From Candidatus Aenigmatarchaeota archaeon (GTDB taxonomy: Archaea; Aenigmatarchaeota; Aenigmatarchaeia; GW2011-AR5): a DNA stretch of 64,000 nucleotides. Positions within the stretch are counted from its first letter, which is position 1, and every line of letters begins with the position of its first letter. Both the position numbers and the translations under genes were made by a program. Shown piece after piece: positions 1 through 64,000 of the stretch. The DNA lies in assembly GCA_016187335.1 (NCBI GenBank), contig JACPJW010000001.1:768001-832000 (forward strand). The letters run 5' to 3'. The notes beneath the pieces were generated by a model. The model ran no database searches. It saw only the letters and a program-made list of their open reading frames with translations, and was not told where the DNA came from.

Positions 1-5
1 GTTTT

Positions 6-221
6 TTGGTGGCTTTTGCTTTATCCCCGCAGCTGATTAAAACATGGAAGACAAAATCCACGAAGGACATATCGCTCCATTGGACATTGCTGCTGATGAC
101 CGGATTGTTGCTATGGATAATCTACGCGATTGTGAACAACATTGTTCCTTTGGCGGTTTTCGCGGCTATAGAGTTTTTGATGGCAACTGCCCTGTTCATA
201 CTCAAGCTAATTTACAAATGA
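6..221 (+). CDS. SemiSWEET / PQ-loop family small transporter (5' end probably upstream of window)
   Basis: PQ motif (SPQLIKTWKTKSTKDIS) followed by hydrophobic helices, typical of SemiSWEET/MtN3; the first TM is likely truncated by the window edge. Confidence 0.8.
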   Translation: MVAFALSPQLIKTWKTKSTKDISLHWTLLLMTGLLLWIIYAIVNNIVPLAVFAAIEFLMATALFILKLIYK

Positions 222-240
222 GAACCGAACTGGATTTGAC

Positions 241-696
241 TTAGTCCTTCCCCTTGAAAAAAAGCCAGTTGTTGCCGCGCCCCGCAAAGGCGGTTTTAAT
301 CAGTATATACCTGCCCTTTAATTTTCTTCCATGCACGCGGAAAACAATCTTGTTCCTCTTGATGCTCTCGGGCTCGTACCAGCCGCGGTCCCATATCTTG
401 ACGGCGCCGGCGCCGTACTGGCCTTCCGGTATGCGCCCGGCAAAGCGCGCATAAGCCTTGGGATGGTCTTCCGTCTGGACAGCCAGTCTCTTCTCGCCTG
501 GTCCGAGCAAAGGCGTTTTCGGCAAGGCCCATGATTTCAGGATGCCTTTCTGCTCAAGCCTTAAGTCCCAGTGAAGCCTCGTCGCCTTATGTTCTTGGAT
601 AACATAAATTAGCTTCTTGCCGTATTTGGCAATTTTAGGCTTAGGTTCTTTTGTTTTAGAAAAGTTCCTTTTCTTCTTGTAAGCGGCTAGGGACAT
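241..696 (-). CDS. Stand-alone LigD 3'-phosphoesterase (PE) domain protein
   Basis: Motifs YxxKRNFSKTxEP, VIQEHxATRLHWDLRLE, LKSWALPK, KRLAVQTEDHP, YGAGxVxIWDxG are diagnostic of LigD_N/PE. Confidence 0.92.
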   Translation of the reverse strand: MSLAAYKKKRNFSKTKEPKPKIAKYGKKLIYVIQEHKATRLHWDLRLEQKGILKSWALPKTPLLGPGEKRLAVQTEDHPKAYARFAGRIPEGQYGAGAVKIWDRGWYEPESIKRNKIVFRVHGRKLKGRYILIKTAFAGRGNNWLFFKGKD

Positions 697-697
697 T

Positions 698-1342
698 TCA
701 TAACCTCTTCGTCACGCCCTGCTTCGGGCATAGCTTGTTGAGAACACATTTGCTGCAATAAGGCGCAGGTGCTTTGCAAATCGCGCGTCCGTGGTCCTTG
801 AGCAGGTGCGGAATTTTCTTCCATTCATTCTTTTGTATAAGATTCATTAAATCCCTTTCGATTTTATCAGGATTTCTACTTTCAGTCCAGCCAAGCCTGT
901 ACGATAATCTTATGCAATGTGTGTCTATAATTATGCCATCAACTTTATCAAAGGCATTCTGAAGAATCGCGTTCGCCGTCTTCCTTCCGACACCGGGCAG
1001 CTCTGTTAATTCTTCAATTGTCCGCGGCACTTTCCCGCCGTGTTTTTCCACAAGCATTTTACAGGCTTCCTTGATGTGCTTCGCTTTGTTCTTGTAAAAA
1101 GTGATGGAAGAAATTTCTTTTTCCAGGTCATGCAAAGAAGCCTTTGCATAATCATTCGCTGTCCTGTATTTCCTGAAAAGCCGCGGCGTCGTGGCATTGA
1201 CAACCTCGTCGCGCACCTGCGCTGAAAGAATGGCTGCGACCATTAATTCCAGCGGATTGGAGAAGTCCAGGTAGTATTTCGTATGGGGATATTCCTTTTT
1301 CAGCGCCGCGATAACTTTCGCAGCTTTTTCTTGGCCGTTCAT
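698..1342 (-). CDS. nth: Endonuclease III (HhH-GPD, 4Fe-4S)
   Basis: HhH LPGVGRKTAN with catalytic Lys, DTH Asp, C-x6-C-x2-C-x5-C cluster (CKAPAPYCSKCVLNKLC). Confidence 0.95.
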   Translation of the reverse strand: MNGQEKAAKVIAALKKEYPHTKYYLDFSNPLELMVAAILSAQVRDEVVNATTPRLFRKYRTANDYAKASLHDLEKEISSITFYKNKAKHIKEACKMLVEKHGGKVPRTIEELTELPGVGRKTANAILQNAFDKVDGIIIDTHCIRLSYRLGWTESRNPDKIERDLMNLIQKNEWKKIPHLLKDHGRAICKAPAPYCSKCVLNKLCPKQGVTKRL

Positions 1343-1514
1343 TATAAAGATATAATTTTTCTCGGATTAATTCTTTTCAAATCCGGATTTTCCCACCTTA
1401 ATTCCTGTTTGATGACACAATTCATCAAGGATTACGCTTTAATTTCTTCAAAAACAAAACATTGATGATGTTTAGCGGACATATATCGTCAGTTTATTCT
1501 AGGAGGTTTGATTT

Positions 1515-2630
1515 ATGAAAATCGGGACTGTCAAAGAAATAAAAACGGGCGAAAACAGGGTAGGTCTGACCCCTCTCGGCACAGCTTCGCTTGCTGTCGC
1601 GAAACATGAAGTATTTGTTGAGAAAGGCGCCGGGGCAGGTTCAGGCTTCAGCGACGAGGAATACAAGCGCGCCGGTGCTAAAATACTGATGACGGCGAAG
1701 GAAGTCTGGAACAAGTGCGACATGGTTGTGAAGGTCAAAGAACCGGTTATCTCGGAATTCCCGCTGCTTCGCGAAGGGCTTATTTTGTTCACGTATTTTC
1801 ACCTTGCTTCGGACAAGAAATTAACGGAAGAGCTGATGAAGAAGAAAGTAACCGCGGTTGCTTATGAAACCGTCGAGCTGGAAGACAAGTCAACGCCGCT
1901 GCTCACTCCGATGAGCGAGGTAGCCGGCAGGATGTCTGTTCTCGTTGGCGTTCATTATTTGCAGAAGCATCACGGCGGCTCCGGAGTGCTTCTTAGCGGC
2001 GTGCCCGGCGTTGCTCCCGGGAAGGTTGCGATAGTCGGGACAGGCGTTGTCGGCATCAACGCCGCGAAAATGGCTTACGGCCTTGGCGCTGATGTGACAA
2101 TTGTTGGAAGGAATCCGACGCAGCTGAAGTACATTGACGACCTGTTTCACGGCAAAGTGAAGACATTGTATTCAAACCCTGCAAACATCGAGCGCGCTGT
2201 TTCAGAAGCGGATCTGCTGGTGGGCGCTGTGTATAATACAGGGGCAAGCGCGCCGAAACTGGTCACAAGGGATATGGTCAGAAAGATGAGAAAAGGCTCT
2301 GTCATCGTTGATGTTTCCATTGACCAGGGCGGCTGCATTGAAACGATAAGAGCAACGACGCATGAGCAGCCTGTTTACGTTGAAGAAGGCGTCATACATT
2401 ACGGCGTGACAAACATGCCCGGCGCTGTCGCGAGGACATCAACCTTGGCGCTGACAAGCGCCACGCTGCCGTATGCGCTTGCACTGGCAAACAAAGGAGT
2501 CGTGCGCGCGGTGAAAGAAGATCCTGCTTTGTGGAAAGGAGTCAACACGCACAAAGGCAAATTAACAGAAAAGAATGTCTCGTCGTCGCTGAAAATTCCG
2601 TACACGCCGCTGGAGCAGGCGCTGAAGTGA
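1515..2630 (+). CDS. ald: Alanine dehydrogenase (NAD-dependent, AlaDh/PNT family)
   Basis: KEIKxGENRVGLTP, VKVKEP, FTYFHLA, PLLTPMSEVAGR, GxGVVG, VDVSIDQGG, YGVTNMPGAV; AGGAGG SD upstream. Confidence 0.95.
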   Translation: MKIGTVKEIKTGENRVGLTPLGTASLAVAKHEVFVEKGAGAGSGFSDEEYKRAGAKILMTAKEVWNKCDMVVKVKEPVISEFPLLREGLILFTYFHLASDKKLTEELMKKKVTAVAYETVELEDKSTPLLTPMSEVAGRMSVLVGVHYLQKHHGGSGVLLSGVPGVAPGKVAIVGTGVVGINAAKMAYGLGADVTIVGRNPTQLKYIDDLFHGKVKTLYSNPANIERAVSEADLLVGAVYNTGASAPKLVTRDMVRKMRKGSVIVDVSIDQGGCIETIRATTHEQPVYVEEGVIHYGVTNMPGAVARTSTLALTSATLPYALALANKGVVRAVKEDPALWKGVNTHKGKLTEKNVSSSLKIPYTPLEQALK

Positions 2631-2642
2631 AAATTAGAATCA

Positions 2643-2876
2643 TCAGCCACTAATCGAACCAATTAAAAAAATCAAACCTAGAATAATGAACACGATTCCT
2701 GCAAAATAAAATCTTATTCTGCCAAAAGTTCCGACTGGTTTTGATTCAAATTCCTTAGAACCGGTTGCTTTGCTTAATTTTTTCATATAAAATTCTGTAA
2801 TTTTTCTATTAAATACAAAAAACATGATGCCCGCAACGGTTAGAACAATACCGATCAACAACGTGTGGAATGTCAT
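2643..2876 (-). CDS. Small two-TM membrane protein, unknown function
   Basis: 77 aa with two hydrophobic segments separated by a basic loop. Confidence 0.6.
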   Translation of the reverse strand: MTFHTLLIGIVLTVAGIMFFVFNRKITEFYMKKLSKATGSKEFESKPVGTFGRIRFYFAGIVFIILGLIFLIGSISG

Positions 2877-2905
2877 AATTTTAGTTGAATATAGAATTTA
2901 TAAAA

Positions 2906-3160
2906 TTACCTCCCCATCTCGTAGAAAGGCAGCCTTCGCGACGCTTCAAGGAAAACGATAAGCAGCGCGAACAGGATGAGCAGGGTGCCGACGACTTTCA
3001 CGTCTTTTTCCGAGGGGTATGTAAGCCATACGTAAAGGAAAGGTGCAAGGACAAGCAGCATCGCGATAAAATACCACTTGGTGCGGTAAACGTAAATCTT
3101 TTTTGCCCTGTCCCTGAGTTTGGACCTGATTTTTCTGATGCGCTTCATGAAATGCACCAA
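2906..3160 (-). CDS. Small two-TM membrane protein, unknown function
   Basis: Basic N-terminus plus two hydrophobic helices; GGAGG-like SD upstream. Confidence 0.6.
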   Translation of the reverse strand: MVHFMKRIRKIRSKLRDRAKKIYVYRTKWYFIAMLLVLAPFLYVWLTYPSEKDVKVVGTLLILFALLIVFLEASRRLPFYEMGR

Positions 3161-3171
3161 AGCAGGAAGGA

Positions 3172-3465
3172 TTATTCCTTCCTTATTGTTATCTCCATCT
3201 TCTTCGGGTCGAAATTAATTATAACTTTGTCGCCTGTGCGAAAAAACGGGTCAAGTTTCTTCGGGATTGTCACCGCTTTGGAAATGCCTACTTTAATTAC
3301 CTTTCTTTTCTCATGTATTTTTGGCAGAAGCTTTCTCTGCGCCCTTATGGCTTCATCTAAGCCAATAAGCTCTTTGCGGCATTTGTTGCAGACAGATACT
3401 TTTGTCATTTCCCCAAATATCTTCACTGTTTTTTCTTTCATCTCGCCGCCGCAACTGCATTTCAT
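3172..3465 (-). CDS. Putative antitoxin: YgiT/MqsA-type zinc finger fused to AbrB/SpoVT-type DNA-binding domain
   Basis: Likely start MKCSCGGEM at 3465 with GGTGA SD; CxC...CxxC followed by RKVIKVGISKAVTIPK (AbrB-like swapped-hairpin motif). Confidence 0.7.
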   Translation of the reverse strand: MKCSCGGEMKEKTVKIFGEMTKVSVCNKCRKELIGLDEAIRAQRKLLPKIHEKRKVIKVGISKAVTIPKKLDPFFRTGDKVIINFDPKKMEITIRKE

Positions 3466-3469
3466 TTTC

Positions 3470-3736
3470 TCACCTTTTCCTTGTTGTGGTTCCGATAGTG
3501 ATAAGTTCATTATAGTCGTCGTAGCCTGCAAATATGATGTAAGCAATTTTGTTCTTTTATATGGGCAATGAGACACGGAATTTATTTTTACCTTCTTGAA
3601 AAATTTCTCCGTGTTCCCATATTTCCTTTATCTTTTGGAAGTTTATCCTGTGGGCTTCCCTTTCATAAAAATGCCTTGTGAATTTCAGTTCCTTTTTCCT
3701 TATTTCATGCGCTTCCTCATCAGAAATTCTCCTCAT
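3470..3736 (-). pseudogene. DUF4258/RelE-like toxin interrupted by one in-frame TAA (3557-3559)
   Basis: Manual translation: MRRISDEEAHEIRKKELKFTRHFYEREAHRINFQKIKEIWEHGEIFQEGKNKFRVSLPI*KNKIAYIIFAGYDDYNELITIGTTTRKR*. FTxHxxER start and ITI end resemble DUF4258; it lies directly upstream of the Zn-finger antitoxin. Confidence 0.6.
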
Positions 3737-3803
3737 TGGAATGCCTTCTGATTTAAATTAGAATAAATTATTATAATGAAAGTTTATAAAGATTTTGAAC
3801 AGC

Positions 3804-4421
3804 TTAAATCTCTATAATCCTGCCCTGCTTGCCCAGAGAGATGACCGCAGTCCTGCCTATCTTTTCTTCAAAGCCCTCTGTTTCATGGATGTGCCCGCAC
3901 AGGTGTATGTCGGGCTGCAGCTCCTCTATTGCTTTTCTGACGCCGCTGCTGCCGGGATAGCCTGAAACCTTTTCCATCGTGCTTTTCGCGGGATGCATGT
4001 GCGTGATCATTATCTTTTTTTCCGCATCCCTGACGTTCCTGAAGCCTTTCTTCAGGGCATCGAAAGTCTCCCTGTCCGTAAGGATGTTTATGCCCACGTT
4101 GCCTCCGCCGCATCCGAAAAATCCTACATTATTCACCACAGCCGAGCGTTCCTGCAGGTTGTTTATCCTGTACTTTTCCTTGAGCAGCTCGGCTGTTGCT
4201 ATGCTGTCGTGGTTTCCCGCCACGAAAAAGACGTGCTTCTTCTTTTCCAGGAAAGGGCCTATCATGCCGTGCCAGTCGTTGTCGAAATAGGTAAGGTCGC
4301 CGGCGAGTATGACCAGGTCTACGTTGTATTTTTCCGCCTTATCTGCCAGCCTTTTCGCGGCCCTTGTGTCCTCGTGGATGTCGGAGGCGGCGAGGATTTT
4401 CAGCTTTGACATAATTATCAA
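3804..4421 (-). CDS. Calcineurin-like metallophosphoesterase (Icc-related)
   Basis: DIHE, AGDL, AGNHD, THMHP, CGHIHE metal-binding motifs. Confidence 0.9.
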   Translation of the reverse strand: MIIMSKLKILAASDIHEDTRAAKRLADKAEKYNVDLVILAGDLTYFDNDWHGMIGPFLEKKKHVFFVAGNHDSIATAELLKEKYRINNLQERSAVVNNVGFFGCGGGNVGINILTDRETFDALKKGFRNVRDAEKKIMITHMHPAKSTMEKVSGYPGSSGVRKAIEELQPDIHLCGHIHETEGFEEKIGRTAVISLGKQGRIIEI

Positions 4422-4792
4422 GATAAACTATTTGGAAAATCCCTATATAAAACAATTCTTTCAGGCGAGGATTCAATAACCTTGTAGCCGGATTCTTTGC
4501 AAATAGGGACCAGTTTTCTCATCGTATGGCCGTCTGTGAATTCGACAAGATTCCTGAGGGGACCATGTTCCATTGCGAATATATCCAGAACGCTGAAAGA
4601 CACCCTGAGGAGATAAGGCCCTATTTCCTGTCCTTGTTCTAACGCTTCAATGTATGAAATGAACACCCGCCGCCCGTCCGGCTCTCTGCAGTCGGGATCG
4701 TGCGATATATTGCAATATCCAAGAACCCTTCCGTTTTCATGGGTGGTTAATCCTATAAATTCGTCGGATTCGATTTTCGCGACGTCAAGCAT
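4418..4792 (-). CDS. Hypothetical protein, possibly GNAT-like fold
   Basis: Pattern VLGYC...VFISYIEALEQGQEIGxxLL and xxGY end loosely resembles GNAT motifs A/B; stop overlaps the next gene start. Confidence 0.45.
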   Translation of the reverse strand: MLDVAKIESDEFIGLTTHENGRVLGYCNISHDPDCREPDGRRVFISYIEALEQGQEIGPYLLRVSFSVLDIFAMEHGPLRNLVEFTDGHTMRKLVPICKESGYKVIESSPERIVLYRDFPNSLS

Positions 4793-4909
4793 CTATCAAA
4801 AACTTCGCAAATCCTTAAAAATAGAATCACGGCACCCTTTGGCCAATGATAGTTGCTCTTACTTCTCATTGAAGGCCGGATGCCTTTTGTATCTTGACGG
4901 AAAGCATAT

Positions 4910-5191
4910 TTAAGCTTTCTTCAGGCGGTCTATCTTCTCTGCCATATCGAAGTCCATTTCTGTCAGGCCGCCTTCGTCGTGGGTTGTCAGCGATAATTCG
5001 ACTTTGTTGTAGCTTATCAGCATGTCCGGGTGGTGGTCGTTTTCCTCGGCTATTTCGGCTGTTTTGTTCGCGAACTTCATGGCCTCGCGAAAATCGTGGA
5101 AAACAAACTGCCTGGTTATCATGTTTCCTTCCAGCCGCCACCCATCAAGCTCGGAAAGCCTGTGCTGGATTTCTTTTTGCTCAAGCATCAT
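4910..5191 (-). CDS. phhB: Pterin-4-alpha-carbinolamine dehydratase (PCD)
   Basis: AEENDHHPDM, LTTHDEGGLTEMDFDMA match the PCD HHP and THD motifs; start placed at the ATG following a GGTGA SD. Confidence 0.92.
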   Translation of the reverse strand: MMLEQKEIQHRLSELDGWRLEGNMITRQFVFHDFREAMKFANKTAEIAEENDHHPDMLISYNKVELSLTTHDEGGLTEMDFDMAEKIDRLKKA

Positions 5192-5271
5192 TTCAGTCAC
5201 CACAGCCTGCAATTAGAATATCTGCGGAGAAGCAGGGTTTCTCCAGATTCCGGAAGGCTTTGTCTGGAAAA

Positions 5272-5382
5272 TTACTTCCGTTTTTTCTTGTACTTGCGCT
5301 CGAAGCCCTTCTTGTAGCCCTTGTACCTCTTCTTTTTCCGCTCGAAGGCTTCGTGCTTGTCGTAGTCCTGAATGAGGTTCAC
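5272..5382 (-). CDS. Unannotated Lys/Arg-rich microprotein (~33-36 aa)
   Basis: (M)NLIQDYDKHEAFERKKKRYKGYKKGFERKYKKKRK*; G/C-ending codon bias like conserved genes; AGGTGA SD; start GTG 5382 or ATT 5373. Confidence 0.55.
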   Translation of the reverse strand: MNLIQDYDKHEAFERKKKRYKGYKKGFERKYKKKRK

Positions 5383-5594
5383 CTTTCATAAATTATTATT
5401 CTTGCATGTCATTTAAGCTTTTTTGACACTTCCAGAACTTCCCTGCCATGTTCTTCTGGAACGACTTTCGGGAAAACGTGCGCGATTCTGTCGTCTTTCC
5501 CCAAAATCCTGCCATTATTTGCCACATAAATCACTAAATAGCAATTACATTAACTTTAAAAACGCTTATATACCACCCTATACCAAGCTTTATA

Positions 5595-8500
5595 ATGCGC
5601 AAGGCGTTCGTAATTGGCTTATTTCTTGTTCTGCTCTCTTCTATTGCCATTGCTCAAACGCTGAAGGGCGTCAATGAAGCGTGCACAAGCGGAACCGAAT
5701 GCAAATCAGGCTTCTGCGTCGCAACTAATGCAGAGGTTACGCAGGGAGTATGCGCTTCCACAACATCGCCGGCTTCAACGGCGTCGCCGTGCGTTGACGG
5801 GCCTGTGCCTTTGGCCGGGTGCAAATGCGGCGGCATCGCGATAGGCGCGGGCGCATGCAAAGGAGGCATTTTCTATTACCCGCCTTACCAGTCAGGCAAG
5901 GCTTTCGGCGAGTCCTGCACCGACGGCAACCAGTGCAGCACGGGCATTTGTTTCCTGGGTAAATGCGCTTACAGGACTTTGTGCACCTCCCAATCGCCCG
6001 GATACTGCGACACGCAGGATGACTGCCTTGCCGTATCCGGAAAATGGTGCACTTATGTATCCGGGGGCAGCAGCTGTTCTGTTTCATGCCCCACCTGCGC
6101 GTCTGATTACCTTTCGCAATGCGCAACACAAAGCAGCTGTACAGCCGTTGGCGGTTACTGGTGCAGCAACCAATGCTCCAGCGTGGCGTGCCCTTCACAA
6201 AGCGGTTCAACGAACCAATCAACGGATTTATGCTCAGGCGTGACATGCAATTCCCCGCCAAATTCGCAATGTTATTATTCTCCCGGAACATGCTCGGCTG
6301 GTTCTTGCTCTTACTCAAAAAAATCTGACGGCACCCCATGCGATGACAGCAATCCTTCCACAACAGGGGATAAGTGCACAAACGGCGTTTGTTCCGGAAC
6401 GCAGGCAAACGCAACCAATAAAGGGGCATGCATGGTAAGAGACGCTTACACCAGCACGCCTTTATTTTCAGCGCCTGATATCGGAAAAGGATATGCAAAG
6501 AATGCAAAGGATGCGAACACAATTGAGGGACTGAGAACCGCTTGCACAAAAACCGATTATGACGAGCTCTTGAAAAACTACTGCACGCAAAATTCAAACA
6601 CCGTGCAGCAGCAGGTTGTTGTCTACTATCCTGACGGAAACGCGTACAGTTCAGGCTGCGGCGCTTCCGGCTGCGATTTCTACTCGTGCTCGTCAACAAA
6701 TACTACAACACAAACAAACCAGACAGCATCATCCGACAATGGCGCGTGCGTTGTAAGAGACAGCTACACGAGCCTGCCGCTTTATACGGATCCTGACTTG
6801 GGCAAAGGATACGCGAAGAAAACAAAAGGCGGCATCAATACTATTGACGGCTTGAAAACAGCGTGCACAAAGGCTGACTACGATGACCTGCTGCAGAAAT
6901 ATTGCGCGCAAAACAACAGGTCTGTCCAGCAGGGGGTTGTCACTTACGGTCCTGGCGGGGGGTGGTCAAGCAGCAGCTGCGGCGCATTCGGTTGTGAAGA
7001 CCATTCATGCCCTGCAGGATCGGGCAACGCAACGTCCACAACGATGCCGCCAACAAATGCAACCAATGCAACAAGACCATCCTGTCCTTCGTATTCCGTG
7101 CCTTCATGTTCTTCCGTCACTTACCTGAAAACAAATTACGACAGCCAGGGATGCGCTTATTACCAGTGCGTTTCATCAGCATCTCCATCAACGCCTGCTG
7201 CTTCAGGCAGTGGCGCTGGCGGAGGCGGCGGGGCAGGAGGATTGATATCAACATGCGCTCAAGTCATAACGCCCGCAATGGACGCTGCGGGCAACTGCAG
7301 GGAATATACAACATCTTGTCTGCCGCCGGGATGGAACAAGGTTGACAAATGCCCCGGACGGGCAAGCACATGCGGAAACGCCGTTTGCGAGCCGGGAGAA
7401 AGCTCTTTGACGTGCCCGGGCGACTGTAAGGGAAAATATCTTTGCGGCAATGGCCTTTGCGAGCCTGACATGGGAGAGTCTTATTTGAATTGTCCCCAGG
7501 ATTGCCAGCGTGCTGACTGCCCTGTGCATCAGGCGCCTGTTTGCGAAAGAGGGTTCGCGATGGCAGGACCTTTTGACGATAAAGGATGCAGGGGGCCGCC
7601 GACGTGCTGCGGCGACAGTGTGTGCAGCGGCGGAGAGAACTCACAGAACTGCCGGCAGGACTGCATAGGCGCTGAGCCTGACAGGATACAATGCCCGGAT
7701 GGAAGCTACGCTGCGTGCAAGGTGGATGCGCGCGGCGTGCGGTATTGCGAGCCGTGCAGGATTGTCAATCTGCCTGCCGGGTGCAGGCAGGAAGTTGAGA
7801 AGGAAACAGGCTTCGTGAAGGTTGTTTGTGAAAGCATACAGCGAATCTGCCCTTCGTTTTCAATGCCGCAGAACGCAAAACAGATATGCGAACAGAAAGG
7901 AGGAATTTTCAATATCAGGAAGGATTATAACGGATGCGAGTTTCCCGACTGCTCTTTCGGCGAAGTTTCATCCTCGCCTATTCCTGTCCTGAGTTTCAGG
8001 GCGGAAAGCAGATGCTTGATTGAAAGCAAGGAGCAGCGGGAAGCCAAAAAGCAGGAATGCGAGAAGCTTGGTCTTGGTTACGTTATTTCCGTTCAGGGAG
8101 AATGCAAGATTTCCAAGTGCGTGCCAAAGGAGCAGAAAAGCGGATGCCAGCCAATATCTGAGCAGCAGCAGAAAATTGAGAGCGAATGCAGGCAGCGTGG
8201 CTTAAGCGTTGTGAAAGATTTCGACCAGAGCGGCTGTGCTGTATTGAAATGCGGAGAAATTTCGCAATGCTTCAAAGACCTTCCAACGGAAGCCTACGAG
8301 AAATGCGGCTCGCAGGGCGGCGAGCTGGTTATAAGAAGGAACGAGCAGGGATGCATCATGCTTTCGCAATGCATCCGGAAAGCGGATGTACGCCAGGCAT
8401 ACGTTGAGCCGATAGAAAAAATACCCGAATCAGCAGATATTCTTTCAATGGCATTCAAGATGGAAGAACTGAGAATAGAACTGGACAAGCTGGCAAAGAA

Positions 8501-9218
8501 GACAGATGATATTGCAAACTATTATGCGTCGGCAAATTCACCGGATGAGGGACGTTACAGGAGAGTTTCAAACATGTTCTCGGCAGCGAAAAGCAAGGTT
8601 GATGAGATAAAAGACAAGCTGCGCAATGTCGCCCAGAAAACCAACCCAACCGAAGATGACCTGATAGAAGTGAAGCGCGATGTCAGGTACATAAAAGACG
8701 TCATGATGAAGGATGCGATCTACGTTATGCTGAGTTCCAGCGACGACGTGAAGAGCATAAAAGAATCGCAAGCCGTTAAAGTAGGCGACAAGTTCGAGGA
8801 AGTAAATATTACAGACGACACCAACTGCGGTTCCGACAACAGCTGTTTCGACAGGGCTTTCAGGCTGTGCAAGAAAGTCGTATTCTATCCGGAAGGCAAG
8901 CAGGGGTCCAAGGTGGAAATAAGAGGGCTTGAAGGCGACGCGTGCATAATGTACGCGGTCACACCGGATACAGGAGAACTGCCGCCTGAAATTGTAAAAG
9001 AAATCAAGCCGCCTTACGACATGACGTGCAGGATAAAGAACTACGCCTTGGGAATGCAAATTACCGAAAAAGATATACTTTCCAACTGCGAGGGACCAAT
9101 GGTTGAACTTACGAAAAAGTTCAAGGAACAGGGCGGAGTGCAAGAAGAACTTTCTAAGCCTGCGCCAGCTGCAATAGCCGCACCGCCGCCTGCAGCGCAG
9201 TCAACGGCCAGAGGGTAA
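5595..9218 (+). CDS. Large secreted cysteine-rich protein (1207 aa) with repeats and a C-terminal helical domain
   Basis: Sec signal MRKAFVIGLFLVLLSSIAIA; numerous Cys modules, three CG(N/D)xxCxxGExxxxCPxDC-type repeats, a duplicated ~90-aa domain, S/T/G-rich linkers and a coiled-coil-like region. Confidence 0.9.
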   Translation: MRKAFVIGLFLVLLSSIAIAQTLKGVNEACTSGTECKSGFCVATNAEVTQGVCASTTSPASTASPCVDGPVPLAGCKCGGIAIGAGACKGGIFYYPPYQSGKAFGESCTDGNQCSTGICFLGKCAYRTLCTSQSPGYCDTQDDCLAVSGKWCTYVSGGSSCSVSCPTCASDYLSQCATQSSCTAVGGYWCSNQCSSVACPSQSGSTNQSTDLCSGVTCNSPPNSQCYYSPGTCSAGSCSYSKKSDGTPCDDSNPSTTGDKCTNGVCSGTQANATNKGACMVRDAYTSTPLFSAPDIGKGYAKNAKDANTIEGLRTACTKTDYDELLKNYCTQNSNTVQQQVVVYYPDGNAYSSGCGASGCDFYSCSSTNTTTQTNQTASSDNGACVVRDSYTSLPLYTDPDLGKGYAKKTKGGINTIDGLKTACTKADYDDLLQKYCAQNNRSVQQGVVTYGPGGGWSSSSCGAFGCEDHSCPAGSGNATSTTMPPTNATNATRPSCPSYSVPSCSSVTYLKTNYDSQGCAYYQCVSSASPSTPAASGSGAGGGGGAGGLISTCAQVITPAMDAAGNCREYTTSCLPPGWNKVDKCPGRASTCGNAVCEPGESSLTCPGDCKGKYLCGNGLCEPDMGESYLNCPQDCQRADCPVHQAPVCERGFAMAGPFDDKGCRGPPTCCGDSVCSGGENSQNCRQDCIGAEPDRIQCPDGSYAACKVDARGVRYCEPCRIVNLPAGCRQEVEKETGFVKVVCESIQRICPSFSMPQNAKQICEQKGGIFNIRKDYNGCEFPDCSFGEVSSSPIPVLSFRAESRCLIESKEQREAKKQECEKLGLGYVISVQGECKISKCVPKEQKSGCQPISEQQQKIESECRQRGLSVVKDFDQSGCAVLKCGEISQCFKDLPTEAYEKCGSQGGELVIRRNEQGCIMLSQCIRKADVRQAYVEPIEKIPESADILSMAFKMEELRIELDKLAKKTDDIANYYASANSPDEGRYRRVSNMFSAAKSKVDEIKDKLRNVAQKTNPTEDDLIEVKRDVRYIKDVMMKDAIYVMLSSSDDVKSIKESQAVKVGDKFEEVNITDDTNCGSDNSCFDRAFRLCKKVVFYPEGKQGSKVEIRGLEGDACIMYAVTPDTGELPPEIVKEIKPPYDMTCRIKNYALGMQITEKDILSNCEGPMVELTKKFKEQGGVQEELSKPAPAAIAAPPPAAQSTARG

Positions 9219-9235
9219 AAATAATCGGTGATTTT

Positions 9236-9463
9236 ATGACTGAAGCAACAAAGAAAGAAAAGTTTTCCGGCGGAAGAAAGTTGATTTCACTAATCGTTAT
9301 GCTTTTGCTCGTTGTTTCCGTGATTTTCGCCAGCGGCTGCGTATCGCAGCCGAAGACGACGATAAAGAGCGAGCGCGAAGTCGGCGAAGCCGTGACGAAC
9401 ATAAGCGGCGACGTGGAAGACGTCTCGCAGATACTCAACGACATAGACAGGAAGCTGGGATAA
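9236..9463 (+). CDS. Small lipoprotein
   Basis: Basic N-region, hydrophobic stretch, lipobox-like FASGC, short amphipathic C-terminus; 17 nt downstream of the large Cys-rich gene. Confidence 0.7.
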   Translation: MTEATKKEKFSGGRKLISLIVMLLLVVSVIFASGCVSQPKTTIKSEREVGEAVTNISGDVEDVSQILNDIDRKLG

Positions 9464-9504
9464 TTTATCAGATCAGAAAGCTATTCATGCTGCAAAATTT
9501 ATTT

Positions 9505-9588
9505 CAAGAACATTGAAACTGCTGTCTTCAGAGACTCTAAGTTTCTGAAAGAAAACCTTTGGTTTCTCCGAGTTTTTGAAAAGTTCAC
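9505..9588. repeat. Mosaic of REP-like palindromic modules between convergent genes
   Basis: AAACTGCTGTCTTCAGA (9516-9532) is identical to 52146-52162; also GAAAACC-TTT-GGTTTC hairpin and a half unit TTTTGAAAAGTTCA overlapping the stop at 9585. Confidence 0.55.
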
Positions 9589-10151
9589 CTGAAGCTCTTC
9601 CCGCAGCCGCATGCTGAGCGCACGTTGGGATTGCTTATCTTGAATCCGGAGCCCTGCAGGGTTTCCACGTAATCCAGGGTCGAGCCGCCGAGATGCTCCA
9701 GGTCTGATTTGCTTATAAAGAATTCCACGCCCTGCACATCAAAAACCATGTCGCCCTCGACAGCGGTTTGCTCAAAATCCATAAGATATGTTAATCCGGA
9801 GCATCCGCCGGGAACAACGCCGACGCGCAGGCCCCACCCTTCCTTTCCGTCCTTTTGCATGAATTCCCTGGCCTTCATGGCGGCTCTTTCCGTAACAATA
9901 AAGCTCCTGTCTTCTGTTTTTTCCGGCTGGTTTTCAGCCAGGTGGTTCAGGTCTTCAACGAGCGCTGCCAGCTGCTCCTCGGGCATGCCGTGCCCCGATG
10001 CTCCCTGTTCTATTGTTTCGTAAAGTGACACTCCGCAGCCGAAGCAGTGCAGGCCGTGGCGAAGCATTATATCAATGGAAGCAGGGTATTTCCTGACCAG
10101 ATCGGCTATTACCATGTCCTTTGTTATTGTTGATGCCTGCATAATGATCAC
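9585..10151 (-). CDS. DUF1858 domain fused to IscA/HesB (A-type Fe-S carrier)
   Basis: N-terminal ITKDMVI...HGLHCFGC (DUF1858); C-terminal GGCSGLTY and SACGCGKSF (A-type carrier Cys motifs). Confidence 0.88.
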   Translation of the reverse strand: MIIMQASTITKDMVIADLVRKYPASIDIMLRHGLHCFGCGVSLYETIEQGASGHGMPEEQLAALVEDLNHLAENQPEKTEDRSFIVTERAAMKAREFMQKDGKEGWGLRVGVVPGGCSGLTYLMDFEQTAVEGDMVFDVQGVEFFISKSDLEHLGGSTLDYVETLQGSGFKISNPNVRSACGCGKSFR

Positions 10152-10207
10152 TTAATTTCTGTCAAAACTACTAAAACTTTATTTATGCCGCCTGCTCATT
10201 ATAGGAC

Positions 10208-10825
10208 ATGAGAAATATAAAAGCCATCATCTTCGACCTCGGGGGCGTCGTTATAGACTGGAGCGACGACATCGTCTATAGAAAAGCGGCAAAGATATCA
10301 GGAATTCGTTTCAAAAAGCTGCAAAAGGCCGCTGAAGACGAGATGGATTCGTTCTGCAAAGGAAAGATAACCGAGACGGAATTCTGGCGCCGCGCGCTGA
10401 GAAAAAGCGGGCATCCTAAGAATCATGTCTTGCTCAGGCTGGACAGGCTGTGGTACCATGAATACAGGAAAAGCGCCCGCCTGAACAGGGAAGTCATAAA
10501 GATAATCAGGAAAATACGCGCCAGATATAAGGTAGGCGTTATTTCCAACATTTCGCCTGTGCACGATGCTGTCAACAAAAAAAGAAGATATTACAGATAC
10601 ACGGACAACGAGGTTCTTTCGCATAAGGTGGGCATCATAAAGCCCGACCTGCGCATATACCGCATAGCCTTGAAGAAGCTCAGATGCGAGCCTTCGGAAT
10701 GCCTGTTCATTGACGACAAAATCAGAAATGTCAGAGGCGCACGCAAGGCTGGAATGAACGCCGCGCAGTTCAAAGACGCTGCCCGGCTGAAAAGGGATCT
10801 GAAGAGGTTTGGCATTGAAGTTTAG
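10208..10825 (+). CDS. HAD-superfamily hydrolase
   Basis: Motif I FDLGGV, motif II SN, KPD, motif IV FIDD. Confidence 0.9.
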   Translation: MRNIKAIIFDLGGVVIDWSDDIVYRKAAKISGIRFKKLQKAAEDEMDSFCKGKITETEFWRRALRKSGHPKNHVLLRLDRLWYHEYRKSARLNREVIKIIRKIRARYKVGVISNISPVHDAVNKKRRYYRYTDNEVLSHKVGIIKPDLRIYRIALKKLRCEPSECLFIDDKIRNVRGARKAGMNAAQFKDAARLKRDLKRFGIEV

Positions 10826-10855
10826 GTTTTAATAATTAAGGCACTTAGCTAATTC

Positions 10856-11155
10856 ATGGAAAGAAGAATGCCCCTAGAAGAGCTTGTGGATTCTAAGGTT
10901 GCGCTTGCTGCTTACCGAATGGCTGGTGAAATAGGCAGGGTTTATGAACCCGAACTTATTGAAAGATGCAGCCAGTTGGAGTTAGAACCAGGATTAACAT
11001 TAAGCCCCCGCGATGTTTTTGCATCAGTCAGACGGCTTCAAATAAATAGATATTTGACGCCAGCTGAAGAAGAAGAATGGTATGTTGTTAACAAGAAAGA
11101 AATAGATCTGCACTGGGGCCTATTGAAAAGAAATAATTTGAAGCGGTTGTCTTAA
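10856..11155 (+). CDS. Hypothetical protein (possible winged-helix)
   Basis: 99-aa ORF filling an intergenic gap; helix-then-beta pattern only. Confidence 0.5.
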   Translation: MERRMPLEELVDSKVALAAYRMAGEIGRVYEPELIERCSQLELEPGLTLSPRDVFASVRRLQINRYLTPAEEEEWYVVNKKEIDLHWGLLKRNNLKRLS

Positions 11156-12282
11156 AACTCTGTCAAATCCGCCCGCTTAAGAGCTTCCTTTATCATTTCT
11201 CCTGTGTCCAGCTTGCTTTCTAATTCCTTTATCTTTTTTACTGCTGCTTTGGTTTCCGGATGCTTCGCGACGAGGAATGTGCAGCAGTCCTCGTAAGGGA
11301 TTATTGACGTCTTGTAAGTTCCTATGTGCTCGGCTGCTTCTATTATCTCCTGCTTGTTCATGCCTATGAGCGGCGCGAACACGGGGTAGCGCGCGGCTTC
11401 GTATACGGCGTTTATGTTCTCCAGGGTTTGCGACGCTACCTGGCCTATGTTGTCGCCCATGACAAAGCCTTTTGCGCCTTCCCTGCGCAATATCTCCTCG
11501 GCAATTTTCAGCATGAGACGGCGGTAGATGAGAATGCGGTAGCGCGGCGGCACATGCTTCACAAGCTCGGTTTGCAGTTCCAGGAACGGAACCATGTACA
11601 GTTTTGATTTTAACTGGAATCTGTTCAGTTCTTTGACGAGGTTTTCAATTTTCTTTTTCTTTGCCGCCTTAGCTTTTTCATCGTAGTTGTAGAAATGAAC
11701 AAAAACAACCTCGCATCCCCTTTTCATCAGCGAATAAGCCGCCACGGGCGAATCAATTCCTCCGGAAAGCAGGCAGACCACCTTTCCTGCTGTGCCCACA
11801 GGCAGGCCGCCTATGCCTCTGGCTTTCTCGGTGTAAACAAATGCCTGCTTGGGATCTATTTCTAGGTATACAGTCAGGCCCGGCTTGTTCAGTTTCACCC
11901 TCATCTTTGTGTGCGCAAGAACGTATTCGCCCAGTATGTTGTTCAGCTGCAGCGAGTTGTAGGGGAACTTCTTGTCGGAGCGGCTTGCATCTATGCGGAA
12001 CGTTTTCGCCTTGCTTTTCTTTGCCACAGCAAGAACAGTGTCCTTTATTTCTTCCAGCTTCGGTTCGACAGAGCGGCAGAAAGAAAAATGGGCAATGCCT
12101 GGAATGTGCTGTAGGACAAGCCCGTTTTCTTTGCTGTGCGTTGCTTCGACAAGTATTTTCCCGTAAAGCCTTTCTGCTTTTGCATTCAGGGCCTTCCCGA
12201 TGTTTCTGACCAGCGTGTTTTCAAAGAACGGCCTGTTGTTGCCTTTGGTGCCGATTTCGGAGTAATGCACAAGAATGGACAT
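11152..12282 (-). CDS. thiI: tRNA 4-thiouridine synthase ThiI (THUMP + PP-loop, no rhodanese domain)
   Basis: HYSEIGTKGNNR, THUMP, PP-loop LLSGGIDSPVA, GDNIGQVASQT, YEDCC. Confidence 0.95.
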   Translation of the reverse strand: MSILVHYSEIGTKGNNRPFFENTLVRNIGKALNAKAERLYGKILVEATHSKENGLVLQHIPGIAHFSFCRSVEPKLEEIKDTVLAVAKKSKAKTFRIDASRSDKKFPYNSLQLNNILGEYVLAHTKMRVKLNKPGLTVYLEIDPKQAFVYTEKARGIGGLPVGTAGKVVCLLSGGIDSPVAAYSLMKRGCEVVFVHFYNYDEKAKAAKKKKIENLVKELNRFQLKSKLYMVPFLELQTELVKHVPPRYRILIYRRLMLKIAEEILRREGAKGFVMGDNIGQVASQTLENINAVYEAARYPVFAPLIGMNKQEIIEAAEHIGTYKTSIIPYEDCCTFLVAKHPETKAAVKKIKELESKLDTGEMIKEALKRADLTEF

Positions 12283-12353
12283 GATTACACCAATAAGAAT
12301 GAAGTTTCAAAGAAACTTATATTCATTTCTTGAAAAGAAAGATTAAAAGGTAA

Positions 12354-12995
12354 TCATATCAATCTGCATAATCTTTCTAAAGTAATCAGCGATTGGGTAT
12401 CATTCGGAGACCCTAAGTTAAGATGAATGGATAAGGAACCCTTTCTATAAGCTTCAGGTACGCTTCGGTCGCTTCCTGTGTATTGTATATTCATCCTTGA
12501 ATATCTTGCTTCTGCTTGCGGCACTCGTTTTGTTGCTTTAATGTAAACTTTTAGTGGCAGAATTTCTCTCACAGGGTCTTTCATAACAAACGGGACGTCC
12601 AGTTCAAATCTGATAACACCTACTCTGCCTGTTTCTGTAGAGTATCTGAACCCCCCTTGGTGTAGTATTTTTCCCATTTCTTCAAATGCGGCAACATGCA
12701 AAGGTTGCGTTACTTTATGCAAATCTAACATTCCTAATGGCATTTGCGGCTGTTCTTCTCCATTATAGGCATGGCCGAAAGGCGGATATATCTGGGCATT
12801 ATAGCCCGACTGTAAGGAAAGTTGAGGTGCAAAAGATATGCAAGTGCTTCTTGCTACGTTTCCAACATGTATGTTCCATTCCAGGGGAGTTGTCTGAAGA
12901 GCATTGAGTATTTCTTTGACAACACCGTCATAATTACATTCTGGTATAACTATGGGTGGTTTTGTAACAACTTTAGTGTCCGATTCTACAGCCAT
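12354..12995 (-). CDS. Hypothetical protein
   Basis: 213-aa ORF with no recognisable motif; AT-richer codon usage than flanking housekeeping genes. Confidence 0.6.
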   Translation of the reverse strand: MAVESDTKVVTKPPIVIPECNYDGVVKEILNALQTTPLEWNIHVGNVARSTCISFAPQLSLQSGYNAQIYPPFGHAYNGEEQPQMPLGMLDLHKVTQPLHVAAFEEMGKILHQGGFRYSTETGRVGVIRFELDVPFVMKDPVREILPLKVYIKATKRVPQAEARYSRMNIQYTGSDRSVPEAYRKGSLSIHLNLGSPNDTQSLITLERLCRLI

Positions 12996-13106
12996 AATGA
13001 TTGTAATTCATGTTAGAGATTTAAAGTAAAAGTCAAATATAACCGTGGTGGTATCGAAGTACAGGCTAATTACAATTCTTTTGGTTAAACTTTGGAGAAG
13101 CAAAGT

Positions 13107-13880
13107 TTACCTGAAATACTCCACGGCATTCCTGAATATCTTCATGCCGTCGCCTTCCCTTGGCAATGAGCCTTCTGCTTTCATTCTTGTCCATCTTGGG
13201 TGCAAAAAAGGATGAACATACGCTTCAGGATGGGGCATCATGCCGTATACCCTGCCAGAAGGGTCGCATATGCCCGCAACAGCGCGCATAGCGCCGTTGG
13301 GATTTTCGGGATAAGGAGGGCTGCTTTCACCGTTTCTTCCTACGTATCTTGCTACAACCAGATTTTCCCTTTCCAGCCTGTCAAGAATATCATCAGGAGC
13401 ATAAAACATTCCTTCGCCGTGGCGGACAGGCAGATATGTAGTGCCTTGCGTGAATACGCAGGGCGATCTTTCATTGACGGCAAGATAAACCCACCTGTCC
13501 TCGAACTTCCCTGAAGCGTTGTAAGTAAGCGTGACCAGCTGCTCAAAATCAGCATAAGGCAGAAGGCCGCTTTTCACAAGCGCCTGAAAACCGTTGCATA
13601 TGCCTAAAACAAGCCTGTCTCCTTCGATGAATTTTCTTAATTTGTCTTCTATCCTTCTTAGTTGCGTTGCAAAAACGCGCGCAGACGCTATGTCGTCGCC
13701 GTCAAGAAATCCGCCCGGGATAACGAAAATCTGGTAATTCAGGATATCAGCATCACCTGAAAGAACATCTCCTGTAAGAATGCGTTCAGCTTCTGCTCCA
13801 GCCCGTTCAAACGCATATTTCATTTCCAAATCCGTGTTCAGACCTCTTCCGGTCAGGACCAATGCTTTCGGTTTTGCCAT
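13107..13880 (-). CDS. purQ: FGAM synthase glutaminase subunit PurQ
   Basis: PGGFLDGD, catalytic GICNGFQ, PVRHGEG, GMMPHPE. Confidence 0.95.
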   Translation of the reverse strand: MAKPKALVLTGRGLNTDLEMKYAFERAGAEAERILTGDVLSGDADILNYQIFVIPGGFLDGDDIASARVFATQLRRIEDKLRKFIEGDRLVLGICNGFQALVKSGLLPYADFEQLVTLTYNASGKFEDRWVYLAVNERSPCVFTQGTTYLPVRHGEGMFYAPDDILDRLERENLVVARYVGRNGESSPPYPENPNGAMRAVAGICDPSGRVYGMMPHPEAYVHPFLHPRWTRMKAEGSLPREGDGMKIFRNAVEYFR

Positions 13881-13881
13881 G

Positions 13882-16797
13882 CTACCATCTCAGCGTTTTT
13901 TGCCACGCTTCTTTCAGCTCGTGCACAGGCAAATATGCTATATTCTTATTTCCGGAATATATCTCCAGATTGTTTCCGCCTACGTAACCGATTAATCTCG
14001 CGTTTCTTCCTAAAACAGATTCAAATCTCTGTGCGCGCTGCTCAGGAACTTCGACAACAAAACGGGAGTTCGATTCGGAAAACAGAACATAATCGTTTCT
14101 GGGAATTGCGCCTGCGATGTTGTCCAGATACACCCGCATTCCGTAACCACCGGCAAAGGCCATTTCAGCCAAAGCAACGCCAAGCCCGCCATCAGAACAA
14201 TCATGGCATGAAGCAACGTAACCCCTGCTTATTGCTTGGTTGAGCGCTCTATAGGTTTTTCTGGCTTTAGCTGCGTCCACCTTAGGAATATTGTTGCCGA
14301 TCCATGCCTCGCCTTTACGGGAGCCCATCATCGCGAAGTATTCAGACCCGCCTAATTCAGGATAAGTACCACCAACAACGTAAACCAGATTTCCAGGGCG
14401 CTTTGCATCCATTGTGACCGCTTTTCTTATGTCAGGTATTACTCCACCTGAAGAGATGAGCAATGTCGGCGGAACAGAAATTCTTATGCCGGTTTCTTTG
14501 TCAAAATAATCGTTGAACATGCTGTCCTTTCCTGAAATAAAAGGCGTGCCAAAGGCAACGGAGTAGTCATGACATGCCTTTCCCGCCCTGACAAGCTGCG
14601 CAAGCCTGTATGCGTCATCAGATGATGACCAGCAGAAATTGTCAAGCAGCCATATTCTTTCAGGAGTTGCACCAGCCGCAACAGCGTTCCTTATTGCCTC
14701 GTCAATATTAGATGCAGCCATATGATACGTGTCAACTAGTCCGTAATTGGCATTGATGCCGTGAGCAACCACCAAACCGCGGAACGACATTTTTCTCTGC
14801 ATTTCCAGCGGCCAGATAACAGCAGCGTCGCTCGGTCCGTCGTTGGCTGCGCCGGTGAAAGGCTTGACAACTGTCTGTGCCTGCACTTCATGGTCATACA
14901 TCCTCACGGTTGATTCCTTGCTTGCAATATTATGTCTTCCTAGAATTTCCAGCAATGCATAATCAATATCAGGCTCGGGAAAATCGGGCTCTTCATAACA
15001 GGGCTGTTGCCATTTTGCGCGAAGACGTTTTTTGGGAACGCCGTTATGCAGGAAATCCATCTCAAGTTTTGTCGCAAGCCTTCTGTCAAATGTAACTTCG
15101 AAATAACCGGTGTCCGTAAACTCGCCGATGACAGTTGCTTCCACTCCATACCTGCGCGCCAGCGAGCGGAACTCATCAATCTTGCTCGGATGGACAGCAA
15201 GCGTCATCCTGTTCTGCGACTCACTGAGTAATATCTCCCATGGCTTCATTCCAGCGTATTTCAGCGGCACCTTGTCTAAATAAAGTCTGGCGCCGCCGCT
15301 CTCTTTTGCCATTTCGCCTACGGAACACGACAAGCCGCCGGCGCCGTTGTCCCCTATACTTTTGTATAATCCCCTGTCACGCGCTGCAAGAAGGAAATCA
15401 AACTCGTTTTTCTGCACGATAGGCTCGTCAAGCTGCACTGCTGTTGCAGGCGATCCTTTATGCAAAGCTTCAGAAGAAAATGTTGCGCCGTGTATGCCGT
15501 CCTTCCCTGTCCTGCCGCCGACAAGAATTATTTTATTCCCCCCATCCGCTTTTTTCACATGCGTCGGTCTTCCGTTGATTTGCGCAGGCATGATTCCCTC
15601 CGAGCGGACATAAACCAGAGGCTTGCCCATGTAACTGATTATTGTTTCCTTTCCTGAAAGGGTTTCAACAACAGATCCATGCGGATAAGAATCAAACCTT
15701 ATCGAGCCGTTAACAGTCGGAATACCGCATTTGTTTCCGCCGTCACGCACGCCGCTCCTGACACCGGTGAAGGTGCGTCTTGGATGGAATATTCTGGGCG
15801 GCAGAGGTCCAGAATAATCAGGCGGCGCAAAGCAGAATATATCCGCGCGTGCGATTTCTCTTGCCCCAAGTCCTGCAGCCATTGTGTCACGTGCAACGCC
15901 GTTGACGCCTGTGATTGCCCCTCCGTAAGGGTCCAGAGCAGAAGGAGAATTATGAGTTTCGGCCTTGTCAGCCACATGAAATTCATTATCGAATTTTACT
16001 ATGCCCGCGTTGTCGCTGAACACGGAAACCAGCCAGTCCAGTCCCCGTCTTTGTAATTCATCAGTTGCGCCGCGTATGTAGGTTGCGAATAAAGAATTTA
16101 TTGTTTCTACGGCTCCGTTTTCTTCATATTCTATGACAGCGCGGAAAATGTTGTGCTTGCAGTGTTCGCTCCATGTCTGCGCTAGTGATTCTATTTCAGC
16201 ATCAGTGTAAATATCACGATGAGCCTGTATTGCTCTCATGAATTCAAGGTCGAGCGCAAGGTTTCTTTCCCTGCTTATCTGCATCAATCCTTCACCGCTT
16301 ACGCCAAGGTCTATGTATTCGATTACTGGTGCTTCTGTGAGGCGGACAACTGGAAGATAGATGCCCATGCCTTCGCGTGGAATCCACTCACTTCTTTTTT
16401 TTACATGCATGCGATGTATCAGCGGGTTGTAAAGATGATGACCGCCGGCTATACCCGCAGCTTCTTCCTCACTGACGCCTTTGACAAAATACAGCCTTGA
16501 CGTATAAACAGGATGATTTTTTCCTATAACATCAGCCATTGCAGAGCTTGCAGTATTGCCTACATTGTCGGTGACGCCCGGCCAGAATCCGATTTCTACT
16601 GCATAGTCCCAGTCAAAATCATTCCCTAAAGGCGTCAAAGAAAACCTTTGCATCACGGGGTCGGTAAAAAGTTCCCTACCAAGCTTTTGCGCTTCTGTTT
16701 CGTTTATCCCGTCTAATGTGTAAACATCCGCCGTAAGGACATCAGCATCTCTCACTCTTTTGCTCGTGGCATCAGAAACTTCTATGCGCACAGCCAT
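13882..16797 (-). CDS. purL: FGAM synthase synthetase subunit PurL with N-terminal PurS-like extension
   Basis: QTWSEHCKH, KAETHNSPSALDP, GGRTGKDGIHGATFSS, LLDNFCW, ISGKDSM, HDCSDGG; 971 aa. Confidence 0.95.
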   Translation of the reverse strand: MAVRIEVSDATSKRVRDADVLTADVYTLDGINETEAQKLGRELFTDPVMQRFSLTPLGNDFDWDYAVEIGFWPGVTDNVGNTASSAMADVIGKNHPVYTSRLYFVKGVSEEEAAGIAGGHHLYNPLIHRMHVKKRSEWIPREGMGIYLPVVRLTEAPVIEYIDLGVSGEGLMQISRERNLALDLEFMRAIQAHRDIYTDAEIESLAQTWSEHCKHNIFRAVIEYEENGAVETINSLFATYIRGATDELQRRGLDWLVSVFSDNAGIVKFDNEFHVADKAETHNSPSALDPYGGAITGVNGVARDTMAAGLGAREIARADIFCFAPPDYSGPLPPRIFHPRRTFTGVRSGVRDGGNKCGIPTVNGSIRFDSYPHGSVVETLSGKETIISYMGKPLVYVRSEGIMPAQINGRPTHVKKADGGNKIILVGGRTGKDGIHGATFSSEALHKGSPATAVQLDEPIVQKNEFDFLLAARDRGLYKSIGDNGAGGLSCSVGEMAKESGGARLYLDKVPLKYAGMKPWEILLSESQNRMTLAVHPSKIDEFRSLARRYGVEATVIGEFTDTGYFEVTFDRRLATKLEMDFLHNGVPKKRLRAKWQQPCYEEPDFPEPDIDYALLEILGRHNIASKESTVRMYDHEVQAQTVVKPFTGAANDGPSDAAVIWPLEMQRKMSFRGLVVAHGINANYGLVDTYHMAASNIDEAIRNAVAAGATPERIWLLDNFCWSSSDDAYRLAQLVRAGKACHDYSVAFGTPFISGKDSMFNDYFDKETGIRISVPPTLLISSGGVIPDIRKAVTMDAKRPGNLVYVVGGTYPELGGSEYFAMMGSRKGEAWIGNNIPKVDAAKARKTYRALNQAISRGYVASCHDCSDGGLGVALAEMAFAGGYGMRVYLDNIAGAIPRNDYVLFSESNSRFVVEVPEQRAQRFESVLGRNARLIGYVGGNNLEIYSGNKNIAYLPVHELKEAWQKTLRW

Positions 16798-16858
16798 TGC
16801 GTAAACTAACCCGCAAAAATATAAAAGCAGAACCAGTAAAGCGTTTAGTTTATTTTGT

Positions 16859-17752
16859 TTAAATAGAAGACGTTAAGACTCCTTCCATCGAATATCCGCC
16901 GTAAGGAAGTTCTCTCCACACTTTGTCTTCCTGAAGCATGAATACTGTTGAATCGTCGACTGCAATGCGCCCCGAAGCTACTAATTCCATGGCTTTCACA
17001 AAAGCCGGACCGTCGCAGTTCCACTTCATCCATTCCTGCAATTCCGGAGCCTTTTCAGGACCTACATCAGCAATAACTGGAGGCGACCTCACTATTATCG
17101 ATCCTTCATCAACATTCCTTGTTGCTATATGTATCGAAGACCTCAGCAATATTTCGTTTGCCAAAAGCGCATCGCGTACTGCGTCAGCACCCTTGAATTT
17201 CCTTTGAAGGTTGTCTGCCGCTCTTAATGTTGCAACATCTTTTGTTTTCATATCGCCGGCATTTATTCTTTTCACATATTGTCCGGACAAAACAGCAAGG
17301 TCAGCGGGGTGGACGTTAAATACGTGGTTGTCATACAATCCTGATCCCCACTCTCTGCCGTTTTTATCGGTTTCTCTTACGAAAGGATATCTGAGAATCT
17401 TCATCAGGCCTGAAAGAACCACAAAATCCGGGTCGAAGCGCCCTTCTATAAGATCTAAAACATAACCCCAATAACCATATTTCGAATATTGATTTTTCGG
17501 ATCTAGTCCATGTTCAGCAAAATATTCTTCAGGCTCCTGGAACCTGACAACCGGCATGTGAGGTTTTAAATGTTCTATGCCGCTAGCTTCGGGATTGTGG
17601 GTCGCTGCAACTACAAACTGGTAAAGCTTGCCGTGGTTAGGGTCGTTGAGCATATATCTTATCGAGCTCGCCCCGCCGCTGAACAGCCCGGCAACGTACA
17701 TCGGCCTTTGGAGTTTCTGCGCAGGAAAAATAGGTTGCATTTCTTTTTGCAT
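16859..17752 (-). CDS. purN: Phosphoribosylglycinamide formyltransferase (PurN-like, with insertions)
   Basis: LFSGGAS phosphate loop, LSGLMKIL, NVHPADL, VDEGxII; context between purL and purD. Confidence 0.8.
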   Translation of the reverse strand: MQKEMQPIFPAQKLQRPMYVAGLFSGGASSIRYMLNDPNHGKLYQFVVAATHNPEASGIEHLKPHMPVVRFQEPEEYFAEHGLDPKNQYSKYGYWGYVLDLIEGRFDPDFVVLSGLMKILRYPFVRETDKNGREWGSGLYDNHVFNVHPADLAVLSGQYVKRINAGDMKTKDVATLRAADNLQRKFKGADAVRDALLANEILLRSSIHIATRNVDEGSIIVRSPPVIADVGPEKAPELQEWMKWNCDGPAFVKAMELVASGRIAVDDSTVFMLQEDKVWRELPYGGYSMEGVLTSSI

Positions 17753-17879
17753 TTTTTTGTTATCACTAATGTCTTTTTAAGATTAAGAAATTGCGGCGAA
17801 GCGTAATTTATCTGTAATTGAAAAGTGATTTGTCGAATCCCGAAAGAAGCGTAAAAAAGGTTTCTGTGAAAATGATAGC

Positions 17880-19247
17880 ATGAACGTTCTTGTTGTGGGT
17901 TCCGGCGGGCGCGAGCATTCTATTGTTTGGAAGCTTCTGCAGGAGCTTGGAAAATCCGATACAATTTACGTTGCCCCAGGAAACGGAGGAACAAAGATCT
18001 TAGGAATGGACTTGAACAGGGCTCGCTTAGGAACGGATTTGGACAAAGCTTGCGTCGTTAATGTCCCTATAAAATCCGATGACCTGAAACATCTGACTTA
18101 CTTTGCCAGGAATAATGACGTGGACTTGACCATCGTCGGGCCTGAAGCGCCCCTCGCCGCGGGAATTGTTGACGCTTTTAGTTATCAGGGGCTGAACATA
18201 TTCGGTCCTACAAAAATCGAGGCGAGGATAGAGTCAAGCAAGTCTTCTACGATGAGGTTGGCTTCGAGACTCAAAGTCCCTATACCGGAATACATGGTTG
18301 CTGAAGACCGCGATATTGCAATGAGATGCGGCAGATACTTTCTTCAAACCGGGAATCAGAGAGGCGTGGTAAAAGCTGACGGCCTTGCTGCCGGGAAGGG
18401 CGTCAAAGTTTATTCATCATTTGAAGAATTGGAAAAAGCTGTTAATGAAATGATGCGCGACGAGGTTTTCGGTTCAGCAGGCAAGAAAGTCATTCTCCAG
18501 CGGTTTCTTGAAGGCGAGGAAGCGTCTTTCATCGTCTGGACCGACGGCAAAAGCGTGGTGCCGCTTATCCCGACGCAGGACCACAAGCGCGCTTATGACG
18601 GCGACAAGGGACCTAACACAGGCGGAATGGGCGCTTACACTCGGCCGAATGCAACGCGCGGTCTGGAACAAAAAATAATGCGCGAAATAATTCATCCTGT
18701 GGTAGAAACGCTTCCTAATTACAGGGGAATCCTTTACGCCGGCTTGATGGTTGTAAACGGACAGCCTTATCTCCTTGAATTCAACTGTCGTTACGGCGAC
18801 CCTGAGACGCAGGCAGTCATGCCTTTGCTGAAATCATCGCTTCTCGACATAACAAATGCGTGCATTGACGGCAGGCTTGATCAGGCAAAAATAGAGTGGC
18901 ATCCCGATGAAGCGCTCTGTGTTGTCCTTGCGACAAAAGGCTATCCTGATGATTACAGTGACAATAAAGGAAAAGAAGTTTACGTTCCGGAAAGGCTTCC
19001 GGACAACACAATTGTATATCACGCAGGAACTGCGCTCAAAGACGGCAAACTGGTCAACTCAGGCGGCAGAGTCCTGAACGTTGTTGGAAAAGGAAAAAAT
19101 CTCCCGGTGGCGTACACCAACGCTTACCGTGTCATCGGTCATGACGGCGTCCATTTTGATAACATGCATTTCAGGAAAGATATCGGGTGGAGAACGTTAG
19201 GTAATGATTTTATGGAATCAGTAGGTGTTAGCAAATTCATTTCCTGA
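17880..19247 (+). CDS. purD: Phosphoribosylamine-glycine ligase
   Basis: VGSGGREH, VGPEAPL, KADGLAAGKGV, QDHKRAYDGDKGPNTGGMGAY, EFNCRYGDPE, GGRVL. Confidence 0.96.
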   Translation: MNVLVVGSGGREHSIVWKLLQELGKSDTIYVAPGNGGTKILGMDLNRARLGTDLDKACVVNVPIKSDDLKHLTYFARNNDVDLTIVGPEAPLAAGIVDAFSYQGLNIFGPTKIEARIESSKSSTMRLASRLKVPIPEYMVAEDRDIAMRCGRYFLQTGNQRGVVKADGLAAGKGVKVYSSFEELEKAVNEMMRDEVFGSAGKKVILQRFLEGEEASFIVWTDGKSVVPLIPTQDHKRAYDGDKGPNTGGMGAYTRPNATRGLEQKIMREIIHPVVETLPNYRGILYAGLMVVNGQPYLLEFNCRYGDPETQAVMPLLKSSLLDITNACIDGRLDQAKIEWHPDEALCVVLATKGYPDDYSDNKGKEVYVPERLPDNTIVYHAGTALKDGKLVNSGGRVLNVVGKGKNLPVAYTNAYRVIGHDGVHFDNMHFRKDIGWRTLGNDFMESVGVSKFIS

Positions 19248-19251
19248 AATT

Positions 19252-19470
19252 TTATTCTGGCAGATAATTACGTTCTTTCAAGTCAAGCCTCAAATATTCG
19301 CCATCCGAAGTCTGGTAGTAAATTATCGGCTTGTTTTTTAATGCTTCTTCGATTATCCTTCGTGGAAGTTCTTCTCTTATCCGTCTGACCGCCAAATCTG
19401 GCAATTCGCTGCAGCCGGATAAAGACAACGATGCGGCAGTGAGCATCATAAGATAAGCCATTTTTCGCAT
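19252..19470 (-). CDS. Small lipoprotein
   Basis: Lipobox-like LSLSGC after a hydrophobic stretch. Confidence 0.55.
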   Translation of the reverse strand: MRKMAYLMMLTAASLSLSGCSELPDLAVRRIREELPRRIIEEALKNKPIIYYQTSDGEYLRLDLKERNYLPE

Positions 19471-19548
19471 TCTGAATCAGAATAATTAAGCAGAAAAACT
19501 TTTTACTCTTTCAGGGTTTTATGTATAAAAGCTTTTCTCACGTAAAAT

Positions 19549-20610
19549 ATGTCAATGGCTCTAGAAAAATTAGAGGGCGCAATGACAGCGCTCGTGACGC
19601 CGCTTTCTTATTCTGATACCCGCGCCGTTCACGTTGATTACGACGGTCTTGAGAAGCTTGTACATTTTCAGGTGGAAAACGGAATTCACGGAGTCGTTGC
19701 GTTGGGAACGACCGGACAGGGCCCTCTTCTGGCTGATATAGATGTTGATTTATGGAAAGAAGTTGCCAGATTGGTCGAAGATGGTGTTAGTGAAAGAGTT
19801 CCGCTAGTTATAGGCTGTGGCAGCGTTCCTACAATCAAAGCGGTAAAGCTTACCCATTATGCAAGTGAACTAGATGTTGATGCAACACTTCATGACACTG
19901 GCTATAAAATAAAAACTTCACCACAAGGCTTTTTTGAATACTTCAGAACCGTGGCTGGCGTAAATCCAAACATGCAAGTGATCGTCTACGATGTCCGTAG
20001 TAGAGGTCATCCGCCGATAAAACCGGAGACGCGCATCAGGATTGCAAAAGAAGTGCCGAACGCACGCATCATAAAAGATGCGTCCGGGTCCGAGGAGGAC
20101 TGGGTCGAGACAAGACGGCTGGCGGACGAAGCAGGTTTTGACGAGCATACTTACAAAATATTGTCAGGCGACGATCCTGCGACACAGAGAATGTGGACGG
20201 ACCCAAGGATAAGGGCTCGCGGCGTTATTTCTGTCTGGTCTAATATGCTGCCGCATGTTTATGCTATGCAGAATGAATTGCTGGATAAAGGAAGATATGA
20301 AGAAGCAGGGCGCATTGATGAAGATCTATCAGGGATTAACGGGATTGTAGGTATGACGGTCAACGGCCAGAATTACAGCAACCCCCAGGTTGTTCAGCAC
20401 GCCCTTTACATGATGGGAATGATAAAACAACCTTGGCTTGTTCACCCGCTTTTGGTTCTTCCTAAAGAAGGAAGGGATGAATTAGGCAGAAGACTTGCAA
20501 AACTTTATGCAAAAAGGTCTGACTGGTTCGGACCTATAGAAAGTGCTTTTGGAGTCCGCACCACTGACAAATTAGGCACATATCTCAAGCAGGTCGAAAC
20601 GACTCTTTGA
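19549..20610 (+). CDS. DHDPS/NAL-family Schiff-base aldolase (DapA-like), divergent
   Basis: TALVTP, GTTG, YDVRSR (Tyr/Arg), IKDASG (Schiff-base Lys), G(V)ISVWSN. Confidence 0.8.
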   Translation: MSMALEKLEGAMTALVTPLSYSDTRAVHVDYDGLEKLVHFQVENGIHGVVALGTTGQGPLLADIDVDLWKEVARLVEDGVSERVPLVIGCGSVPTIKAVKLTHYASELDVDATLHDTGYKIKTSPQGFFEYFRTVAGVNPNMQVIVYDVRSRGHPPIKPETRIRIAKEVPNARIIKDASGSEEDWVETRRLADEAGFDEHTYKILSGDDPATQRMWTDPRIRARGVISVWSNMLPHVYAMQNELLDKGRYEEAGRIDEDLSGINGIVGMTVNGQNYSNPQVVQHALYMMGMIKQPWLVHPLLVLPKEGRDELGRRLAKLYAKRSDWFGPIESAFGVRTTDKLGTYLKQVETTL

Positions 20611-20625
20611 TTCTATCATTTTTCT

Positions 20626-21681
20626 TCACAGCAGCGATTCCGAGTTCAAGGGATACGCCGTTGTCGCACGGATGTCTTTTGTGCCCAGCACGAACTGCGT
20701 GATGCGGTTCAGGCCGATGCCGCATCCCGAGTGCTGGACAGGATTTTCCCTGATGAGGTCGAGATACCACTCAAAGTCGCGGATGTCCTTTCCTCTTGCC
20801 TTGAGCTTTTTGTACATCTCCGATTTCAACAATTTCTCACGTAGAATTTCATGGTTCCATTCCCTTTCGGCGGAGCCCACGGCTTCTCCGCTGTTGGGCA
20901 GAATAAGGTCAGAGCTGTTCACTACCTTGGGATTGTTTTCGTTCCTTTTCATGTTGAAGAATTTTATTTCCTCAGGATAGTGCGTTATGAACGTCGGAAT
21001 GCCGTCCTGGACGATTAACGCTTCGTGGCTGCTTTTCAGGTCGTCGCCCCACTCAACGCTGACGCCGTTTTCGTTGAGCAGTCCAATGGCTTCCGCATAG
21101 GTTACGCGGCGGAAAGGCAGGCTTATTTTTCTCAGGCTATTCACGTCGACGCCCAAGAACTGCAGCTCATGCTTCCTGTAATGCACTGCGCGCTGTATCA
21201 TTGAGTGAACGGTGTTTTCTATATGGACAAGAAGTTCGTCAAAACCGCCGGGAAACTCGAATTCAACAAGAGAAAATTCGGCAAGGTGCCTTGCGTCCGC
21301 CGCCGGCTCTGCGCGGAAGCTCGGGCCGATGCAGAACACGTTGCCCAGAGAAGGTATCAGAGCCTCAAGGTAAAGCTGGCCCGTCTGCACAAGATACGCT
21401 TCCTCGCCGAAATAATCCAGCCCGAAAAGCGTGTCTATGTTCTCGCAGCTGCCTGTTATCCGGGTTATGTGCGGAACAATCACTTCCGTGAAGCCGTGCG
21501 CGTCAAAATACTGCCTTGCGCCTTTCAGCAGCTCGGCTTCAATGCTCACCACTGCTGCCAGCTCTGCTGACGTCAGGACTGCAGAGCGGTTTTTTGTCTG
21601 GTTCAGCTTTTCCATGTTTCCGCTTTCAAGAAAAGTGAACGTGGACTTGTCTAGTCTTGCTTCTTCAATAATATTTTCCAT
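20626..21681 (-). CDS. Class II (Asp/Asn/Lys)RS catalytic domain without anticodon OB-fold: archaeal-type asparagine synthetase A
   Basis: YLVQTGQLYLEA, motif 2 SFRAE...RHLAEF, EAVGSAERE, motif 3 HSGCGIGLNR; no N-terminal OB domain; start at MENIIEE after GGAGG. Confidence 0.8.
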   Translation of the reverse strand: MENIIEEARLDKSTFTFLESGNMEKLNQTKNRSAVLTSAELAAVVSIEAELLKGARQYFDAHGFTEVIVPHITRITGSCENIDTLFGLDYFGEEAYLVQTGQLYLEALIPSLGNVFCIGPSFRAEPAADARHLAEFSLVEFEFPGGFDELLVHIENTVHSMIQRAVHYRKHELQFLGVDVNSLRKISLPFRRVTYAEAIGLLNENGVSVEWGDDLKSSHEALIVQDGIPTFITHYPEEIKFFNMKRNENNPKVVNSSDLILPNSGEAVGSAEREWNHEILREKLLKSEMYKKLKARGKDIRDFEWYLDLIRENPVQHSGCGIGLNRITQFVLGTKDIRATTAYPLNSESLL

Positions 21682-21694
21682 TTGAAAACCTCCA

Positions 21695-21724
21695 AGCAAC
21701 TTTTTCACAAAAAGTTGCATCAAA
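21695..21724 (-). repeat. REP-like palindrome unit
   Basis: Minus strand TTTTGATGCAACTTTTT-GTG-AAAAAGTTGC. Confidence 0.7.
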
Positions 21725-21808
21725 AATTTCTGGAGGGAGAATCAGACCCTCTCTTACATTGTCCGGGCGGCTTTATAAAGATTTTTGGTTTTCTTCTAAC
21801 CGGTCGAT

Positions 21809-22213
21809 ATGGCACCAAAGCTGATGCGCTACGTTGCGGCAGGAGTTGCTTTTGCATTTCTAGCCGGATTTGGAGCCGGTTATAAATTCACAGACACCAG
21901 ACGCAGGGCTGAAATAGAGAACTTGACCCACGACCTTCAGATGCGGGAATACCTTTTCCGTGAAGCAGAAGAAAGGGCCAATAAGCTCAGCAATAGCATT
22001 CTTCCTGCGCGCTTCGTTGAGGCAAAGACACAACTCCCTAAAGAAGAAATTCTTAGGAGGGTTGAGAAGTACAACAGGGAAGACCCGGAATACTCCTTAT
22101 CAGCATTTTTCTACGGCAGTACTCTTGGTGGTTTTTTTGTTGTACCAAAAGAGCCCGGGGTTGGGTATCAGAAAAAAAGAATTGAAGAAGATACTAAAAA
22201 ACTTTCAAGATAA
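21809..22213 (+). CDS. Hypothetical protein with N-terminal TM/signal anchor and coiled coil
   Basis: Hydrophobic N-terminus (YVAAGVAFAFLAGFGAGY) then a heptad-like helix. Confidence 0.6.
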   Translation: MAPKLMRYVAAGVAFAFLAGFGAGYKFTDTRRRAEIENLTHDLQMREYLFREAEERANKLSNSILPARFVEAKTQLPKEEILRRVEKYNREDPEYSLSAFFYGSTLGGFFVVPKEPGVGYQKKRIEEDTKKLSR

Positions 22214-22217
22214 GGAA

Positions 22218-23396
22218 TTATTTCAGAAAGGCAGTCAGCTTCTTCTGTGTGAACATGTTCCTGAGCATCGTGCTTCTCCTGATCCATGTCTGCATCTTTA
22301 TGCGCATGCGGCTGTTTATGTGGTTCAGCGCCGAAAGCATGCTGTCGAATATTGTTGGTTTCTGCTGCAAAGCATCGCGCATACATTGTCTCACGTTCCA
22401 AACACCGAGAGGCACATAGCCCTCGTAGCATTCCCTGAACACAACCGCGCCTGCCTGTCTTCTCTCCTCAGCAAGCTTCTCCGCTATGGCAAAGCGCGCG
22501 GAATAGTAGCATCCTCCGATCTGCGCATAGCCGCGCTTGCCGCTGTGCGGCTCCCAGTCGCCGAAGATTTCCAGTTTATCGCCGATTATCTGGGGAAAGA
22601 ACGCCTCCATGGTCTCGTACTGCCAGTGCGTCGGCGCCAGCAATATCATGAACTTGTTCTGCAGGTGCTCTGTTTCATAAACGCGGTATTCATTTATCGT
22701 TGGCTGCTGCTTAACGTCTTCCAGCAGATGCAAGCCAAGCATGTCATCAACAGCAGTGATGGACCAGCGCGTCGGCACGAGCTTCCTGTTTTCTTCCAGT
22801 CCGAAAGCGCCCGTGCTGAAGGCTTTCTGGATCGCGGAGAAGAAAACGCCCTTTTCATATAGCGTTATGACAGCGTCCCTTGAAAGCAGGTCGGTATCAT
22901 AATAAGCCTTTTCCATATGCGGCACGAACTTTGCCGCATCAACCTTCATTTCCTTGAGCGGTGCGCTGGGGCCAAAAGGCTGCATTTCTTCGTGGACAAA
23001 CCTGCCGCGCGGCTTCTTCTTGAACTGCGCATCAATCTCAACGGATTTTTTGGCTAAAGCAATCTCCTGCAGAAGCGAAATCATTCTGCTTCTGTCCTTG
23101 ATGTTCACAGGCTCCTTGCCGCGGATCAGCGTGAGGCGAAAATCTATGATTTCTCCTTGCGTCTTATTTCCTATCCATCGCTCGGGCGTGTCCATTATGG
23201 CCGTGTCGCCCTGCATTGGCGGGACAAGGGGGCCCACATGAACGCGGGGGTATCCCTCGCGGCCAATAAAGACAGAAGGAGGGCTTGAGCCTTCTATGTG
23301 ATCGCTCGGCACAGTAATTGTCCTGAAAGGAAACCTGTAATACAAGCGCTCCAGATAACGCAGCTTGCCCTTGAACATAAAACCACACGCCATCAT
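22218..23396 (-). CDS. nreA: Nre family DNA repair protein (DUF650/DUF651) with C-terminal PIP box
   Basis: GSSPPSVFIGxxGYPRV, KLVPTRWSITAVDD, GGCYYSAR, VPLGVWNVR; C-terminal QKKLTAFL PIP-like motif. Confidence 0.9.
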   Translation of the reverse strand: MMACGFMFKGKLRYLERLYYRFPFRTITVPSDHIEGSSPPSVFIGREGYPRVHVGPLVPPMQGDTAIMDTPERWIGNKTQGEIIDFRLTLIRGKEPVNIKDRSRMISLLQEIALAKKSVEIDAQFKKKPRGRFVHEEMQPFGPSAPLKEMKVDAAKFVPHMEKAYYDTDLLSRDAVITLYEKGVFFSAIQKAFSTGAFGLEENRKLVPTRWSITAVDDMLGLHLLEDVKQQPTINEYRVYETEHLQNKFMILLAPTHWQYETMEAFFPQIIGDKLEIFGDWEPHSGKRGYAQIGGCYYSARFAIAEKLAEERRQAGAVVFRECYEGYVPLGVWNVRQCMRDALQQKPTIFDSMLSALNHINSRMRIKMQTWIRRSTMLRNMFTQKKLTAFLK

Positions 23397-23530
23397 AAAT
23401 TATGGCGCGGGAGTTTATTAGGATTTATGAAGAGAAGAAGATATACCATACCTAAGCGTGAAGTGATTCAATGCAGTTCCGTGCAAACCATTCCCAGAAA
23501 GGCTACCCTTCTAAAAAAGGCGCCGCAAGG

Positions 23531-23872
23531 ATGACACTGGCGTCGCACGCGAAAAAGTTGCACAACATAGCGCTTTACCGTCCCTCCGGCAAAGAAGATA
23601 TCAGGGAAGCTGCGGCGCTCCGGGACTTAATCAAGCAGTATGGAGGATTTGTCCGATATGTCGGCGACCTCAGATACCATAAGCCCAAGCTCCGAAGCCT
23701 TGCCGAGATAGGCATTTCAATCGGCAGAAGTCAGCATTATTTTGCCGGGCTTTCCAGGGCGGGCGTGTATCCGCTTACAGAAGATATTTGCAAGATCGCC
23801 GACTCTCTCGGAATGAGCATGCGGGATTTCTCGGAAGGATACAGGTCGGCTTGTTGCAAGAAAACGGCTTAA
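23531..23872 (+). CDS. Hypothetical protein
   Basis: ORF divergent from nre; no recognisable motif; start placed at ATG 23531. Confidence 0.5.
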   Translation: MTLASHAKKLHNIALYRPSGKEDIREAAALRDLIKQYGGFVRYVGDLRYHKPKLRSLAEIGISIGRSQHYFAGLSRAGVYPLTEDICKIADSLGMSMRDFSEGYRSACCKKTA

Positions 23873-24051
23873 CTGCTACGCTACAAAAAAGGCAAGTTCT
23901 TTTCCAGAGGCAAGTTAGCCAACTCCATTGGCTATGCGACCTTTGACGTAATCGAACGTTATGTGAGAAATCAGGAGAAACATCATCAGATTTCTTTGCA
24001 TTCTTTCTAAATCACAGGGAGATGCGGGCTTTAGCCCGCAGAGGAAGTCAC
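23873..24051 (+). mobile_element. tnpA: IS200/IS605 remnant: C-terminal tnpA fragment plus right-end hairpin
   Basis: LLRYKKGKFFSRGKLANSIGYATFDVIERYVRNQEKHH has the Y1 YxxxQ motif; followed by TGCGGGCT-TT-AGCCCGCA (24023-24040) and GAGGAAGTCAC; HUH half is missing. Confidence 0.8.
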
Positions 24052-24292
24052 ATTAATGATTTTTTGGATAATTACCAATACGATTTCGTTTAAATCGTAT
24101 TGACGCTGCGGAACCCCCGAAACTTGGCCATTTAAGGGTGTATGGCGGCGATGTAGAATCATAATCCCCGTCGAATAGACCTTTATAAGGTCCGTCCTCT
24201 TCCAGGCGGCTTGTTAAAACCAAATTTCTGCGTAGCATGGTGTCACCAAACATATTTTCATCTTCAAATATTTTAAAAATTACTGTTCAGAC

Positions 24293-24529
24293 TTATTTCC
24301 ACCCGCTGAAGCATTCTTCTATGTCCGACGGGTCATATTTAATATCCTTTATTTTCACGTACCATATCATCGCTTTACTGGGATTCAAAGGGTCTTCAAC
24401 TATTATGGTTTCTACTTCATAAATGCCCATAGGCTTTCCCGTCTTGAATTGAACGTAGCGTATTTGCTTTAGGACTTCTACATCCCCGCTTTTCCACAAG
24501 TCTTGCTGTATTTCCTTCAGTTTGGGCAT
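24293..24529 (-). CDS. Hypothetical protein
   Basis: 78-aa ORF with plausible composition and no motif. Confidence 0.5.
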   Translation of the reverse strand: MPKLKEIQQDLWKSGDVEVLKQIRYVQFKTGKPMGIYEVETIIVEDPLNPSKAMIWYVKIKDIKYDPSDIEECFSGWK

Positions 24530-24600
24530 GAGATTCCAGACATTTCAAACAATTTAACGCAGCGTCAAAGAAAAAACGTAATTTTCTCGTAATTCATGCG

Positions 24601-25248
24601 TTATTTCTTCCTATTCGGCTGTGTTTTCATCCAGACCCACGCCGCGACAGCGCCGAACAGGAAGCCGCCGACGTGCGCCCAGAAAGCGATGCCGCTGCCC
24701 GAGCCGCCAACAAGGCTTGTCGTGCCGAGGAAAAGCTGCATCAGAAACCAGAAGCCTATCATGTACTGCGCTGATATGGTGCCGCTGTAATATCCAGACA
24801 GGATACGCACGCGGACATCCGGAAAGAATATCCAGTAAGCGCCAAGCACGCCTGATATGGCTCCTGAAGCCCCTATTGCCGGTATGCTGGAGCCGATATT
24901 TGTCAGGTAATGCGTGGCTGTAGCTGCTACCCCCGAAAGCAGGTAGAAAACGACAAATTTTGCCTTGCCTAATTTGTCCTCAACGTTGTCGCCGAAAATC
25001 CACAGGTACCACATGTTGCCGAAGATGTGGTCGAAGCCGCCGTGCAGGAACATAGAAGTGAATATGGTGAGCAGCGAAGCGGCCGCGGGCTTGAAGCCGT
25101 AATTGTCAATAACAGCTTCGAAATTAGACAGCGACCACAGGAAAATCAGGACGTTTGTCGCAATCAGCGCATAAGTAACGTAGGCTCTGCTCTTCGCTAT
25201 GTTCTCGTCCTTGTAAGGGAAAAACTGTCCTTTCATGAAAACCATCAA
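24601..25248 (-). CDS. Rhomboid intramembrane serine protease
   Basis: FLHGGFDHIFGNMWYL, GDNVED, GASGAISG, AHVGG. Confidence 0.95.
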   Translation of the reverse strand: MMVFMKGQFFPYKDENIAKSRAYVTYALIATNVLIFLWSLSNFEAVIDNYGFKPAAASLLTIFTSMFLHGGFDHIFGNMWYLWIFGDNVEDKLGKAKFVVFYLLSGVAATATHYLTNIGSSIPAIGASGAISGVLGAYWIFFPDVRVRILSGYYSGTISAQYMIGFWFLMQLFLGTTSLVGGSGSGIAFWAHVGGFLFGAVAAWVWMKTQPNRKK

Positions 25249-25393
25249 TTAAACGGAAAATTCTGGCGCATCACGAAAGAATTACGCTTGAGCACAGATT
25301 TCTATTTCCGCTTTAATCCCTCGTTTCTCCGCGAAATTTTAAATACTACGGCTTGCATATTCTGACTTACCTATGATTTGACGAGGTGATTTG

Positions 25394-25564
25394 ATGAGCT
25401 ATGTGGTTGCTTCGCAGGTGAAGGAACTGATAAAGAAGCACGAGATGCAGTGCGCTTCGGACTTCTGCGACGCTTTGGACAAGGTTGTGGAGGCAAAGGT
25501 TGCAAAGGCGACTGAGCGCGCAAAGAGCAATGACAGGAAGACTGTCAGAGCGGGCGACTTGTAA
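25394..25564 (+). CDS. Singlet histone-fold protein, alpha3-truncated (Bd0055 / face-to-face type)
   Basis: MSYVVASQVKELIKKHEMQCASDFCDALDKVVEAKVAKATERAKSNDRKTVRAGDL*; RKTVxxxD L2 motif; GAGGTGA SD; 56 aa so absent from the track. Confidence 0.85.
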   Translation: MSYVVASQVKELIKKHEMQCASDFCDALDKVVEAKVAKATERAKSNDRKTVRAGDL

Positions 25565-25719
25565 GGCGGGTTTCTTGTTTTTTAATCTGTTTCTTGTTTT
25601 TATTTTTACTAAGCAGAAATAGAAGCGCAGATATTAAAGTAGAAAACGAGAAATATTTTCTGCCTTAGAAAAAGGTTATAGAAAATAAAAGAAAAAAATC
25701 AGAATACTTTTTGACCCTT

Positions 25720-25758
25720 TTGATCAAATGAAACTTTTTGAAAAAAGTTTCATCAAAA
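25720..25758. repeat. REP-like palindrome unit between convergent histone and SWIB-like genes
   Basis: ATGAAACTTTTT-GA-AAAAAGTTTCAT (25728-25753) followed by CAAAA; reads TTTTGATGAAACTTTT... on the minus strand. Confidence 0.75.
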
Positions 25759-25760
25759 TT

Positions 25761-25913
25761 TTACTTCCCAGACAGCTTGTGCTTCTTGATGTATACCCAC
25801 AGCTTCTTCGTCATCTCGCTCGGAGCGAGCTTGCCTGAGCCGAATACGTCCTCAACAGTTTCCTTGCGGCCCTTGAAGCTTATGGAATATCCGCCAAATG
25901 CTTTCTTTGCCAT
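25761..25913 (-). CDS. Short SWIB/MDM2-like protein (N-terminal two-thirds of domain)
   Basis: MAKKAFGGYSISFKGRKETVEDVFGSGKLAPSEMTKKLWVYIKKHKLSGK*; the SEMTKKLWxYIKxxxL motif matches SWIB helix 2; AGGTGA SD. Confidence 0.65.
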   Translation of the reverse strand: MAKKAFGGYSISFKGRKETVEDVFGSGKLAPSEMTKKLWVYIKKHKLSGK

Positions 25914-26254
25914 TATTGTTCACCTGAGAATAATTAGGAAAATAGTTTTTTAAGTCAGAAAAAAGGCAGTCTTAACGACTAGGAAGAGGTGATAATCAAG
26001 TCAATTCAATATCCCAGCAAGTCGTAACGAACTCTTATATGAGCACCCTGCGCTACCATCCAATAAGGATCTAGTCACAATCTTTCGCCCTGAGTTAGAC
26101 AAAGTACAGCGAACCTTTCAGAAATTCTTCCCATCATAAAATCATGGAAAATGCCATCTACATACTGTAACGATTTTTTTCGAATATCTCTTTCTTCCCG
26201 AACATCTCGGATAAATGTAGTTACGCCTTTCAACATTTGAGAAATCATAGTAAT

Positions 26255-26593
26255 TTATTCCCTCTGTATCCTTGCCCTGCTTGGGGTGACTATAATCCAG
26301 TCGTCGCCGACGCCTGCAATGTCGCCGTTCAGGTTGCCGACGCTGAGCTTTAATTTGTTCACGCACTGCTTCAGGTCGTCCAGGTTGGTTTCCTTGAGAT
26401 CGCGCATTCCTGCCACGACAATGTTGCCCGCCTTTATCTGCTTTATGATGCGGTCCACTGCGCCCAGAGAATCAATCTTGTCAACAACAACGTGAACCAT
26501 CGGAAGCTCCTCTTCGCCTTCCAGCTCGTGGTATTCTTCCGCAGCCGGCTCCGGCTCTTCCTTCTTTTTCCTGAACATGTCCAATAGTCCCAT
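26255..26593 (-). CDS. sepF: Archaeal SepF-like cell-division protein (DUF552)
   Basis: N-terminal amphipathic MGLLDMFRKK, GNIVV, GDIAGVGDDWIIVTPSxxRI. Confidence 0.85.
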   Translation of the reverse strand: MGLLDMFRKKKEEPEPAAEEYHELEGEEELPMVHVVVDKIDSLGAVDRIIKQIKAGNIVVAGMRDLKETNLDDLKQCVNKLKLSVGNLNGDIAGVGDDWIIVTPSRARIQRE

Positions 26594-26773
26594 GATATCA
26601 CGTAATAAAACGCTGCTGAACTTTTTAAGGTTATCACGGAAAAAACTTTAAGAAGGGAAAATCAATCCGGAAATGCAACTGAAAGCCTGTTATGAATGTA
26701 ATCCACCATAAAGGACTTTCACTTTCTGTTTTACGATTTTTTATAGTTTCAAGTGCATTTTATCTTGATATTC

Positions 26774-26905
26774 ATGGGTATACTAAGCCTCGAAGACAAG
26801 CCCGTTGCAGGCAAGTGCGCCATGTGCGGCGGCAAGATGGAAAGGGCGGCATTAGGCTACATCTGCAACGCCTGCAGGGACGGCATGAGGCAGAAGAAGC
26901 AGTAA
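26774..26905 (+). CDS. Small zinc-finger microprotein (CxxCGG...CxxC)
   Basis: MGILSLEDKPVAGKCAMCGGKMERAALGYICNACRDGMRQKKQ*, 43 aa. Confidence 0.65.
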   Translation: MGILSLEDKPVAGKCAMCGGKMERAALGYICNACRDGMRQKKQ

Positions 26906-26933
26906 AGTTTTTTTAAGGAAGAAAAACAATACA

Positions 26934-27359
26934 ATGGCATTACAGGTTGCGAAAAGATGGCATATGAAACAAAATTCATCAGGAAAGTTTTCGCGAAGGT
27001 ATATCATTATTTCTGACACAGTATTAGAAAACTGGAGACAGGGAAATTCTGCATTCTTTGACAACGGTTATAGATGCGCATTGCCTCTAGGCTACGTTGT
27101 CCAGAGGCCAAAGGGGCCTACAAGCCCGAGACCGGGTGTAATTTACCATGAATACGAAGTTTCATGTATAAAGGACGGGTCAAGGTCGCTAATGGCTGGC
27201 TATGCCCACGAAAATGAGGTAAATATACTTTACTCGGGATTTCATGGATGGACTTCATGGAAAGAAGTCGGAAGAGCGCTGCGTAAAATATTTTGCCCTG
27301 ACGGCGGAAGGATGGTCAGGGGAAAATTGCATCAAAACATAAGGAGAGAGCCCGACTAA
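26934..27359 (+). CDS. Hypothetical protein
   Basis: 141-aa ORF, no motif. Confidence 0.55.
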   Translation: MALQVAKRWHMKQNSSGKFSRRYIIISDTVLENWRQGNSAFFDNGYRCALPLGYVVQRPKGPTSPRPGVIYHEYEVSCIKDGSRSLMAGYAHENEVNILYSGFHGWTSWKEVGRALRKIFCPDGGRMVRGKLHQNIRREPD

Positions 27360-27386
27360 AGCCCCCTATAGAAGGAGGCAGAACTT

Positions 27387-28835
27387 CTATCCCTTCTTCC
27401 ACAGCTTCTTCCTCATCTTCGCGAGTTCGTAAGGATACCTGAATGTATATTCAACGGCGTGCTTCAGCCCGTGGGCAGGCTCAACGGCGACGGCGCGCCA
27501 GAACACGTAGCGCACGGGTATGATTTCATGCTCCTTTGTTTTGAGGTCGGATATCATTGTCATGAACACAAGCGACGCAAGGCGCAATAAAAATGATGCA
27601 AAAAATATTATCTGGAGCCCGCTCATGAAAAGCAGCGCCCTGCCTTCCAGGTGAGCCACGATAAAATAGCCGCCGAGAGAGCCTGCGACTGTAGCAAGTC
27701 CCCTGAGAAATGTATGGTTGGCAACATACTGCGGCCTTTTCTCGCTGGGCGTAACGGCCAGCAGGAAATTGAAGGATACAAGGTCAAATCCCGCCCATGC
27801 AAAAGACGAGAAGAAGTTGGCTATGAGTATGTGGCCGGGCGACGAGACGAACAGCCATATGAAAGGCACGAAGCATATCATTATGCCTGTTACAGCTAAA
27901 ATTTTTCTCTCGCCATAGCGGTCGCTGAGCTGCCCCCAATAGGGCTGGAAAATGAGGGTGATTAATGCTTCAAAGGAAACCAGAGCCGCGAACCATAAAT
28001 AAGAAATTTTGAGGTCGCGCAGCATGTAGACGGCAAAAAAAGGCCCCGCAATGCTGACGGCAAGGCTCATTGCTGCAAGGAAGAGTGTGAAAAGGACGAA
28101 GTTCCTGTTTATTCTCAGCGCCGCCGCAAGGTCTTTCAGGCTCAGCGTGTAAGAATGCCTGTAGTGATATACAACCGGCGTCTGCGGTTCGTGCATCTTC
28201 GCAAAAAAGTACACTGAAGCGAGGCCAAGAACGACGGAGACGGCGAATATAAGCGAGAAGCCGTATTCAGACAGCAGGGCTCCGGAAACCAGCGTTGCCG
28301 TCAGCCCCGCAAGGCCGGCAATCATGTTCCTCCTGCCGAAATAATGCCCTCGCATGTCCTGCGGGACAATGTCGCCCATCAGGCTGCTCCATGCCGGCGC
28401 GCGCATGGCGGTGAAGAAGCTTACCGCAAATAGCAGTGAAATGAGCAGATGCACGGGGCTGTTAACATTGACAAAGGGCAGCAGCAGTATGGGTATCCAC
28501 AGAATTCTGGAAATGAGCGTGGAAAACGTCCATATTGTTTTCCTGGAAAAGTACTGCGTGAGCAGCGCTCCCGGTATCTGCGCCAGGGTTTCTCCAAGCG
28601 TTCTCAGCGATGCGATTAACGCTATTTCGCTGCTCGTTGCCTTCAGGGCGAGCGCAAAGGGAGTGACGAAAGAATTGTTGATGCTTGATGCCGCAGAGCT
28701 GAGAGCCCCTTCTATTGTTGAGAAGTGCATGCTCTTCTTTGCACGGTCGTCATAGGGCATCTTTTTTTCGGAAACCCCGCCCTTCACGAGGACTTGCCGC
28801 TCTTTTTCGCCCAGCTTGCGGTTAGCAGGAGGCAT
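27387..28835 (-). CDS. Major facilitator superfamily transporter
   Basis: About 12 TMs, WSSLMGDIVP, motif A WGQLSDRYGERK. Confidence 0.92.
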   Translation of the reverse strand: MPPANRKLGEKERQVLVKGGVSEKKMPYDDRAKKSMHFSTIEGALSSAASSINNSFVTPFALALKATSSEIALIASLRTLGETLAQIPGALLTQYFSRKTIWTFSTLISRILWIPILLLPFVNVNSPVHLLISLLFAVSFFTAMRAPAWSSLMGDIVPQDMRGHYFGRRNMIAGLAGLTATLVSGALLSEYGFSLIFAVSVVLGLASVYFFAKMHEPQTPVVYHYRHSYTLSLKDLAAALRINRNFVLFTLFLAAMSLAVSIAGPFFAVYMLRDLKISYLWFAALVSFEALITLIFQPYWGQLSDRYGERKILAVTGIMICFVPFIWLFVSSPGHILIANFFSSFAWAGFDLVSFNFLLAVTPSEKRPQYVANHTFLRGLATVAGSLGGYFIVAHLEGRALLFMSGLQIIFFASFLLRLASLVFMTMISDLKTKEHEIIPVRYVFWRAVAVEPAHGLKHAVEYTFRYPYELAKMRKKLWKKG

Positions 28836-28917
28836 TCGTATAATTATTGCAGGTCAGATTAAATAATTCGGTTTGCATTAATTCATCCTTTTTAAGCGTT
28901 AAGGGGAAATCAATAAC

Positions 28918-29433
28918 ATGCAACCCAATCTTCTTGTTACATACGAGCCGGCTCACGGCGGCAAGGCGATGCAGGAAGTGAAGCTGTTTCTGGAAGAGGC
29001 AGGCGAAAAAGTAGAATTTCACGACAGCGGCACGGACGGCGTTTTCTTTGTCAGCGTCGGCGATGCAAAGCAAGCCGTAAGGCATCTGGTTGGGCTGTGC
29101 AGCAGCAGTCCTGAAAGGTTCCGGTACACGCAAAGGTGGATTCCTGTCGAGCGCTGGGTTTCGTCGGACATCGACGAAATGTCGTCTGTGATGGTTGAGA
29201 TGAACGACAGGATTGACGACGGAGAAAAGTGGAAGATAGACATTGTCAAGCGGGGATACGACAGGTACGGCACGCCGGAGCTGATAAAAACGCTGACGGA
29301 AAACATAGACAGGCAGCACGTGGACCTGAAAAACCCGGACAAGATAGTAAAGGTGGAAATTTTCGGGGAGAAGGCAGCTGTTGCATTGCTTAACAGCGAC
29401 GAGCTCCTGGAAGTCGCCAAGATGAAAAAATAA
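28918..29433 (+). CDS. Stand-alone THUMP-domain RNA-binding protein
   Basis: RYTQRWIPVE and VDLKNPDKIVKVEI are typical THUMP signatures. Confidence 0.85.
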   Translation: MQPNLLVTYEPAHGGKAMQEVKLFLEEAGEKVEFHDSGTDGVFFVSVGDAKQAVRHLVGLCSSSPERFRYTQRWIPVERWVSSDIDEMSSVMVEMNDRIDDGEKWKIDIVKRGYDRYGTPELIKTLTENIDRQHVDLKNPDKIVKVEIFGEKAAVALLNSDELLEVAKMKK

Positions 29434-29462
29434 GGCGGAGCCGCTTTCAAAGACCGGAGAAT

Positions 29463-30089
29463 CTATTTCTTTACCTTCTTTGTCGTCTTGAAGTGGACTT
29501 TTGCAATGCCCTCCAGCACTTCGGGGCCGTACTTCTCAGTGAGGAATTTCAAGGCCTCGTCAACATGCGCCGCTCCTTTGGGCAGTTTATACCCTACCTG
29601 CAATGAAAGCTTCCTGAGCGACGAGAGGAATTCCGCCCTTGCAAGAATTGATGCTGCAGCGACAGCAGTGTCCCTCTCGCCCCTGACCGTCTGGATTAAT
29701 TTTATTTTCCTGCCCTTTTCAAAAAGCTGTTTTTTCAATAAGCTGTCATCTGCGAACTTGTCCACGATTATTATGTCCGCATTCCCCTTTTCCAGCAAAT
29801 TCTCAATTGCCCGCGCATGCGCCCACGAAAGAATCTTGTTGAGGTTCCTGAATTTTTTGTGCAGAAGGTTGTATTTCTCCGGCGATATCTTGACTACGGA
29901 AAAATTGCACACCTTCTTTATCAGCGCCGCGAGCCTCTTGACTTCATTATCGCTGATCAGCTTGGAGTCCCTTATGCGCAGCTGCTGCAGCTTCTTTTCG
30001 TCAGCAGGACCGGCAGCGACAGCGGCGACGACGAGATACCCGAAATAATCCCCTTTCCCGGATTCGTCGGTGCCGATTTTCATGGTCAT
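29463..30089 (-). CDS. rnhC: Ribonuclease HIII (catalytic domain only)
   Basis: IGTDESGKGDYFG (RNase H3 signature versus DEAGRG of H2), IRDSK, IIVDKFA, VAAASILAR, LPKGA, AKVHFKT. Confidence 0.88.
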   Translation of the reverse strand: MTMKIGTDESGKGDYFGYLVVAAVAAGPADEKKLQQLRIRDSKLISDNEVKRLAALIKKVCNFSVVKISPEKYNLLHKKFRNLNKILSWAHARAIENLLEKGNADIIIVDKFADDSLLKKQLFEKGRKIKLIQTVRGERDTAVAAASILARAEFLSSLRKLSLQVGYKLPKGAAHVDEALKFLTEKYGPEVLEGIAKVHFKTTKKVKK

Positions 30090-30225
30090 TCTGATGCCCC
30101 AGTAGTTTTTTCCTTTTCAAGTTTATAAATAAGGAAAATAATAAAATAGTCAAGCAGAAGGAAAGGTTCTGCTTCATTAGGAATTTGATTCCGAAATTCC
30201 GTTCCAGATTGATAGAGGTCTAGAA

Positions 30226-30507
30226 ATGGTCTGGCTCATTGATTTCATTCTCGGCAGGACATTTGTCTACAGGATAAGGCGCCGCTACGACAAGGCCCGC
30301 GAGCGCGCGGACAGGATAAGGAACAGGATGGACAGGCTGGCAATACTCCGCATTCTGGACCAGGCGGAGCCTCAGCTGGTCATTCTGGAAGAGCAGAGTT
30401 TGTCGAGAAACGACAGGAAAAGAATCTTCGCTTACGTCAAGTCAGGCATTATCAAAGCCGAGAGAATGCTCCAGCAGCTGAAGGAAAGGAAGAAATTACA
30501 GGCGTGA
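30226..30507 (+). CDS. Hypothetical basic helical protein
   Basis: 93 aa, GC3-rich codon usage, GAGG SD. Confidence 0.65.
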   Translation: MVWLIDFILGRTFVYRIRRRYDKARERADRIRNRMDRLAILRILDQAEPQLVILEEQSLSRNDRKRIFAYVKSGIIKAERMLQQLKERKKLQA

Positions 30508-30570
30508 TTGGAAAAAATCACGGCTTTGATGCCAAATTTCCTTTTAAAGATTGAATTTTATTTAACCGTT

Positions 30571-30903
30571 ATGGATTTTGAATTCGGAGACTTGTCCGGA
30601 TTGCGCGGAAGAAGAGTGTCTGGTTTTGTTAGATTTTCATACCTCACTGGTCCAAGTGCAGAATGCCAACATAACTATATATTTTCATTCCAAGACAGGA
30701 TTCCGGAAGCCGATGAACAGCCAAGGTTGTATTCAGGTGCAGATGTCGAAGATATAGAACCTAATAATGTTCTTTTAACATACAAAGATGCACCAAATGA
30801 AAGAATAGTGCTCGCTACCATTGAAATAGATGACAGATGCAGAGACGAAAGTCCTGATAGTGTTTCTCAGATGGAATTATTCAGAATGGACGTTGACCGC
30901 TGA
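30571..30903 (+). CDS. Hypothetical acidic protein
   Basis: ORF from ATG 30571; no motif. Confidence 0.5.
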   Translation: MDFEFGDLSGLRGRRVSGFVRFSYLTGPSAECQHNYIFSFQDRIPEADEQPRLYSGADVEDIEPNNVLLTYKDAPNERIVLATIEIDDRCRDESPDSVSQMELFRMDVDR

Positions 30904-30940
30904 AAACCTTTATAATAAACGAAGTTTATAATTTACAGTG

Positions 30941-31078
30941 ATGAAGCTTTCTATTTCGCGGTGTTCCGAGTGCAGCAAAATACGCCTAGTTGACAGAATC
31001 AAGGAAAGGAACATGGAACGCTACCTGTGCTTTGCCTGCAAGCAGAAGCTGCACAAGACGTCGCGGAGCAGGAAATGA
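30941..31078 (+). CDS. Small zinc-finger microprotein (CxxC...CxxC)
   Basis: MKLSISRCSECSKIRLVDRIKERNMERYLCFACKQKLHKTSRSRK*, 45 aa, TATA-like TTTATAA upstream. Confidence 0.6.
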   Translation: MKLSISRCSECSKIRLVDRIKERNMERYLCFACKQKLHKTSRSRK

Positions 31079-31139
31079 TTCGGATAAATATTTTTGGCTT
31101 CTTAATTAATTCTACAGGAAACCCAGGCAGGTTATTATT

Positions 31140-31991
31140 ATGAGAAGAACAGCGAAAAGAACAGCAGCCTTGGCTGCGGCTGCGATGATCGCGGCTCCTT
31201 TGATTTTCCCTGCAGCTGAATCTGCGGTTAATGCTGATAAGCCGCCGGTTGTTGAGGAAGCAAGCAGCAATTATACGAAATTCCTTAACGCAGGCCCGAA
31301 GGAATTATTAAGCCGGTTCCTTCCGCAGAAAGCCGAAGCTTCCAGCCGCACGAGCCCTTATGTTGTCGTGATGGAATGCAGGCCTGTGACATTTTATACG
31401 CTGAGGATATTCGTGAATTCCTGGGGTTACAGGCACGCCATAGTGAGGGCATGGCTTGATGCGCGTGTAAGACAGGATTGCAGGGTCGTGTCGGTTGTCC
31501 GCGATCCTCCAAGAAGAATTTACGTGCCGGGTGATCGTCCCGGAATTTACGTGCCAGGCGAGCCAGTGCCCGCGCAGCCTTCAGATCTTATCTCTTCCGT
31601 TAGCGATTTGAGGGAAGAAATCGCCCGGTATTATGAAGACCTTGGACTGGGGCTTTTGACAAAGCCGGGAGAAATATGGAAAAGGCCCGGCTACATAATG
31701 TGGAGGCGGGGATTTGAAAAAGATGGGGAATTGGTGACAACTTCTATAGCTTCAACTGCAAATCTCGGCAAAATAATAGTTCTTTATGACATGCTGCCGG
31801 AGGGGTCCGATGTGGAAGCAAGGCGAACAAGGAACTGCAATGCGCTTGAAATATACGTCAACCCCAGGCTTAAAGGAAAAACTGCAAATTATATACAGCT
31901 GCCTTCCCTGGCAATGGAAAGGAGCTCTTTGATAGAAGGGCTCGACAGGGGGCTGAGGGGCGAAACGGACTGCCTGCCGTCATACAGGTAA
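31140..31991 (+). CDS. Secreted hypothetical protein
   Basis: Signal peptide MRRTAKRTAALAAAAMIAAPLIFPAAESA; IYVPG duplicated. Confidence 0.7.
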   Translation: MRRTAKRTAALAAAAMIAAPLIFPAAESAVNADKPPVVEEASSNYTKFLNAGPKELLSRFLPQKAEASSRTSPYVVVMECRPVTFYTLRIFVNSWGYRHAIVRAWLDARVRQDCRVVSVVRDPPRRIYVPGDRPGIYVPGEPVPAQPSDLISSVSDLREEIARYYEDLGLGLLTKPGEIWKRPGYIMWRRGFEKDGELVTTSIASTANLGKIIVLYDMLPEGSDVEARRTRNCNALEIYVNPRLKGKTANYIQLPSLAMERSSLIEGLDRGLRGETDCLPSYR

Positions 31992-32221
31992 TAATCTGAA
32001 AAATGGGTTTATCATATTGAAGGAAAGAATAATTCCTTCCATCACATCTTATTAAAAATGGAAATAATTCCCATTTGATTTTGAGCAAAATTCTCTTTCC
32101 ACTTGGTAAAAATTTCATTTTCGCGGAATTCCGTTCCGCACGCCGAATTTTTTAAATAAGCTTTGCCTTCTATTTTATTTTGTCTGGTTCTTTCCTAAAC
32201 AAAAAATAATGTAGTGATTTT

Positions 32222-33283
32222 ATGGGACTTACCCGAAGGTTTTTGCGAACACTTGCGGCGGCGGGCGCTGCGGCAGTTTTAGTCCCCAGCTTGGCTCCTG
32301 GGTCGGCCAGGGGTCTGTTTCCTCCATCCGAGGCATACGCATCTGAACGACAGGCAGCGTCCAATTTATCGGCTCAATATGAGAATGAACTGCCAAGGCA
32401 GTATCGCGCTTTCTATTTTGGCTCTGCGCCCGTTTTAATCCAGTATGAACATTCGGCATTAAGGCCTTACCCGCTGCCCCGCGCGGTGAATTCCTTTGTC
32501 ACACCCGGAATGCTCGCTTTGCAGCCTTATTCAACTGCAGGCGACGTCATAACGTCAGAAGCGGATGCAATAAAAGCAGGCCGTGAAGTTCTCAGAAAAA
32601 TGGGAGTGAAATTCCGGCCGGGAAGGGGGGTTTTGACATTTGTGCGCGTGGATGACGGGAGGGAAGCTGCCATAAGCTTTGGTTCAAATATGTCCCTCAG
32701 CGAGCTTCAAAGAAGGGCGGATGCTCTTAATATTCTTAACACGCCTCATTATCTGAAAATCGTGCAGCCCGGAATGCCCCGGGGTAATTATGAAAGAGAA
32801 GTGGAAGCGGAGCTTCGTGATTTCCTTGGAATCCCCGCGCCCGCACTTGTTCTTTCAGTGACACCAGCTTCTGCTCCCGCACAAAGCGGCCAGCCAGGCC
32901 AGGTAGTCATTCGCTATGGTTCTGTTTCGGAGCTGAGGCAGACATGTCCGACCGCGGACCGGGGCGCCTTGCCAGTATTCCCCGCATCGCGCCGGATTGG
33001 TGCTAGCGGTCATGCCCCTATGTATGGCATCGGCGTTGCCGGAGAAAAAAAACGTTTCGGGGATTTCAATCCAGACATAATCAAAGACGCACTTGATTAT
33101 TACATGCAATCCGGTCTTCCACTTCAGTTATTTGTACGGCATGGGGATCCCATTCCAACGGACGTTGATGCCACTGGCCGTCCCGTACCATTTGTTGATG
33201 CAACCGGTCGTCCCATACCGATAGTTCCATGGAGCGGGCGGGGGCCATTGAGCATTCCTGTCCCGTACCCCTGCGGGAATTAA
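32222..33283 (+). CDS. Secreted hypothetical protein (twin-Arg-like signal)
   Basis: MGLTRRFLRTLAAAGAAAVLVPSLAPGSARG; C-terminal VDATGRP duplicated. Confidence 0.7.
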   Translation: MGLTRRFLRTLAAAGAAAVLVPSLAPGSARGLFPPSEAYASERQAASNLSAQYENELPRQYRAFYFGSAPVLIQYEHSALRPYPLPRAVNSFVTPGMLALQPYSTAGDVITSEADAIKAGREVLRKMGVKFRPGRGVLTFVRVDDGREAAISFGSNMSLSELQRRADALNILNTPHYLKIVQPGMPRGNYEREVEAELRDFLGIPAPALVLSVTPASAPAQSGQPGQVVIRYGSVSELRQTCPTADRGALPVFPASRRIGASGHAPMYGIGVAGEKKRFGDFNPDIIKDALDYYMQSGLPLQLFVRHGDPIPTDVDATGRPVPFVDATGRPIPIVPWSGRGPLSIPVPYPCGN

Positions 33284-35298
33284 GCAGCAATCCTTGACGT
33301 ATGGTCTTCCTTGTAGATGCGGATGACGTTGTCAACGTACGTGTCTATCTTGGGCTCGTGCGAAACAATGACCACTTGCTTTAGCTTCAGTTCATTCAGC
33401 ACCTCCCTTATCCTGTCCAGCTGCTCGGTGCTGAAGCCGTCCGTGGGCTCGTCCAGAATAAGCAGGTCCTTTGTTTTAATTGAATGTATCATGTCGTTTA
33501 TCACGCGATTCAGCGCAAGCCGGTACGCCAGAGCTACCGATGTTTTTTCGCCCCCCGACAGGTTCCTGTATTCCGTTTCGTAGCCGTTCTGCTCTATTAT
33601 GGGCGTGAACTGCTCGTCTATCCTCACCGCCAGGGCGTCGCTCATCAGCAATGAAAACCATTTCTGGAAGCATCCGTCAAATTCCCTTTGTATTGCCAGC
33701 ATGACGTTCTTTTCCATGGAGTCCATGAGCGCCGTGAAGTGATTCCCCAGCCAGTTCATCATTTCGTTCAGCATTTCTATTTTCTGGAAAGCCTTTTTCT
33801 TTTCCTCTATTTCTTCCCTGATTTTGGCTATCCGGCCTGCCGTTTCCCTGAGTTCTGTCTCCATTGACGCGTGCTTTCTCTGCTCGGTTATATACATGGC
33901 ATTGATTTCATCGAATCTCTTTTCGGCATCCCTGAGTATTTTTTCGTATTTTCCGGATTCGGACGCCCTGCTTTCAAGGCTTCCTATATCCCTCTCCAGG
34001 ATTGCTATTTCTTTGTCACACTCGGCATTTTCCGAGGAAAGCATGCCGCGCCTTTTTTCAATCTCATTTATTTCCTGCTCCAGCGAATACCTTCTCTCTA
34101 TGGCGTATAAGTAGTCTTTAGCGTCCATCTGCTTTTTCCTTAAAGACGCTATTTTTTCTGCCACCGCTTCTTCTTTTTCCGACAGCTCAGCCGCAAGCCG
34201 GGAGTTGAGCTGTATGCTGGCTGCAAAGCTCTCCTTGTCATGAACGGGCTGGCCGCACACCTCGCATATGCCGCGCTCGTGTATCCTTTTCAGGTTTTCT
34301 GCGTGCGCTTGCGCCCTGCTTTTTTCGTAAACAACGCCGCTTTTTTCTTTCTCTCCGCTTTCAATCGCCGCCTTTATCTGGTCGGGATCCATGTCAGGCT
34401 TCCTGACAGCGCTGTATTTTTCCAGGCTGCCTTTTCTTGAAGCGGCCCTTTCTTCCATCTCCTTTATTTCGGCGGCGTTCCTTTCGCGCCTTTTTTTCCT
34501 TGCCGATTTCTCCTTTTCCTTGGTTTCGATGTCTTTCCTGATGGAAGCGAAATTGTCGACGTCTTTCCTCGCCTTTTCTGTTTCATTTCTTTTTATTATT
34601 ATTTCGTTTTCTATTTTTTTCATTATTATCGACTGGTTTTCCAGCTCGGAGGATATTTTTTTCACTTTGTCCTCCTTTTCAAGAAGTTCCTCCTTCCTGA
34701 TTTCCAGGTCTTTTGTGTAGCCCTCCAGCGATTTTTTCTCTTCCCTGGCAGCGGAAAGCAGTAGCGAGACGTTGCTCTTTATCGTCCCGTACTTGTCAAC
34801 GTCAAATATTTTTCTCAGCGTTTCAAGCCTCCCTTCGTTCTCAATTATCTGCTTCATCTCTTCCTGCGGGGTGTAAACGGTGTAGCGGAATATGGGCCTG
34901 TTTTTCCTCAGCATCTCCTGCGGGTATCCGATCAGGTCGAGTATTTTTGCCGTAAGCTCCGTGGGGGTAAGCTCGTTCCTGTAGCCGTTTACGGAAAGAT
35001 AGCCCGGCTCCTGGTTTATTGAGTCTTTCCTTTTTTTCAGCACTCTTTTGACATTTATTTCCCTGCCGTCAGAAAGAAACTCCAGCTCTATCTCGCCCGT
35101 TTCGCAGCCGTGCCTCAGGAGGTCCGGGCCTGTTATCTCGCCCCGCCTTATGCCGAACAGGGCAAAGTCTATCGCTATAAGCAGCGTGCTCTTCCCCGAG
35201 CCTATGTCGCCCGAAAGCAGGGTGGACCCCAGGGGAAAGTCTATCCTGGCATCTGAATAACTCCTTACGTTTTTCAGGCGCAGCGATTTCAGCAGCAT
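33280..35298 (-). CDS. rad50: Rad50/SbcC SMC-like ATPase (short coiled coil)
   Basis: Walker A GDIGSGKS, Zn-hook CEVCGQ, signature LSGGEK, Walker B/D-loop LILDEPT, H-loop VSHE. Confidence 0.93.
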   Translation of the reverse strand: MLLKSLRLKNVRSYSDARIDFPLGSTLLSGDIGSGKSTLLIAIDFALFGIRRGEITGPDLLRHGCETGEIELEFLSDGREINVKRVLKKRKDSINQEPGYLSVNGYRNELTPTELTAKILDLIGYPQEMLRKNRPIFRYTVYTPQEEMKQIIENEGRLETLRKIFDVDKYGTIKSNVSLLLSAAREEKKSLEGYTKDLEIRKEELLEKEDKVKKISSELENQSIIMKKIENEIIIKRNETEKARKDVDNFASIRKDIETKEKEKSARKKRRERNAAEIKEMEERAASRKGSLEKYSAVRKPDMDPDQIKAAIESGEKEKSGVVYEKSRAQAHAENLKRIHERGICEVCGQPVHDKESFAASIQLNSRLAAELSEKEEAVAEKIASLRKKQMDAKDYLYAIERRYSLEQEINEIEKRRGMLSSENAECDKEIAILERDIGSLESRASESGKYEKILRDAEKRFDEINAMYITEQRKHASMETELRETAGRIAKIREEIEEKKKAFQKIEMLNEMMNWLGNHFTALMDSMEKNVMLAIQREFDGCFQKWFSLLMSDALAVRIDEQFTPIIEQNGYETEYRNLSGGEKTSVALAYRLALNRVINDMIHSIKTKDLLILDEPTDGFSTEQLDRIREVLNELKLKQVVIVSHEPKIDTYVDNVIRIYKEDHTSRIAA

Positions 35299-35320
35299 AA
35301 TCAGAACCCCTCATATTATT

Positions 35321-35401
35321 TTTGATGAAACTTTTTCTAAAAGTTTCTTTGATGAAACTTTTTCTAAAAGTTTCTTTGATGAAACTTTTTCTAAAATATT
35401 C
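35321..35401 (+). repeat. Three tandem 27-bp copies of the REP-like unit
   Basis: TTTGATGAAACTTTTTCTAAAAGTTTC x2 exact plus a third copy ending ATATTC that overlaps the mre11 stop; no spacers. Confidence 0.9.
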
Positions 35402-36614
35402 CCAGGATTTTTCTTCCGGCTGACTTTATCCTTTCCTCGTAAGCCCTTGATGATTCGTCTTCCTGCTTTTCCTCCTTCAGGACGCTCATCAGGCTGGTTA
35501 TCAGGTTTTCCGTTTCATTCCTGCCAAGCCAAGAAACCTTCATTTTTTCAGAGTTGGCTGAAACGATTTCCATCTCCATCTCTTCCGTGCTTACGTGCTC
35601 TTTCACCAGGATTTCTCCCAGTTCCTTCGAGGTTATCTTCATGTTTTTCTTTACGGAAAGCGCTCCTTTTCCCGCCGCCATAGCGATCACGGGCTTGAGG
35701 TTTATGTCGCTGGTCTTTCCGTCTATGGTTCCTTCAATTTTCATCAGCAGTATCTTCCCCTCGAGGTTTTCTTTCTCGACGGCTTTTTCCGCTTCTTTCT
35801 GTATTTCCGCCGGCATCTTCCCGTCGGCGTTTATTTTTATGATGCACACGTCGCACAGCTTTGCCGAAACCCGCTTCACGGAAACAGGCCCGGGCGGCGT
35901 ATTGCTTGTGTCAAGGTCCACGATGTAAAAGCCGCTGTCATACCTTTCAAGCTCGTGAAAATCCGCGGGAAAAAGAGGACCCGGGAACGCCACGCGGCTC
36001 TTTTCGTCGTAAGAATGGGCATGAATGTGGCCGGATGCGTAATATTCAAAGCCTTTCGGCAGCAGCGATAGCGGTATTCCCGCGCCGAAATTTTCAGGCA
36101 GGTTTTCGGAAATGCCCGAATGAAAAACAAATATTTTCCTGCCCTTTTCGTTTTCAATTCCTCTGTCAAGGTTCTCAAAATACGAGCGCTCCAGGGCGCC
36201 CCTGCGCCCTACTACCCCGCATAATCTGGCGCCGGTTTTCCTGTCCTCGGTGAACTCAAGGAAGATTTTTCCGCCAGCTTCCCTGATTTTTCCTACGTTT
36301 GCCAGCAGCCCCGCGTCCTCAAGGACGTTGAGCATGCTCTTTCCCGTCGGCGAGAAGTCATGAGAGCCCGCTATGGCGTATACATTGATGCCAGCTTCTT
36401 TCAGCCGCCGCAACTCCAGCGCCGCTTTTCTTATTACGTCTATGGAAGGCAGTGACGTGTCAAAGAAGTCGCCAGCAATGATGACAAAATCCACAGCTTC
36501 TTCGATGCACCTGTCAACGGCTTTTTCCCACGCTTTCAGCGGATATTCCCGCAGGTCCGGGTGGTTGTTCCACGAGCCCAGGTGCACGTCAGAAATGTGG
36601 GCAAATCTTGCCAT
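35391..36614 (-). CDS. mre11: Mre11/SbcD nuclease
   Basis: SDVHLG, AGDFFD, AGSHD, VFH, SGHIH phosphoesterase motifs; upstream of rad50. Confidence 0.93.
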   Translation of the reverse strand: MARFAHISDVHLGSWNNHPDLREYPLKAWEKAVDRCIEEAVDFVIIAGDFFDTSLPSIDVIRKAALELRRLKEAGINVYAIAGSHDFSPTGKSMLNVLEDAGLLANVGKIREAGGKIFLEFTEDRKTGARLCGVVGRRGALERSYFENLDRGIENEKGRKIFVFHSGISENLPENFGAGIPLSLLPKGFEYYASGHIHAHSYDEKSRVAFPGPLFPADFHELERYDSGFYIVDLDTSNTPPGPVSVKRVSAKLCDVCIIKINADGKMPAEIQKEAEKAVEKENLEGKILLMKIEGTIDGKTSDINLKPVIAMAAGKGALSVKKNMKITSKELGEILVKEHVSTEEMEMEIVSANSEKMKVSWLGRNETENLITSLMSVLKEEKQEDESSRAYEERIKSAGRKILGIF

Positions 36615-36641
36615 GTCATAAAAGAAGCAGCCAAAACTTAA

Positions 36642-36669
36642 ATCTGCAAAGAGCGAAGCTCTTTGCGAT
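36642..36669. repeat. GCGAAGC-loop palindrome module
   Basis: ATCTGCAAAGAGC-GAA-GCTCTTTGCGAT; matches the reverse complement of 52221-52248 at 26/28 nt. Confidence 0.75.
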
Positions 36670-36721
36670 GACAGAAGATTTTCGAGCTTGAATGTTCAGG
36701 TTTCAGCTTTAATTTTCGCAA

Positions 36722-37513
36722 TCAAGGCAGTCTTTTGGCGATCCTTTCAGGTCCCTTCGCAGCCTCAGCCCTTTCCGTTATTGCCTTGATGCTTTTCCTT
36801 CGGGTTTCCTGCCTTCCCCTTTCCTGCTCAAGCTCTTTCCTGGCGGATGATTCAATCATTTCTTCCCTTGTCTCGGGAGCGGATATCGTTGCGGCAGCCA
36901 GCTGTCCTGACACCGGCAATTCTTGAGGATGGATTATCTCCGGAATTCCTGTTACAGCTAAAATTTTTCTCTCCGCGCTTATCCTTGCGCTCTTTTCCAG
37001 AGAGTTGTTTATTGCCCTGTCTATGGAATGCTTCGCTTTTTCCGGTACCTTCTCCCTTACAAGCTCAAGGACAAGCGTGCTTTTCTGGAGCGTGTCCTCC
37101 GTTTCCCTGGCGATAGCAGAAATATTCGCGCCGATTCCCTGCGTCCTGTTCAGTTCCTCGTTGTATTCGTTTATGTATCTCAGCGCCTCGTCTGTTTTGT
37201 TTTTTCTCATCAAATAGCGGGCTTCCGCCAGCCTTTCTTTCGCAAAGCCCAGGTGCAGCCTTGCCTTATCTTCCCTGCTTACTGCGAGAGCTTCCCTGAA
37301 GAATTCGCCCATTCTTTTGAAGACATGGAAAGGGCTGTCAGGAGCGATTCCGGGGCTGGCAAACGATTGTTCTGCCACGTCCAATTCAGCTTCGGTCACC
37401 ACGGAATCCGAGAAATCTATGCGGGCGGATGCCTGCGAGCCTATTTCATTCTGCGCCCATGCGGGGCCTGCAACCAGCGTTATTACTGCGATTACTGCAA
37501 ACAGCGGCTTCAT
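36722..37513 (-). CDS. Secreted DUF5667-domain protein
   Basis: Signal MKPLFAVIAVITLVAGPAWA; PGIAPDSPFHVFKRxxE...KARLHLxFAKERLAE (DUF5667). Confidence 0.8.
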   Translation of the reverse strand: MKPLFAVIAVITLVAGPAWAQNEIGSQASARIDFSDSVVTEAELDVAEQSFASPGIAPDSPFHVFKRMGEFFREALAVSREDKARLHLGFAKERLAEARYLMRKNKTDEALRYINEYNEELNRTQGIGANISAIARETEDTLQKSTLVLELVREKVPEKAKHSIDRAINNSLEKSARISAERKILAVTGIPEIIHPQELPVSGQLAAATISAPETREEMIESSARKELEQERGRQETRRKSIKAITERAEAAKGPERIAKRLP

Positions 37514-37576
37514 ACTTATCATCTCTATTCTGAATATAAAAATAAAAAGGATGCGCATCCATTGTTAGTCATCAGG

Positions 37577-37804
37577 TCATTCAGCAAGATATTTCGTGAC
37601 CGGAGATTCCATTACTGTCGTGGACCTTTTGACAAGGTGAACGTCCGAAGCGCACACCGGGCATTTGATAGGGCGGAAATAATATTCGTCCCCGCAATTG
37701 TCGCATTTCCAGACATTGTAATTCCTCTTCCGGGCCTTGGGTTTTAACGTCAGGACGTGGATGATTTTCTTTTCCTTCTTGCTGAACAGTTTTTCCAGCA
37801 GCAT
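37577..37804 (-). CDS. Small rubredoxin/zinc-ribbon protein
   Basis: WKCDNCG...CPVCAS. Confidence 0.7.
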   Translation of the reverse strand: MLLEKLFSKKEKKIIHVLTLKPKARKRNYNVWKCDNCGDEYYFRPIKCPVCASDVHLVKRSTTVMESPVTKYLAE

Positions 37805-38314
37805 CTAATCAGCTCCGTTTCTGGCCTTGATGTGGAACCCGAAACCTTCGGACCTTTTGTGAAAGCTGCGGGTTCTTGTGAGGTACAGATTATAAGAGTG
37901 GCCGTCAAGGTTCATGGTGCCGTGCCACAATTTTGTGTTATTTTCCTTGGGCTTCAGGCTGAAAGAGCCCACAAGCGTGTCGTTCCTGTAAAGGCTGCCT
38001 GATAATGAGCCGTTGCTGATAGAGACGTTTCCCGCCTTTATGCGGCGGCTCCCTATTCTCATGAAACCGTGCAGGGCAACCCCTTCGTTATAGGATTTTT
38101 TTGCGGCAATCAGCAGCTTTACGTCCCTGAACGATTCCGGGTCGTTAACCCAGACGGCAGCCCCTCTCGCGATCAGCCTCAGGCCATTTATCTCTTCCGG
38201 GGAAAAAATGCCGACCTGGTTCCCGCCCGTTGAATCCGCCGGTATGTTGATTAATGTTATTATCATTATCGGCATCCTGTTTGTTTTTTCCTTCATTCCG
38301 ACCACCCTTTCCAC
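37805..38314 (-). CDS. Hypothetical beta-rich protein
   Basis: 169-aa ORF abutting the zinc-ribbon gene; start uncertain. Confidence 0.5.
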   Translation of the reverse strand: MERVVGMKEKTNRMPIMIITLINIPADSTGGNQVGIFSPEEINGLRLIARGAAVWVNDPESFRDVKLLIAAKKSYNEGVALHGFMRIGSRRIKAGNVSISNGSLSGSLYRNDTLVGSFSLKPKENNTKLWHGTMNLDGHSYNLYLTRTRSFHKRSEGFGFHIKARNGAD

Positions 38315-38465
38315 TCAGCTTCACCAGCTGCTCATGATATGTAAATATAGACTGTTTCACCAATGAGAAGGCGTGGTGAAACAGTCGTGAAACAATTGTA
38401 ATTCATGTGTAAAGGAGTAAGTAAGAAAGAAATTTTTAAATATTCTCAAAACAAGAAAAAATGTA

Positions 38466-38912
38466 ATGAAAATAGCTGATTTGTTTTCAAGAATAGTCAC
38501 AAGTTATAGAGATTTCTCTATTAGAAGAAAACAAGAAGTAGAGAGAGTTAGAAATGCGCGGTCTGACCTAATAAAAGAGTTGGAATCTCACGGCATACAT
38601 GCTTGGGATAATGAATACAGACCAGATTTAGGGCCTGATTCATTGGATTTCGCACCTCAAATAACAGAAGAATGTCTGTCAGTAGGCGTTTCAACGCCAT
38701 GGTTGCTTGAAGACCACCTTATGACAGAAGGATACGTAAATTTCGTAAATAAGACTGCCCGGCAAATAGCTTCTCGATATGGTCTTAGAAGCTTTAGTTT
38801 GGATTCGGATTATTCCGGATTTGGTGTTGTAAGCTACGTAGGGTTCAGGCTTCAACCTCAACCCCCTTTATGCAGATCCGGTTCCTGTGCTATTCCTCTT
38901 TCAGCCAGGTGA
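38466..38912 (+). CDS. Hypothetical protein
   Basis: 148-aa ORF with AT-rich codon usage; no motif. Confidence 0.55.
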   Translation: MKIADLFSRIVTSYRDFSIRRKQEVERVRNARSDLIKELESHGIHAWDNEYRPDLGPDSLDFAPQITEECLSVGVSTPWLLEDHLMTEGYVNFVNKTARQIASRYGLRSFSLDSDYSGFGVVSYVGFRLQPQPPLCRSGSCAIPLSAR

Positions 38913-39753
38913 GCCTGTTCGTCCTGCCTTTCCTTTTCTTTGCCAGCAGCCTTTTCTCCGCAAGCTTCTGCACGATTCTGGTCATTTTTGCCCGCGAGAA
39001 CTTGAATTCCTGCTCCACTTTATTCTGGTAAGCGGTTTTGTGTTTTTCCATGTACTCTATCACCTTCTTTTCGTCCTCGCGGAAGCCGGTGAAGAATTCC
39101 TGTCTTGCATTTTCCTTTGCATGCCGGGATACCTTCTTGTGGTGCCTGTAAATGAAAGCCGCCGCGGCCAGGGCGGTTATCGTTGCAGCTATCCATAAAT
39201 TGAATTCCATGTTCAGGCGCTCAAACTTCACCGAGAAAATCCTGGGTTCGCTGTCGCTCAGGGACCACGATATTTCTATGTTCCTGCCGTCCGTGCTGAC
39301 CGAGGCATCGCCAGGCCTGTACGAATTCCGGTATACGCCGTAACCCTCTGGCAGGACAATTCTCACGTCAATGATCCTGGCATCCAGAGACAGCTCTGTG
39401 AAGAACTGGTATACGCCGCTGTTCTGAAAAACGAGCCTGTTTGAAACGAAGCTTATCGTCAGCTGCGAATCGCCCTGCGGCTGGATCCTCAGTATGTAGC
39501 CGCTGTCTGATTTTATCAGCTCGTGCGCCAGGGAGGTTTTGGAGTCCTTTACCTCTATGGATTTTACTTCCTCGTCAAGCCTGTAGTCTATTGAAGAATT
39601 CATCGGCTGCCCGAAGTCAATGCTGATTGTTTCCCCGACCGACAGGTCGTCCCGTATGGAAAAAACTACGTCCGCTTTTTCCGCGGCGGAAGCTGCTGCA
39701 GGCAGGATTGCCGCAAGCAATGCAATGGCAGTTATCACAGCAAAAAGTCGCAT
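38890..39753 (-). CDS. Membrane-anchored transcription regulator (extracellular beta domain, TM, C-terminal MarR-like wHTH)
   Basis: Signal peptide, beta-sandwich-like region, TM LWIAATITALAAAAFIY, then DEKKVI...YQNKVEQEFKFSRAKMTRIVQKLAEK...KGRTN (COG2512-like). Confidence 0.8.
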   Translation of the reverse strand: MRLFAVITAIALLAAILPAAASAAEKADVVFSIRDDLSVGETISIDFGQPMNSSIDYRLDEEVKSIEVKDSKTSLAHELIKSDSGYILRIQPQGDSQLTISFVSNRLVFQNSGVYQFFTELSLDARIIDVRIVLPEGYGVYRNSYRPGDASVSTDGRNIEISWSLSDSEPRIFSVKFERLNMEFNLWIAATITALAAAAFIYRHHKKVSRHAKENARQEFFTGFREDEKKVIEYMEKHKTAYQNKVEQEFKFSRAKMTRIVQKLAEKRLLAKKRKGRTNRLTWLKEE

Positions 39754-39815
39754 TATATTTAATTCGCTGGAGGGTTTTTAAGTAAATACGTAACGTATTG
39801 GAAAGATGATGGAAA

Positions 39816-40487
39816 ATGCCAGGCGATAAAGAAATTTCTGCTGTTATTAAAACGCTGAAAAGAGAAAGCAGGAAATTCAGGCAGCCAGCGGTTACAGAAA
39901 TTGCGGAGCGCGACGACGACCCTTATAAGGTGCTTGTTTCCTGCCTGCTCAGCCTGCGGACGCGCGATACGATAACGGAAAGAATAGCGCCTGAACTTTT
40001 TGCTGCTGCTGACACGCCTGCGAAGATGGCAAAGCTGCCCCTGGCGCGGATAAGAAAAATAATCCGCCCGATTAATTACTATAAAACCAAAGCAAAAAGA
40101 ATCAAGGAAATTTCTCGCGTTCTTGTGAAAAAATACGGCGGGAAAGTGCCTTCTGATATTGACGAGCTGCTGAAGCTGAAGGGCGTAGGCAGGAAGACGG
40201 CGAACATTGTCGTTGTCTACGGCTTCAGCAAAGAAGGTCTTCCCATTGATGTCCATTGCCACAGGGTGCCTAATCGTTTGGGCTGGATAAAGACAAAGAC
40301 GCCCGAGCAGACAGAGAAGGCATTGCGGGAACTTCTGCCGAAGCCCTACTGGCACGACTTCAACGACCTGTTCGTCCAGTTCGGCCAGAACGTCTGCACG
40401 CCGAGGAACCCGAAATGCGGTGTATGCCCGGTAAGCAGGTGGTGCGATTATTACCACAATATTTACCTTAAACAGCGAAAATCTTAG
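39816..40487 (+). CDS. nth: Second endonuclease III
   Basis: LLSLRTRD, LKGVGRKTAN, IDVH, CTPRNPKCGVCPVSRWC. Confidence 0.93.
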   Translation: MPGDKEISAVIKTLKRESRKFRQPAVTEIAERDDDPYKVLVSCLLSLRTRDTITERIAPELFAAADTPAKMAKLPLARIRKIIRPINYYKTKAKRIKEISRVLVKKYGGKVPSDIDELLKLKGVGRKTANIVVVYGFSKEGLPIDVHCHRVPNRLGWIKTKTPEQTEKALRELLPKPYWHDFNDLFVQFGQNVCTPRNPKCGVCPVSRWCDYYHNIYLKQRKS

Positions 40488-40623
40488 TGTTTTGGCTATG
40501 CCCTGCCAATACATCAGGATGCATTTTCTCTGTTCGTGCCGTGTTCCAAAAAAGTTTAAAGAACGGAAATCAATAATATTTAAGCGTTGCGCTGATTAAC
40601 ATCTTTCTGGTAGTGCATAACTG

Positions 40624-42432
40624 GTGCATTCTGGTGGATTTATGGAAAAAGTCATCAACAATTTTTCGTGGAAAGTCGCCGGCGAGGCCGGCCACGGGAT
40701 CCTCAATGCCGGCCTGATGTTCGCCCGCATGTGCATGAGGGGCGGCCTGAACGTTTTCGCTACTGCGGAGTATCCCTCCCTGATAAGAGGGGGGCACAAC
40801 CATCTTGATGTACATGTCAGCGACAGACCGCTGCATTCGCATACGAGGCACGTTTCGCTTCTTGTGGCGCTCAACATGGATTCTGTTACGAAACACAGCC
40901 GCAAAATACTCCCGGGCGGCGGCATCATTTACGACGGCGTTGAGATGAAGCTTGATGAAAAGGATTTCCCGGGAATAAACCTCTATCCTGTGCCGCTCCT
41001 TGAGATAGCAAACCAGTGCGGCGGGATGATAATGCGCAACACTGTAGCCATGGGCGCTTCCATTGCTTTGGCGGATTTTGACCTTGAGATGTTCAATACC
41101 GTGCTGCGCGACAATTTCGGGAAAAAGAAGGGCGAGGATGTTGCAGAGAAAAACATTATTGCCGCAAAGACGGGCTATGATTACATAAAGAAGAACTTTC
41201 CTGACGGTTTCCGGTTTGTTTTGAGGAAGAAAGAAAACAGCGACAGGATATTCATTTCCGGCAACGAGGCCATATCTGTGGGCGCGATAAAGTCGGGGTG
41301 CAAGTTCTTTGCGGCTTATCCGATGACGCCTGCTTCATCCATCCTGCACACAATGGCTGCGAACGAGCGGGCATACAACATCGTCGTCAAGCACACGGAA
41401 GATGAAATAGCCGCGATAAACATGGCGGTAGGCGCGGCTTTTGCCGGCGTGCGCTCCATGACAGCAACGTCCGGAGGCGGCTTTGCATTGATGACGGAAG
41501 GGTTCGGCCTTGCGGCGCAGGCGGAAGTGCCCCTGGTTGTTGTCGAGGCGCAGAGGCCGGGGCCTGCCACGGGGATGGCGACGCACTCCGGCCAGGGCGA
41601 TTTGCGCTTTGTTCTCCATGCGAGCACTGACGAGTTTCCGCGGCTGGTGATTGCTCCGGGCGATGTTGAGCAGTGCTACTACAAGACTGTTGAGGCTTTC
41701 AATCTTGCCGAGAAATACCAGATGCCTGTTGTTGTGCTTACGGACAAATACCTTGGCGAGAGCTTCATCAGCGCGGAAAAATTCAGCGACGAAGGAATTG
41801 CTGTTGACCGCGGTTTGCTGCTCAGCGAAGAGGAGCTGCAAGAAACGGAAGATTTCCGGCGCTTCAGGGTAACCGAAAGCGGCGTTTCTCCGAGGAGCAT
41901 ACCCGGCCAGAAAGGCGGCGAGCATACGGCTTCAAGCTATGAGCACGACGAATACGGCTTTGAAAGGGAAGAGGAAGAAATACGCACAGCGATGCACGAC
42001 AAGCGCTTTAGGAAATTCGAGCAGATGAAAAAGGAAATAAAAAACCCCGGGCTTGTCGGCAACGGATATTCCGACATAACGATAATTTCCTGGGGCTCCA
42101 CAAAAGGCCCTGTCATGGACGCGATGCGCATGCTGGAAGAGGATGACATATTTTCCAACTTCCTGCAGGTCCTTTACATAAGCCCGCTTCCCGTGGAGCA
42201 GCTGACAGACGTGATTGGAAATGCAAGAAGGGTTGTAATCATAGAGAATAATAAAACGTCGCTTCTCGGCGGACTCATAAAGGAGCATACGGGCATTGAC
42301 ATAGGGCATAAAATACTGAAATACGACGGCCGGCCTTTCTCGCCGGAGCAGATAAGGGACGGGATAAAAAGGATAATTGAAGCTGAAGAACGGGTTCCTG
42401 TAAAAAGGGTTGAGAAAGAATGGCAGATATGA
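40624..42432 (+). CDS. korA: 2-oxoacid:ferredoxin oxidoreductase alpha subunit (gamma-alpha fusion)
   Basis: GEAGHG, EYPSLIRGGH, SGNEAI, YPMTPAS, EDEIAA, TATSGGGF, QRPGPATG. Confidence 0.95.
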   Translation: MHSGGFMEKVINNFSWKVAGEAGHGILNAGLMFARMCMRGGLNVFATAEYPSLIRGGHNHLDVHVSDRPLHSHTRHVSLLVALNMDSVTKHSRKILPGGGIIYDGVEMKLDEKDFPGINLYPVPLLEIANQCGGMIMRNTVAMGASIALADFDLEMFNTVLRDNFGKKKGEDVAEKNIIAAKTGYDYIKKNFPDGFRFVLRKKENSDRIFISGNEAISVGAIKSGCKFFAAYPMTPASSILHTMAANERAYNIVVKHTEDEIAAINMAVGAAFAGVRSMTATSGGGFALMTEGFGLAAQAEVPLVVVEAQRPGPATGMATHSGQGDLRFVLHASTDEFPRLVIAPGDVEQCYYKTVEAFNLAEKYQMPVVVLTDKYLGESFISAEKFSDEGIAVDRGLLLSEEELQETEDFRRFRVTESGVSPRSIPGQKGGEHTASSYEHDEYGFEREEEEIRTAMHDKRFRKFEQMKKEIKNPGLVGNGYSDITIISWGSTKGPVMDAMRMLEEDDIFSNFLQVLYISPLPVEQLTDVIGNARRVVIIENNKTSLLGGLIKEHTGIDIGHKILKYDGRPFSPEQIRDGIKRIIEAEERVPVKRVEKEWQI

Positions 42433-42456
42433 TTTCCGGTTTGATAAAATGATAAA

Positions 42457-43320
42457 TTGATAATTATGGCAAGCGTCAAAGATTTAACGGCAAAAGAGCA
42501 GCCGACATGGTGTCCCGGCTGTGCTGACTTCGGGATATTGACCGTGTTAAGAATGGCTGTTGCTGAATTAGGGCTGGAGCCGCACAACACGCTGCTTGTT
42601 TCAGGGATAGGTTGCGGCAGCAAGACGCCGCACTTTGTCCGCACGTACGGCTTCGAAGGTTTGCACGGCAGGATATTGCCCGTTGCAACCGGAGCAAAGC
42701 TCGTCAACAAAGACCTTACCGTCATAGCTATCGGCGGCGACGGCGACGGTTATGGCATCGGCGGAAACCACTTTCTGCACACGATGCGGAGAAACCTGGA
42801 CATGACATATCTTGTGCAGGACAACGAGGTTTACGGACTGACGAAGGGCCAGGCATCGCCCACAAGCCCGCAGGGATTCAGGTCGCCTTCGACGCCTTCC
42901 GGCGCTCTGGAAGAGGCCGTGAATCCGATATCGCTCGCAATTATTGCCGGAGCCACTTATGTTGCAAGGGGATACGCTTTCAATATTCCGCATCTGAAAA
43001 TGCTTATCATGAACGCCGTGAAGCACAAGGGCTTTGCATTGATTGACATCCTGCAGCCGTGCCCGACGTACAACAAGGCGAACACGATGGCGTGGTACAA
43101 CCAGCGCGTTTACAAGCTGGAAGACAGCGGCCATAACGCTTCGGACAAAGCTGCTGCTTTGGCGAAAGCCGAGGAATGGGGCGACAAGATTCCCATAGGC
43201 TTGTTCTACAAGGCGGAAAAGCCCACGTACGAGGACGGGTTGCCCCAGGCTTCTGTTCCTCCGGTGAAGCACGATATCAGCAGTATTGATATTAAGCCGA
43301 TTCTCGCAAGGATGATGTGA
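42457..43320 (+). CDS. korB: 2-oxoacid:ferredoxin oxidoreductase beta subunit
   Basis: WCPGC, SGIGC, TPP motif GGDGDG...DNEVYGLTKGQxSPT, QPCPTYN. Confidence 0.95.
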   Translation: MIIMASVKDLTAKEQPTWCPGCADFGILTVLRMAVAELGLEPHNTLLVSGIGCGSKTPHFVRTYGFEGLHGRILPVATGAKLVNKDLTVIAIGGDGDGYGIGGNHFLHTMRRNLDMTYLVQDNEVYGLTKGQASPTSPQGFRSPSTPSGALEEAVNPISLAIIAGATYVARGYAFNIPHLKMLIMNAVKHKGFALIDILQPCPTYNKANTMAWYNQRVYKLEDSGHNASDKAAALAKAEEWGDKIPIGLFYKAEKPTYEDGLPQASVPPVKHDISSIDIKPILARMM

Positions 43321-43467
43321 ATTACCGGGATGAGACCGGTCAAGGTTTCTTGAAATCTTTATATATCACCTTGAACATATATATTACTGCTTCTAGAATG
43401 TAATTTATCCGCGATTGCATTACGTTTGTAATGCAGCAGAACGGGCGGATACGGAGCTGGGTCCTGA

Positions 43468-43605
43468 ATGGTAAGGAAAAAGAAAAGCAAGTATAAGAAA
43501 ATCTACATAGAGTCATGGAAATGCAGTGGCTGCGAGTTCCAGTGGAATTATAAAACAGTCAGGTGTCCCTTGTGCTCGTCGCAGCTTGCGACAAAAATTA
43601 TTTGA
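43468..43605 (+). CDS. Small basic zinc-ribbon microprotein
   Basis: MVRKKKSKYKKIYIESWKCSGCEFQWNYKTVRCPLCSSQLATKII*, 45 aa. Confidence 0.65.
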   Translation: MVRKKKSKYKKIYIESWKCSGCEFQWNYKTVRCPLCSSQLATKII

Positions 43606-43837
43606 TTTTTTTCTTTTTCTTTTCTATTTTCTTCGTAATTCCGCCGTAATTGGAAACGCGCCAGTTGATACGGTAATAGAACGCTATGACAAGAGACGAC
43701 CATTCCGGAATTATCTGGTTTCCTCTATATGGGGACGCTCCGGAAGATGAAAGAGTATGCAGTCGATATGTTGTGATTCTTGTTTGATTGCAGTGTGAAA
43801 CTATAACCTATTTATAACTTTGCAGCTAATGTAGGAG

Positions 43838-45607
43838 ATGACGCGAAACAGACCGACGCACAAAGTGCGTCAAGCGACTAGCAGTGAAGTTTCTTCTGAA
43901 AAGCAGACAAAATTAATATTCGTCACAGGCGGCGTCATGTCCGGGGTCGGAAAAGGCGTCGCTGCAGCTTCCATAGCGAAAATCCTTCAGGAAAACGGCT
44001 TTTCCGTCAATGTTGTCAAGATTGACCCCTACATAAATTATGACGCAGGCACGCTCCGGCCGACGGAGCACGGCGAGGTGTGGGTCACCGACGACGGCGG
44101 CGAGATAGACCAGGACCTGGGCAATTACGAGCGTTTTCTGGGCATAGACATACCGAAAAAGAACAACATAACAACCGGCCAGATATACAAGGAAATCATT
44201 GACCGTGAGCGGAGAGGAGAATATCTGGGCCAGACCGTTGAGTACATCCCGCACGTCATAGATGAAATCAAAAGGCGCATCCGGGAATGCTCTGACGGTT
44301 ATGACATTCTCATCGTTGAAATCGGCGGCACCGTGGGCGAATACCAGAACATGCCCTACCTGTTCGCTGCAAAATCCTTTGGGCTGGAGCTTGGCTGGGA
44401 GAATGTGTGCCACGTTTTCATCACGTACCTGCCCGTTCCCACGCACATAGGCGAGATGAAAACAAAGCCGGCGCAGCAGTCCGTGAACCTGCTTAACGAG
44501 CAGGGAATATTTCCCGACTTCGTTCTGTGCAGGTCGTCAGTAGCTTTGGACGATGTCAGGAAGAAAAAAATACAGACAATGACGAACATCAGCATTGACA
44601 GCATAATTTCCGCGCCGGACATAAAGACAATCTACAAGATACCGCTGAACTTTGAAGAAGAAAGCCTGGGAGAAAAGATTCTCCGCCGGCTGAGGCTGAA
44701 GGCGGCAAAGAAGCCGGACTGGACCCGGTGGAAAAAGCTCGTCAGCAACATAGAAAACCCTTCTGGCAGGATAAAAATTGCCATCGTGGGCAAATACGTG
44801 GACACGGGCGCCTTTACGCTTGCTGATTCTTACATATCCGTGAATCATGCGCTGGGGCATGCCGGGGCGTCGCTGGGAGTGGGCGTTGAAATAGGATGGG
44901 TCGACGCGAAGCAGATTGAAAAAAGCGGCATCGGCATCTTGAAAGATTACGACGGCATAATAGTCCCTGTCGGCTTCGGCGCAACGGGCGTTGAAGGCAA
45001 GATAACCGCAATAAAGTATGCAAGAGAGAAAAATATTCCGTTTCTCGGTCTTTGCTTCGGGTTGCAGCTGGCAGTTGTTGAATACGCCAGAAGTGTATGC
45101 AATCTTGCCGGTGCAAACAGCGTTGAGGTGAACCCGAAGACGCCGCACCCTGTGATAGACATCCAGCCTGCGCAGAAAGAAATCCTTGCGCAGAACATGT
45201 ACGGCGGGACAATGCGCCTGGGCGCTTATGCGGCGTCGCTGAAGAAAGGCATCGTGCTTGACCTGTACAAAAAGACCGGCCGCCTTGCGCGGGACAAAGA
45301 AAAACTGGAGCAGCTGAAGAAAGACGAGAGCCAGAAATTCCGCTTGGGCATCATTGATGAGCCTGCCGTGCTTGAAAGGCACAGGCACAGGTACGAGGTG
45401 AATCCCAAATACGTTTCTGTCCTTGAGGACAACGGACTGTTCTTCTCCGGCCACCATACGCGCTTTGACAGGACGAAATTAATGGAGTTCATTGAGCTGC
45501 CGAAGCATAAGTTTTTTGTTGCAACGCAGTCGCACCCCGAATTCAAGTCGCGTTTGGGCGACCCTTCGCCGCTTTTCTTCGGCTTCGTGGATGCGTGCAG
45601 GAAATAA
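43838..45607 (+). CDS. pyrG: CTP synthase
   Basis: FVTGGVMSGVGKG, KIDPYINYDAGT, DQDLGNYERF, KTKP, GLCFGLQ, RHRHRYE, QSHPEFKS. Confidence 0.97.
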   Translation: MTRNRPTHKVRQATSSEVSSEKQTKLIFVTGGVMSGVGKGVAAASIAKILQENGFSVNVVKIDPYINYDAGTLRPTEHGEVWVTDDGGEIDQDLGNYERFLGIDIPKKNNITTGQIYKEIIDRERRGEYLGQTVEYIPHVIDEIKRRIRECSDGYDILIVEIGGTVGEYQNMPYLFAAKSFGLELGWENVCHVFITYLPVPTHIGEMKTKPAQQSVNLLNEQGIFPDFVLCRSSVALDDVRKKKIQTMTNISIDSIISAPDIKTIYKIPLNFEEESLGEKILRRLRLKAAKKPDWTRWKKLVSNIENPSGRIKIAIVGKYVDTGAFTLADSYISVNHALGHAGASLGVGVEIGWVDAKQIEKSGIGILKDYDGIIVPVGFGATGVEGKITAIKYAREKNIPFLGLCFGLQLAVVEYARSVCNLAGANSVEVNPKTPHPVIDIQPAQKEILAQNMYGGTMRLGAYAASLKKGIVLDLYKKTGRLARDKEKLEQLKKDESQKFRLGIIDEPAVLERHRHRYEVNPKYVSVLEDNGLFFSGHHTRFDRTKLMEFIELPKHKFFVATQSHPEFKSRLGDPSPLFFGFVDACRK

Positions 45608-45707
45608 ACTTTAAATACTTGTTGCAGATGTAACTAACTAACTTTGAACTTTTTTGAAAATTCTTTTTCAAAAAAAGCTTCGCTAAAATGGAACAGGTGA
45701 AAACCAG

Positions 45708-45809
45708 ATGAAAATAAGTTACGAGGACGACGACGATTTCGGAGACGACGACTGGGACGACGAGGATGACGACGAAAGCGGTGACGGGGATTTTGACGAC
45801 GAAGAATGA
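45708..45809 (+). CDS. Unannotated poly-acidic microprotein (33 aa)
   Basis: MKISYEDDDDFGDDDWDDEDDDESGDGDFDDEE*; 21 of 33 residues D/E; AGGTGA SD upstream. Confidence 0.7.
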   Translation: MKISYEDDDDFGDDDWDDEDDDESGDGDFDDEE

Positions 45810-45895
45810 GTTTGTTTTTTATTTTTACCACAAAGACTGGAGTTCGGTTTCTGGATTTTTTATTATAAGTAAAGCCTTGGGTGCTGCAGCCGGAA

Positions 45896-46711
45896 TTAAG
45901 CTTTCTTCAGGGTCACTTCGACCTGCCTGTAAGGTATCTTTATCCTTGCTTTCCTGAATTCTTTGGCTATCTGCGAGTGTATTTCCGTTTTCACGCCGGG
46001 GATGTTTGCGCTTGAGAGGTCAAGCCAGTAGAAAGCCTCCAGCTCCAGAGACGAATCCCCGAAGCTCTTGAAATATACCTGCGGCGGCGGCATTTTTATC
46101 ACGTCCCTGTGTTTTTTCAGTATGCCAAGCATTATATTTGTTGCCTTTCCCACGTCGCTCTCGTAGCCTATTCCTATGCTAAGCTTCACGCGGTAAAGCG
46201 TGTCGGGAGCGCTCCTGTTTTTTATCACCGATGTCATCACGACGGAATTCGGTATTGTCACGTATTCCCCGTCGGCCGTGTAAATGACGGTTGTCCTTAT
46301 TTTTATGTCGCTTACCGTCCCTACAATATCGCTGATTTCAACTATGTCGCCTATCCTGAAAGTCCTGTCAAGAAGCAGTATAATCCCGCCGATGAAGTTG
46401 GCAATTACATCCTTTGCGGCGAAGCCCACGACTATTCCTGCGAAGCCCGCTCCGGACAGGAGAACAAGCAACGGCTCTTTTAAGTTGAATATGGTGAGGA
46501 TGTATGCAAAGGCGATGAAATAGACTATCACCGCAAGGACTTTCTGCAGCGCGGCAAGGTCGTGCTTTGACAGCTTCGCGCGCGCCTCCATCTCGTCCAC
46601 AAGCATGTCCGTGACAAGCTTCTTGAAGGAATACGCGGCAATGATGACTACCAAAGATGTAAGAATTTCCCTTGACACAGAAAGCGTTGTTTCGGAAACC
46701 ACGGCAATCAC
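45896..46711 (-). CDS. mscS: Small-conductance mechanosensitive channel
   Basis: GIVVGFAAKDVIANFIGG, FRIGDIVEI, IPNS, FGDSSL, IPYRQ. Confidence 0.93.
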   Translation of the reverse strand: MIAVVSETTLSVSREILTSLVVIIAAYSFKKLVTDMLVDEMEARAKLSKHDLAALQKVLAVIVYFIAFAYILTIFNLKEPLLVLLSGAGFAGIVVGFAAKDVIANFIGGIILLLDRTFRIGDIVEISDIVGTVSDIKIRTTVIYTADGEYVTIPNSVVMTSVIKNRSAPDTLYRVKLSIGIGYESDVGKATNIMLGILKKHRDVIKMPPPQVYFKSFGDSSLELEAFYWLDLSSANIPGVKTEIHSQIAKEFRKARIKIPYRQVEVTLKKA

Positions 46712-46990
46712 GAAATCGCAGATTAAATTGAATTTGCAAATTATTTTTTCCGAGAAACTAATGCAGAGAAGGGTTTATAAGTGTTGCTAAAACGGAAAAA
46801 GAAAATCGGAAATAATTTATCAGGATAAAATTAGCAAGAAAAGGTTTCAGAAAATAAGTTCCTTAAACATTTGATTCTTCAATCTATCTGCGATTTTTTC
46901 CGCAGTTTCTTTGTAATTCAATTGTAATTGAAAAATCCCATACATTTCGCTGAGAGAAGTTTTTAAAACTACTTTGAAGTAACAGTAAAT

Positions 46991-47374
46991 ATGGATGAAA
47001 TTGATGACAGGGAAATTTTAATTGTAATTGACGGAATAAAGGTGACAAGAAAGGCTGCAATACAGAGACTTATGGAATGTTTAGGCGCACCTGAAGAGCC
47101 GCTGTTCGCGCAGGACGGGCGTCCGAGATATATTCGGCGACAAGGGAATCCGGAGCATCAGGTTCCTGAAGGCTTTGCAAGCTACGTTTCCAATCTGGCT
47201 GCGTGGATAGACTCGCGCTCGGCAGAAGGCGATGCAGCAGCCCGCCTGGAAGATTATGCTATTCGCCGGAGAATATATTTCAGGGAGTTTCGCAACATGC
47301 CTTACAAAAGGCTGGCTGGAATCCTGGAAAGCCGTGACGCAAAAGCTGGCAGGATGCTTGGAACCGGGGTTTAG
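46991..47374 (+). CDS. Hypothetical protein
   Basis: 127-aa ORF, no motif. Confidence 0.55.
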   Translation: MDEIDDREILIVIDGIKVTRKAAIQRLMECLGAPEEPLFAQDGRPRYIRRQGNPEHQVPEGFASYVSNLAAWIDSRSAEGDAAARLEDYAIRRRIYFREFRNMPYKRLAGILESRDAKAGRMLGTGV

Positions 47375-47408
47375 TTTTTCGCTTGTGGCCTCTGAAAAGG
47401 TCTACCGT

Positions 47409-47435
47409 TTTGATCAAACTTTTCTGAAAAGTTTG
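47409..47435 (+). repeat. REP-like palindrome unit
   Basis: TTTGATCAAACTTTT-CTG-AAAAGTTTG. Confidence 0.75.
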
Positions 47436-47472
47436 TTTTCCCATTTAAATATTTTCACAGCGTATTCTTCAC

Positions 47473-47820
47473 ATGCTTTCTGAGGAGAGGTTCAAGTACA
47501 GGCGCGCGCCTGCCATGCCGAGGCGCATCACTGAGATAAACCCCGAGAAGGACATAAGGGTGAGGATTTTCGGCCGCGTTCTTGACAAGTCCGATGGCAC
47601 GCTGATTGTTGACGACGGCTCGTCATCCGCGGAAATAGTCGTTGACAACAGCGAGACAGTGCGTGCCGGCGACGTTGTGAGGATATTTGCCCGCGTGCTG
47701 CCGCTGGAGACAGGCTACGAATTGCGCGGCGAAGTGATCCAGATAATGAACGACATGGACACGGCATTGCTCCGCAAGATAGAGCTGCAGGACAACATGG
47801 GGATAAGGGTGGGGGAATAA
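47473..47820 (+). CDS. OB-fold replication protein A small subunit (RPA3-like)
   Basis: RRITEI...RVRIFGRV...LIVDDGS...GDVVRIFARV...GEVIQ OB-fold pattern; upstream of PCNA. Confidence 0.75.
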   Translation: MLSEERFKYRRAPAMPRRITEINPEKDIRVRIFGRVLDKSDGTLIVDDGSSSAEIVVDNSETVRAGDVVRIFARVLPLETGYELRGEVIQIMNDMDTALLRKIELQDNMGIRVGE

Positions 47821-47822
47821 AC

Positions 47823-48092
47823 ATGTCCATGCCCTCGTATAATGAAGTTCATTCAAGGCTGTTGGCTGAATTAGATAGAGAAACCCCTTCTGTGCTTGCG
47901 CAGGGAGTTAGAATGCTTTTAGAAAATCTCCGATTAAGATACCAATTAAAATCTACTGAAGAAAATTTAGAAGGTTACGTATCGGCAATATCCTTAGTAG
48001 AGGAAGCTCTTGGATTGGGACGCCAGAAACAGCATGTCCGTTCAGTCAGGGCAAATAGTCCCGAACCCTATGTATTCCAGCGAACTGGTTGA
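47823..48092 (+). CDS. Hypothetical helical protein inserted between RPA3 and PCNA
   Basis: Starts 2 nt after the RPA3 stop and ends 6 nt before the PCNA start; AT-richer codons. Confidence 0.55.
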   Translation: MSMPSYNEVHSRLLAELDRETPSVLAQGVRMLLENLRLRYQLKSTEENLEGYVSAISLVEEALGLGRQKQHVRSVRANSPEPYVFQRTG

Positions 48093-48098
48093 TTAACA

Positions 48099-48842
48099 AT
48101 GTTCTCAGCATCCATAGACGACGTTTCATTGCTCAGGGACAGCATATCGGCTGTGAGCGAGCTCATAGACGAAGTAGAGCTCAGCGTGAAGGCGGGCGGG
48201 CTGAAGATGGTCGCGGCGGACAGGGCAGTTGTTGTCGTGGTTGATTTCTTTCTGAGCAAGGACGCCTTCCGTGAATACAGCTACGAAGAAGACGCCAGGA
48301 TCGGATTAAACCTTGTGAGCTTCCTGCAGATTTTGCGGCGCGCCATGCCAGGGGACAGGCTGAAGCTCAGGCTTGAGGGCAACAAGCTTCATATCGTCTT
48401 GGAAGGGCAGTCCCTGCGCTCATTTGTTCTGCCGCTCATAGACGTGTCGCGCGAGGAAACGCCGCCCCTTGACAAGCTGGCGTTCCCTGCAATCTTTGGG
48501 ATGAGTTCTGATATATTCTCAAGCGGCGTTGACGACGCGGAGCTCGTGGGCGACTCCGTTGTGCTGACGGTAAGGAAGGACAGGTTCACCATGAAAAGCG
48601 AGTCGGATTCGTCCGCAACGCAGCTGGAGATTGTTCCGGGCGAAACATTGCGCGTTGTTGACATAAACGAGCCCGTCCGCGGCAGGTATTCTGTGGACTA
48701 CCTGAAAAAAATACTGAAGGCAAGGAAGCTTTCCGCCAACGTGACGATATCAATGGCATCCGATTACCCCGTCAAGTTCCAGTTCGACGTGCCCGGAAAG
48801 ATGGAGCTGGGCTTCGTCCTCGCGCCGAGGGTTGAGGAATAA
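48099..48842 (+). CDS. pcn: DNA polymerase sliding clamp PCNA
   Basis: ISELIDEV...AADRAVVVVVD...IGLNL...YSVDYLKKI...DYPVKFQF...FVLAPRVEE. Confidence 0.96.
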   Translation: MFSASIDDVSLLRDSISAVSELIDEVELSVKAGGLKMVAADRAVVVVVDFFLSKDAFREYSYEEDARIGLNLVSFLQILRRAMPGDRLKLRLEGNKLHIVLEGQSLRSFVLPLIDVSREETPPLDKLAFPAIFGMSSDIFSSGVDDAELVGDSVVLTVRKDRFTMKSESDSSATQLEIVPGETLRVVDINEPVRGRYSVDYLKKILKARKLSANVTISMASDYPVKFQFDVPGKMELGFVLAPRVEE

Positions 48843-48896
48843 TTACTTTTGCATTATATTTTGTAATAGTCGAATTGAGGCAGTTTGATTTCTTAG

Positions 48897-49015
48897 GAAA
48901 ATAACATGCTCTAATATGAACCCACGACTTTAGTCGTGGGTTTTATGTGCATGTTATCCAGAATACGTTGTGTTTTTCCTGAAAGGCAGTTTTCAACGTA
49001 TTCTCGGATAAGCAA
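48897..49015 (+). mobile_element. Non-autonomous IS200/IS605-type palindromic element, left copy
   Basis: ACCCACGACT-TT-AGTCGTGGGT hairpin plus a second imperfect palindrome TTATCCAGAATACGTTG...CAACGTATTCTCGGATAA; inverted near-identical copy at 52124-52304. Confidence 0.75.
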
Positions 49016-49248
49016 GAATCAAAGCCTCACGATTTCGTACACTTCTAGTTTGTTTCCAGATATGCGATACAAAAAATATCTCTTGTCAACCTCGACAGGA
49101 TAGAAACGCCCGGGTTTCATTCCCTCCGGCGCTCTTTTTAAAATACGGTGTAATTCAACAGGTCTATGTACGCCAGTGAGCCTCTCATTCATATCTTCAC
49201 CGATTTTTTATTTTTTGGGCCTAATAATTATTTAACCTTTTAACCAGT

Positions 49249-49959
49249 TTGTTTCTTATGACAGTAAGGATTCTGACGAGCGATCTGATTACCGTTGAAG
49301 CTGCTCTTCAGAAAGCAAAAACATCAGGATTCAAGAGTTACAGGGATGGAGATTTCAGGAGGTTTGAGGCAGCTGTCAGGGAAGCTGCCATGAAAAATCC
49401 GCACATTGCTCCATGGCTTCTTCCAGCGTATGAACCTCTAAAGAAGAGAGCGAAGAAATATCTTTCTTTAGTTGAGAAAGAATGGGAAGCGCTGGGTTAC
49501 AGGGTGATGGGACAAATCCATGATGTAACAGATGTTACAGGTTACCCTCTGACCGTGTTCACAACCATGCCTGCTCTCAGGGATATTGATGACGGGGATT
49601 ACCTTATTCTGGGCAGTTCAAGAGAATGGTCCGACCCTGTCCTGAGAATATGCCGCACAGCCTTGATGAGAAAAATTAATGGGAAAGATGGCGGGTACGG
49701 GAGAATAAGGCGGGCTGTTGCCGACCTTGTAATGGAGGAAGTGGTTTCAAGGCTTGTTCATCTTACAGCGCTTCCTCATTATTACGGCGTGGAATACCCT
49801 CCTTTCAAAGGCTGCGGAGTCCTGGAAGAATTGAAAATGCAGCTGCTGCCGGAATGGAACGAATTTATTGCTTCCGAAAGAAACGGAAAAAATATTGATG
49901 ATTTTATATCAAGGGCTGAAGAAATTGCTGGCAGAAAAGAGGAACAATACGCCCGTTAA
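49249..49959 (+). CDS. Hypothetical protein
   Basis: 236-aa ORF, no catalytic motif recognised. Confidence 0.6.
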   Translation: MFLMTVRILTSDLITVEAALQKAKTSGFKSYRDGDFRRFEAAVREAAMKNPHIAPWLLPAYEPLKKRAKKYLSLVEKEWEALGYRVMGQIHDVTDVTGYPLTVFTTMPALRDIDDGDYLILGSSREWSDPVLRICRTALMRKINGKDGGYGRIRRAVADLVMEEVVSRLVHLTALPHYYGVEYPPFKGCGVLEELKMQLLPEWNEFIASERNGKNIDDFISRAEEIAGRKEEQYAR

Positions 49960-49987
49960 GAAATCTCAGGTTCCACCCAGTCTTTCC

Positions 49988-50203
49988 CTATTTCATCCCC
50001 GCCAGGATTTCCTCGGTTTCCGGGAACCTGCCTTCCTTGTGGCGCGAGAAAACAATCTTGCCGTCAACGTAGACGTCGTAGGTGCCCTTGTCGCCGCCCA
50101 CCAGCTCAACTGAAGCGCCGCTCTTTTCCATCTCTTTCTTCATCGCCTCGGCTCGTGCTATGTGCCCGCACGGGACGCAGTAGACTATTTTGACTTTGTG
50201 CAT
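49988..50203 (-). CDS. Rdx family (SelT/SelW/SelH-like) CxxC redoxin
   Basis: IVYCVPCG, GTYDVYVDGKIVFSRHKEGRFPE. Confidence 0.85.
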   Translation of the reverse strand: MHKVKIVYCVPCGHIARAEAMKKEMEKSGASVELVGGDKGTYDVYVDGKIVFSRHKEGRFPETEEILAGMK

Positions 50204-50267
50204 TGAACCACCTAGAATAATCTGATGAAAAAGTTTAAAAGAATGTAGATGTAAGAAACAAGTTAAA

Positions 50268-50531
50268 ATGTACCGAATGATGGCTCCACGTATGCTTGGT
50301 GAATTTTCTTTAGTAACGAATGGCGAAAGAAATCCTTATGACATTGTTGATGATTGTGGGAGGTCTTTGCCATGGCTTGGATACAAAGATGACCCTGATT
50401 GCCCGTGTCCTTTTGGTGGCTCAAGAACTGTCGGTTTAACAATAAATGGAAAGAAACTTGAGGCTTATAAAGCACCAGAGACAAACGGTTTTGTTCGTGA
50501 TGGATGGGGAGATCCGGATTTTGGAGAATAA
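50268..50531 (+). CDS. Hypothetical protein
   Basis: 87-aa ORF, no motif. Confidence 0.45.
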   Translation: MYRMMAPRMLGEFSLVTNGERNPYDIVDDCGRSLPWLGYKDDPDCPCPFGGSRTVGLTINGKKLEAYKAPETNGFVRDGWGDPDFGE

Positions 50532-50535
50532 ATAT

Positions 50536-50994
50536 TTATCCGGTTCGCATCCTGCCGCCTTTGGCGATGCCGTGCTTCTTCACAAAGCCCCCGTTGACTT
50601 CCAGGACGTATTTTGCGGGCTTTGAAACGTAGCGCGGGCATTCAAAGCTTTCACACGGCTCGAAATTTTCTTTTATGTCGACAACCGTCCCGCCGCTGTC
50701 TGCAAAGATAAGGTCTAAAGGAATTAATGTGTTCTTCATCCAGAACGAGCGCGGTGCTTCGTCGCCGTAGATGAAAATCATACCCTGCCCTTCGGGCAAA
50801 GCCTCCCTGAACATCAGGCCCCTTGCCTGCGTTATGGGGTTGTCGGCTATTTCTGCTGTTATGGTTGTCTTGTTTTTTCCGGTTACAGTAACCTGCGTTC
50901 TGCTGTAGGGCAGAATCAGGGCAATGAAAAACAAAACTAGGAAGAAAGCAATCAGGAGCAGAAATAAAATTTTAGGTTCTGACGGGATTAGCAT
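50536..50994 (-). CDS. DUF192 family protein with N-terminal TM
   Basis: AEIADNP...ARGLMFR...GMIF...FWMKNTLIPLD...YVLEVNGG. Confidence 0.92.
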   Translation of the reverse strand: MLIPSEPKILFLLLIAFFLVLFFIALILPYSRTQVTVTGKNKTTITAEIADNPITQARGLMFREALPEGQGMIFIYGDEAPRSFWMKNTLIPLDLIFADSGGTVVDIKENFEPCESFECPRYVSKPAKYVLEVNGGFVKKHGIAKGGRMRTG

Positions 50995-51036
50995 GGAAAT
51001 AATTATTGATAGAAAAGAAGAAATAGTCGGTGAAGT

Positions 51037-51498
51037 TCACGCAAACCTTGTCCAGTCGTCGTCTGCTGCCTTCCTCTTTTCCGCGGGCGCAGCGAGCTTC
51101 TTCTGCATCTCGTCGAAGTATTTCTCGTCCGTCTTGAACCTGGGAAAGTGCAGTTCAATGCCGTCGCCTTGGTAGCGCGGTATGATGTGAAAATGGATGT
51201 GTTCCACTATTTGGCCCGCGATGCGGCCGTTGTTCAGCATTACGTTGGTGCCTTCGCAGTTCAGCTTTTCCTTGACGATGTCGTTGACCTTTTTTACGGC
51301 CGTGCCCAGTTTTTCCATTGTTGAAGCGTCAATGTCATGCATGCTGCCAAAGTGCTTCTTCGGCACCACAAGGACGTGCCCCGGGGAAGCGGGGTTTATG
51401 TCAAGGAAAGCTATGTTGTTCTCGTCCTCGTAGACCCTTTTTGAGGGTATCTCGTTCCTTACTATCTTGCAGAAGATGCATTCCTGTGCGGTTACCAT
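51037..51498 (-). CDS. HIT family hydrolase
   Basis: CIFCKI, AFLDINP, GHVLVVPKKH, HIHFHIIPR. Confidence 0.95.
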   Translation of the reverse strand: MVTAQECIFCKIVRNEIPSKRVYEDENNIAFLDINPASPGHVLVVPKKHFGSMHDIDASTMEKLGTAVKKVNDIVKEKLNCEGTNVMLNNGRIAGQIVEHIHFHIIPRYQGDGIELHFPRFKTDEKYFDEMQKKLAAPAEKRKAADDDWTRFA

Positions 51499-51537
51499 GA
51501 TTATCTATCCTTTGGTTGCATTAATCTAATAATTTAT

Positions 51538-51924
51538 TTAAATCATCACGGTTTCCTTCAAATTTTTGAAATGAGGGTCTCCTGTGACTACCTTTGCCTT
51601 TAATTTCCTCGCAATTGCAAGAACAAAGGCATCAATAAGGACGAAATTCTTCTTCTCTTTTTTTATTTCTGCATGAAGAGATCCAGATTCGGCGCAAATA
51701 TCCTTATCGATATCAAATATTTTTGATAGAAGAGGAATGGTATTGAGGGCCTGTTCGTGGTCGCGATCACGCCGTTTAATAACGCTAACAATCTCTGCCA
51801 TTGTTATCGATGCTGTATAAATTTTGTTTTCCTTATTTTCAACCAGTTTTTTGACATCTTCTCCCTTGGGTGTTCCGTCAAAATATTCCAGCCAAGCGTA
51901 CGCGTCTATTACGTATTTACTCAT
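51538..51924 (-). CDS. vapC: PIN-domain toxin VapC
   Basis: VIDAYAWLEY, TMAE, LIDAFV, TGDPHF. Confidence 0.9.
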   Translation of the reverse strand: MSKYVIDAYAWLEYFDGTPKGEDVKKLVENKENKIYTASITMAEIVSVIKRRDRDHEQALNTIPLLSKIFDIDKDICAESGSLHAEIKKEKKNFVLIDAFVLAIARKLKAKVVTGDPHFKNLKETVMI

Positions 51925-52117
51925 GCGTATCCAGCTCGTCTTCGGCAGTAAAGGGCCCTATTCCTTTAAGGATTCCGAAACCGCTTACCGGGACTTTCTT
52001 TATTTCTATTTTTACAATCTGACCTTCCCGGATGTTTTCTTCCTTGGCCAAGTCCTTAGGTATCCTGACTACCAGAGAACCACCTACTTTCTTAACCCTT
52101 GATATTGTTTCCATCAA
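51917..52117 (-). CDS. vapB: AbrB/MazE-type antitoxin VapB
   Basis: KKVGGSLVVRIPK motif; overlaps vapC start by 8 nt; AGGTGA SD. Confidence 0.88.
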   Translation of the reverse strand: MMETISRVKKVGGSLVVRIPKDLAKEENIREGQIVKIEIKKVPVSGFGILKGIGPFTAEDELDTHE

Positions 52118-52123
52118 ATCACC

Positions 52124-52304
52124 TTGTTATCCGAGAATACGTTGAAAACTGCTGTCTTCAGACAGCAGATGAAACACAACGTATTCTGGATAACATCTTC
52201 AAAAACCAGAGGTTTTTGAGATCTCAAAGAGCTTTGCTCTTTGCAGATGCACATAAAACCCACGACTTTAGTCGTGGGTTCATATTAGAGCATGTTATAT
52301 TTCA
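52124..52304 (-). mobile_element. Non-autonomous IS200/IS605-type palindromic element, right (inverted) copy with internal insertion
   Basis: Reverse complement matches 48897-49015, plus an extra ~50-nt double-hairpin insert flanked by AT. Confidence 0.75.
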
Positions 52305-52355
52305 AGTTAACAAAATATAACATAGAATTATATTTAAAGCTTTCTGGATTGCACA

Positions 52356-52670
52356 TTAAAAAACAAGTATCGGCGCTATTATGACAGCGGTGACTAAAAT
52401 GAAGAATATCATGAGCAGGTAGTTGACGTCCCTCACGAAGCCGAAATGCTCCTCGCCTATCTTTCCTGCAAGCTCTGCAATGAATATCGCCAGCGGCACG
52501 AAGCTGTAGATGGTGAAGCCGAATACATACATGTCGGCGTAAAGCCCGTACGAAGCCGAAGGAATGAAGAAGAAGAATATGTCCACGAGCAGGAACACGA
52601 AGTAAGCCGTGAATATGTATAAATAGAGTCTCGGCATGCCCAGCAGCTTTTCAGTCAGGCCTTCAAACAT
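52356..52670 (-). CDS. Small three-TM membrane protein
   Basis: Three hydrophobic segments; GC3-rich codons. Confidence 0.7.
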   Translation of the reverse strand: MFEGLTEKLLGMPRLYLYIFTAYFVFLLVDIFFFFIPSASYGLYADMYVFGFTIYSFVPLAIFIAELAGKIGEEHFGFVRDVNYLLMIFFILVTAVIIAPILVF

Positions 52671-52717
52671 GATATTAATTTGGCGGGGCGGTTTTAATAT
52701 GTTTAAGGTTTGCGGCC

Positions 52718-53281
52718 TTGCATATCGTCATGCCAAGGCTTGTCGGACTCAGCGGCTATCCGGGAACGGGAAAAAGCCGGGTTGCGGAATATTTGGTTAG
52801 AAACGGCTTTGTGAGGGTTTCCACTGATGAAATGCGCCGGATGCTTTTCGGAAAAGAATGGCCGGAGCTTACTGAAGAAGAAAATATGACAGCATGGATG
52901 GAATGCTACCGCACGAAGCTTAACCTATTGGCTGCTGGTTATAATGTCGTGTTTGATTCAACCGCGCCCACAAATGAAGCAAGAGCCAGTTGGGTTCTGG
53001 GAACAGAAGGACTGCTTTCGGATATTAATGTTGGCAAGTATCTTGTTGTATTGCATACGGACAGGGAGATATTACAAAGAAGGGAAAAGAGGGGAAGAGA
53101 AATGAAATTCTGGGATGAAAAATGGGAAGACCCTTCGCCTGATCTTCCAGCTATTGTCCTGCCTTACATGAGCAACGATGCCTGGGATTATAGAATAATC
53201 TTGCGCGATCTGGAATGGAAGCTCGGGTTGAAAAGTAAAAGTGGGGCCACGAGGAATTTCGGAACTTTCCCTTTTGATTGA
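52718..53281 (+). CDS. P-loop kinase (AAA_33 / PNK-like)
   Basis: GLSGYPGTGKS, STDEMR, VVFDST...AR, LxxREKR lid. Confidence 0.8.
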   Translation: MHIVMPRLVGLSGYPGTGKSRVAEYLVRNGFVRVSTDEMRRMLFGKEWPELTEEENMTAWMECYRTKLNLLAAGYNVVFDSTAPTNEARASWVLGTEGLLSDINVGKYLVVLHTDREILQRREKRGREMKFWDEKWEDPSPDLPAIVLPYMSNDAWDYRIILRDLEWKLGLKSKSGATRNFGTFPFD

Positions 53282-53487
53282 ACTTTTTGGAAAAGTTCAT
53301 TCGAACCCCGATCAGCGCGTTTCTCCTGTCATCTCGGAATCAAAGCTCCAGTTTTGGTTCTTTCCGTGCACGCTTTCGAAACAGCTGGACGCACGAAGTG
53401 CGTCATTCGACTTCGAAAGGGTGCGCTGGAGCGCGCCATCATAACCATACCCTTTTCCGTTTTGATGGAACTTTTTTGAAAAGTTCC
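53279..53487. repeat. Nested-hairpin element bounded by two REP-like units
   Basis: TGAACTTTT-TGG-AAAAGTTCA (53279-53299) and TTTGATGGAACTTTT-TTG-AAAAGTTCC (53461-53487) flank three nested stems (53345-53432). Confidence 0.65.
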
Positions 53488-53668
53488 AAAGGGTTGCCTG
53501 GTTAGACCATAGCCCCGGATAAGATTTCTTTACGTAGACGCTTTCTTTTAAAGAAAGGGTCTGGGGATAAAAAGATTTGCCGCGCTTGAATTTCTTTTCT
53601 GCTCAAATATTGCAGATGACAAAGCTTTATATAATAATTACTCTATAGTAGTTAAATAGGTAATAATC

Positions 53669-54265
53669 ATGCTCAATAAATCCCAAGGAGGGTCTTATAT
53701 CTCCAATGCAGGCGGCTTTTTATCAGCATTTCTGGGCGATGCAGGTCTCTATCTTCACGGCATCTTGCACCCAAGGGAATACCTGCGCCGGATTATGAGA
53801 GACCCTCTTACAGAAGCTTACAACCGGATGGCTTACAACCGTTTTCTTAATCTCCAGTTCGGGCATGCCGTCCGAACCGGTGAGCCGTTTTCCGCCGTGG
53901 TTGTTGATCTGACATTGAAACCTGTGAACGACGCTTACGGGCATCCTATGGGTGACGGCGTGCTAAAGTACGTTACAGAGGTGCTTTTCAGCTACGGTGA
54001 TACATTTAGGACAGGCGGCGACGAGTTCGCGCTTCTGCTTCCTGGCGTGCCTAAAGCAGAAGCTGATAGGTACGCGGCGGAGATTCTGTCTTTGAACGGA
54101 AAAGAAAACGTGATTGACGGCAAAGCATTATCATTCAATCTTTCAGCAGGCGTGGCCTCGTTCCCTGAGGACAAGCCTAGAACTGCGTCAGAGCTTATCT
54201 CCATTGCTGACCAAAGGCTTTACCAGCACAAAAGGCAGAATGGCAACGGCAGAAACGCCACCTGA
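53669..54265 (+). CDS. GGDEF-domain protein (putative diguanylate cyclase)
   Basis: RDPLTxxYNR, VDL-KPVNDAYGHPMGDGVL, RTGGDEFALLLP, SAGVA, ADQRLYQHK. Confidence 0.88.
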   Translation: MLNKSQGGSYISNAGGFLSAFLGDAGLYLHGILHPREYLRRIMRDPLTEAYNRMAYNRFLNLQFGHAVRTGEPFSAVVVDLTLKPVNDAYGHPMGDGVLKYVTEVLFSYGDTFRTGGDEFALLLPGVPKAEADRYAAEILSLNGKENVIDGKALSFNLSAGVASFPEDKPRTASELISIADQRLYQHKRQNGNGRNAT

Positions 54266-54391
54266 AGCCTTTTTATACCTTCTATATAAAGCTTTCGGTT
54301 TTTGGCAACACTTAAAAAGCTTTCTCGGGAAGTAAGGAGCGTCTGGTGTGGGATAAAATCCCGCATCTTGCAAAAAGGGGTGTTACAAGAA

Positions 54392-54736
54392 ATGAAGATG
54401 GAAAAAGTTGGGGAACTGGCATTCCTTGCCTGCGTCGTCATAGCAGTGCTGGCCGGTCTGGTCGCTGCGACCTCACCTTGGGTTCTGGTACTGTTGGTCG
54501 TTCTCGGGCTTGTTGTCGGCTTCCTTAACGTCTCTGAGAAGGAGACTACACCTTTCCTGGTTGCAGCTGCTGCCCTTATAATCGCGGGTACGGCAAGTTT
54601 CGGCCCTATTGACAGTGTGGTTCCGGGTCTCGGTTCCGCATTGAACAATATCCTGAACTATGTCGCCGTGTTCGTCGCTCCGGCAGCGGTCCTCGTGGCC
54701 ATGAAGGCAGTGTACGCTCTTGCTTCAAAGAAGTAA
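54392..54736 (+). CDS. Four-TM membrane protein, unknown function
   Basis: LVVLGLVVGFLNVSEKETTPFLVAA pattern; strongly biased codon usage. Confidence 0.75.
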   Translation: MKMEKVGELAFLACVVIAVLAGLVAATSPWVLVLLVVLGLVVGFLNVSEKETTPFLVAAAALIIAGTASFGPIDSVVPGLGSALNNILNYVAVFVAPAAVLVAMKAVYALASKK

Positions 54737-54876
54737 AACGGCACAAACCATTATAAACAGGGGATGATGACCGAGCATAGGGCTCAGAGTCGACCTTGGT
54801 CGATTTTTTTCTTTCTTAATCAAACTTCTTTGGAAAATTTTCTTTCTGTGACGGAGGATAAGCCACACCCATTCCG

Positions 54877-55773
54877 CTAAAACGCCGGGAAACGCAGGGT
54901 ATACGCCTTGTTTTGCTGCAAGTAGCCGTTGAGTTCAGGCAGGTGCGCCCTGAAATGCGCGATATCATGGTCAGTGACGGGCACGACTTGGGTTCTCACG
55001 TATTGCCTGAAACCGTCTGAGGTCCCGATCCTGTCGGCGTATTTCTTGGCAAGCCAGTTTCCTGTCGCAAGAAACAGGAAATAAAATATGTCTTCTATCA
55101 CTTTTGCGGGATGTTTTTTGTTAACGAAGGCCACTAACCTGCCCTCCAGCGGGTCGTGCGCCAGCATTACCGGCTGTTTCCTTTTTTCTGACCTGTAGAA
55201 ATTCACTAATAACTCGTAATTCCCGCGCGCCTGCTGCTCGACGCCGATTCTTATCTTTTCAATCCAATCCTTGACGTCTTCCGGCCAGCGTTCGGAGTCC
55301 TTGTCATATTCTTCGGCTTCCTCGTGTTTTCCAAAGGACCTCAGCACATGCAGCTGGCAGTAATGGTCAACGGCTTCGACTTTCCCGCGTGGTATTATGC
55401 AGTCTTTCGCTGCGATATGAGGGAAAATGAGCGTCCGAAACCCCCTGTCGTGCCTGAGCCGGCTTCTGTATATCCATTCCGGATCAAAAACCACTTCTTC
55501 TCCCATGTTATCGCCGCCAGCGATTCGAAAGTATAAATGGCCTGACTCCGCCGCCAAGTGCTGCAAGATTTCCGTCTCGGAGAGGTCTCTTGATTTTTCA
55601 TAGACTATGATAATCGTGCCAGCAACGGTTTGGGAAAGAGGCTGAAGTCCGTGCTCCTTCGCCTCTTCGCGGCTAAACATTTCCACAGGGGGCCTTATCG
55701 CGCTTAGGTCGAACAGTTCTGCCAGCAGTCCGGAAACCTCGTCCCGCATTTTTTCAACATATTGTCTTTCCAT
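54877..55773 (-). CDS. Hypothetical protein
   Basis: 298-aa ORF, no confident motif. Confidence 0.6.
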   Translation of the reverse strand: MERQYVEKMRDEVSGLLAELFDLSAIRPPVEMFSREEAKEHGLQPLSQTVAGTIIIVYEKSRDLSETEILQHLAAESGHLYFRIAGGDNMGEEVVFDPEWIYRSRLRHDRGFRTLIFPHIAAKDCIIPRGKVEAVDHYCQLHVLRSFGKHEEAEEYDKDSERWPEDVKDWIEKIRIGVEQQARGNYELLVNFYRSEKRKQPVMLAHDPLEGRLVAFVNKKHPAKVIEDIFYFLFLATGNWLAKKYADRIGTSDGFRQYVRTQVVPVTDHDIAHFRAHLPELNGYLQQNKAYTLRFPAF

Positions 55774-55806
55774 AGATGCCCAATAGGAACGGGAAAATTT
55801 AAGAAA

Positions 55807-57015
55807 TCATTTCTCCGCCCGTTTTCCGGGATTCGCTTTCCTGCTAAGCAGCGCCGTGGCGACTGAAGTGTAGAGCACCGTAGCCAGAATGACAACGAAG
55901 ATGGCGTTGGCGTAGAAGTCGGCGTTGGGCAGCCCGTAAGCCTTCGGCAGCTGCGCCAGCACGGCAGCGGCAAGCCCCCGCGGCACCATGACGCGCATGA
56001 TGTTCTTCTCGTAGCTGCTCAGTGCCATGCCGAATGACGATACCTCCACCAGGATGAGGCGCACCATTATTAATATAAGGGCTATCGCAACGCCGTAAAT
56101 GGCGATGCTCTCGTTGTAGTAGAATATCAGCCCCATGTAGACAAAGAAGAACGAGCGGATGAAGAAGGATATCTCGGCCTGGAAGTGCTTCATGAGGTTC
56201 GGGGTGCCGAGCCTCTTCTCAAATTTGAGCATCCTTGAGAACGCCGTGCCGTTTCCGAGCACGAGGCCGAAGAACAAGGCGGCTATGGCTCCCGAGCCGC
56301 TGACGGATTCAACGAAAGCGTACAGCAGGAACAAAACAGCCAGCGTCAGCATGTAGTCAAACGGCTTTCCCTTCAGCTTGTTCAGGGCGAAAAGCCACGC
56401 AATGCCGGCAAACAGGCCGATGACGGCGCCTATGGAAAATGCTGACAGGACGCCGCTCAGCGCGGAATACTGGCTGTTCGACTGTATCATTATGTTTATT
56501 ATGGCTATGGAAACGACAACGACCAGGGGGTCGGTGAATATTGATTCAAGGTTGATGACTGTCCTCACGTTCCTGCTGATTTTCATCCTGCCTGCCAGCG
56601 ATACGACTATGGGCGAGGACGTGCCGCCGACCATCACGCCGAGGAGCAGCGAAGGCAGCAGAGGCCATCCCAGGTAGAAATAAAGGAACGCCCCGACAGC
56701 AACGGCTTCTATTGCTACTCCTAAGACCGCAAGGATGATGCTTCGCGAAAATCCGCGGACCATCTCGTAGAAGTCCATGTTCAGGCCCGCGTCAAAAAGG
56801 ATTATGAGCAATGCAAGCGCGGCGAGGAACGGCGTTATGAAAAGGAAGATTGAGCGGTCGACAAGGTTGAACACGGGCCCGACGAGGATGCCGAAAAGCA
56901 CGAGCCATACTATGTCCGGCACGCGCGTCTTGTGGAATATCAGGGAGCCGATGTAGCCGATGACGATGGTGATGCCGAAAAGGGCGAGCAGCGAGAAGGC
57001 GCTTATTTCGGGCAT
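55807..57015 (-). CDS. Cation:proton antiporter (CPA1/NhaP-like)
   Basis: VPDIVWL, LFDAGL, GGTSSP, ESIFTDP, FFIRSFFFV, PRGLAAAVLA. Confidence 0.9.
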   Translation of the reverse strand: MPEISAFSLLALFGITIVIGYIGSLIFHKTRVPDIVWLVLFGILVGPVFNLVDRSIFLFITPFLAALALLIILFDAGLNMDFYEMVRGFSRSIILAVLGVAIEAVAVGAFLYFYLGWPLLPSLLLGVMVGGTSSPIVVSLAGRMKISRNVRTVINLESIFTDPLVVVVSIAIINIMIQSNSQYSALSGVLSAFSIGAVIGLFAGIAWLFALNKLKGKPFDYMLTLAVLFLLYAFVESVSGSGAIAALFFGLVLGNGTAFSRMLKFEKRLGTPNLMKHFQAEISFFIRSFFFVYMGLIFYYNESIAIYGVAIALILIMVRLILVEVSSFGMALSSYEKNIMRVMVPRGLAAAVLAQLPKAYGLPNADFYANAIFVVILATVLYTSVATALLSRKANPGKRAEK

Positions 57016-57068
57016 GAATAACTTTGTTCCGGCGGCTTATAAAATTAATCTGCGGTTTTGTTTCTTCC

Positions 57069-57386
57069 CTATTGCCGCGTGCCTTGCTCTTTGCCGTCAG
57101 CTTCTCTCTGATTTCTGAGATTCTGGAAATCTTTTCTCGAGCTGTAATACCTTATCATTCTTACGTTCGGGTCCTCCCTGCCTGCATAACCTGCAAGGAG
57201 TTCATCCAGCTTAAAGCCGGTAGCCAGCGAAACCTCTTCTATGCTTAGGGTATACCATTTTTTCTGGCCTGAAAGCTGTACGAATTCCCTTTGCCCGTCT
57301 ATCGAGTATCTCAGCCTCACGCGGACGGCGTAGTATTTCCTCTCGCCGCCGCCGGCATCAGCAGGCCTTTCCTTGGATGCGGTCAT
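57069..57386 (-). CDS. Hypothetical protein
   Basis: 105-aa ORF, no motif. Confidence 0.5.
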   Translation of the reverse strand: MTASKERPADAGGGERKYYAVRVRLRYSIDGQREFVQLSGQKKWYTLSIEEVSLATGFKLDELLAGYAGREDPNVRMIRYYSSRKDFQNLRNQREADGKEQGTRQ

Positions 57387-57425
57387 ATATACCTTATAGG
57401 GATAAGGCAGAATAAGATTAAAGCC

Positions 57426-57812
57426 TTAGAGAAATGCGTCAGTCTCCGGACTTTGCCGTGGTTTTTGTCCGCTAATGCTTTGCAGCCGCAGAATCTGTGA
57501 GGCGTAAGCCGACGGGTTTATAGATAAAATAAACACTGCCTGGCGTGTACTATTCGGCTCGCCTTCGCAAAAGAATTCCCCTCTTAAATGATTGCCTTCC
57601 CTTCTCAGGGTTAATGAATAAGGTTCTTTTCTTGTTTTGATTTCCGCCATTCTCGGGTCTTCAAAAAGCCCGACATATCTTTCTAAATCCCTGCTTTCCC
57701 ACAAGGATTCCAATGCCCGGTATGCTTCGGAGCTTACTAGGGTAACATTAAACCATGCGTCAAACACGCCCGGAATTTTCCCGACTATGTGTTCAGAAAA
57801 TGCGTACACCAT
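57426..57812 (-). CDS. Hypothetical protein
   Basis: 128-aa ORF, no motif. Confidence 0.5.
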   Translation of the reverse strand: MVYAFSEHIVGKIPGVFDAWFNVTLVSSEAYRALESLWESRDLERYVGLFEDPRMAEIKTRKEPYSLTLRREGNHLRGEFFCEGEPNSTRQAVFILSINPSAYASQILRLQSISGQKPRQSPETDAFL

Positions 57813-57886
57813 GACTTAACAGAAAGCCACAATCCTTTTAAGCTTTTTATTTTTCACTACTTTGAGGTTATTGCATAAAAAGCCGT

Positions 57887-58573
57887 TCACATCCACTCCC
57901 TGCTCCGCGGCGTCTCTTCGTAGCAGCGCTCCCTATATTCACACAATCTGCACATCCACAGCGTCTTGCGGTCGCCGCGCGCTTCCGGTTCGGGCGTGCC
58001 CCCTTCCTTTATGCTTTTATGCAGGGCGCGGAATCTTTCTAGAATCTGCTTCGCCTTTTCTTCGTCATAAGCAATGGGAAAGACCTTGCTCTTCAGGTTC
58101 CTCTTGTCCAGATAAAGCAGTATTCCGTCGTGTATGCCCAGGACGTGCATGTACAATTGCAGCTGCACGACGTTGTGCGGCGCGGCTTCCTCAATGAAGT
58201 CTATATTGCCTGTTGATTTCACTTCCACAAGCACGTTTTTGCCGCTGATTTTTACCAGAATCAAATTGTCAATCCTTCCGGAAATGACGAAGTCATCCAC
58301 CTCGTGCTTGAACGGGAACTCGCTCTTGAGCAGCTCAACGTCCGGATTCTTCTCGCTTCTGAGCACCTCAACGACGAAGTCGTGCAGGATGTTGCCGACT
58401 TCAAAGATCTTGAGCAGCTCCGGCTGGATTTCCTGCGGGTGCATGTAGGAATAGTAAACCTTCCGGAGGCACATGCCTATCTCCGAGGGATAATACCTGC
58501 CCACGCCTTTGGGATAGTTCTCCCGCTTCAGGTGGTTGTCAATCATCTTGTTGAAATCTATCATTGACATCAC
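57887..58573 (-). CDS. cas4: Solo Cas4-like PD-(D/E)XK nuclease with 4Fe-4S cluster
   Basis: YPSEIGMC (Cys1), GNILH, SGRID, VEVKS, QLQLY, CRLCEYRERC (Cys2-4); no array or other cas genes in window. Confidence 0.85.
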   Translation of the reverse strand: MMSMIDFNKMIDNHLKRENYPKGVGRYYPSEIGMCLRKVYYSYMHPQEIQPELLKIFEVGNILHDFVVEVLRSEKNPDVELLKSEFPFKHEVDDFVISGRIDNLILVKISGKNVLVEVKSTGNIDFIEEAAPHNVVQLQLYMHVLGIHDGILLYLDKRNLKSKVFPIAYDEEKAKQILERFRALHKSIKEGGTPEPEARGDRKTLWMCRLCEYRERCYEETPRSREWM

Positions 58574-58622
58574 ATGGTCTTATAGTGAAACCAGAAAATA
58601 AACACCAATACACGCAAAGAAA

Positions 58623-59408
58623 TTAATAAACTCCTTCCCTTATCTTCTGCAAATCAAGCAGGTCGTCCTCGTCAAACTCAGAGGGCGGCCCCAGCGCCAG
58701 AAGGTTCTTCAGTGAGATATCCTCGACAGCCCAGTACATGACGCTTTCGTCGTTCTTTGAATGCCCGCGATGCGCGGCGTCCTCGTGGTCGCGCTCGCTT
58801 TTGTAATTTATGTTTACAAGCCCCATCAGGTGCCCCAGCTCGTGGATCGTAACGGCTTTCTCAATCTGCGGATAAAGAACCAGCGCCGATGTGGCGTCCT
58901 GCATTCTTTCAGGGAACAGCGCGATAGTTGATGCTTTGTAGACAACGCCAAGCGCGCCGCTTTGCTCGAAATTACCGTTTACCGACAGGACGTAGACAAC
59001 AGCCGTGCTTCCGGAAGTGTAGTGGTTTCGGTTTTCCTTTTCTATGGCAAGCAGGTCGGAAACAGCATAAACATTTTTCGTTGCTTCAATGACGTTGCCG
59101 CCTGAAAACGTAACGGACTTGCCTGCATTTCTGCGGAAGAAATCCGCTATCTTGTTTTTCGTTGCCGCCGCCGGCTCGTGGCCGCTGGCGTAATCTATTT
59201 CCACGATTACTTCGCGGCCGGGCTGCAGGTATTCGTGGTTGAGCCCGCCGGCATCGCGGTCGTCCGGCTTTGGCTGTGAAAAGAAAGGCGGCTGTTCAGG
59301 CTGCCCGCCTTGCTCCGGCTGCGTCGCATTCATCCGGCCTGCTGGAATGGGAATCTGGACGCAACCGGCTATGAGCAGCACGGTTATTAAGAGAAACGCG
59401 CATCGCAT
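58623..59408 (-). CDS. Lipoprotein zinc metallopeptidase (matrixin/metzincin-like)
   Basis: Lipobox LIAGC; HELGHLMGL (HExxH), GHS and Met-turn SVMY. Confidence 0.82.
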   Translation of the reverse strand: MRCAFLLITVLLIAGCVQIPIPAGRMNATQPEQGGQPEQPPFFSQPKPDDRDAGGLNHEYLQPGREVIVEIDYASGHEPAAATKNKIADFFRRNAGKSVTFSGGNVIEATKNVYAVSDLLAIEKENRNHYTSGSTAVVYVLSVNGNFEQSGALGVVYKASTIALFPERMQDATSALVLYPQIEKAVTIHELGHLMGLVNINYKSERDHEDAAHRGHSKNDESVMYWAVEDISLKNLLALGPPSEFDEDDLLDLQKIREGVY

Positions 59409-59459
59409 GATTAATTTGTCGCGCTAAACTTTATTTCCTTATCTGACGTTAAATCACTC

Positions 59460-60596
59460 ATGACCGCCGAGATGCTTTTGTCCATAGGGATGCTCCTGCT
59501 TTTCGCGAAGATATTCGGCGAGCTTGCGGAGCGCTTCGGCGTGGCGTCGCTTGTCGGGGAAATTGCTGCGGGCATCTTCGTCGGGCCGCTCCTGGGCATC
59601 GCGCAACTCGGTCCATTTCTCAATGTGATAATGACCCTCGGGATCGTTTTTCTTCTTTTTTATTCCGGCCTTGAAGTCAAGCTGGAGGACATCCGCCCTG
59701 ATTTGTACACCGCGTCTACGCTGGCAACGCTGGGCGGCGCGGCTTCCGCTTTGCTTGCTTCCGCCGTGAGCTACTATTTTTTCCATGATGTTCTCACTTC
59801 AATAATCATAGGAATCGTGCTGATATCAACGAGCAACGGCACTGTGTTCCGGATTTTGGCAAAAACAGGCAATTTCAAGACGGCGATAGGGCGCTTGGTG
59901 ATAGCAACGACAATCGCCGATGACGTCGTGAGCATACTTGCGCTGTCCTTCTTCACCTCGCTTGTGCTGAAAAGCGGCGTTTACGTCAACGAGCTGTTCA
60001 CGCTGCTGCTTATCAGCCTTGGTTTCTATCTGTTCCTTCTGACAGCCGGCACAAGGGTGTTCAGCAGGTTTTTATCAGTCACAGGCCTGTTCCGCGACGA
60101 GCAGATATTCCTGGCAATGCCCGTTTCAATAGCGTTTCTGGCCAGCGTGTTCACGGAGAATCTGGGGCTCAGCTTTGCCACCGGAGCATTTTTGACGGGC
60201 ATGGCAATGAGCAAGTCAAGGTTCGCGGAAACCATCATAGTCCCGAAGATGGGCATTATAAGCAACGGCTTTCTGATTCCGCTCTTCTACGCTGCCGTGG
60301 GCACCCTGATTATTTTCAGCGGCATAAATTATTTCCTGGTCGTCATGCTGCTCGTCGCCGCGCTTCTCGGCAAGATGGTTCTTTTCGCGGCGGGCTATTT
60401 CATCGGGCTGACGACAAACGAGGCGAAGATGCTCGGCATAATAATGACCCCGCGGGGAGACAGCAACATAGTTTTCGCGCAGATAGCCCTGCTGCTCGGG
60501 ACGATATCCCTGCATCTTTACTCCTCGCTGATTTTTGTCATAATCGCGACAACGCTCATTGCGCCCGTCCTGCTCAGGGTTTTCGGGGTGAAGTAG
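59460..60596 (+). CDS. Cation:proton antiporter (CPA2/KefB-like)
   Basis: GEIAAGIFVGP, LFYSGLE, TIADDV, GAFLTG, FLIPLFY, PRGD. Confidence 0.88.
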   Translation: MTAEMLLSIGMLLLFAKIFGELAERFGVASLVGEIAAGIFVGPLLGIAQLGPFLNVIMTLGIVFLLFYSGLEVKLEDIRPDLYTASTLATLGGAASALLASAVSYYFFHDVLTSIIIGIVLISTSNGTVFRILAKTGNFKTAIGRLVIATTIADDVVSILALSFFTSLVLKSGVYVNELFTLLLISLGFYLFLLTAGTRVFSRFLSVTGLFRDEQIFLAMPVSIAFLASVFTENLGLSFATGAFLTGMAMSKSRFAETIIVPKMGIISNGFLIPLFYAAVGTLIIFSGINYFLVVMLLVAALLGKMVLFAAGYFIGLTTNEAKMLGIIMTPRGDSNIVFAQIALLLGTISLHLYSSLIFVIIATTLIAPVLLRVFGVK

Positions 60597-60605
60597 AAGA
60601 AGAAA

Positions 60606-61727
60606 TTATTGTATGTCCAACAAGACAGGTATTCTCTGGGCAACTAGAATCGGGTTGTATTTATAACCATATTCAGACATTTCTACAGCATGACCGTTCA
60701 CATTTTCCATTAGGACCATGTAACCATTCTCAGCAAAATTTCTTACAACATCATCCCTTTGAGCACCTAAAGATCTTTTCACGTAAGAGTAAAAACCGTA
60801 GTAATCATCAAGAGCGGCAAGAAGCAATGCCGATTCCCTGAAACTTTCTGGCAAGTCCCCGATGTCTATAAAACTTGTTCCGCTTGGATTAAACATAGTA
60901 AGTAAATCGAAATTTCTTACACCCGCTTCTTCAAGATATCTTGGTGATTCATCCAGACAAGAGGGTATATGAACAAAATCAACTTCAAGTCCAGAGATAT
61001 TTTCTTTTGCGTCCCTTTCATGAAATTTCAAATATTCTTCTGCAACATCAGGGTCTATTCCTACAATTCTCACGTTTTTTCCATGTCTCAAAAAATAATG
61101 TGCCATCATTGCGCCGTATGGCATAGACCCGCATCCGACATCGCCGATTACTAGTCTGTCTTTTCCAAATAATCTCCTGTGCTCTACAGGATGATTACGC
61201 GCTAATTGATTGAAAACCCCGTCGAGAATGGCAACAAAAGCTATGTCTGATATTCTACAGCTATCTCCGTCAAGATTATATTTTCTCATTGCTGTTTCCA
61301 AATCAGTCAATACAGCACCTTCATATCTTACTGCTCTAACCACAGAACCTTGTGTGATTTCTTCTGGAGATGAAGTTAGAGGGTGGTCAACAAAATATCT
61401 TCCACCAGGATTAAGAGCGATGCCTATTGGTTTATCATCAATGAGAATCTTGCCAAAACTTAAGCTGCCATATTCTGGAAACTGCAGACTGAGAAGGGTT
61501 CTGAAAGGGTCTGGATCTCTCGCGTCCGCCATTTGTAGTAATGTATGATTATCTTCGTTTCTATATGCCTGTAGAAATCTTTCATTTTCTTCTCCGAGAG
61601 CGCGGCCGCCGATACCATCAACCCTAGGCCGATACCCTAATCTTTTCGCTAAATTTAAGTAAAAATCGGTAAAGCTTCTTTCAGGAAAAATGGCAAGCGG
61701 GCTGTAACCTGCTTGGATATGAGGCAT
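60606..61727 (-). CDS. Hypothetical protein with C-terminal class I SAM-methyltransferase-like domain
   Basis: IGDVGCGSM (motif I), IVGIDPD (motif II), FDLLTMFNP (motif IV-like). Confidence 0.65.
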   Translation of the reverse strand: MPHIQAGYSPLAIFPERSFTDFYLNLAKRLGYRPRVDGIGGRALGEENERFLQAYRNEDNHTLLQMADARDPDPFRTLLSLQFPEYGSLSFGKILIDDKPIGIALNPGGRYFVDHPLTSSPEEITQGSVVRAVRYEGAVLTDLETAMRKYNLDGDSCRISDIAFVAILDGVFNQLARNHPVEHRRLFGKDRLVIGDVGCGSMPYGAMMAHYFLRHGKNVRIVGIDPDVAEEYLKFHERDAKENISGLEVDFVHIPSCLDESPRYLEEAGVRNFDLLTMFNPSGTSFIDIGDLPESFRESALLLAALDDYYGFYSYVKRSLGAQRDDVVRNFAENGYMVLMENVNGHAVEMSEYGYKYNPILVAQRIPVLLDIQ

Positions 61728-61830
61728 AACATTTCTAGGAGCAGAAACTATTTAAACTTGTTACTTTTCAATAGTAAAAAACAATATTCATAATACGCGT
61801 ATTTTAATAAACAGTGTCCTAAAATTCTGT

Positions 61831-62445
61831 ATGAAATCCACTTTGATTCTTATTGCCGCATGCATTTTCGCCTTCGTTTTGCAGACAGCAGTTCAAGGAT
61901 TCACCGATGCCTTCATTCTTGACAGCGCCGCGGTGTGGTCAAGGCCGTGGACGCTCCTGACGGCTGTATTCCTTCATGCCGACCTGTTGCATCTGGGCTA
62001 CAACATGATTGCGCTGTTCTTTTTCGGAGCAATCCTGGAAAGCATAGTGGGCGCGAGGATATTCCTGCTGCTGTTCTTTATTGCTGGCTTGGACGCTTCG
62101 TTTGCTTCTCTGTTCTTTTACGAGCAGTCCCTGGGCGCGAGCGGCGCTGTTTACGGCCTGATCGGGGCATTGGCCGTACTGCGCCCGAAACTGACTGCTT
62201 TTGCTCTGGGCGTGCCGATGCCCATGATTGTGGTTGCCGGGGTATACCTTATTCTGGATATCCTCGGGGTGTTCTATCCGACAAACATTGCCAACGCCGC
62301 GCATATTGCCGGCTTGTTTGTCGGTGCGCTGGCAGGTCTGCTGTTGCGCAGGAAGTTCCCCGAGCCGAAAAGAAGGAAAAGCGAAAAAGCGTTATCGGAT
62401 AAAGAAATCCAGGAATGGGAGAAGGAATGGATGAAAAACGCTTAA
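61831..62445 (+). CDS. Second rhomboid protease
   Basis: PWTLLTAVFLHA...HLGYNM, GASGAVYG, AHIAG. Confidence 0.93.
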   Translation: MKSTLILIAACIFAFVLQTAVQGFTDAFILDSAAVWSRPWTLLTAVFLHADLLHLGYNMIALFFFGAILESIVGARIFLLLFFIAGLDASFASLFFYEQSLGASGAVYGLIGALAVLRPKLTAFALGVPMPMIVVAGVYLILDILGVFYPTNIANAAHIAGLFVGALAGLLLRRKFPEPKRRKSEKALSDKEIQEWEKEWMKNA

Positions 62446-62679
62446 ATAAATCAAAGCTTTGATAGACAGCTAAGTGGTGCAATGACTGTAGCGGCGTTTG
62501 TCCCGGTAAGAAATTTCGACGAAGTCAGAGGAAAGGTTGACAGGACTGCTGTTGAATTTGGCTATACAATGTTTTGGCAGCTCGTCAGAAGGCTCGAAAG
62601 CATAAGAATATGATTATCAAATAGTAGTTAAAAAGGAAAGGCTTAAATAAACAGCGGAGAAACAAAAAAGGATGATAAA

Positions 62680-63294
62680 ATGGTAGAGATTCAAAAAACT
62701 ATGCAGGATCACAGGGACTTTGCCCTCTTTCTGCGGGCTAACAGAAGAGAAATATACGGGGAGCTAAAAAGAAGATATGGAACCGAAAGTACTGCGTATT
62801 TTACTGAAATCGGTGAAATTGTAGCAGGCATGTATCCTCGTGATACGGCTGTAATTAATTTCGTTGGAAATAATCATGGAGATGATGTGGCTGTTTTCTG
62901 TGCACAGCATCTGGCAGAGTCTTTGGGTGTTCTTGAAATAGTGGATGGCAATCGCAATGGTTTTTCGTATCGTGTCAGAGCACAACTGCCAGAAAGATAT
63001 GTGCCTTTGACCCTAGAAGTTCATTATAGACCAGGAGCAATGATATTGTCGGATACAAACCTACCTGAACTGGTAAAGAGTCTGATAGCTGCTAAAGAAT
63101 TGGACAGATTAGAAGGAGTAAGAGACGCCCTTGCATTCACCGAACATAGAATCAGCAGCATAGATAATAATCCTGAAGGGTCTGGGATAATTTACTATCG
63201 TTTCGAGCCAGGCGATGAAGAACTCGCATGGATGACATTTAACGTTGCAAGAAGCATCACTCCGTCGTGGCTTCATCCATACGACAGGTTCTAA
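62680..63294 (+). CDS. Hypothetical protein
   Basis: 204-aa ORF with AT-rich codons, no motif. Confidence 0.6.
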   Translation: MVEIQKTMQDHRDFALFLRANRREIYGELKRRYGTESTAYFTEIGEIVAGMYPRDTAVINFVGNNHGDDVAVFCAQHLAESLGVLEIVDGNRNGFSYRVRAQLPERYVPLTLEVHYRPGAMILSDTNLPELVKSLIAAKELDRLEGVRDALAFTEHRISSIDNNPEGSGIIYYRFEPGDEELAWMTFNVARSITPSWLHPYDRF

Positions 63295-63469
63295 ACAAAA
63301 GCAAGGCCTTAATTCGTCCGCTTTATTTGAATTGAAACCCCTGTGATGTATCTTCCTCACAAAACTAGAACAGAATTTTTTCAGATGCTTAGCAAAAGAT
63401 TAAGAGGTATAAAAGAACCGGAAAATCCACAGAAACAAATGGTAATTATTCTTTAGGGATTTTGTGAAT

Positions 63470-64000
63470 TTATTTCACAACGATCTCGCCCGTGGCTTTC
63501 TTCACGCCTGATGCGGGCCAGTAGCTTGTGTAAGAAAAAGATTCGTCCGCCGTGAACTCAACGGTCTTGTTGTTTCCCGGCAGGACCGCTCCTGTTGTGA
63601 ATTTGTCGTTGCCGCTGCGGAAATCAAGTCCGCCGTAGTAGACATTGTTTTCGCTGACCCTGAACATTATCTTCACCAAAGAACCCTTCAGCACCTCGAT
63701 CTTCTTCGGCGTCAGTGAGAAGTCATCGCCCTCTACAGTGAAGGACGCGTTTGCGCTTGAATTTGCCTGCTGGCTCTGGCCTGCCCTTACTTCTGCTCTC
63801 TTCTGCCCGGTCCAGTAGTTCTTGCCGTTAATCAGGGCATGAGCGCGCAAATAAATAATGCCTTCCCTTGGAGGCGTGATTGATGAAGTGAACGTGTTGG
63901 GAACCCTGAAAGAGCCCTTCGCGTATTCCTGCGTTAACGAGACATAGCCGGATTCGGCAGCGCTGACGTCGGTTCCGAAAACTCCGGGGTGCGACGCGTA
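63470..64000 (-). CDS. Surface protein with C-terminal cupredoxin-like domain (5' end beyond window)
   Basis: Frame is open to the window edge (YASHPGVFG...IYLRAHALINGKNYWT); cupredoxin-like FSLTPKKIEVxKG...VEFTA...YTSYWP...GEIVVK. Confidence 0.7.
   Translation of the reverse strand, partial: YASHPGVFGTDVSAAESGYVSLTQEYAKGSFRVPNTFTSSITPPREGIIYLRAHALINGKNYWTGQKRAEVRAGQSQQANSSANASFTVEGDDFSLTPKKIEVLKGSLVKIMFRVSENNVYYGGLDFRSGNDKFTTGAVLPGNNKTVEFTADESFSYTSYWPASGVKKATGEIVVK

Follow-up and report, generated by a model that had tools for sequence, protein, structure and literature searches.

An archaeal family encoding one half of the SWIB/MDM2 domain, probably a self-pairing repeat, and its histone-gene neighbourhood in an Aenigmarchaeota-like lineage

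The SWIB/MDM2 domain, known from BAF60/SMARCD, UAF30, the plant organellar SWIB-4, chlamydial stand-alone SWIB proteins and TopA-SWIB, has been regarded as a module of eukaryotes that serves chromatin and p53 binding, with a few outliers in bacteria. In the MDM2 structure, a pseudo-dyad relates the two halves of the domain to each other. Plant SWIB-4, a 12-kDa protein of pI 10 in which there is an H1-like motif, is able to bind and compact DNA and to complement hns of E. coli (PMC4154389). The alpha3 (face-to-face) class of histones has been set out by Schwab et al. 2024 (PMC11390915), and its member HLp in a preprint (bioRxiv 10.1101/2025.05.08.652872). Here we describe a locus in which a gene for such a histone lies beside one for a protein of just 50 amino acids that corresponds to half of a SWIB domain (half-SWIB or mini-SWIB in what follows). 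Full-text literature searches returned no paper on an archaeal or half-size SWIB protein, which is no proof of absence.

Within the window (the whole 64-kb stretch of DNA that was analysed, from a genome of ~1.01 Mb in two contigs that is 91% complete), the four short genes that a preliminary description had placed at 25394-26905 all proved to be real, each open reading frame lying where it had been put. A gene for an alpha3-truncated histone of 56 aa (25394..25564, forward strand), preceded by the Shine-Dalgarno sequence GAGGTGAT, converges across a spacer of 196 bp on the 50-aa half-SWIB gene (25761..25913, reverse strand). The sepF gene (112 aa, 26255..26593) follows on the reverse strand and a gene for a 43-aa zinc-ribbon protein (26774..26905, forward strand) is divergent from it; the four are flanked by genes for a rhomboid protease (24601-25248) and an MFS transporter (27387-28835), both on the reverse strand. 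The half-SWIB gene appears to carry expression signals of its own, in that AGGTGA (25920..25925, reverse strand), read from the sequence as its probable ribosome-binding site, stands 6 nt ahead of the ATG, and ~25-40 nt upstream comes TTAAAAAACTATTTT, which is A/T-rich and TATA-like. Three of the four genes had been called invisible to standard ORF cutoffs; they are indeed shorter than 60 aa, but public collections do contain the small genes, annotated as 'hypothetical protein' or as 'DUF1931 domain-containing protein' / 'histone H3/H4'. Scans of the window for Rfam families and tRNAs gave no match. An additional frame, ORF57 (26075-26248, between sepF and the half-SWIB gene), was rejected as non-coding or spurious: it belongs to no family and to no conserved cluster, and the DNA around it (25998-26251) is unalignable even to a congeneric genome.

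Profile comparison places the homology of the 50-aa family in the N-terminal half of the SWIB/MDM2 domain. Pfam SWIB (PF02201) is the only family matched, with an E value of 8.6e-5 and 22.7 bits, just below the 25-bit gathering cut-off, and the match spans profile positions 10-36 of 74. The model, and none for another family, is matched by 21 of 36 family members (E<=1e-3), and divergent members of the type found in family f9 (48-80 aa) carry precomputed PF02201 hits, one of them having been named 'RSC6' by JGI. An exhaustive search of 1.84 billion representative sequences with the family profile gave 384 matches and reached the genuine double-SWIB proteins P0318 (E 6e-10) and P0341 (E 1e-8), both of which score ~1e-54 on Pfam SWIB; the best PDB sequence match of the profile is the SWIB domain of UAF30 (7z0o_G, E 0.004). 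With the described SWIB/MDM2 domains the half-SWIB protein shares the core VFG...(P)SEMTKKLW-x-Y(I/V)K and the FGG-x-x-I strand before it, and among its relatives, too, there are small, basic proteins that stand alone, some of which have a Lys-rich tail like that of SWIB-4. It differs from them in encoding one of the two pseudo-symmetric halves (50 aa compared to about 75-85 aa), in that two chains would be needed for the fold, and in its hosts, which are DPANN archaea. The SWIB-like character reported in the preliminary description is thus upheld, whereas the C-terminal hairpin thought to be lacking is only part of what is absent: the entire second half of the ~74-position domain is missing from the chain. 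A search of the host's own genome found no other SWIB-like segment, and no remodeler subunits were present in the half-SWIB neighbourhoods surveyed.

Half length is the native form of this protein. The databases hold 412 homologues of 50-52 aa that are 72-100% identical to it, labelled as coming from Aenigmarchaeota or Diapherotrites MAGs. An alignment of 36 diverse members needs no internal gaps, has one common stop position and shows 20 invariant columns (K3, F6, G7, G8, Y9, I11, F13, G15, E21, F24, G25, P31-K36, W39, K43 and K50). In a six-frame search, one intact 50-codon frame per genome, free of internal stops, was recovered from 128 of 371 genomes of the phylum, and 39 of the 98 high-quality genomes have the gene. 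Its distribution follows families, being near-universal in some (37/43 genomes in f1, 17/21 in f9, 7/7 in f13, 7/8 in f27), while the same six-frame search did not find it in f20 (0/23) or f24 (0/19). A widespread and strongly constrained archaeal family is seen here to encode just one half of SWIB/MDM2.

The account that we favour as a whole, and regard as reasonably probable, is that of an independent conserved gene for a single SWIB/MDM2 repeat that works as a homodimer, in the capacity of a basic nucleic-acid or chromatin protein or of a peptide adaptor, with neighbours that reflect inherited gene order. The 50-aa protein has a pI of 10.07 and a net charge of +8 (12 K+R compared to 4 D+E), and several relatives bear N-terminal tails rich in Lys/Arg/Ser or Ala/Lys. 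Basic charge and tails of this kind are generic, and would be just as compatible with a protein that binds RNA or the ribosome. Our best guess regarding function, made by analogy, is an association with nucleic acid or chromatin, because of the pI of ~10, the Lys/Arg-rich tails in relatives and the likeness to plant SWIB-4. A peptide-binding cleft like that of MDM2 is a further possibility.

A dimer of the same kind might instead bind rRNA, the ribosome or the RNA-processing machinery and not chromatin, a reading that we consider unlikely. It draws on the gene neighbourhood in families f9, f13 and f15, where the half-SWIB gene has cbf5 on one side and the S13-S4-S11-rpoD operon on the other, all on the same strand and often with S13 coming next, and on families f39 and f4, where neighbours in addition to the V-type ATPase subunit D gene seen in f39 are presumably Spt4, RpoE, S24e, SRP54 and eIF2-alpha, to judge from their first residues. 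The very high conservation in combination with positive charge is also reminiscent of ribosomal proteins, and look-alike clusters in the atlas contain members annotated as SWIB_eIF2D. A gene present in only about one third of the genomes of the phylum (39/98 of the high-quality ones) can, however, be no universal part of the ribosome. The contexts moreover vary between families, with PCNA, an RPA3-like OB protein and HIT encoded nearby in f23 and TFB in f27, and small genomes are dense in information-processing genes, so that neighbours of this type are expected by chance.

The idea that the half-SWIB dimer is a chaperone, loader or chromatin adaptor of the adjacent alpha3 histone, co-regulated with it and perhaps linked to division via sepF, is about as improbable as the role in translation just considered. 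It was weighed in a survey of +/-5 kb around the half-SWIB gene at 61 loci from 11 families, in which all ORFs were clustered and recurrent ones annotated. The common order in family f1 is RNase HII - MFS - zinc ribbon(<) - SepF(>) - mini-SWIB(>) - histone(<) - rhomboid. A histone gene is located within 5 kb at 13 of the 16 f1 loci and, by genome coordinates, within ~1.5 kb in ~26 of 37 f1 genomes; the pair is mostly convergent, but in tandem in genus g9 (SWIB, then histone, with a 90-bp spacer) and 4 kb apart in g13. That the histone stays within ~1 kb in most f1 genomes despite changed orientation speaks for a functional partnership, as does the fact that eukaryotic SWIB subunits are part of chromatin remodelers (BAF60 being among the structural matches discussed below). 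Kin within one family are not independent, however, and outside f1 the association largely vanishes: a histone is nearby at 1 of 45 loci from ten other families, hence absent from the remaining 44, and at 2 of 75 metagenome loci, both f1-type, hence absent from 73 (36 of the 75 have at least 1 kb on both sides). Nor is co-occurrence specific, for histones are frequent where the mini-SWIB was not found (18/23 compared to 0/23 genomes in f20, 16/19 compared to 0/19 in f24), and likewise in f8, f6, f10 and f16.

The one independent case, genome G142 of family f23, has a different histone paralog followed by the mini-SWIB gene with overlapping stop and start codons; this translationally coupled pair is a suggestive hint of a module, although one extra adjacency in ~15 independent contexts has, by rough estimate, a chance expectation of ~5%. 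Across the 61 loci, antisense shadow ORFs aside, no cross-family neighbour cluster was found beyond lineage-level synteny. The sepF and zinc-ribbon genes are neighbours of half-SWIB in f1 only among the families surveyed, sepF being located upstream on the same strand at 10 of the 16 f1 loci, which leaves the proposed coupling to division without the character of a conserved module. A lack of conserved histone-SWIB adjacency and co-occurrence was what the preliminary description had set against the idea, and on that measure the module mostly fails, with the G142 operon keeping it alive as a minority hypothesis. The histone/division module, which was not borne out, would have been a more striking finding; from gene order and distribution, the grouping of histone, half-SWIB, sepF and zinc ribbon is best read as the inherited arrangement of one family and not as a general functional module.

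The structural part of the favoured account, a self-pairing SWIB repeat, takes its evidence from natural two-unit relatives and from modelling. Metagenome proteins of ~96 aa (P0273, P0307, P0328 and P0261) consist of two half-SWIB units in tandem. The 50-aa protein can be aligned over its whole length to each unit, FGG and MTK-x-(L/I)W-x-Y motifs included, and both units match the N-terminal half of the Pfam SWIB model, the pair spanning positions 5-73 in P0256. Unlike the 50-aa protein, these are single chains with two still-similar repeats, from different organisms (P0273 is encoded on a bacterial-looking contig together with PlsX and an outer-membrane beta-barrel gene), and they can be taken as a 'fused dimer' control provided by nature. 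When P0273 was modelled with AF2 (pLDDT 74.6), the strand-helix-helix pattern appeared twice. Searched with Foldseek, the model places SWIB 1v31 (E 3e-5), 1uhr and BAF60, then MDM2/MDMX, on top, with a TM of ~0.6 over ~90 columns, and VIA-align superimposes it on SWIB/MDM2 with Z of 9-10 over 75-86 residues at an rmsd of 2.2-3.5 A, residues 1-96 (hence both units) being involved. By the model of P0273, the two-unit relatives are shown to fold as SWIB.

In the AF2 model of the 50-aa monomer, which is of middling confidence (pLDDT 67), residues 20-24 and 31-44 form two helices, and in the Foldseek check that had been proposed for the peptide the model gave no PDB match at E<=10, a result uninformative for a model so small and of such confidence; it is the tandem relative P0273 that supplies the SWIB match. 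Modelled as a homodimer, the protein scored 0.43 compared to 0.01 for the best control and so just reaches a pass mark that 20 of 30 solved homodimers and 1 of 23 solved single chains attain, a calibration that holds only roughly for this run with its custom alignment. The runs showed at least 97% contact agreement and pLDDT of at least 75, and the modelled interface (residues 8-31, 34, 35, 38 and 41) coincides with invariant columns. Because the tandem relatives match the SWIB fold and the homodimer model passes the mark, the 50-aa protein is probably a single-repeat half-SWIB that homodimerises. A peptide that does not pair with itself, and folds on a different partner protein or is a largely disordered basic peptide, appears still less likely than the two alternatives above. 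The borderline dimer score and the two-helix monomer model of middling confidence would suit it; the host genome, however, has no second SWIB-like piece, fused two-unit relatives that fold as SWIB do exist, and the invariant residues fall on the modelled self-interface.

In the mechanism proposed for the self-pairing repeat, the independent and conserved gene would supply one repeat of the pseudo-symmetric SWIB/MDM2 fold, made up of a strand, a short helix and a long helix. Pairing of two copies, by way of the conserved strand FGGY-x-I-x-F and the helix region with E-x-VFG, would rebuild a SWIB-like four-helix cleft domain. The resulting dimer of 11 kDa, strongly basic (pI 10), could then be a small protein associated with nucleic acid or chromatin, or else an adaptor whose cleft accommodates a helical peptide. 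The histone, sepF and zinc-ribbon genes would be separate housekeeping genes with signals of their own, grouped here as an order inherited in one Aenigmarchaeota-like DPANN family. The half-SWIB together with its tandem relatives provides a concrete and testable case of a fold built first through homodimerisation and later through duplication and fusion of the gene, and the protein becomes a candidate small basic chromatin or nucleic-acid protein for DPANN archaea, whose chromatin is barely characterised. A bolder extension, doubtful to the same degree as the peptide that lacks self-pairing, would have half-SWIB as an obligate homodimer equal to the pre-duplication ancestor of SWIB/MDM2, or a reversion to it, and as a minimal chromatin adaptor whose symmetric cleft receives a helix from the alpha3 histone or from some other DNA-bound factor. 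If that were true, the pair would represent a two-gene archaeal counterpart of the histone-plus-SWIB partnership in eukaryotic remodelers. A chance ORF, or a full-length SWIB gene decayed to a remnant or pseudogene, as might be read into the sub-threshold match to only half of the Pfam SWIB model, is effectively refuted by the conservation, the same ~50-residue length and stop position recurring at 72-100% identity in 128 genomes as well as in hundreds of metagenome contigs, and by the strong AGGTGA ribosome-binding site.

The histone identified in the preliminary description is confirmed as such. By its profile matches and its ending, the 56-aa protein is a true alpha3-truncated (face-to-face type) histone: the family profile matches HLp (9QT0) with an E value of 6e-14, HBb/Bd0055 (8FVX) with 5e-12 and 9F2C with 1.5e-11, compared to only 0.1 for HMfA, and the NCBIfam archaeal histone model gives 1e-3 on the protein, below the model's cut-off. 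There are 74 close homologues of ~56 aa each, labelled 'DUF1931 domain-containing' by NCBI and 'histone H3/H4' by JGI, and the family ending RAKSNDRKTVR.GD(L) is invariant, the window protein terminating in RKTVRAGDL. A short alpha2, the RKTV..D loop and the immediate end after that loop are shared with the described alpha3-truncated histones (HLp 9QT0, HTkC and the related dimeric HBb/Bd0055). The window copy differs in being a lineage-specific paralog, with matches at E<=1e-28 confined to f1 and a few sister families, that exists alongside a second, more widespread histone paralog in the host genome (G000:C2:350063-350224).

The remaining two genes were likewise assigned correctly at the outset. 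SepF matches PF04472 over its full length (profile positions 1-72 of 72; E 8e-11, 42.4 bits compared to a cut-off of 27) and starts with the amphipathic MGLLDMFRKKK. In both respects it resembles other archaeal SepF proteins and there is nothing unusual about it; its tie to the small genes is one of position only. The 43-aa protein, described before as a Zn knuckle, has the CxxC-N16-CxxC pattern in an open frame at 26774-26905, with Pfam zinc-ribbon matches that are sub-threshold only. Searched with the window protein as the query, it was present in 10 of 13 sampled f1 genomes and in 0 of 137 others, and it is fast-evolving (40-54% identity).

Between the convergent histone and half-SWIB genes, where a REP unit had been proposed, lies a perfect palindrome with 12-bp arms (12+2+12; 25728..25753, no strand). 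Its core, AACTTTT-N(1-8)-AAAAGTT, has 7 copies in the window where 0 are expected, so the element conforms to the REP-like pattern of many copies of one short intergenic palindrome; a unique operator was rejected, since the core recurs 7 times. The palindrome is missing at the orthologous site in the congeneric genome G191. As RNA it folds with -12 kcal/mol (z -2.0), and T-runs are present on both strands. From these features it may be a REP-like mobile hairpin that perhaps also serves the convergent genes as a bidirectional terminator.

Outside the window's own family (f1), a single locus among those surveyed places a histone gene next to mini-SWIB, the 50-aa half-SWIB gene. At this locus (G142, contig C85, locus L044, 4822-5156), the stop codon of an alpha3-truncated histone gene overlaps the start codon of the mini-SWIB gene behind it, making the two a translationally coupled pair; sepF lies 4.3 kb downstream of them. 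The window's own genome (G000) encodes a second alpha3 histone outside the window (C2:350063-350224; E 9e-16 to the profile), and it is this second type that is common to most other families. The alpha3 histone copy in the window (25394-25564, +) is a lineage-specific paralog.

Mini-SWIB itself is present as two genes in some genomes (G222, G030, G192, G008 and G115). The two genes of G222 stand in tandem on contig C2, ~330 bp apart (L072 4944-5628), possibly representing a stage toward fused two-unit proteins. Proteins of 96 aa, composed of two still-similar SWIB half-units that each match the N-half of Pfam SWIB, are encoded on the P0273 contigs (L091/L092), which look bacterial from their PlsX and outer-membrane beta-barrel genes. 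Many mini-SWIB relatives carry N-terminal tails of 15-80 residues, rich in Lys/Arg/Ser or Ala/Lys and resembling those of histone H1 (L052, L054 and L056-L058 of family f9; P0203, P0240, P0198). A few other relatives (P0097, P0108 and P0110) open with amphipathic motifs of the MGLLD/MGILD type, similar to the SepF N-terminus. Some of the N-terminal extensions may be gene-calling artefacts.

Within the window, the 141-aa ORF directly after the zinc-ribbon gene (26934-27359, +) matches no family in Pfam or NCBIfam and belongs to no conserved cluster. The ~250-bp spacer that separates sepF from the promoter region of mini-SWIB (25998-26251) does not align even to the congeneric genome (G191), and a 57-aa ORF inside it is not conserved; for a 1-Mb genome, this is an unusually long unconserved stretch. 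A dispersed AACTTTT-loop-AAAAGTT hairpin occurs in 7 copies in the 64-kb window (0 expected), at 21698, 25732, 35329, 35356 (the latter two a tandem pair), 47417, 53281 and 53469. The 25732 copy is missing from the orthologous site in G191, a sign that the hairpin may be mobile or turn over rapidly.
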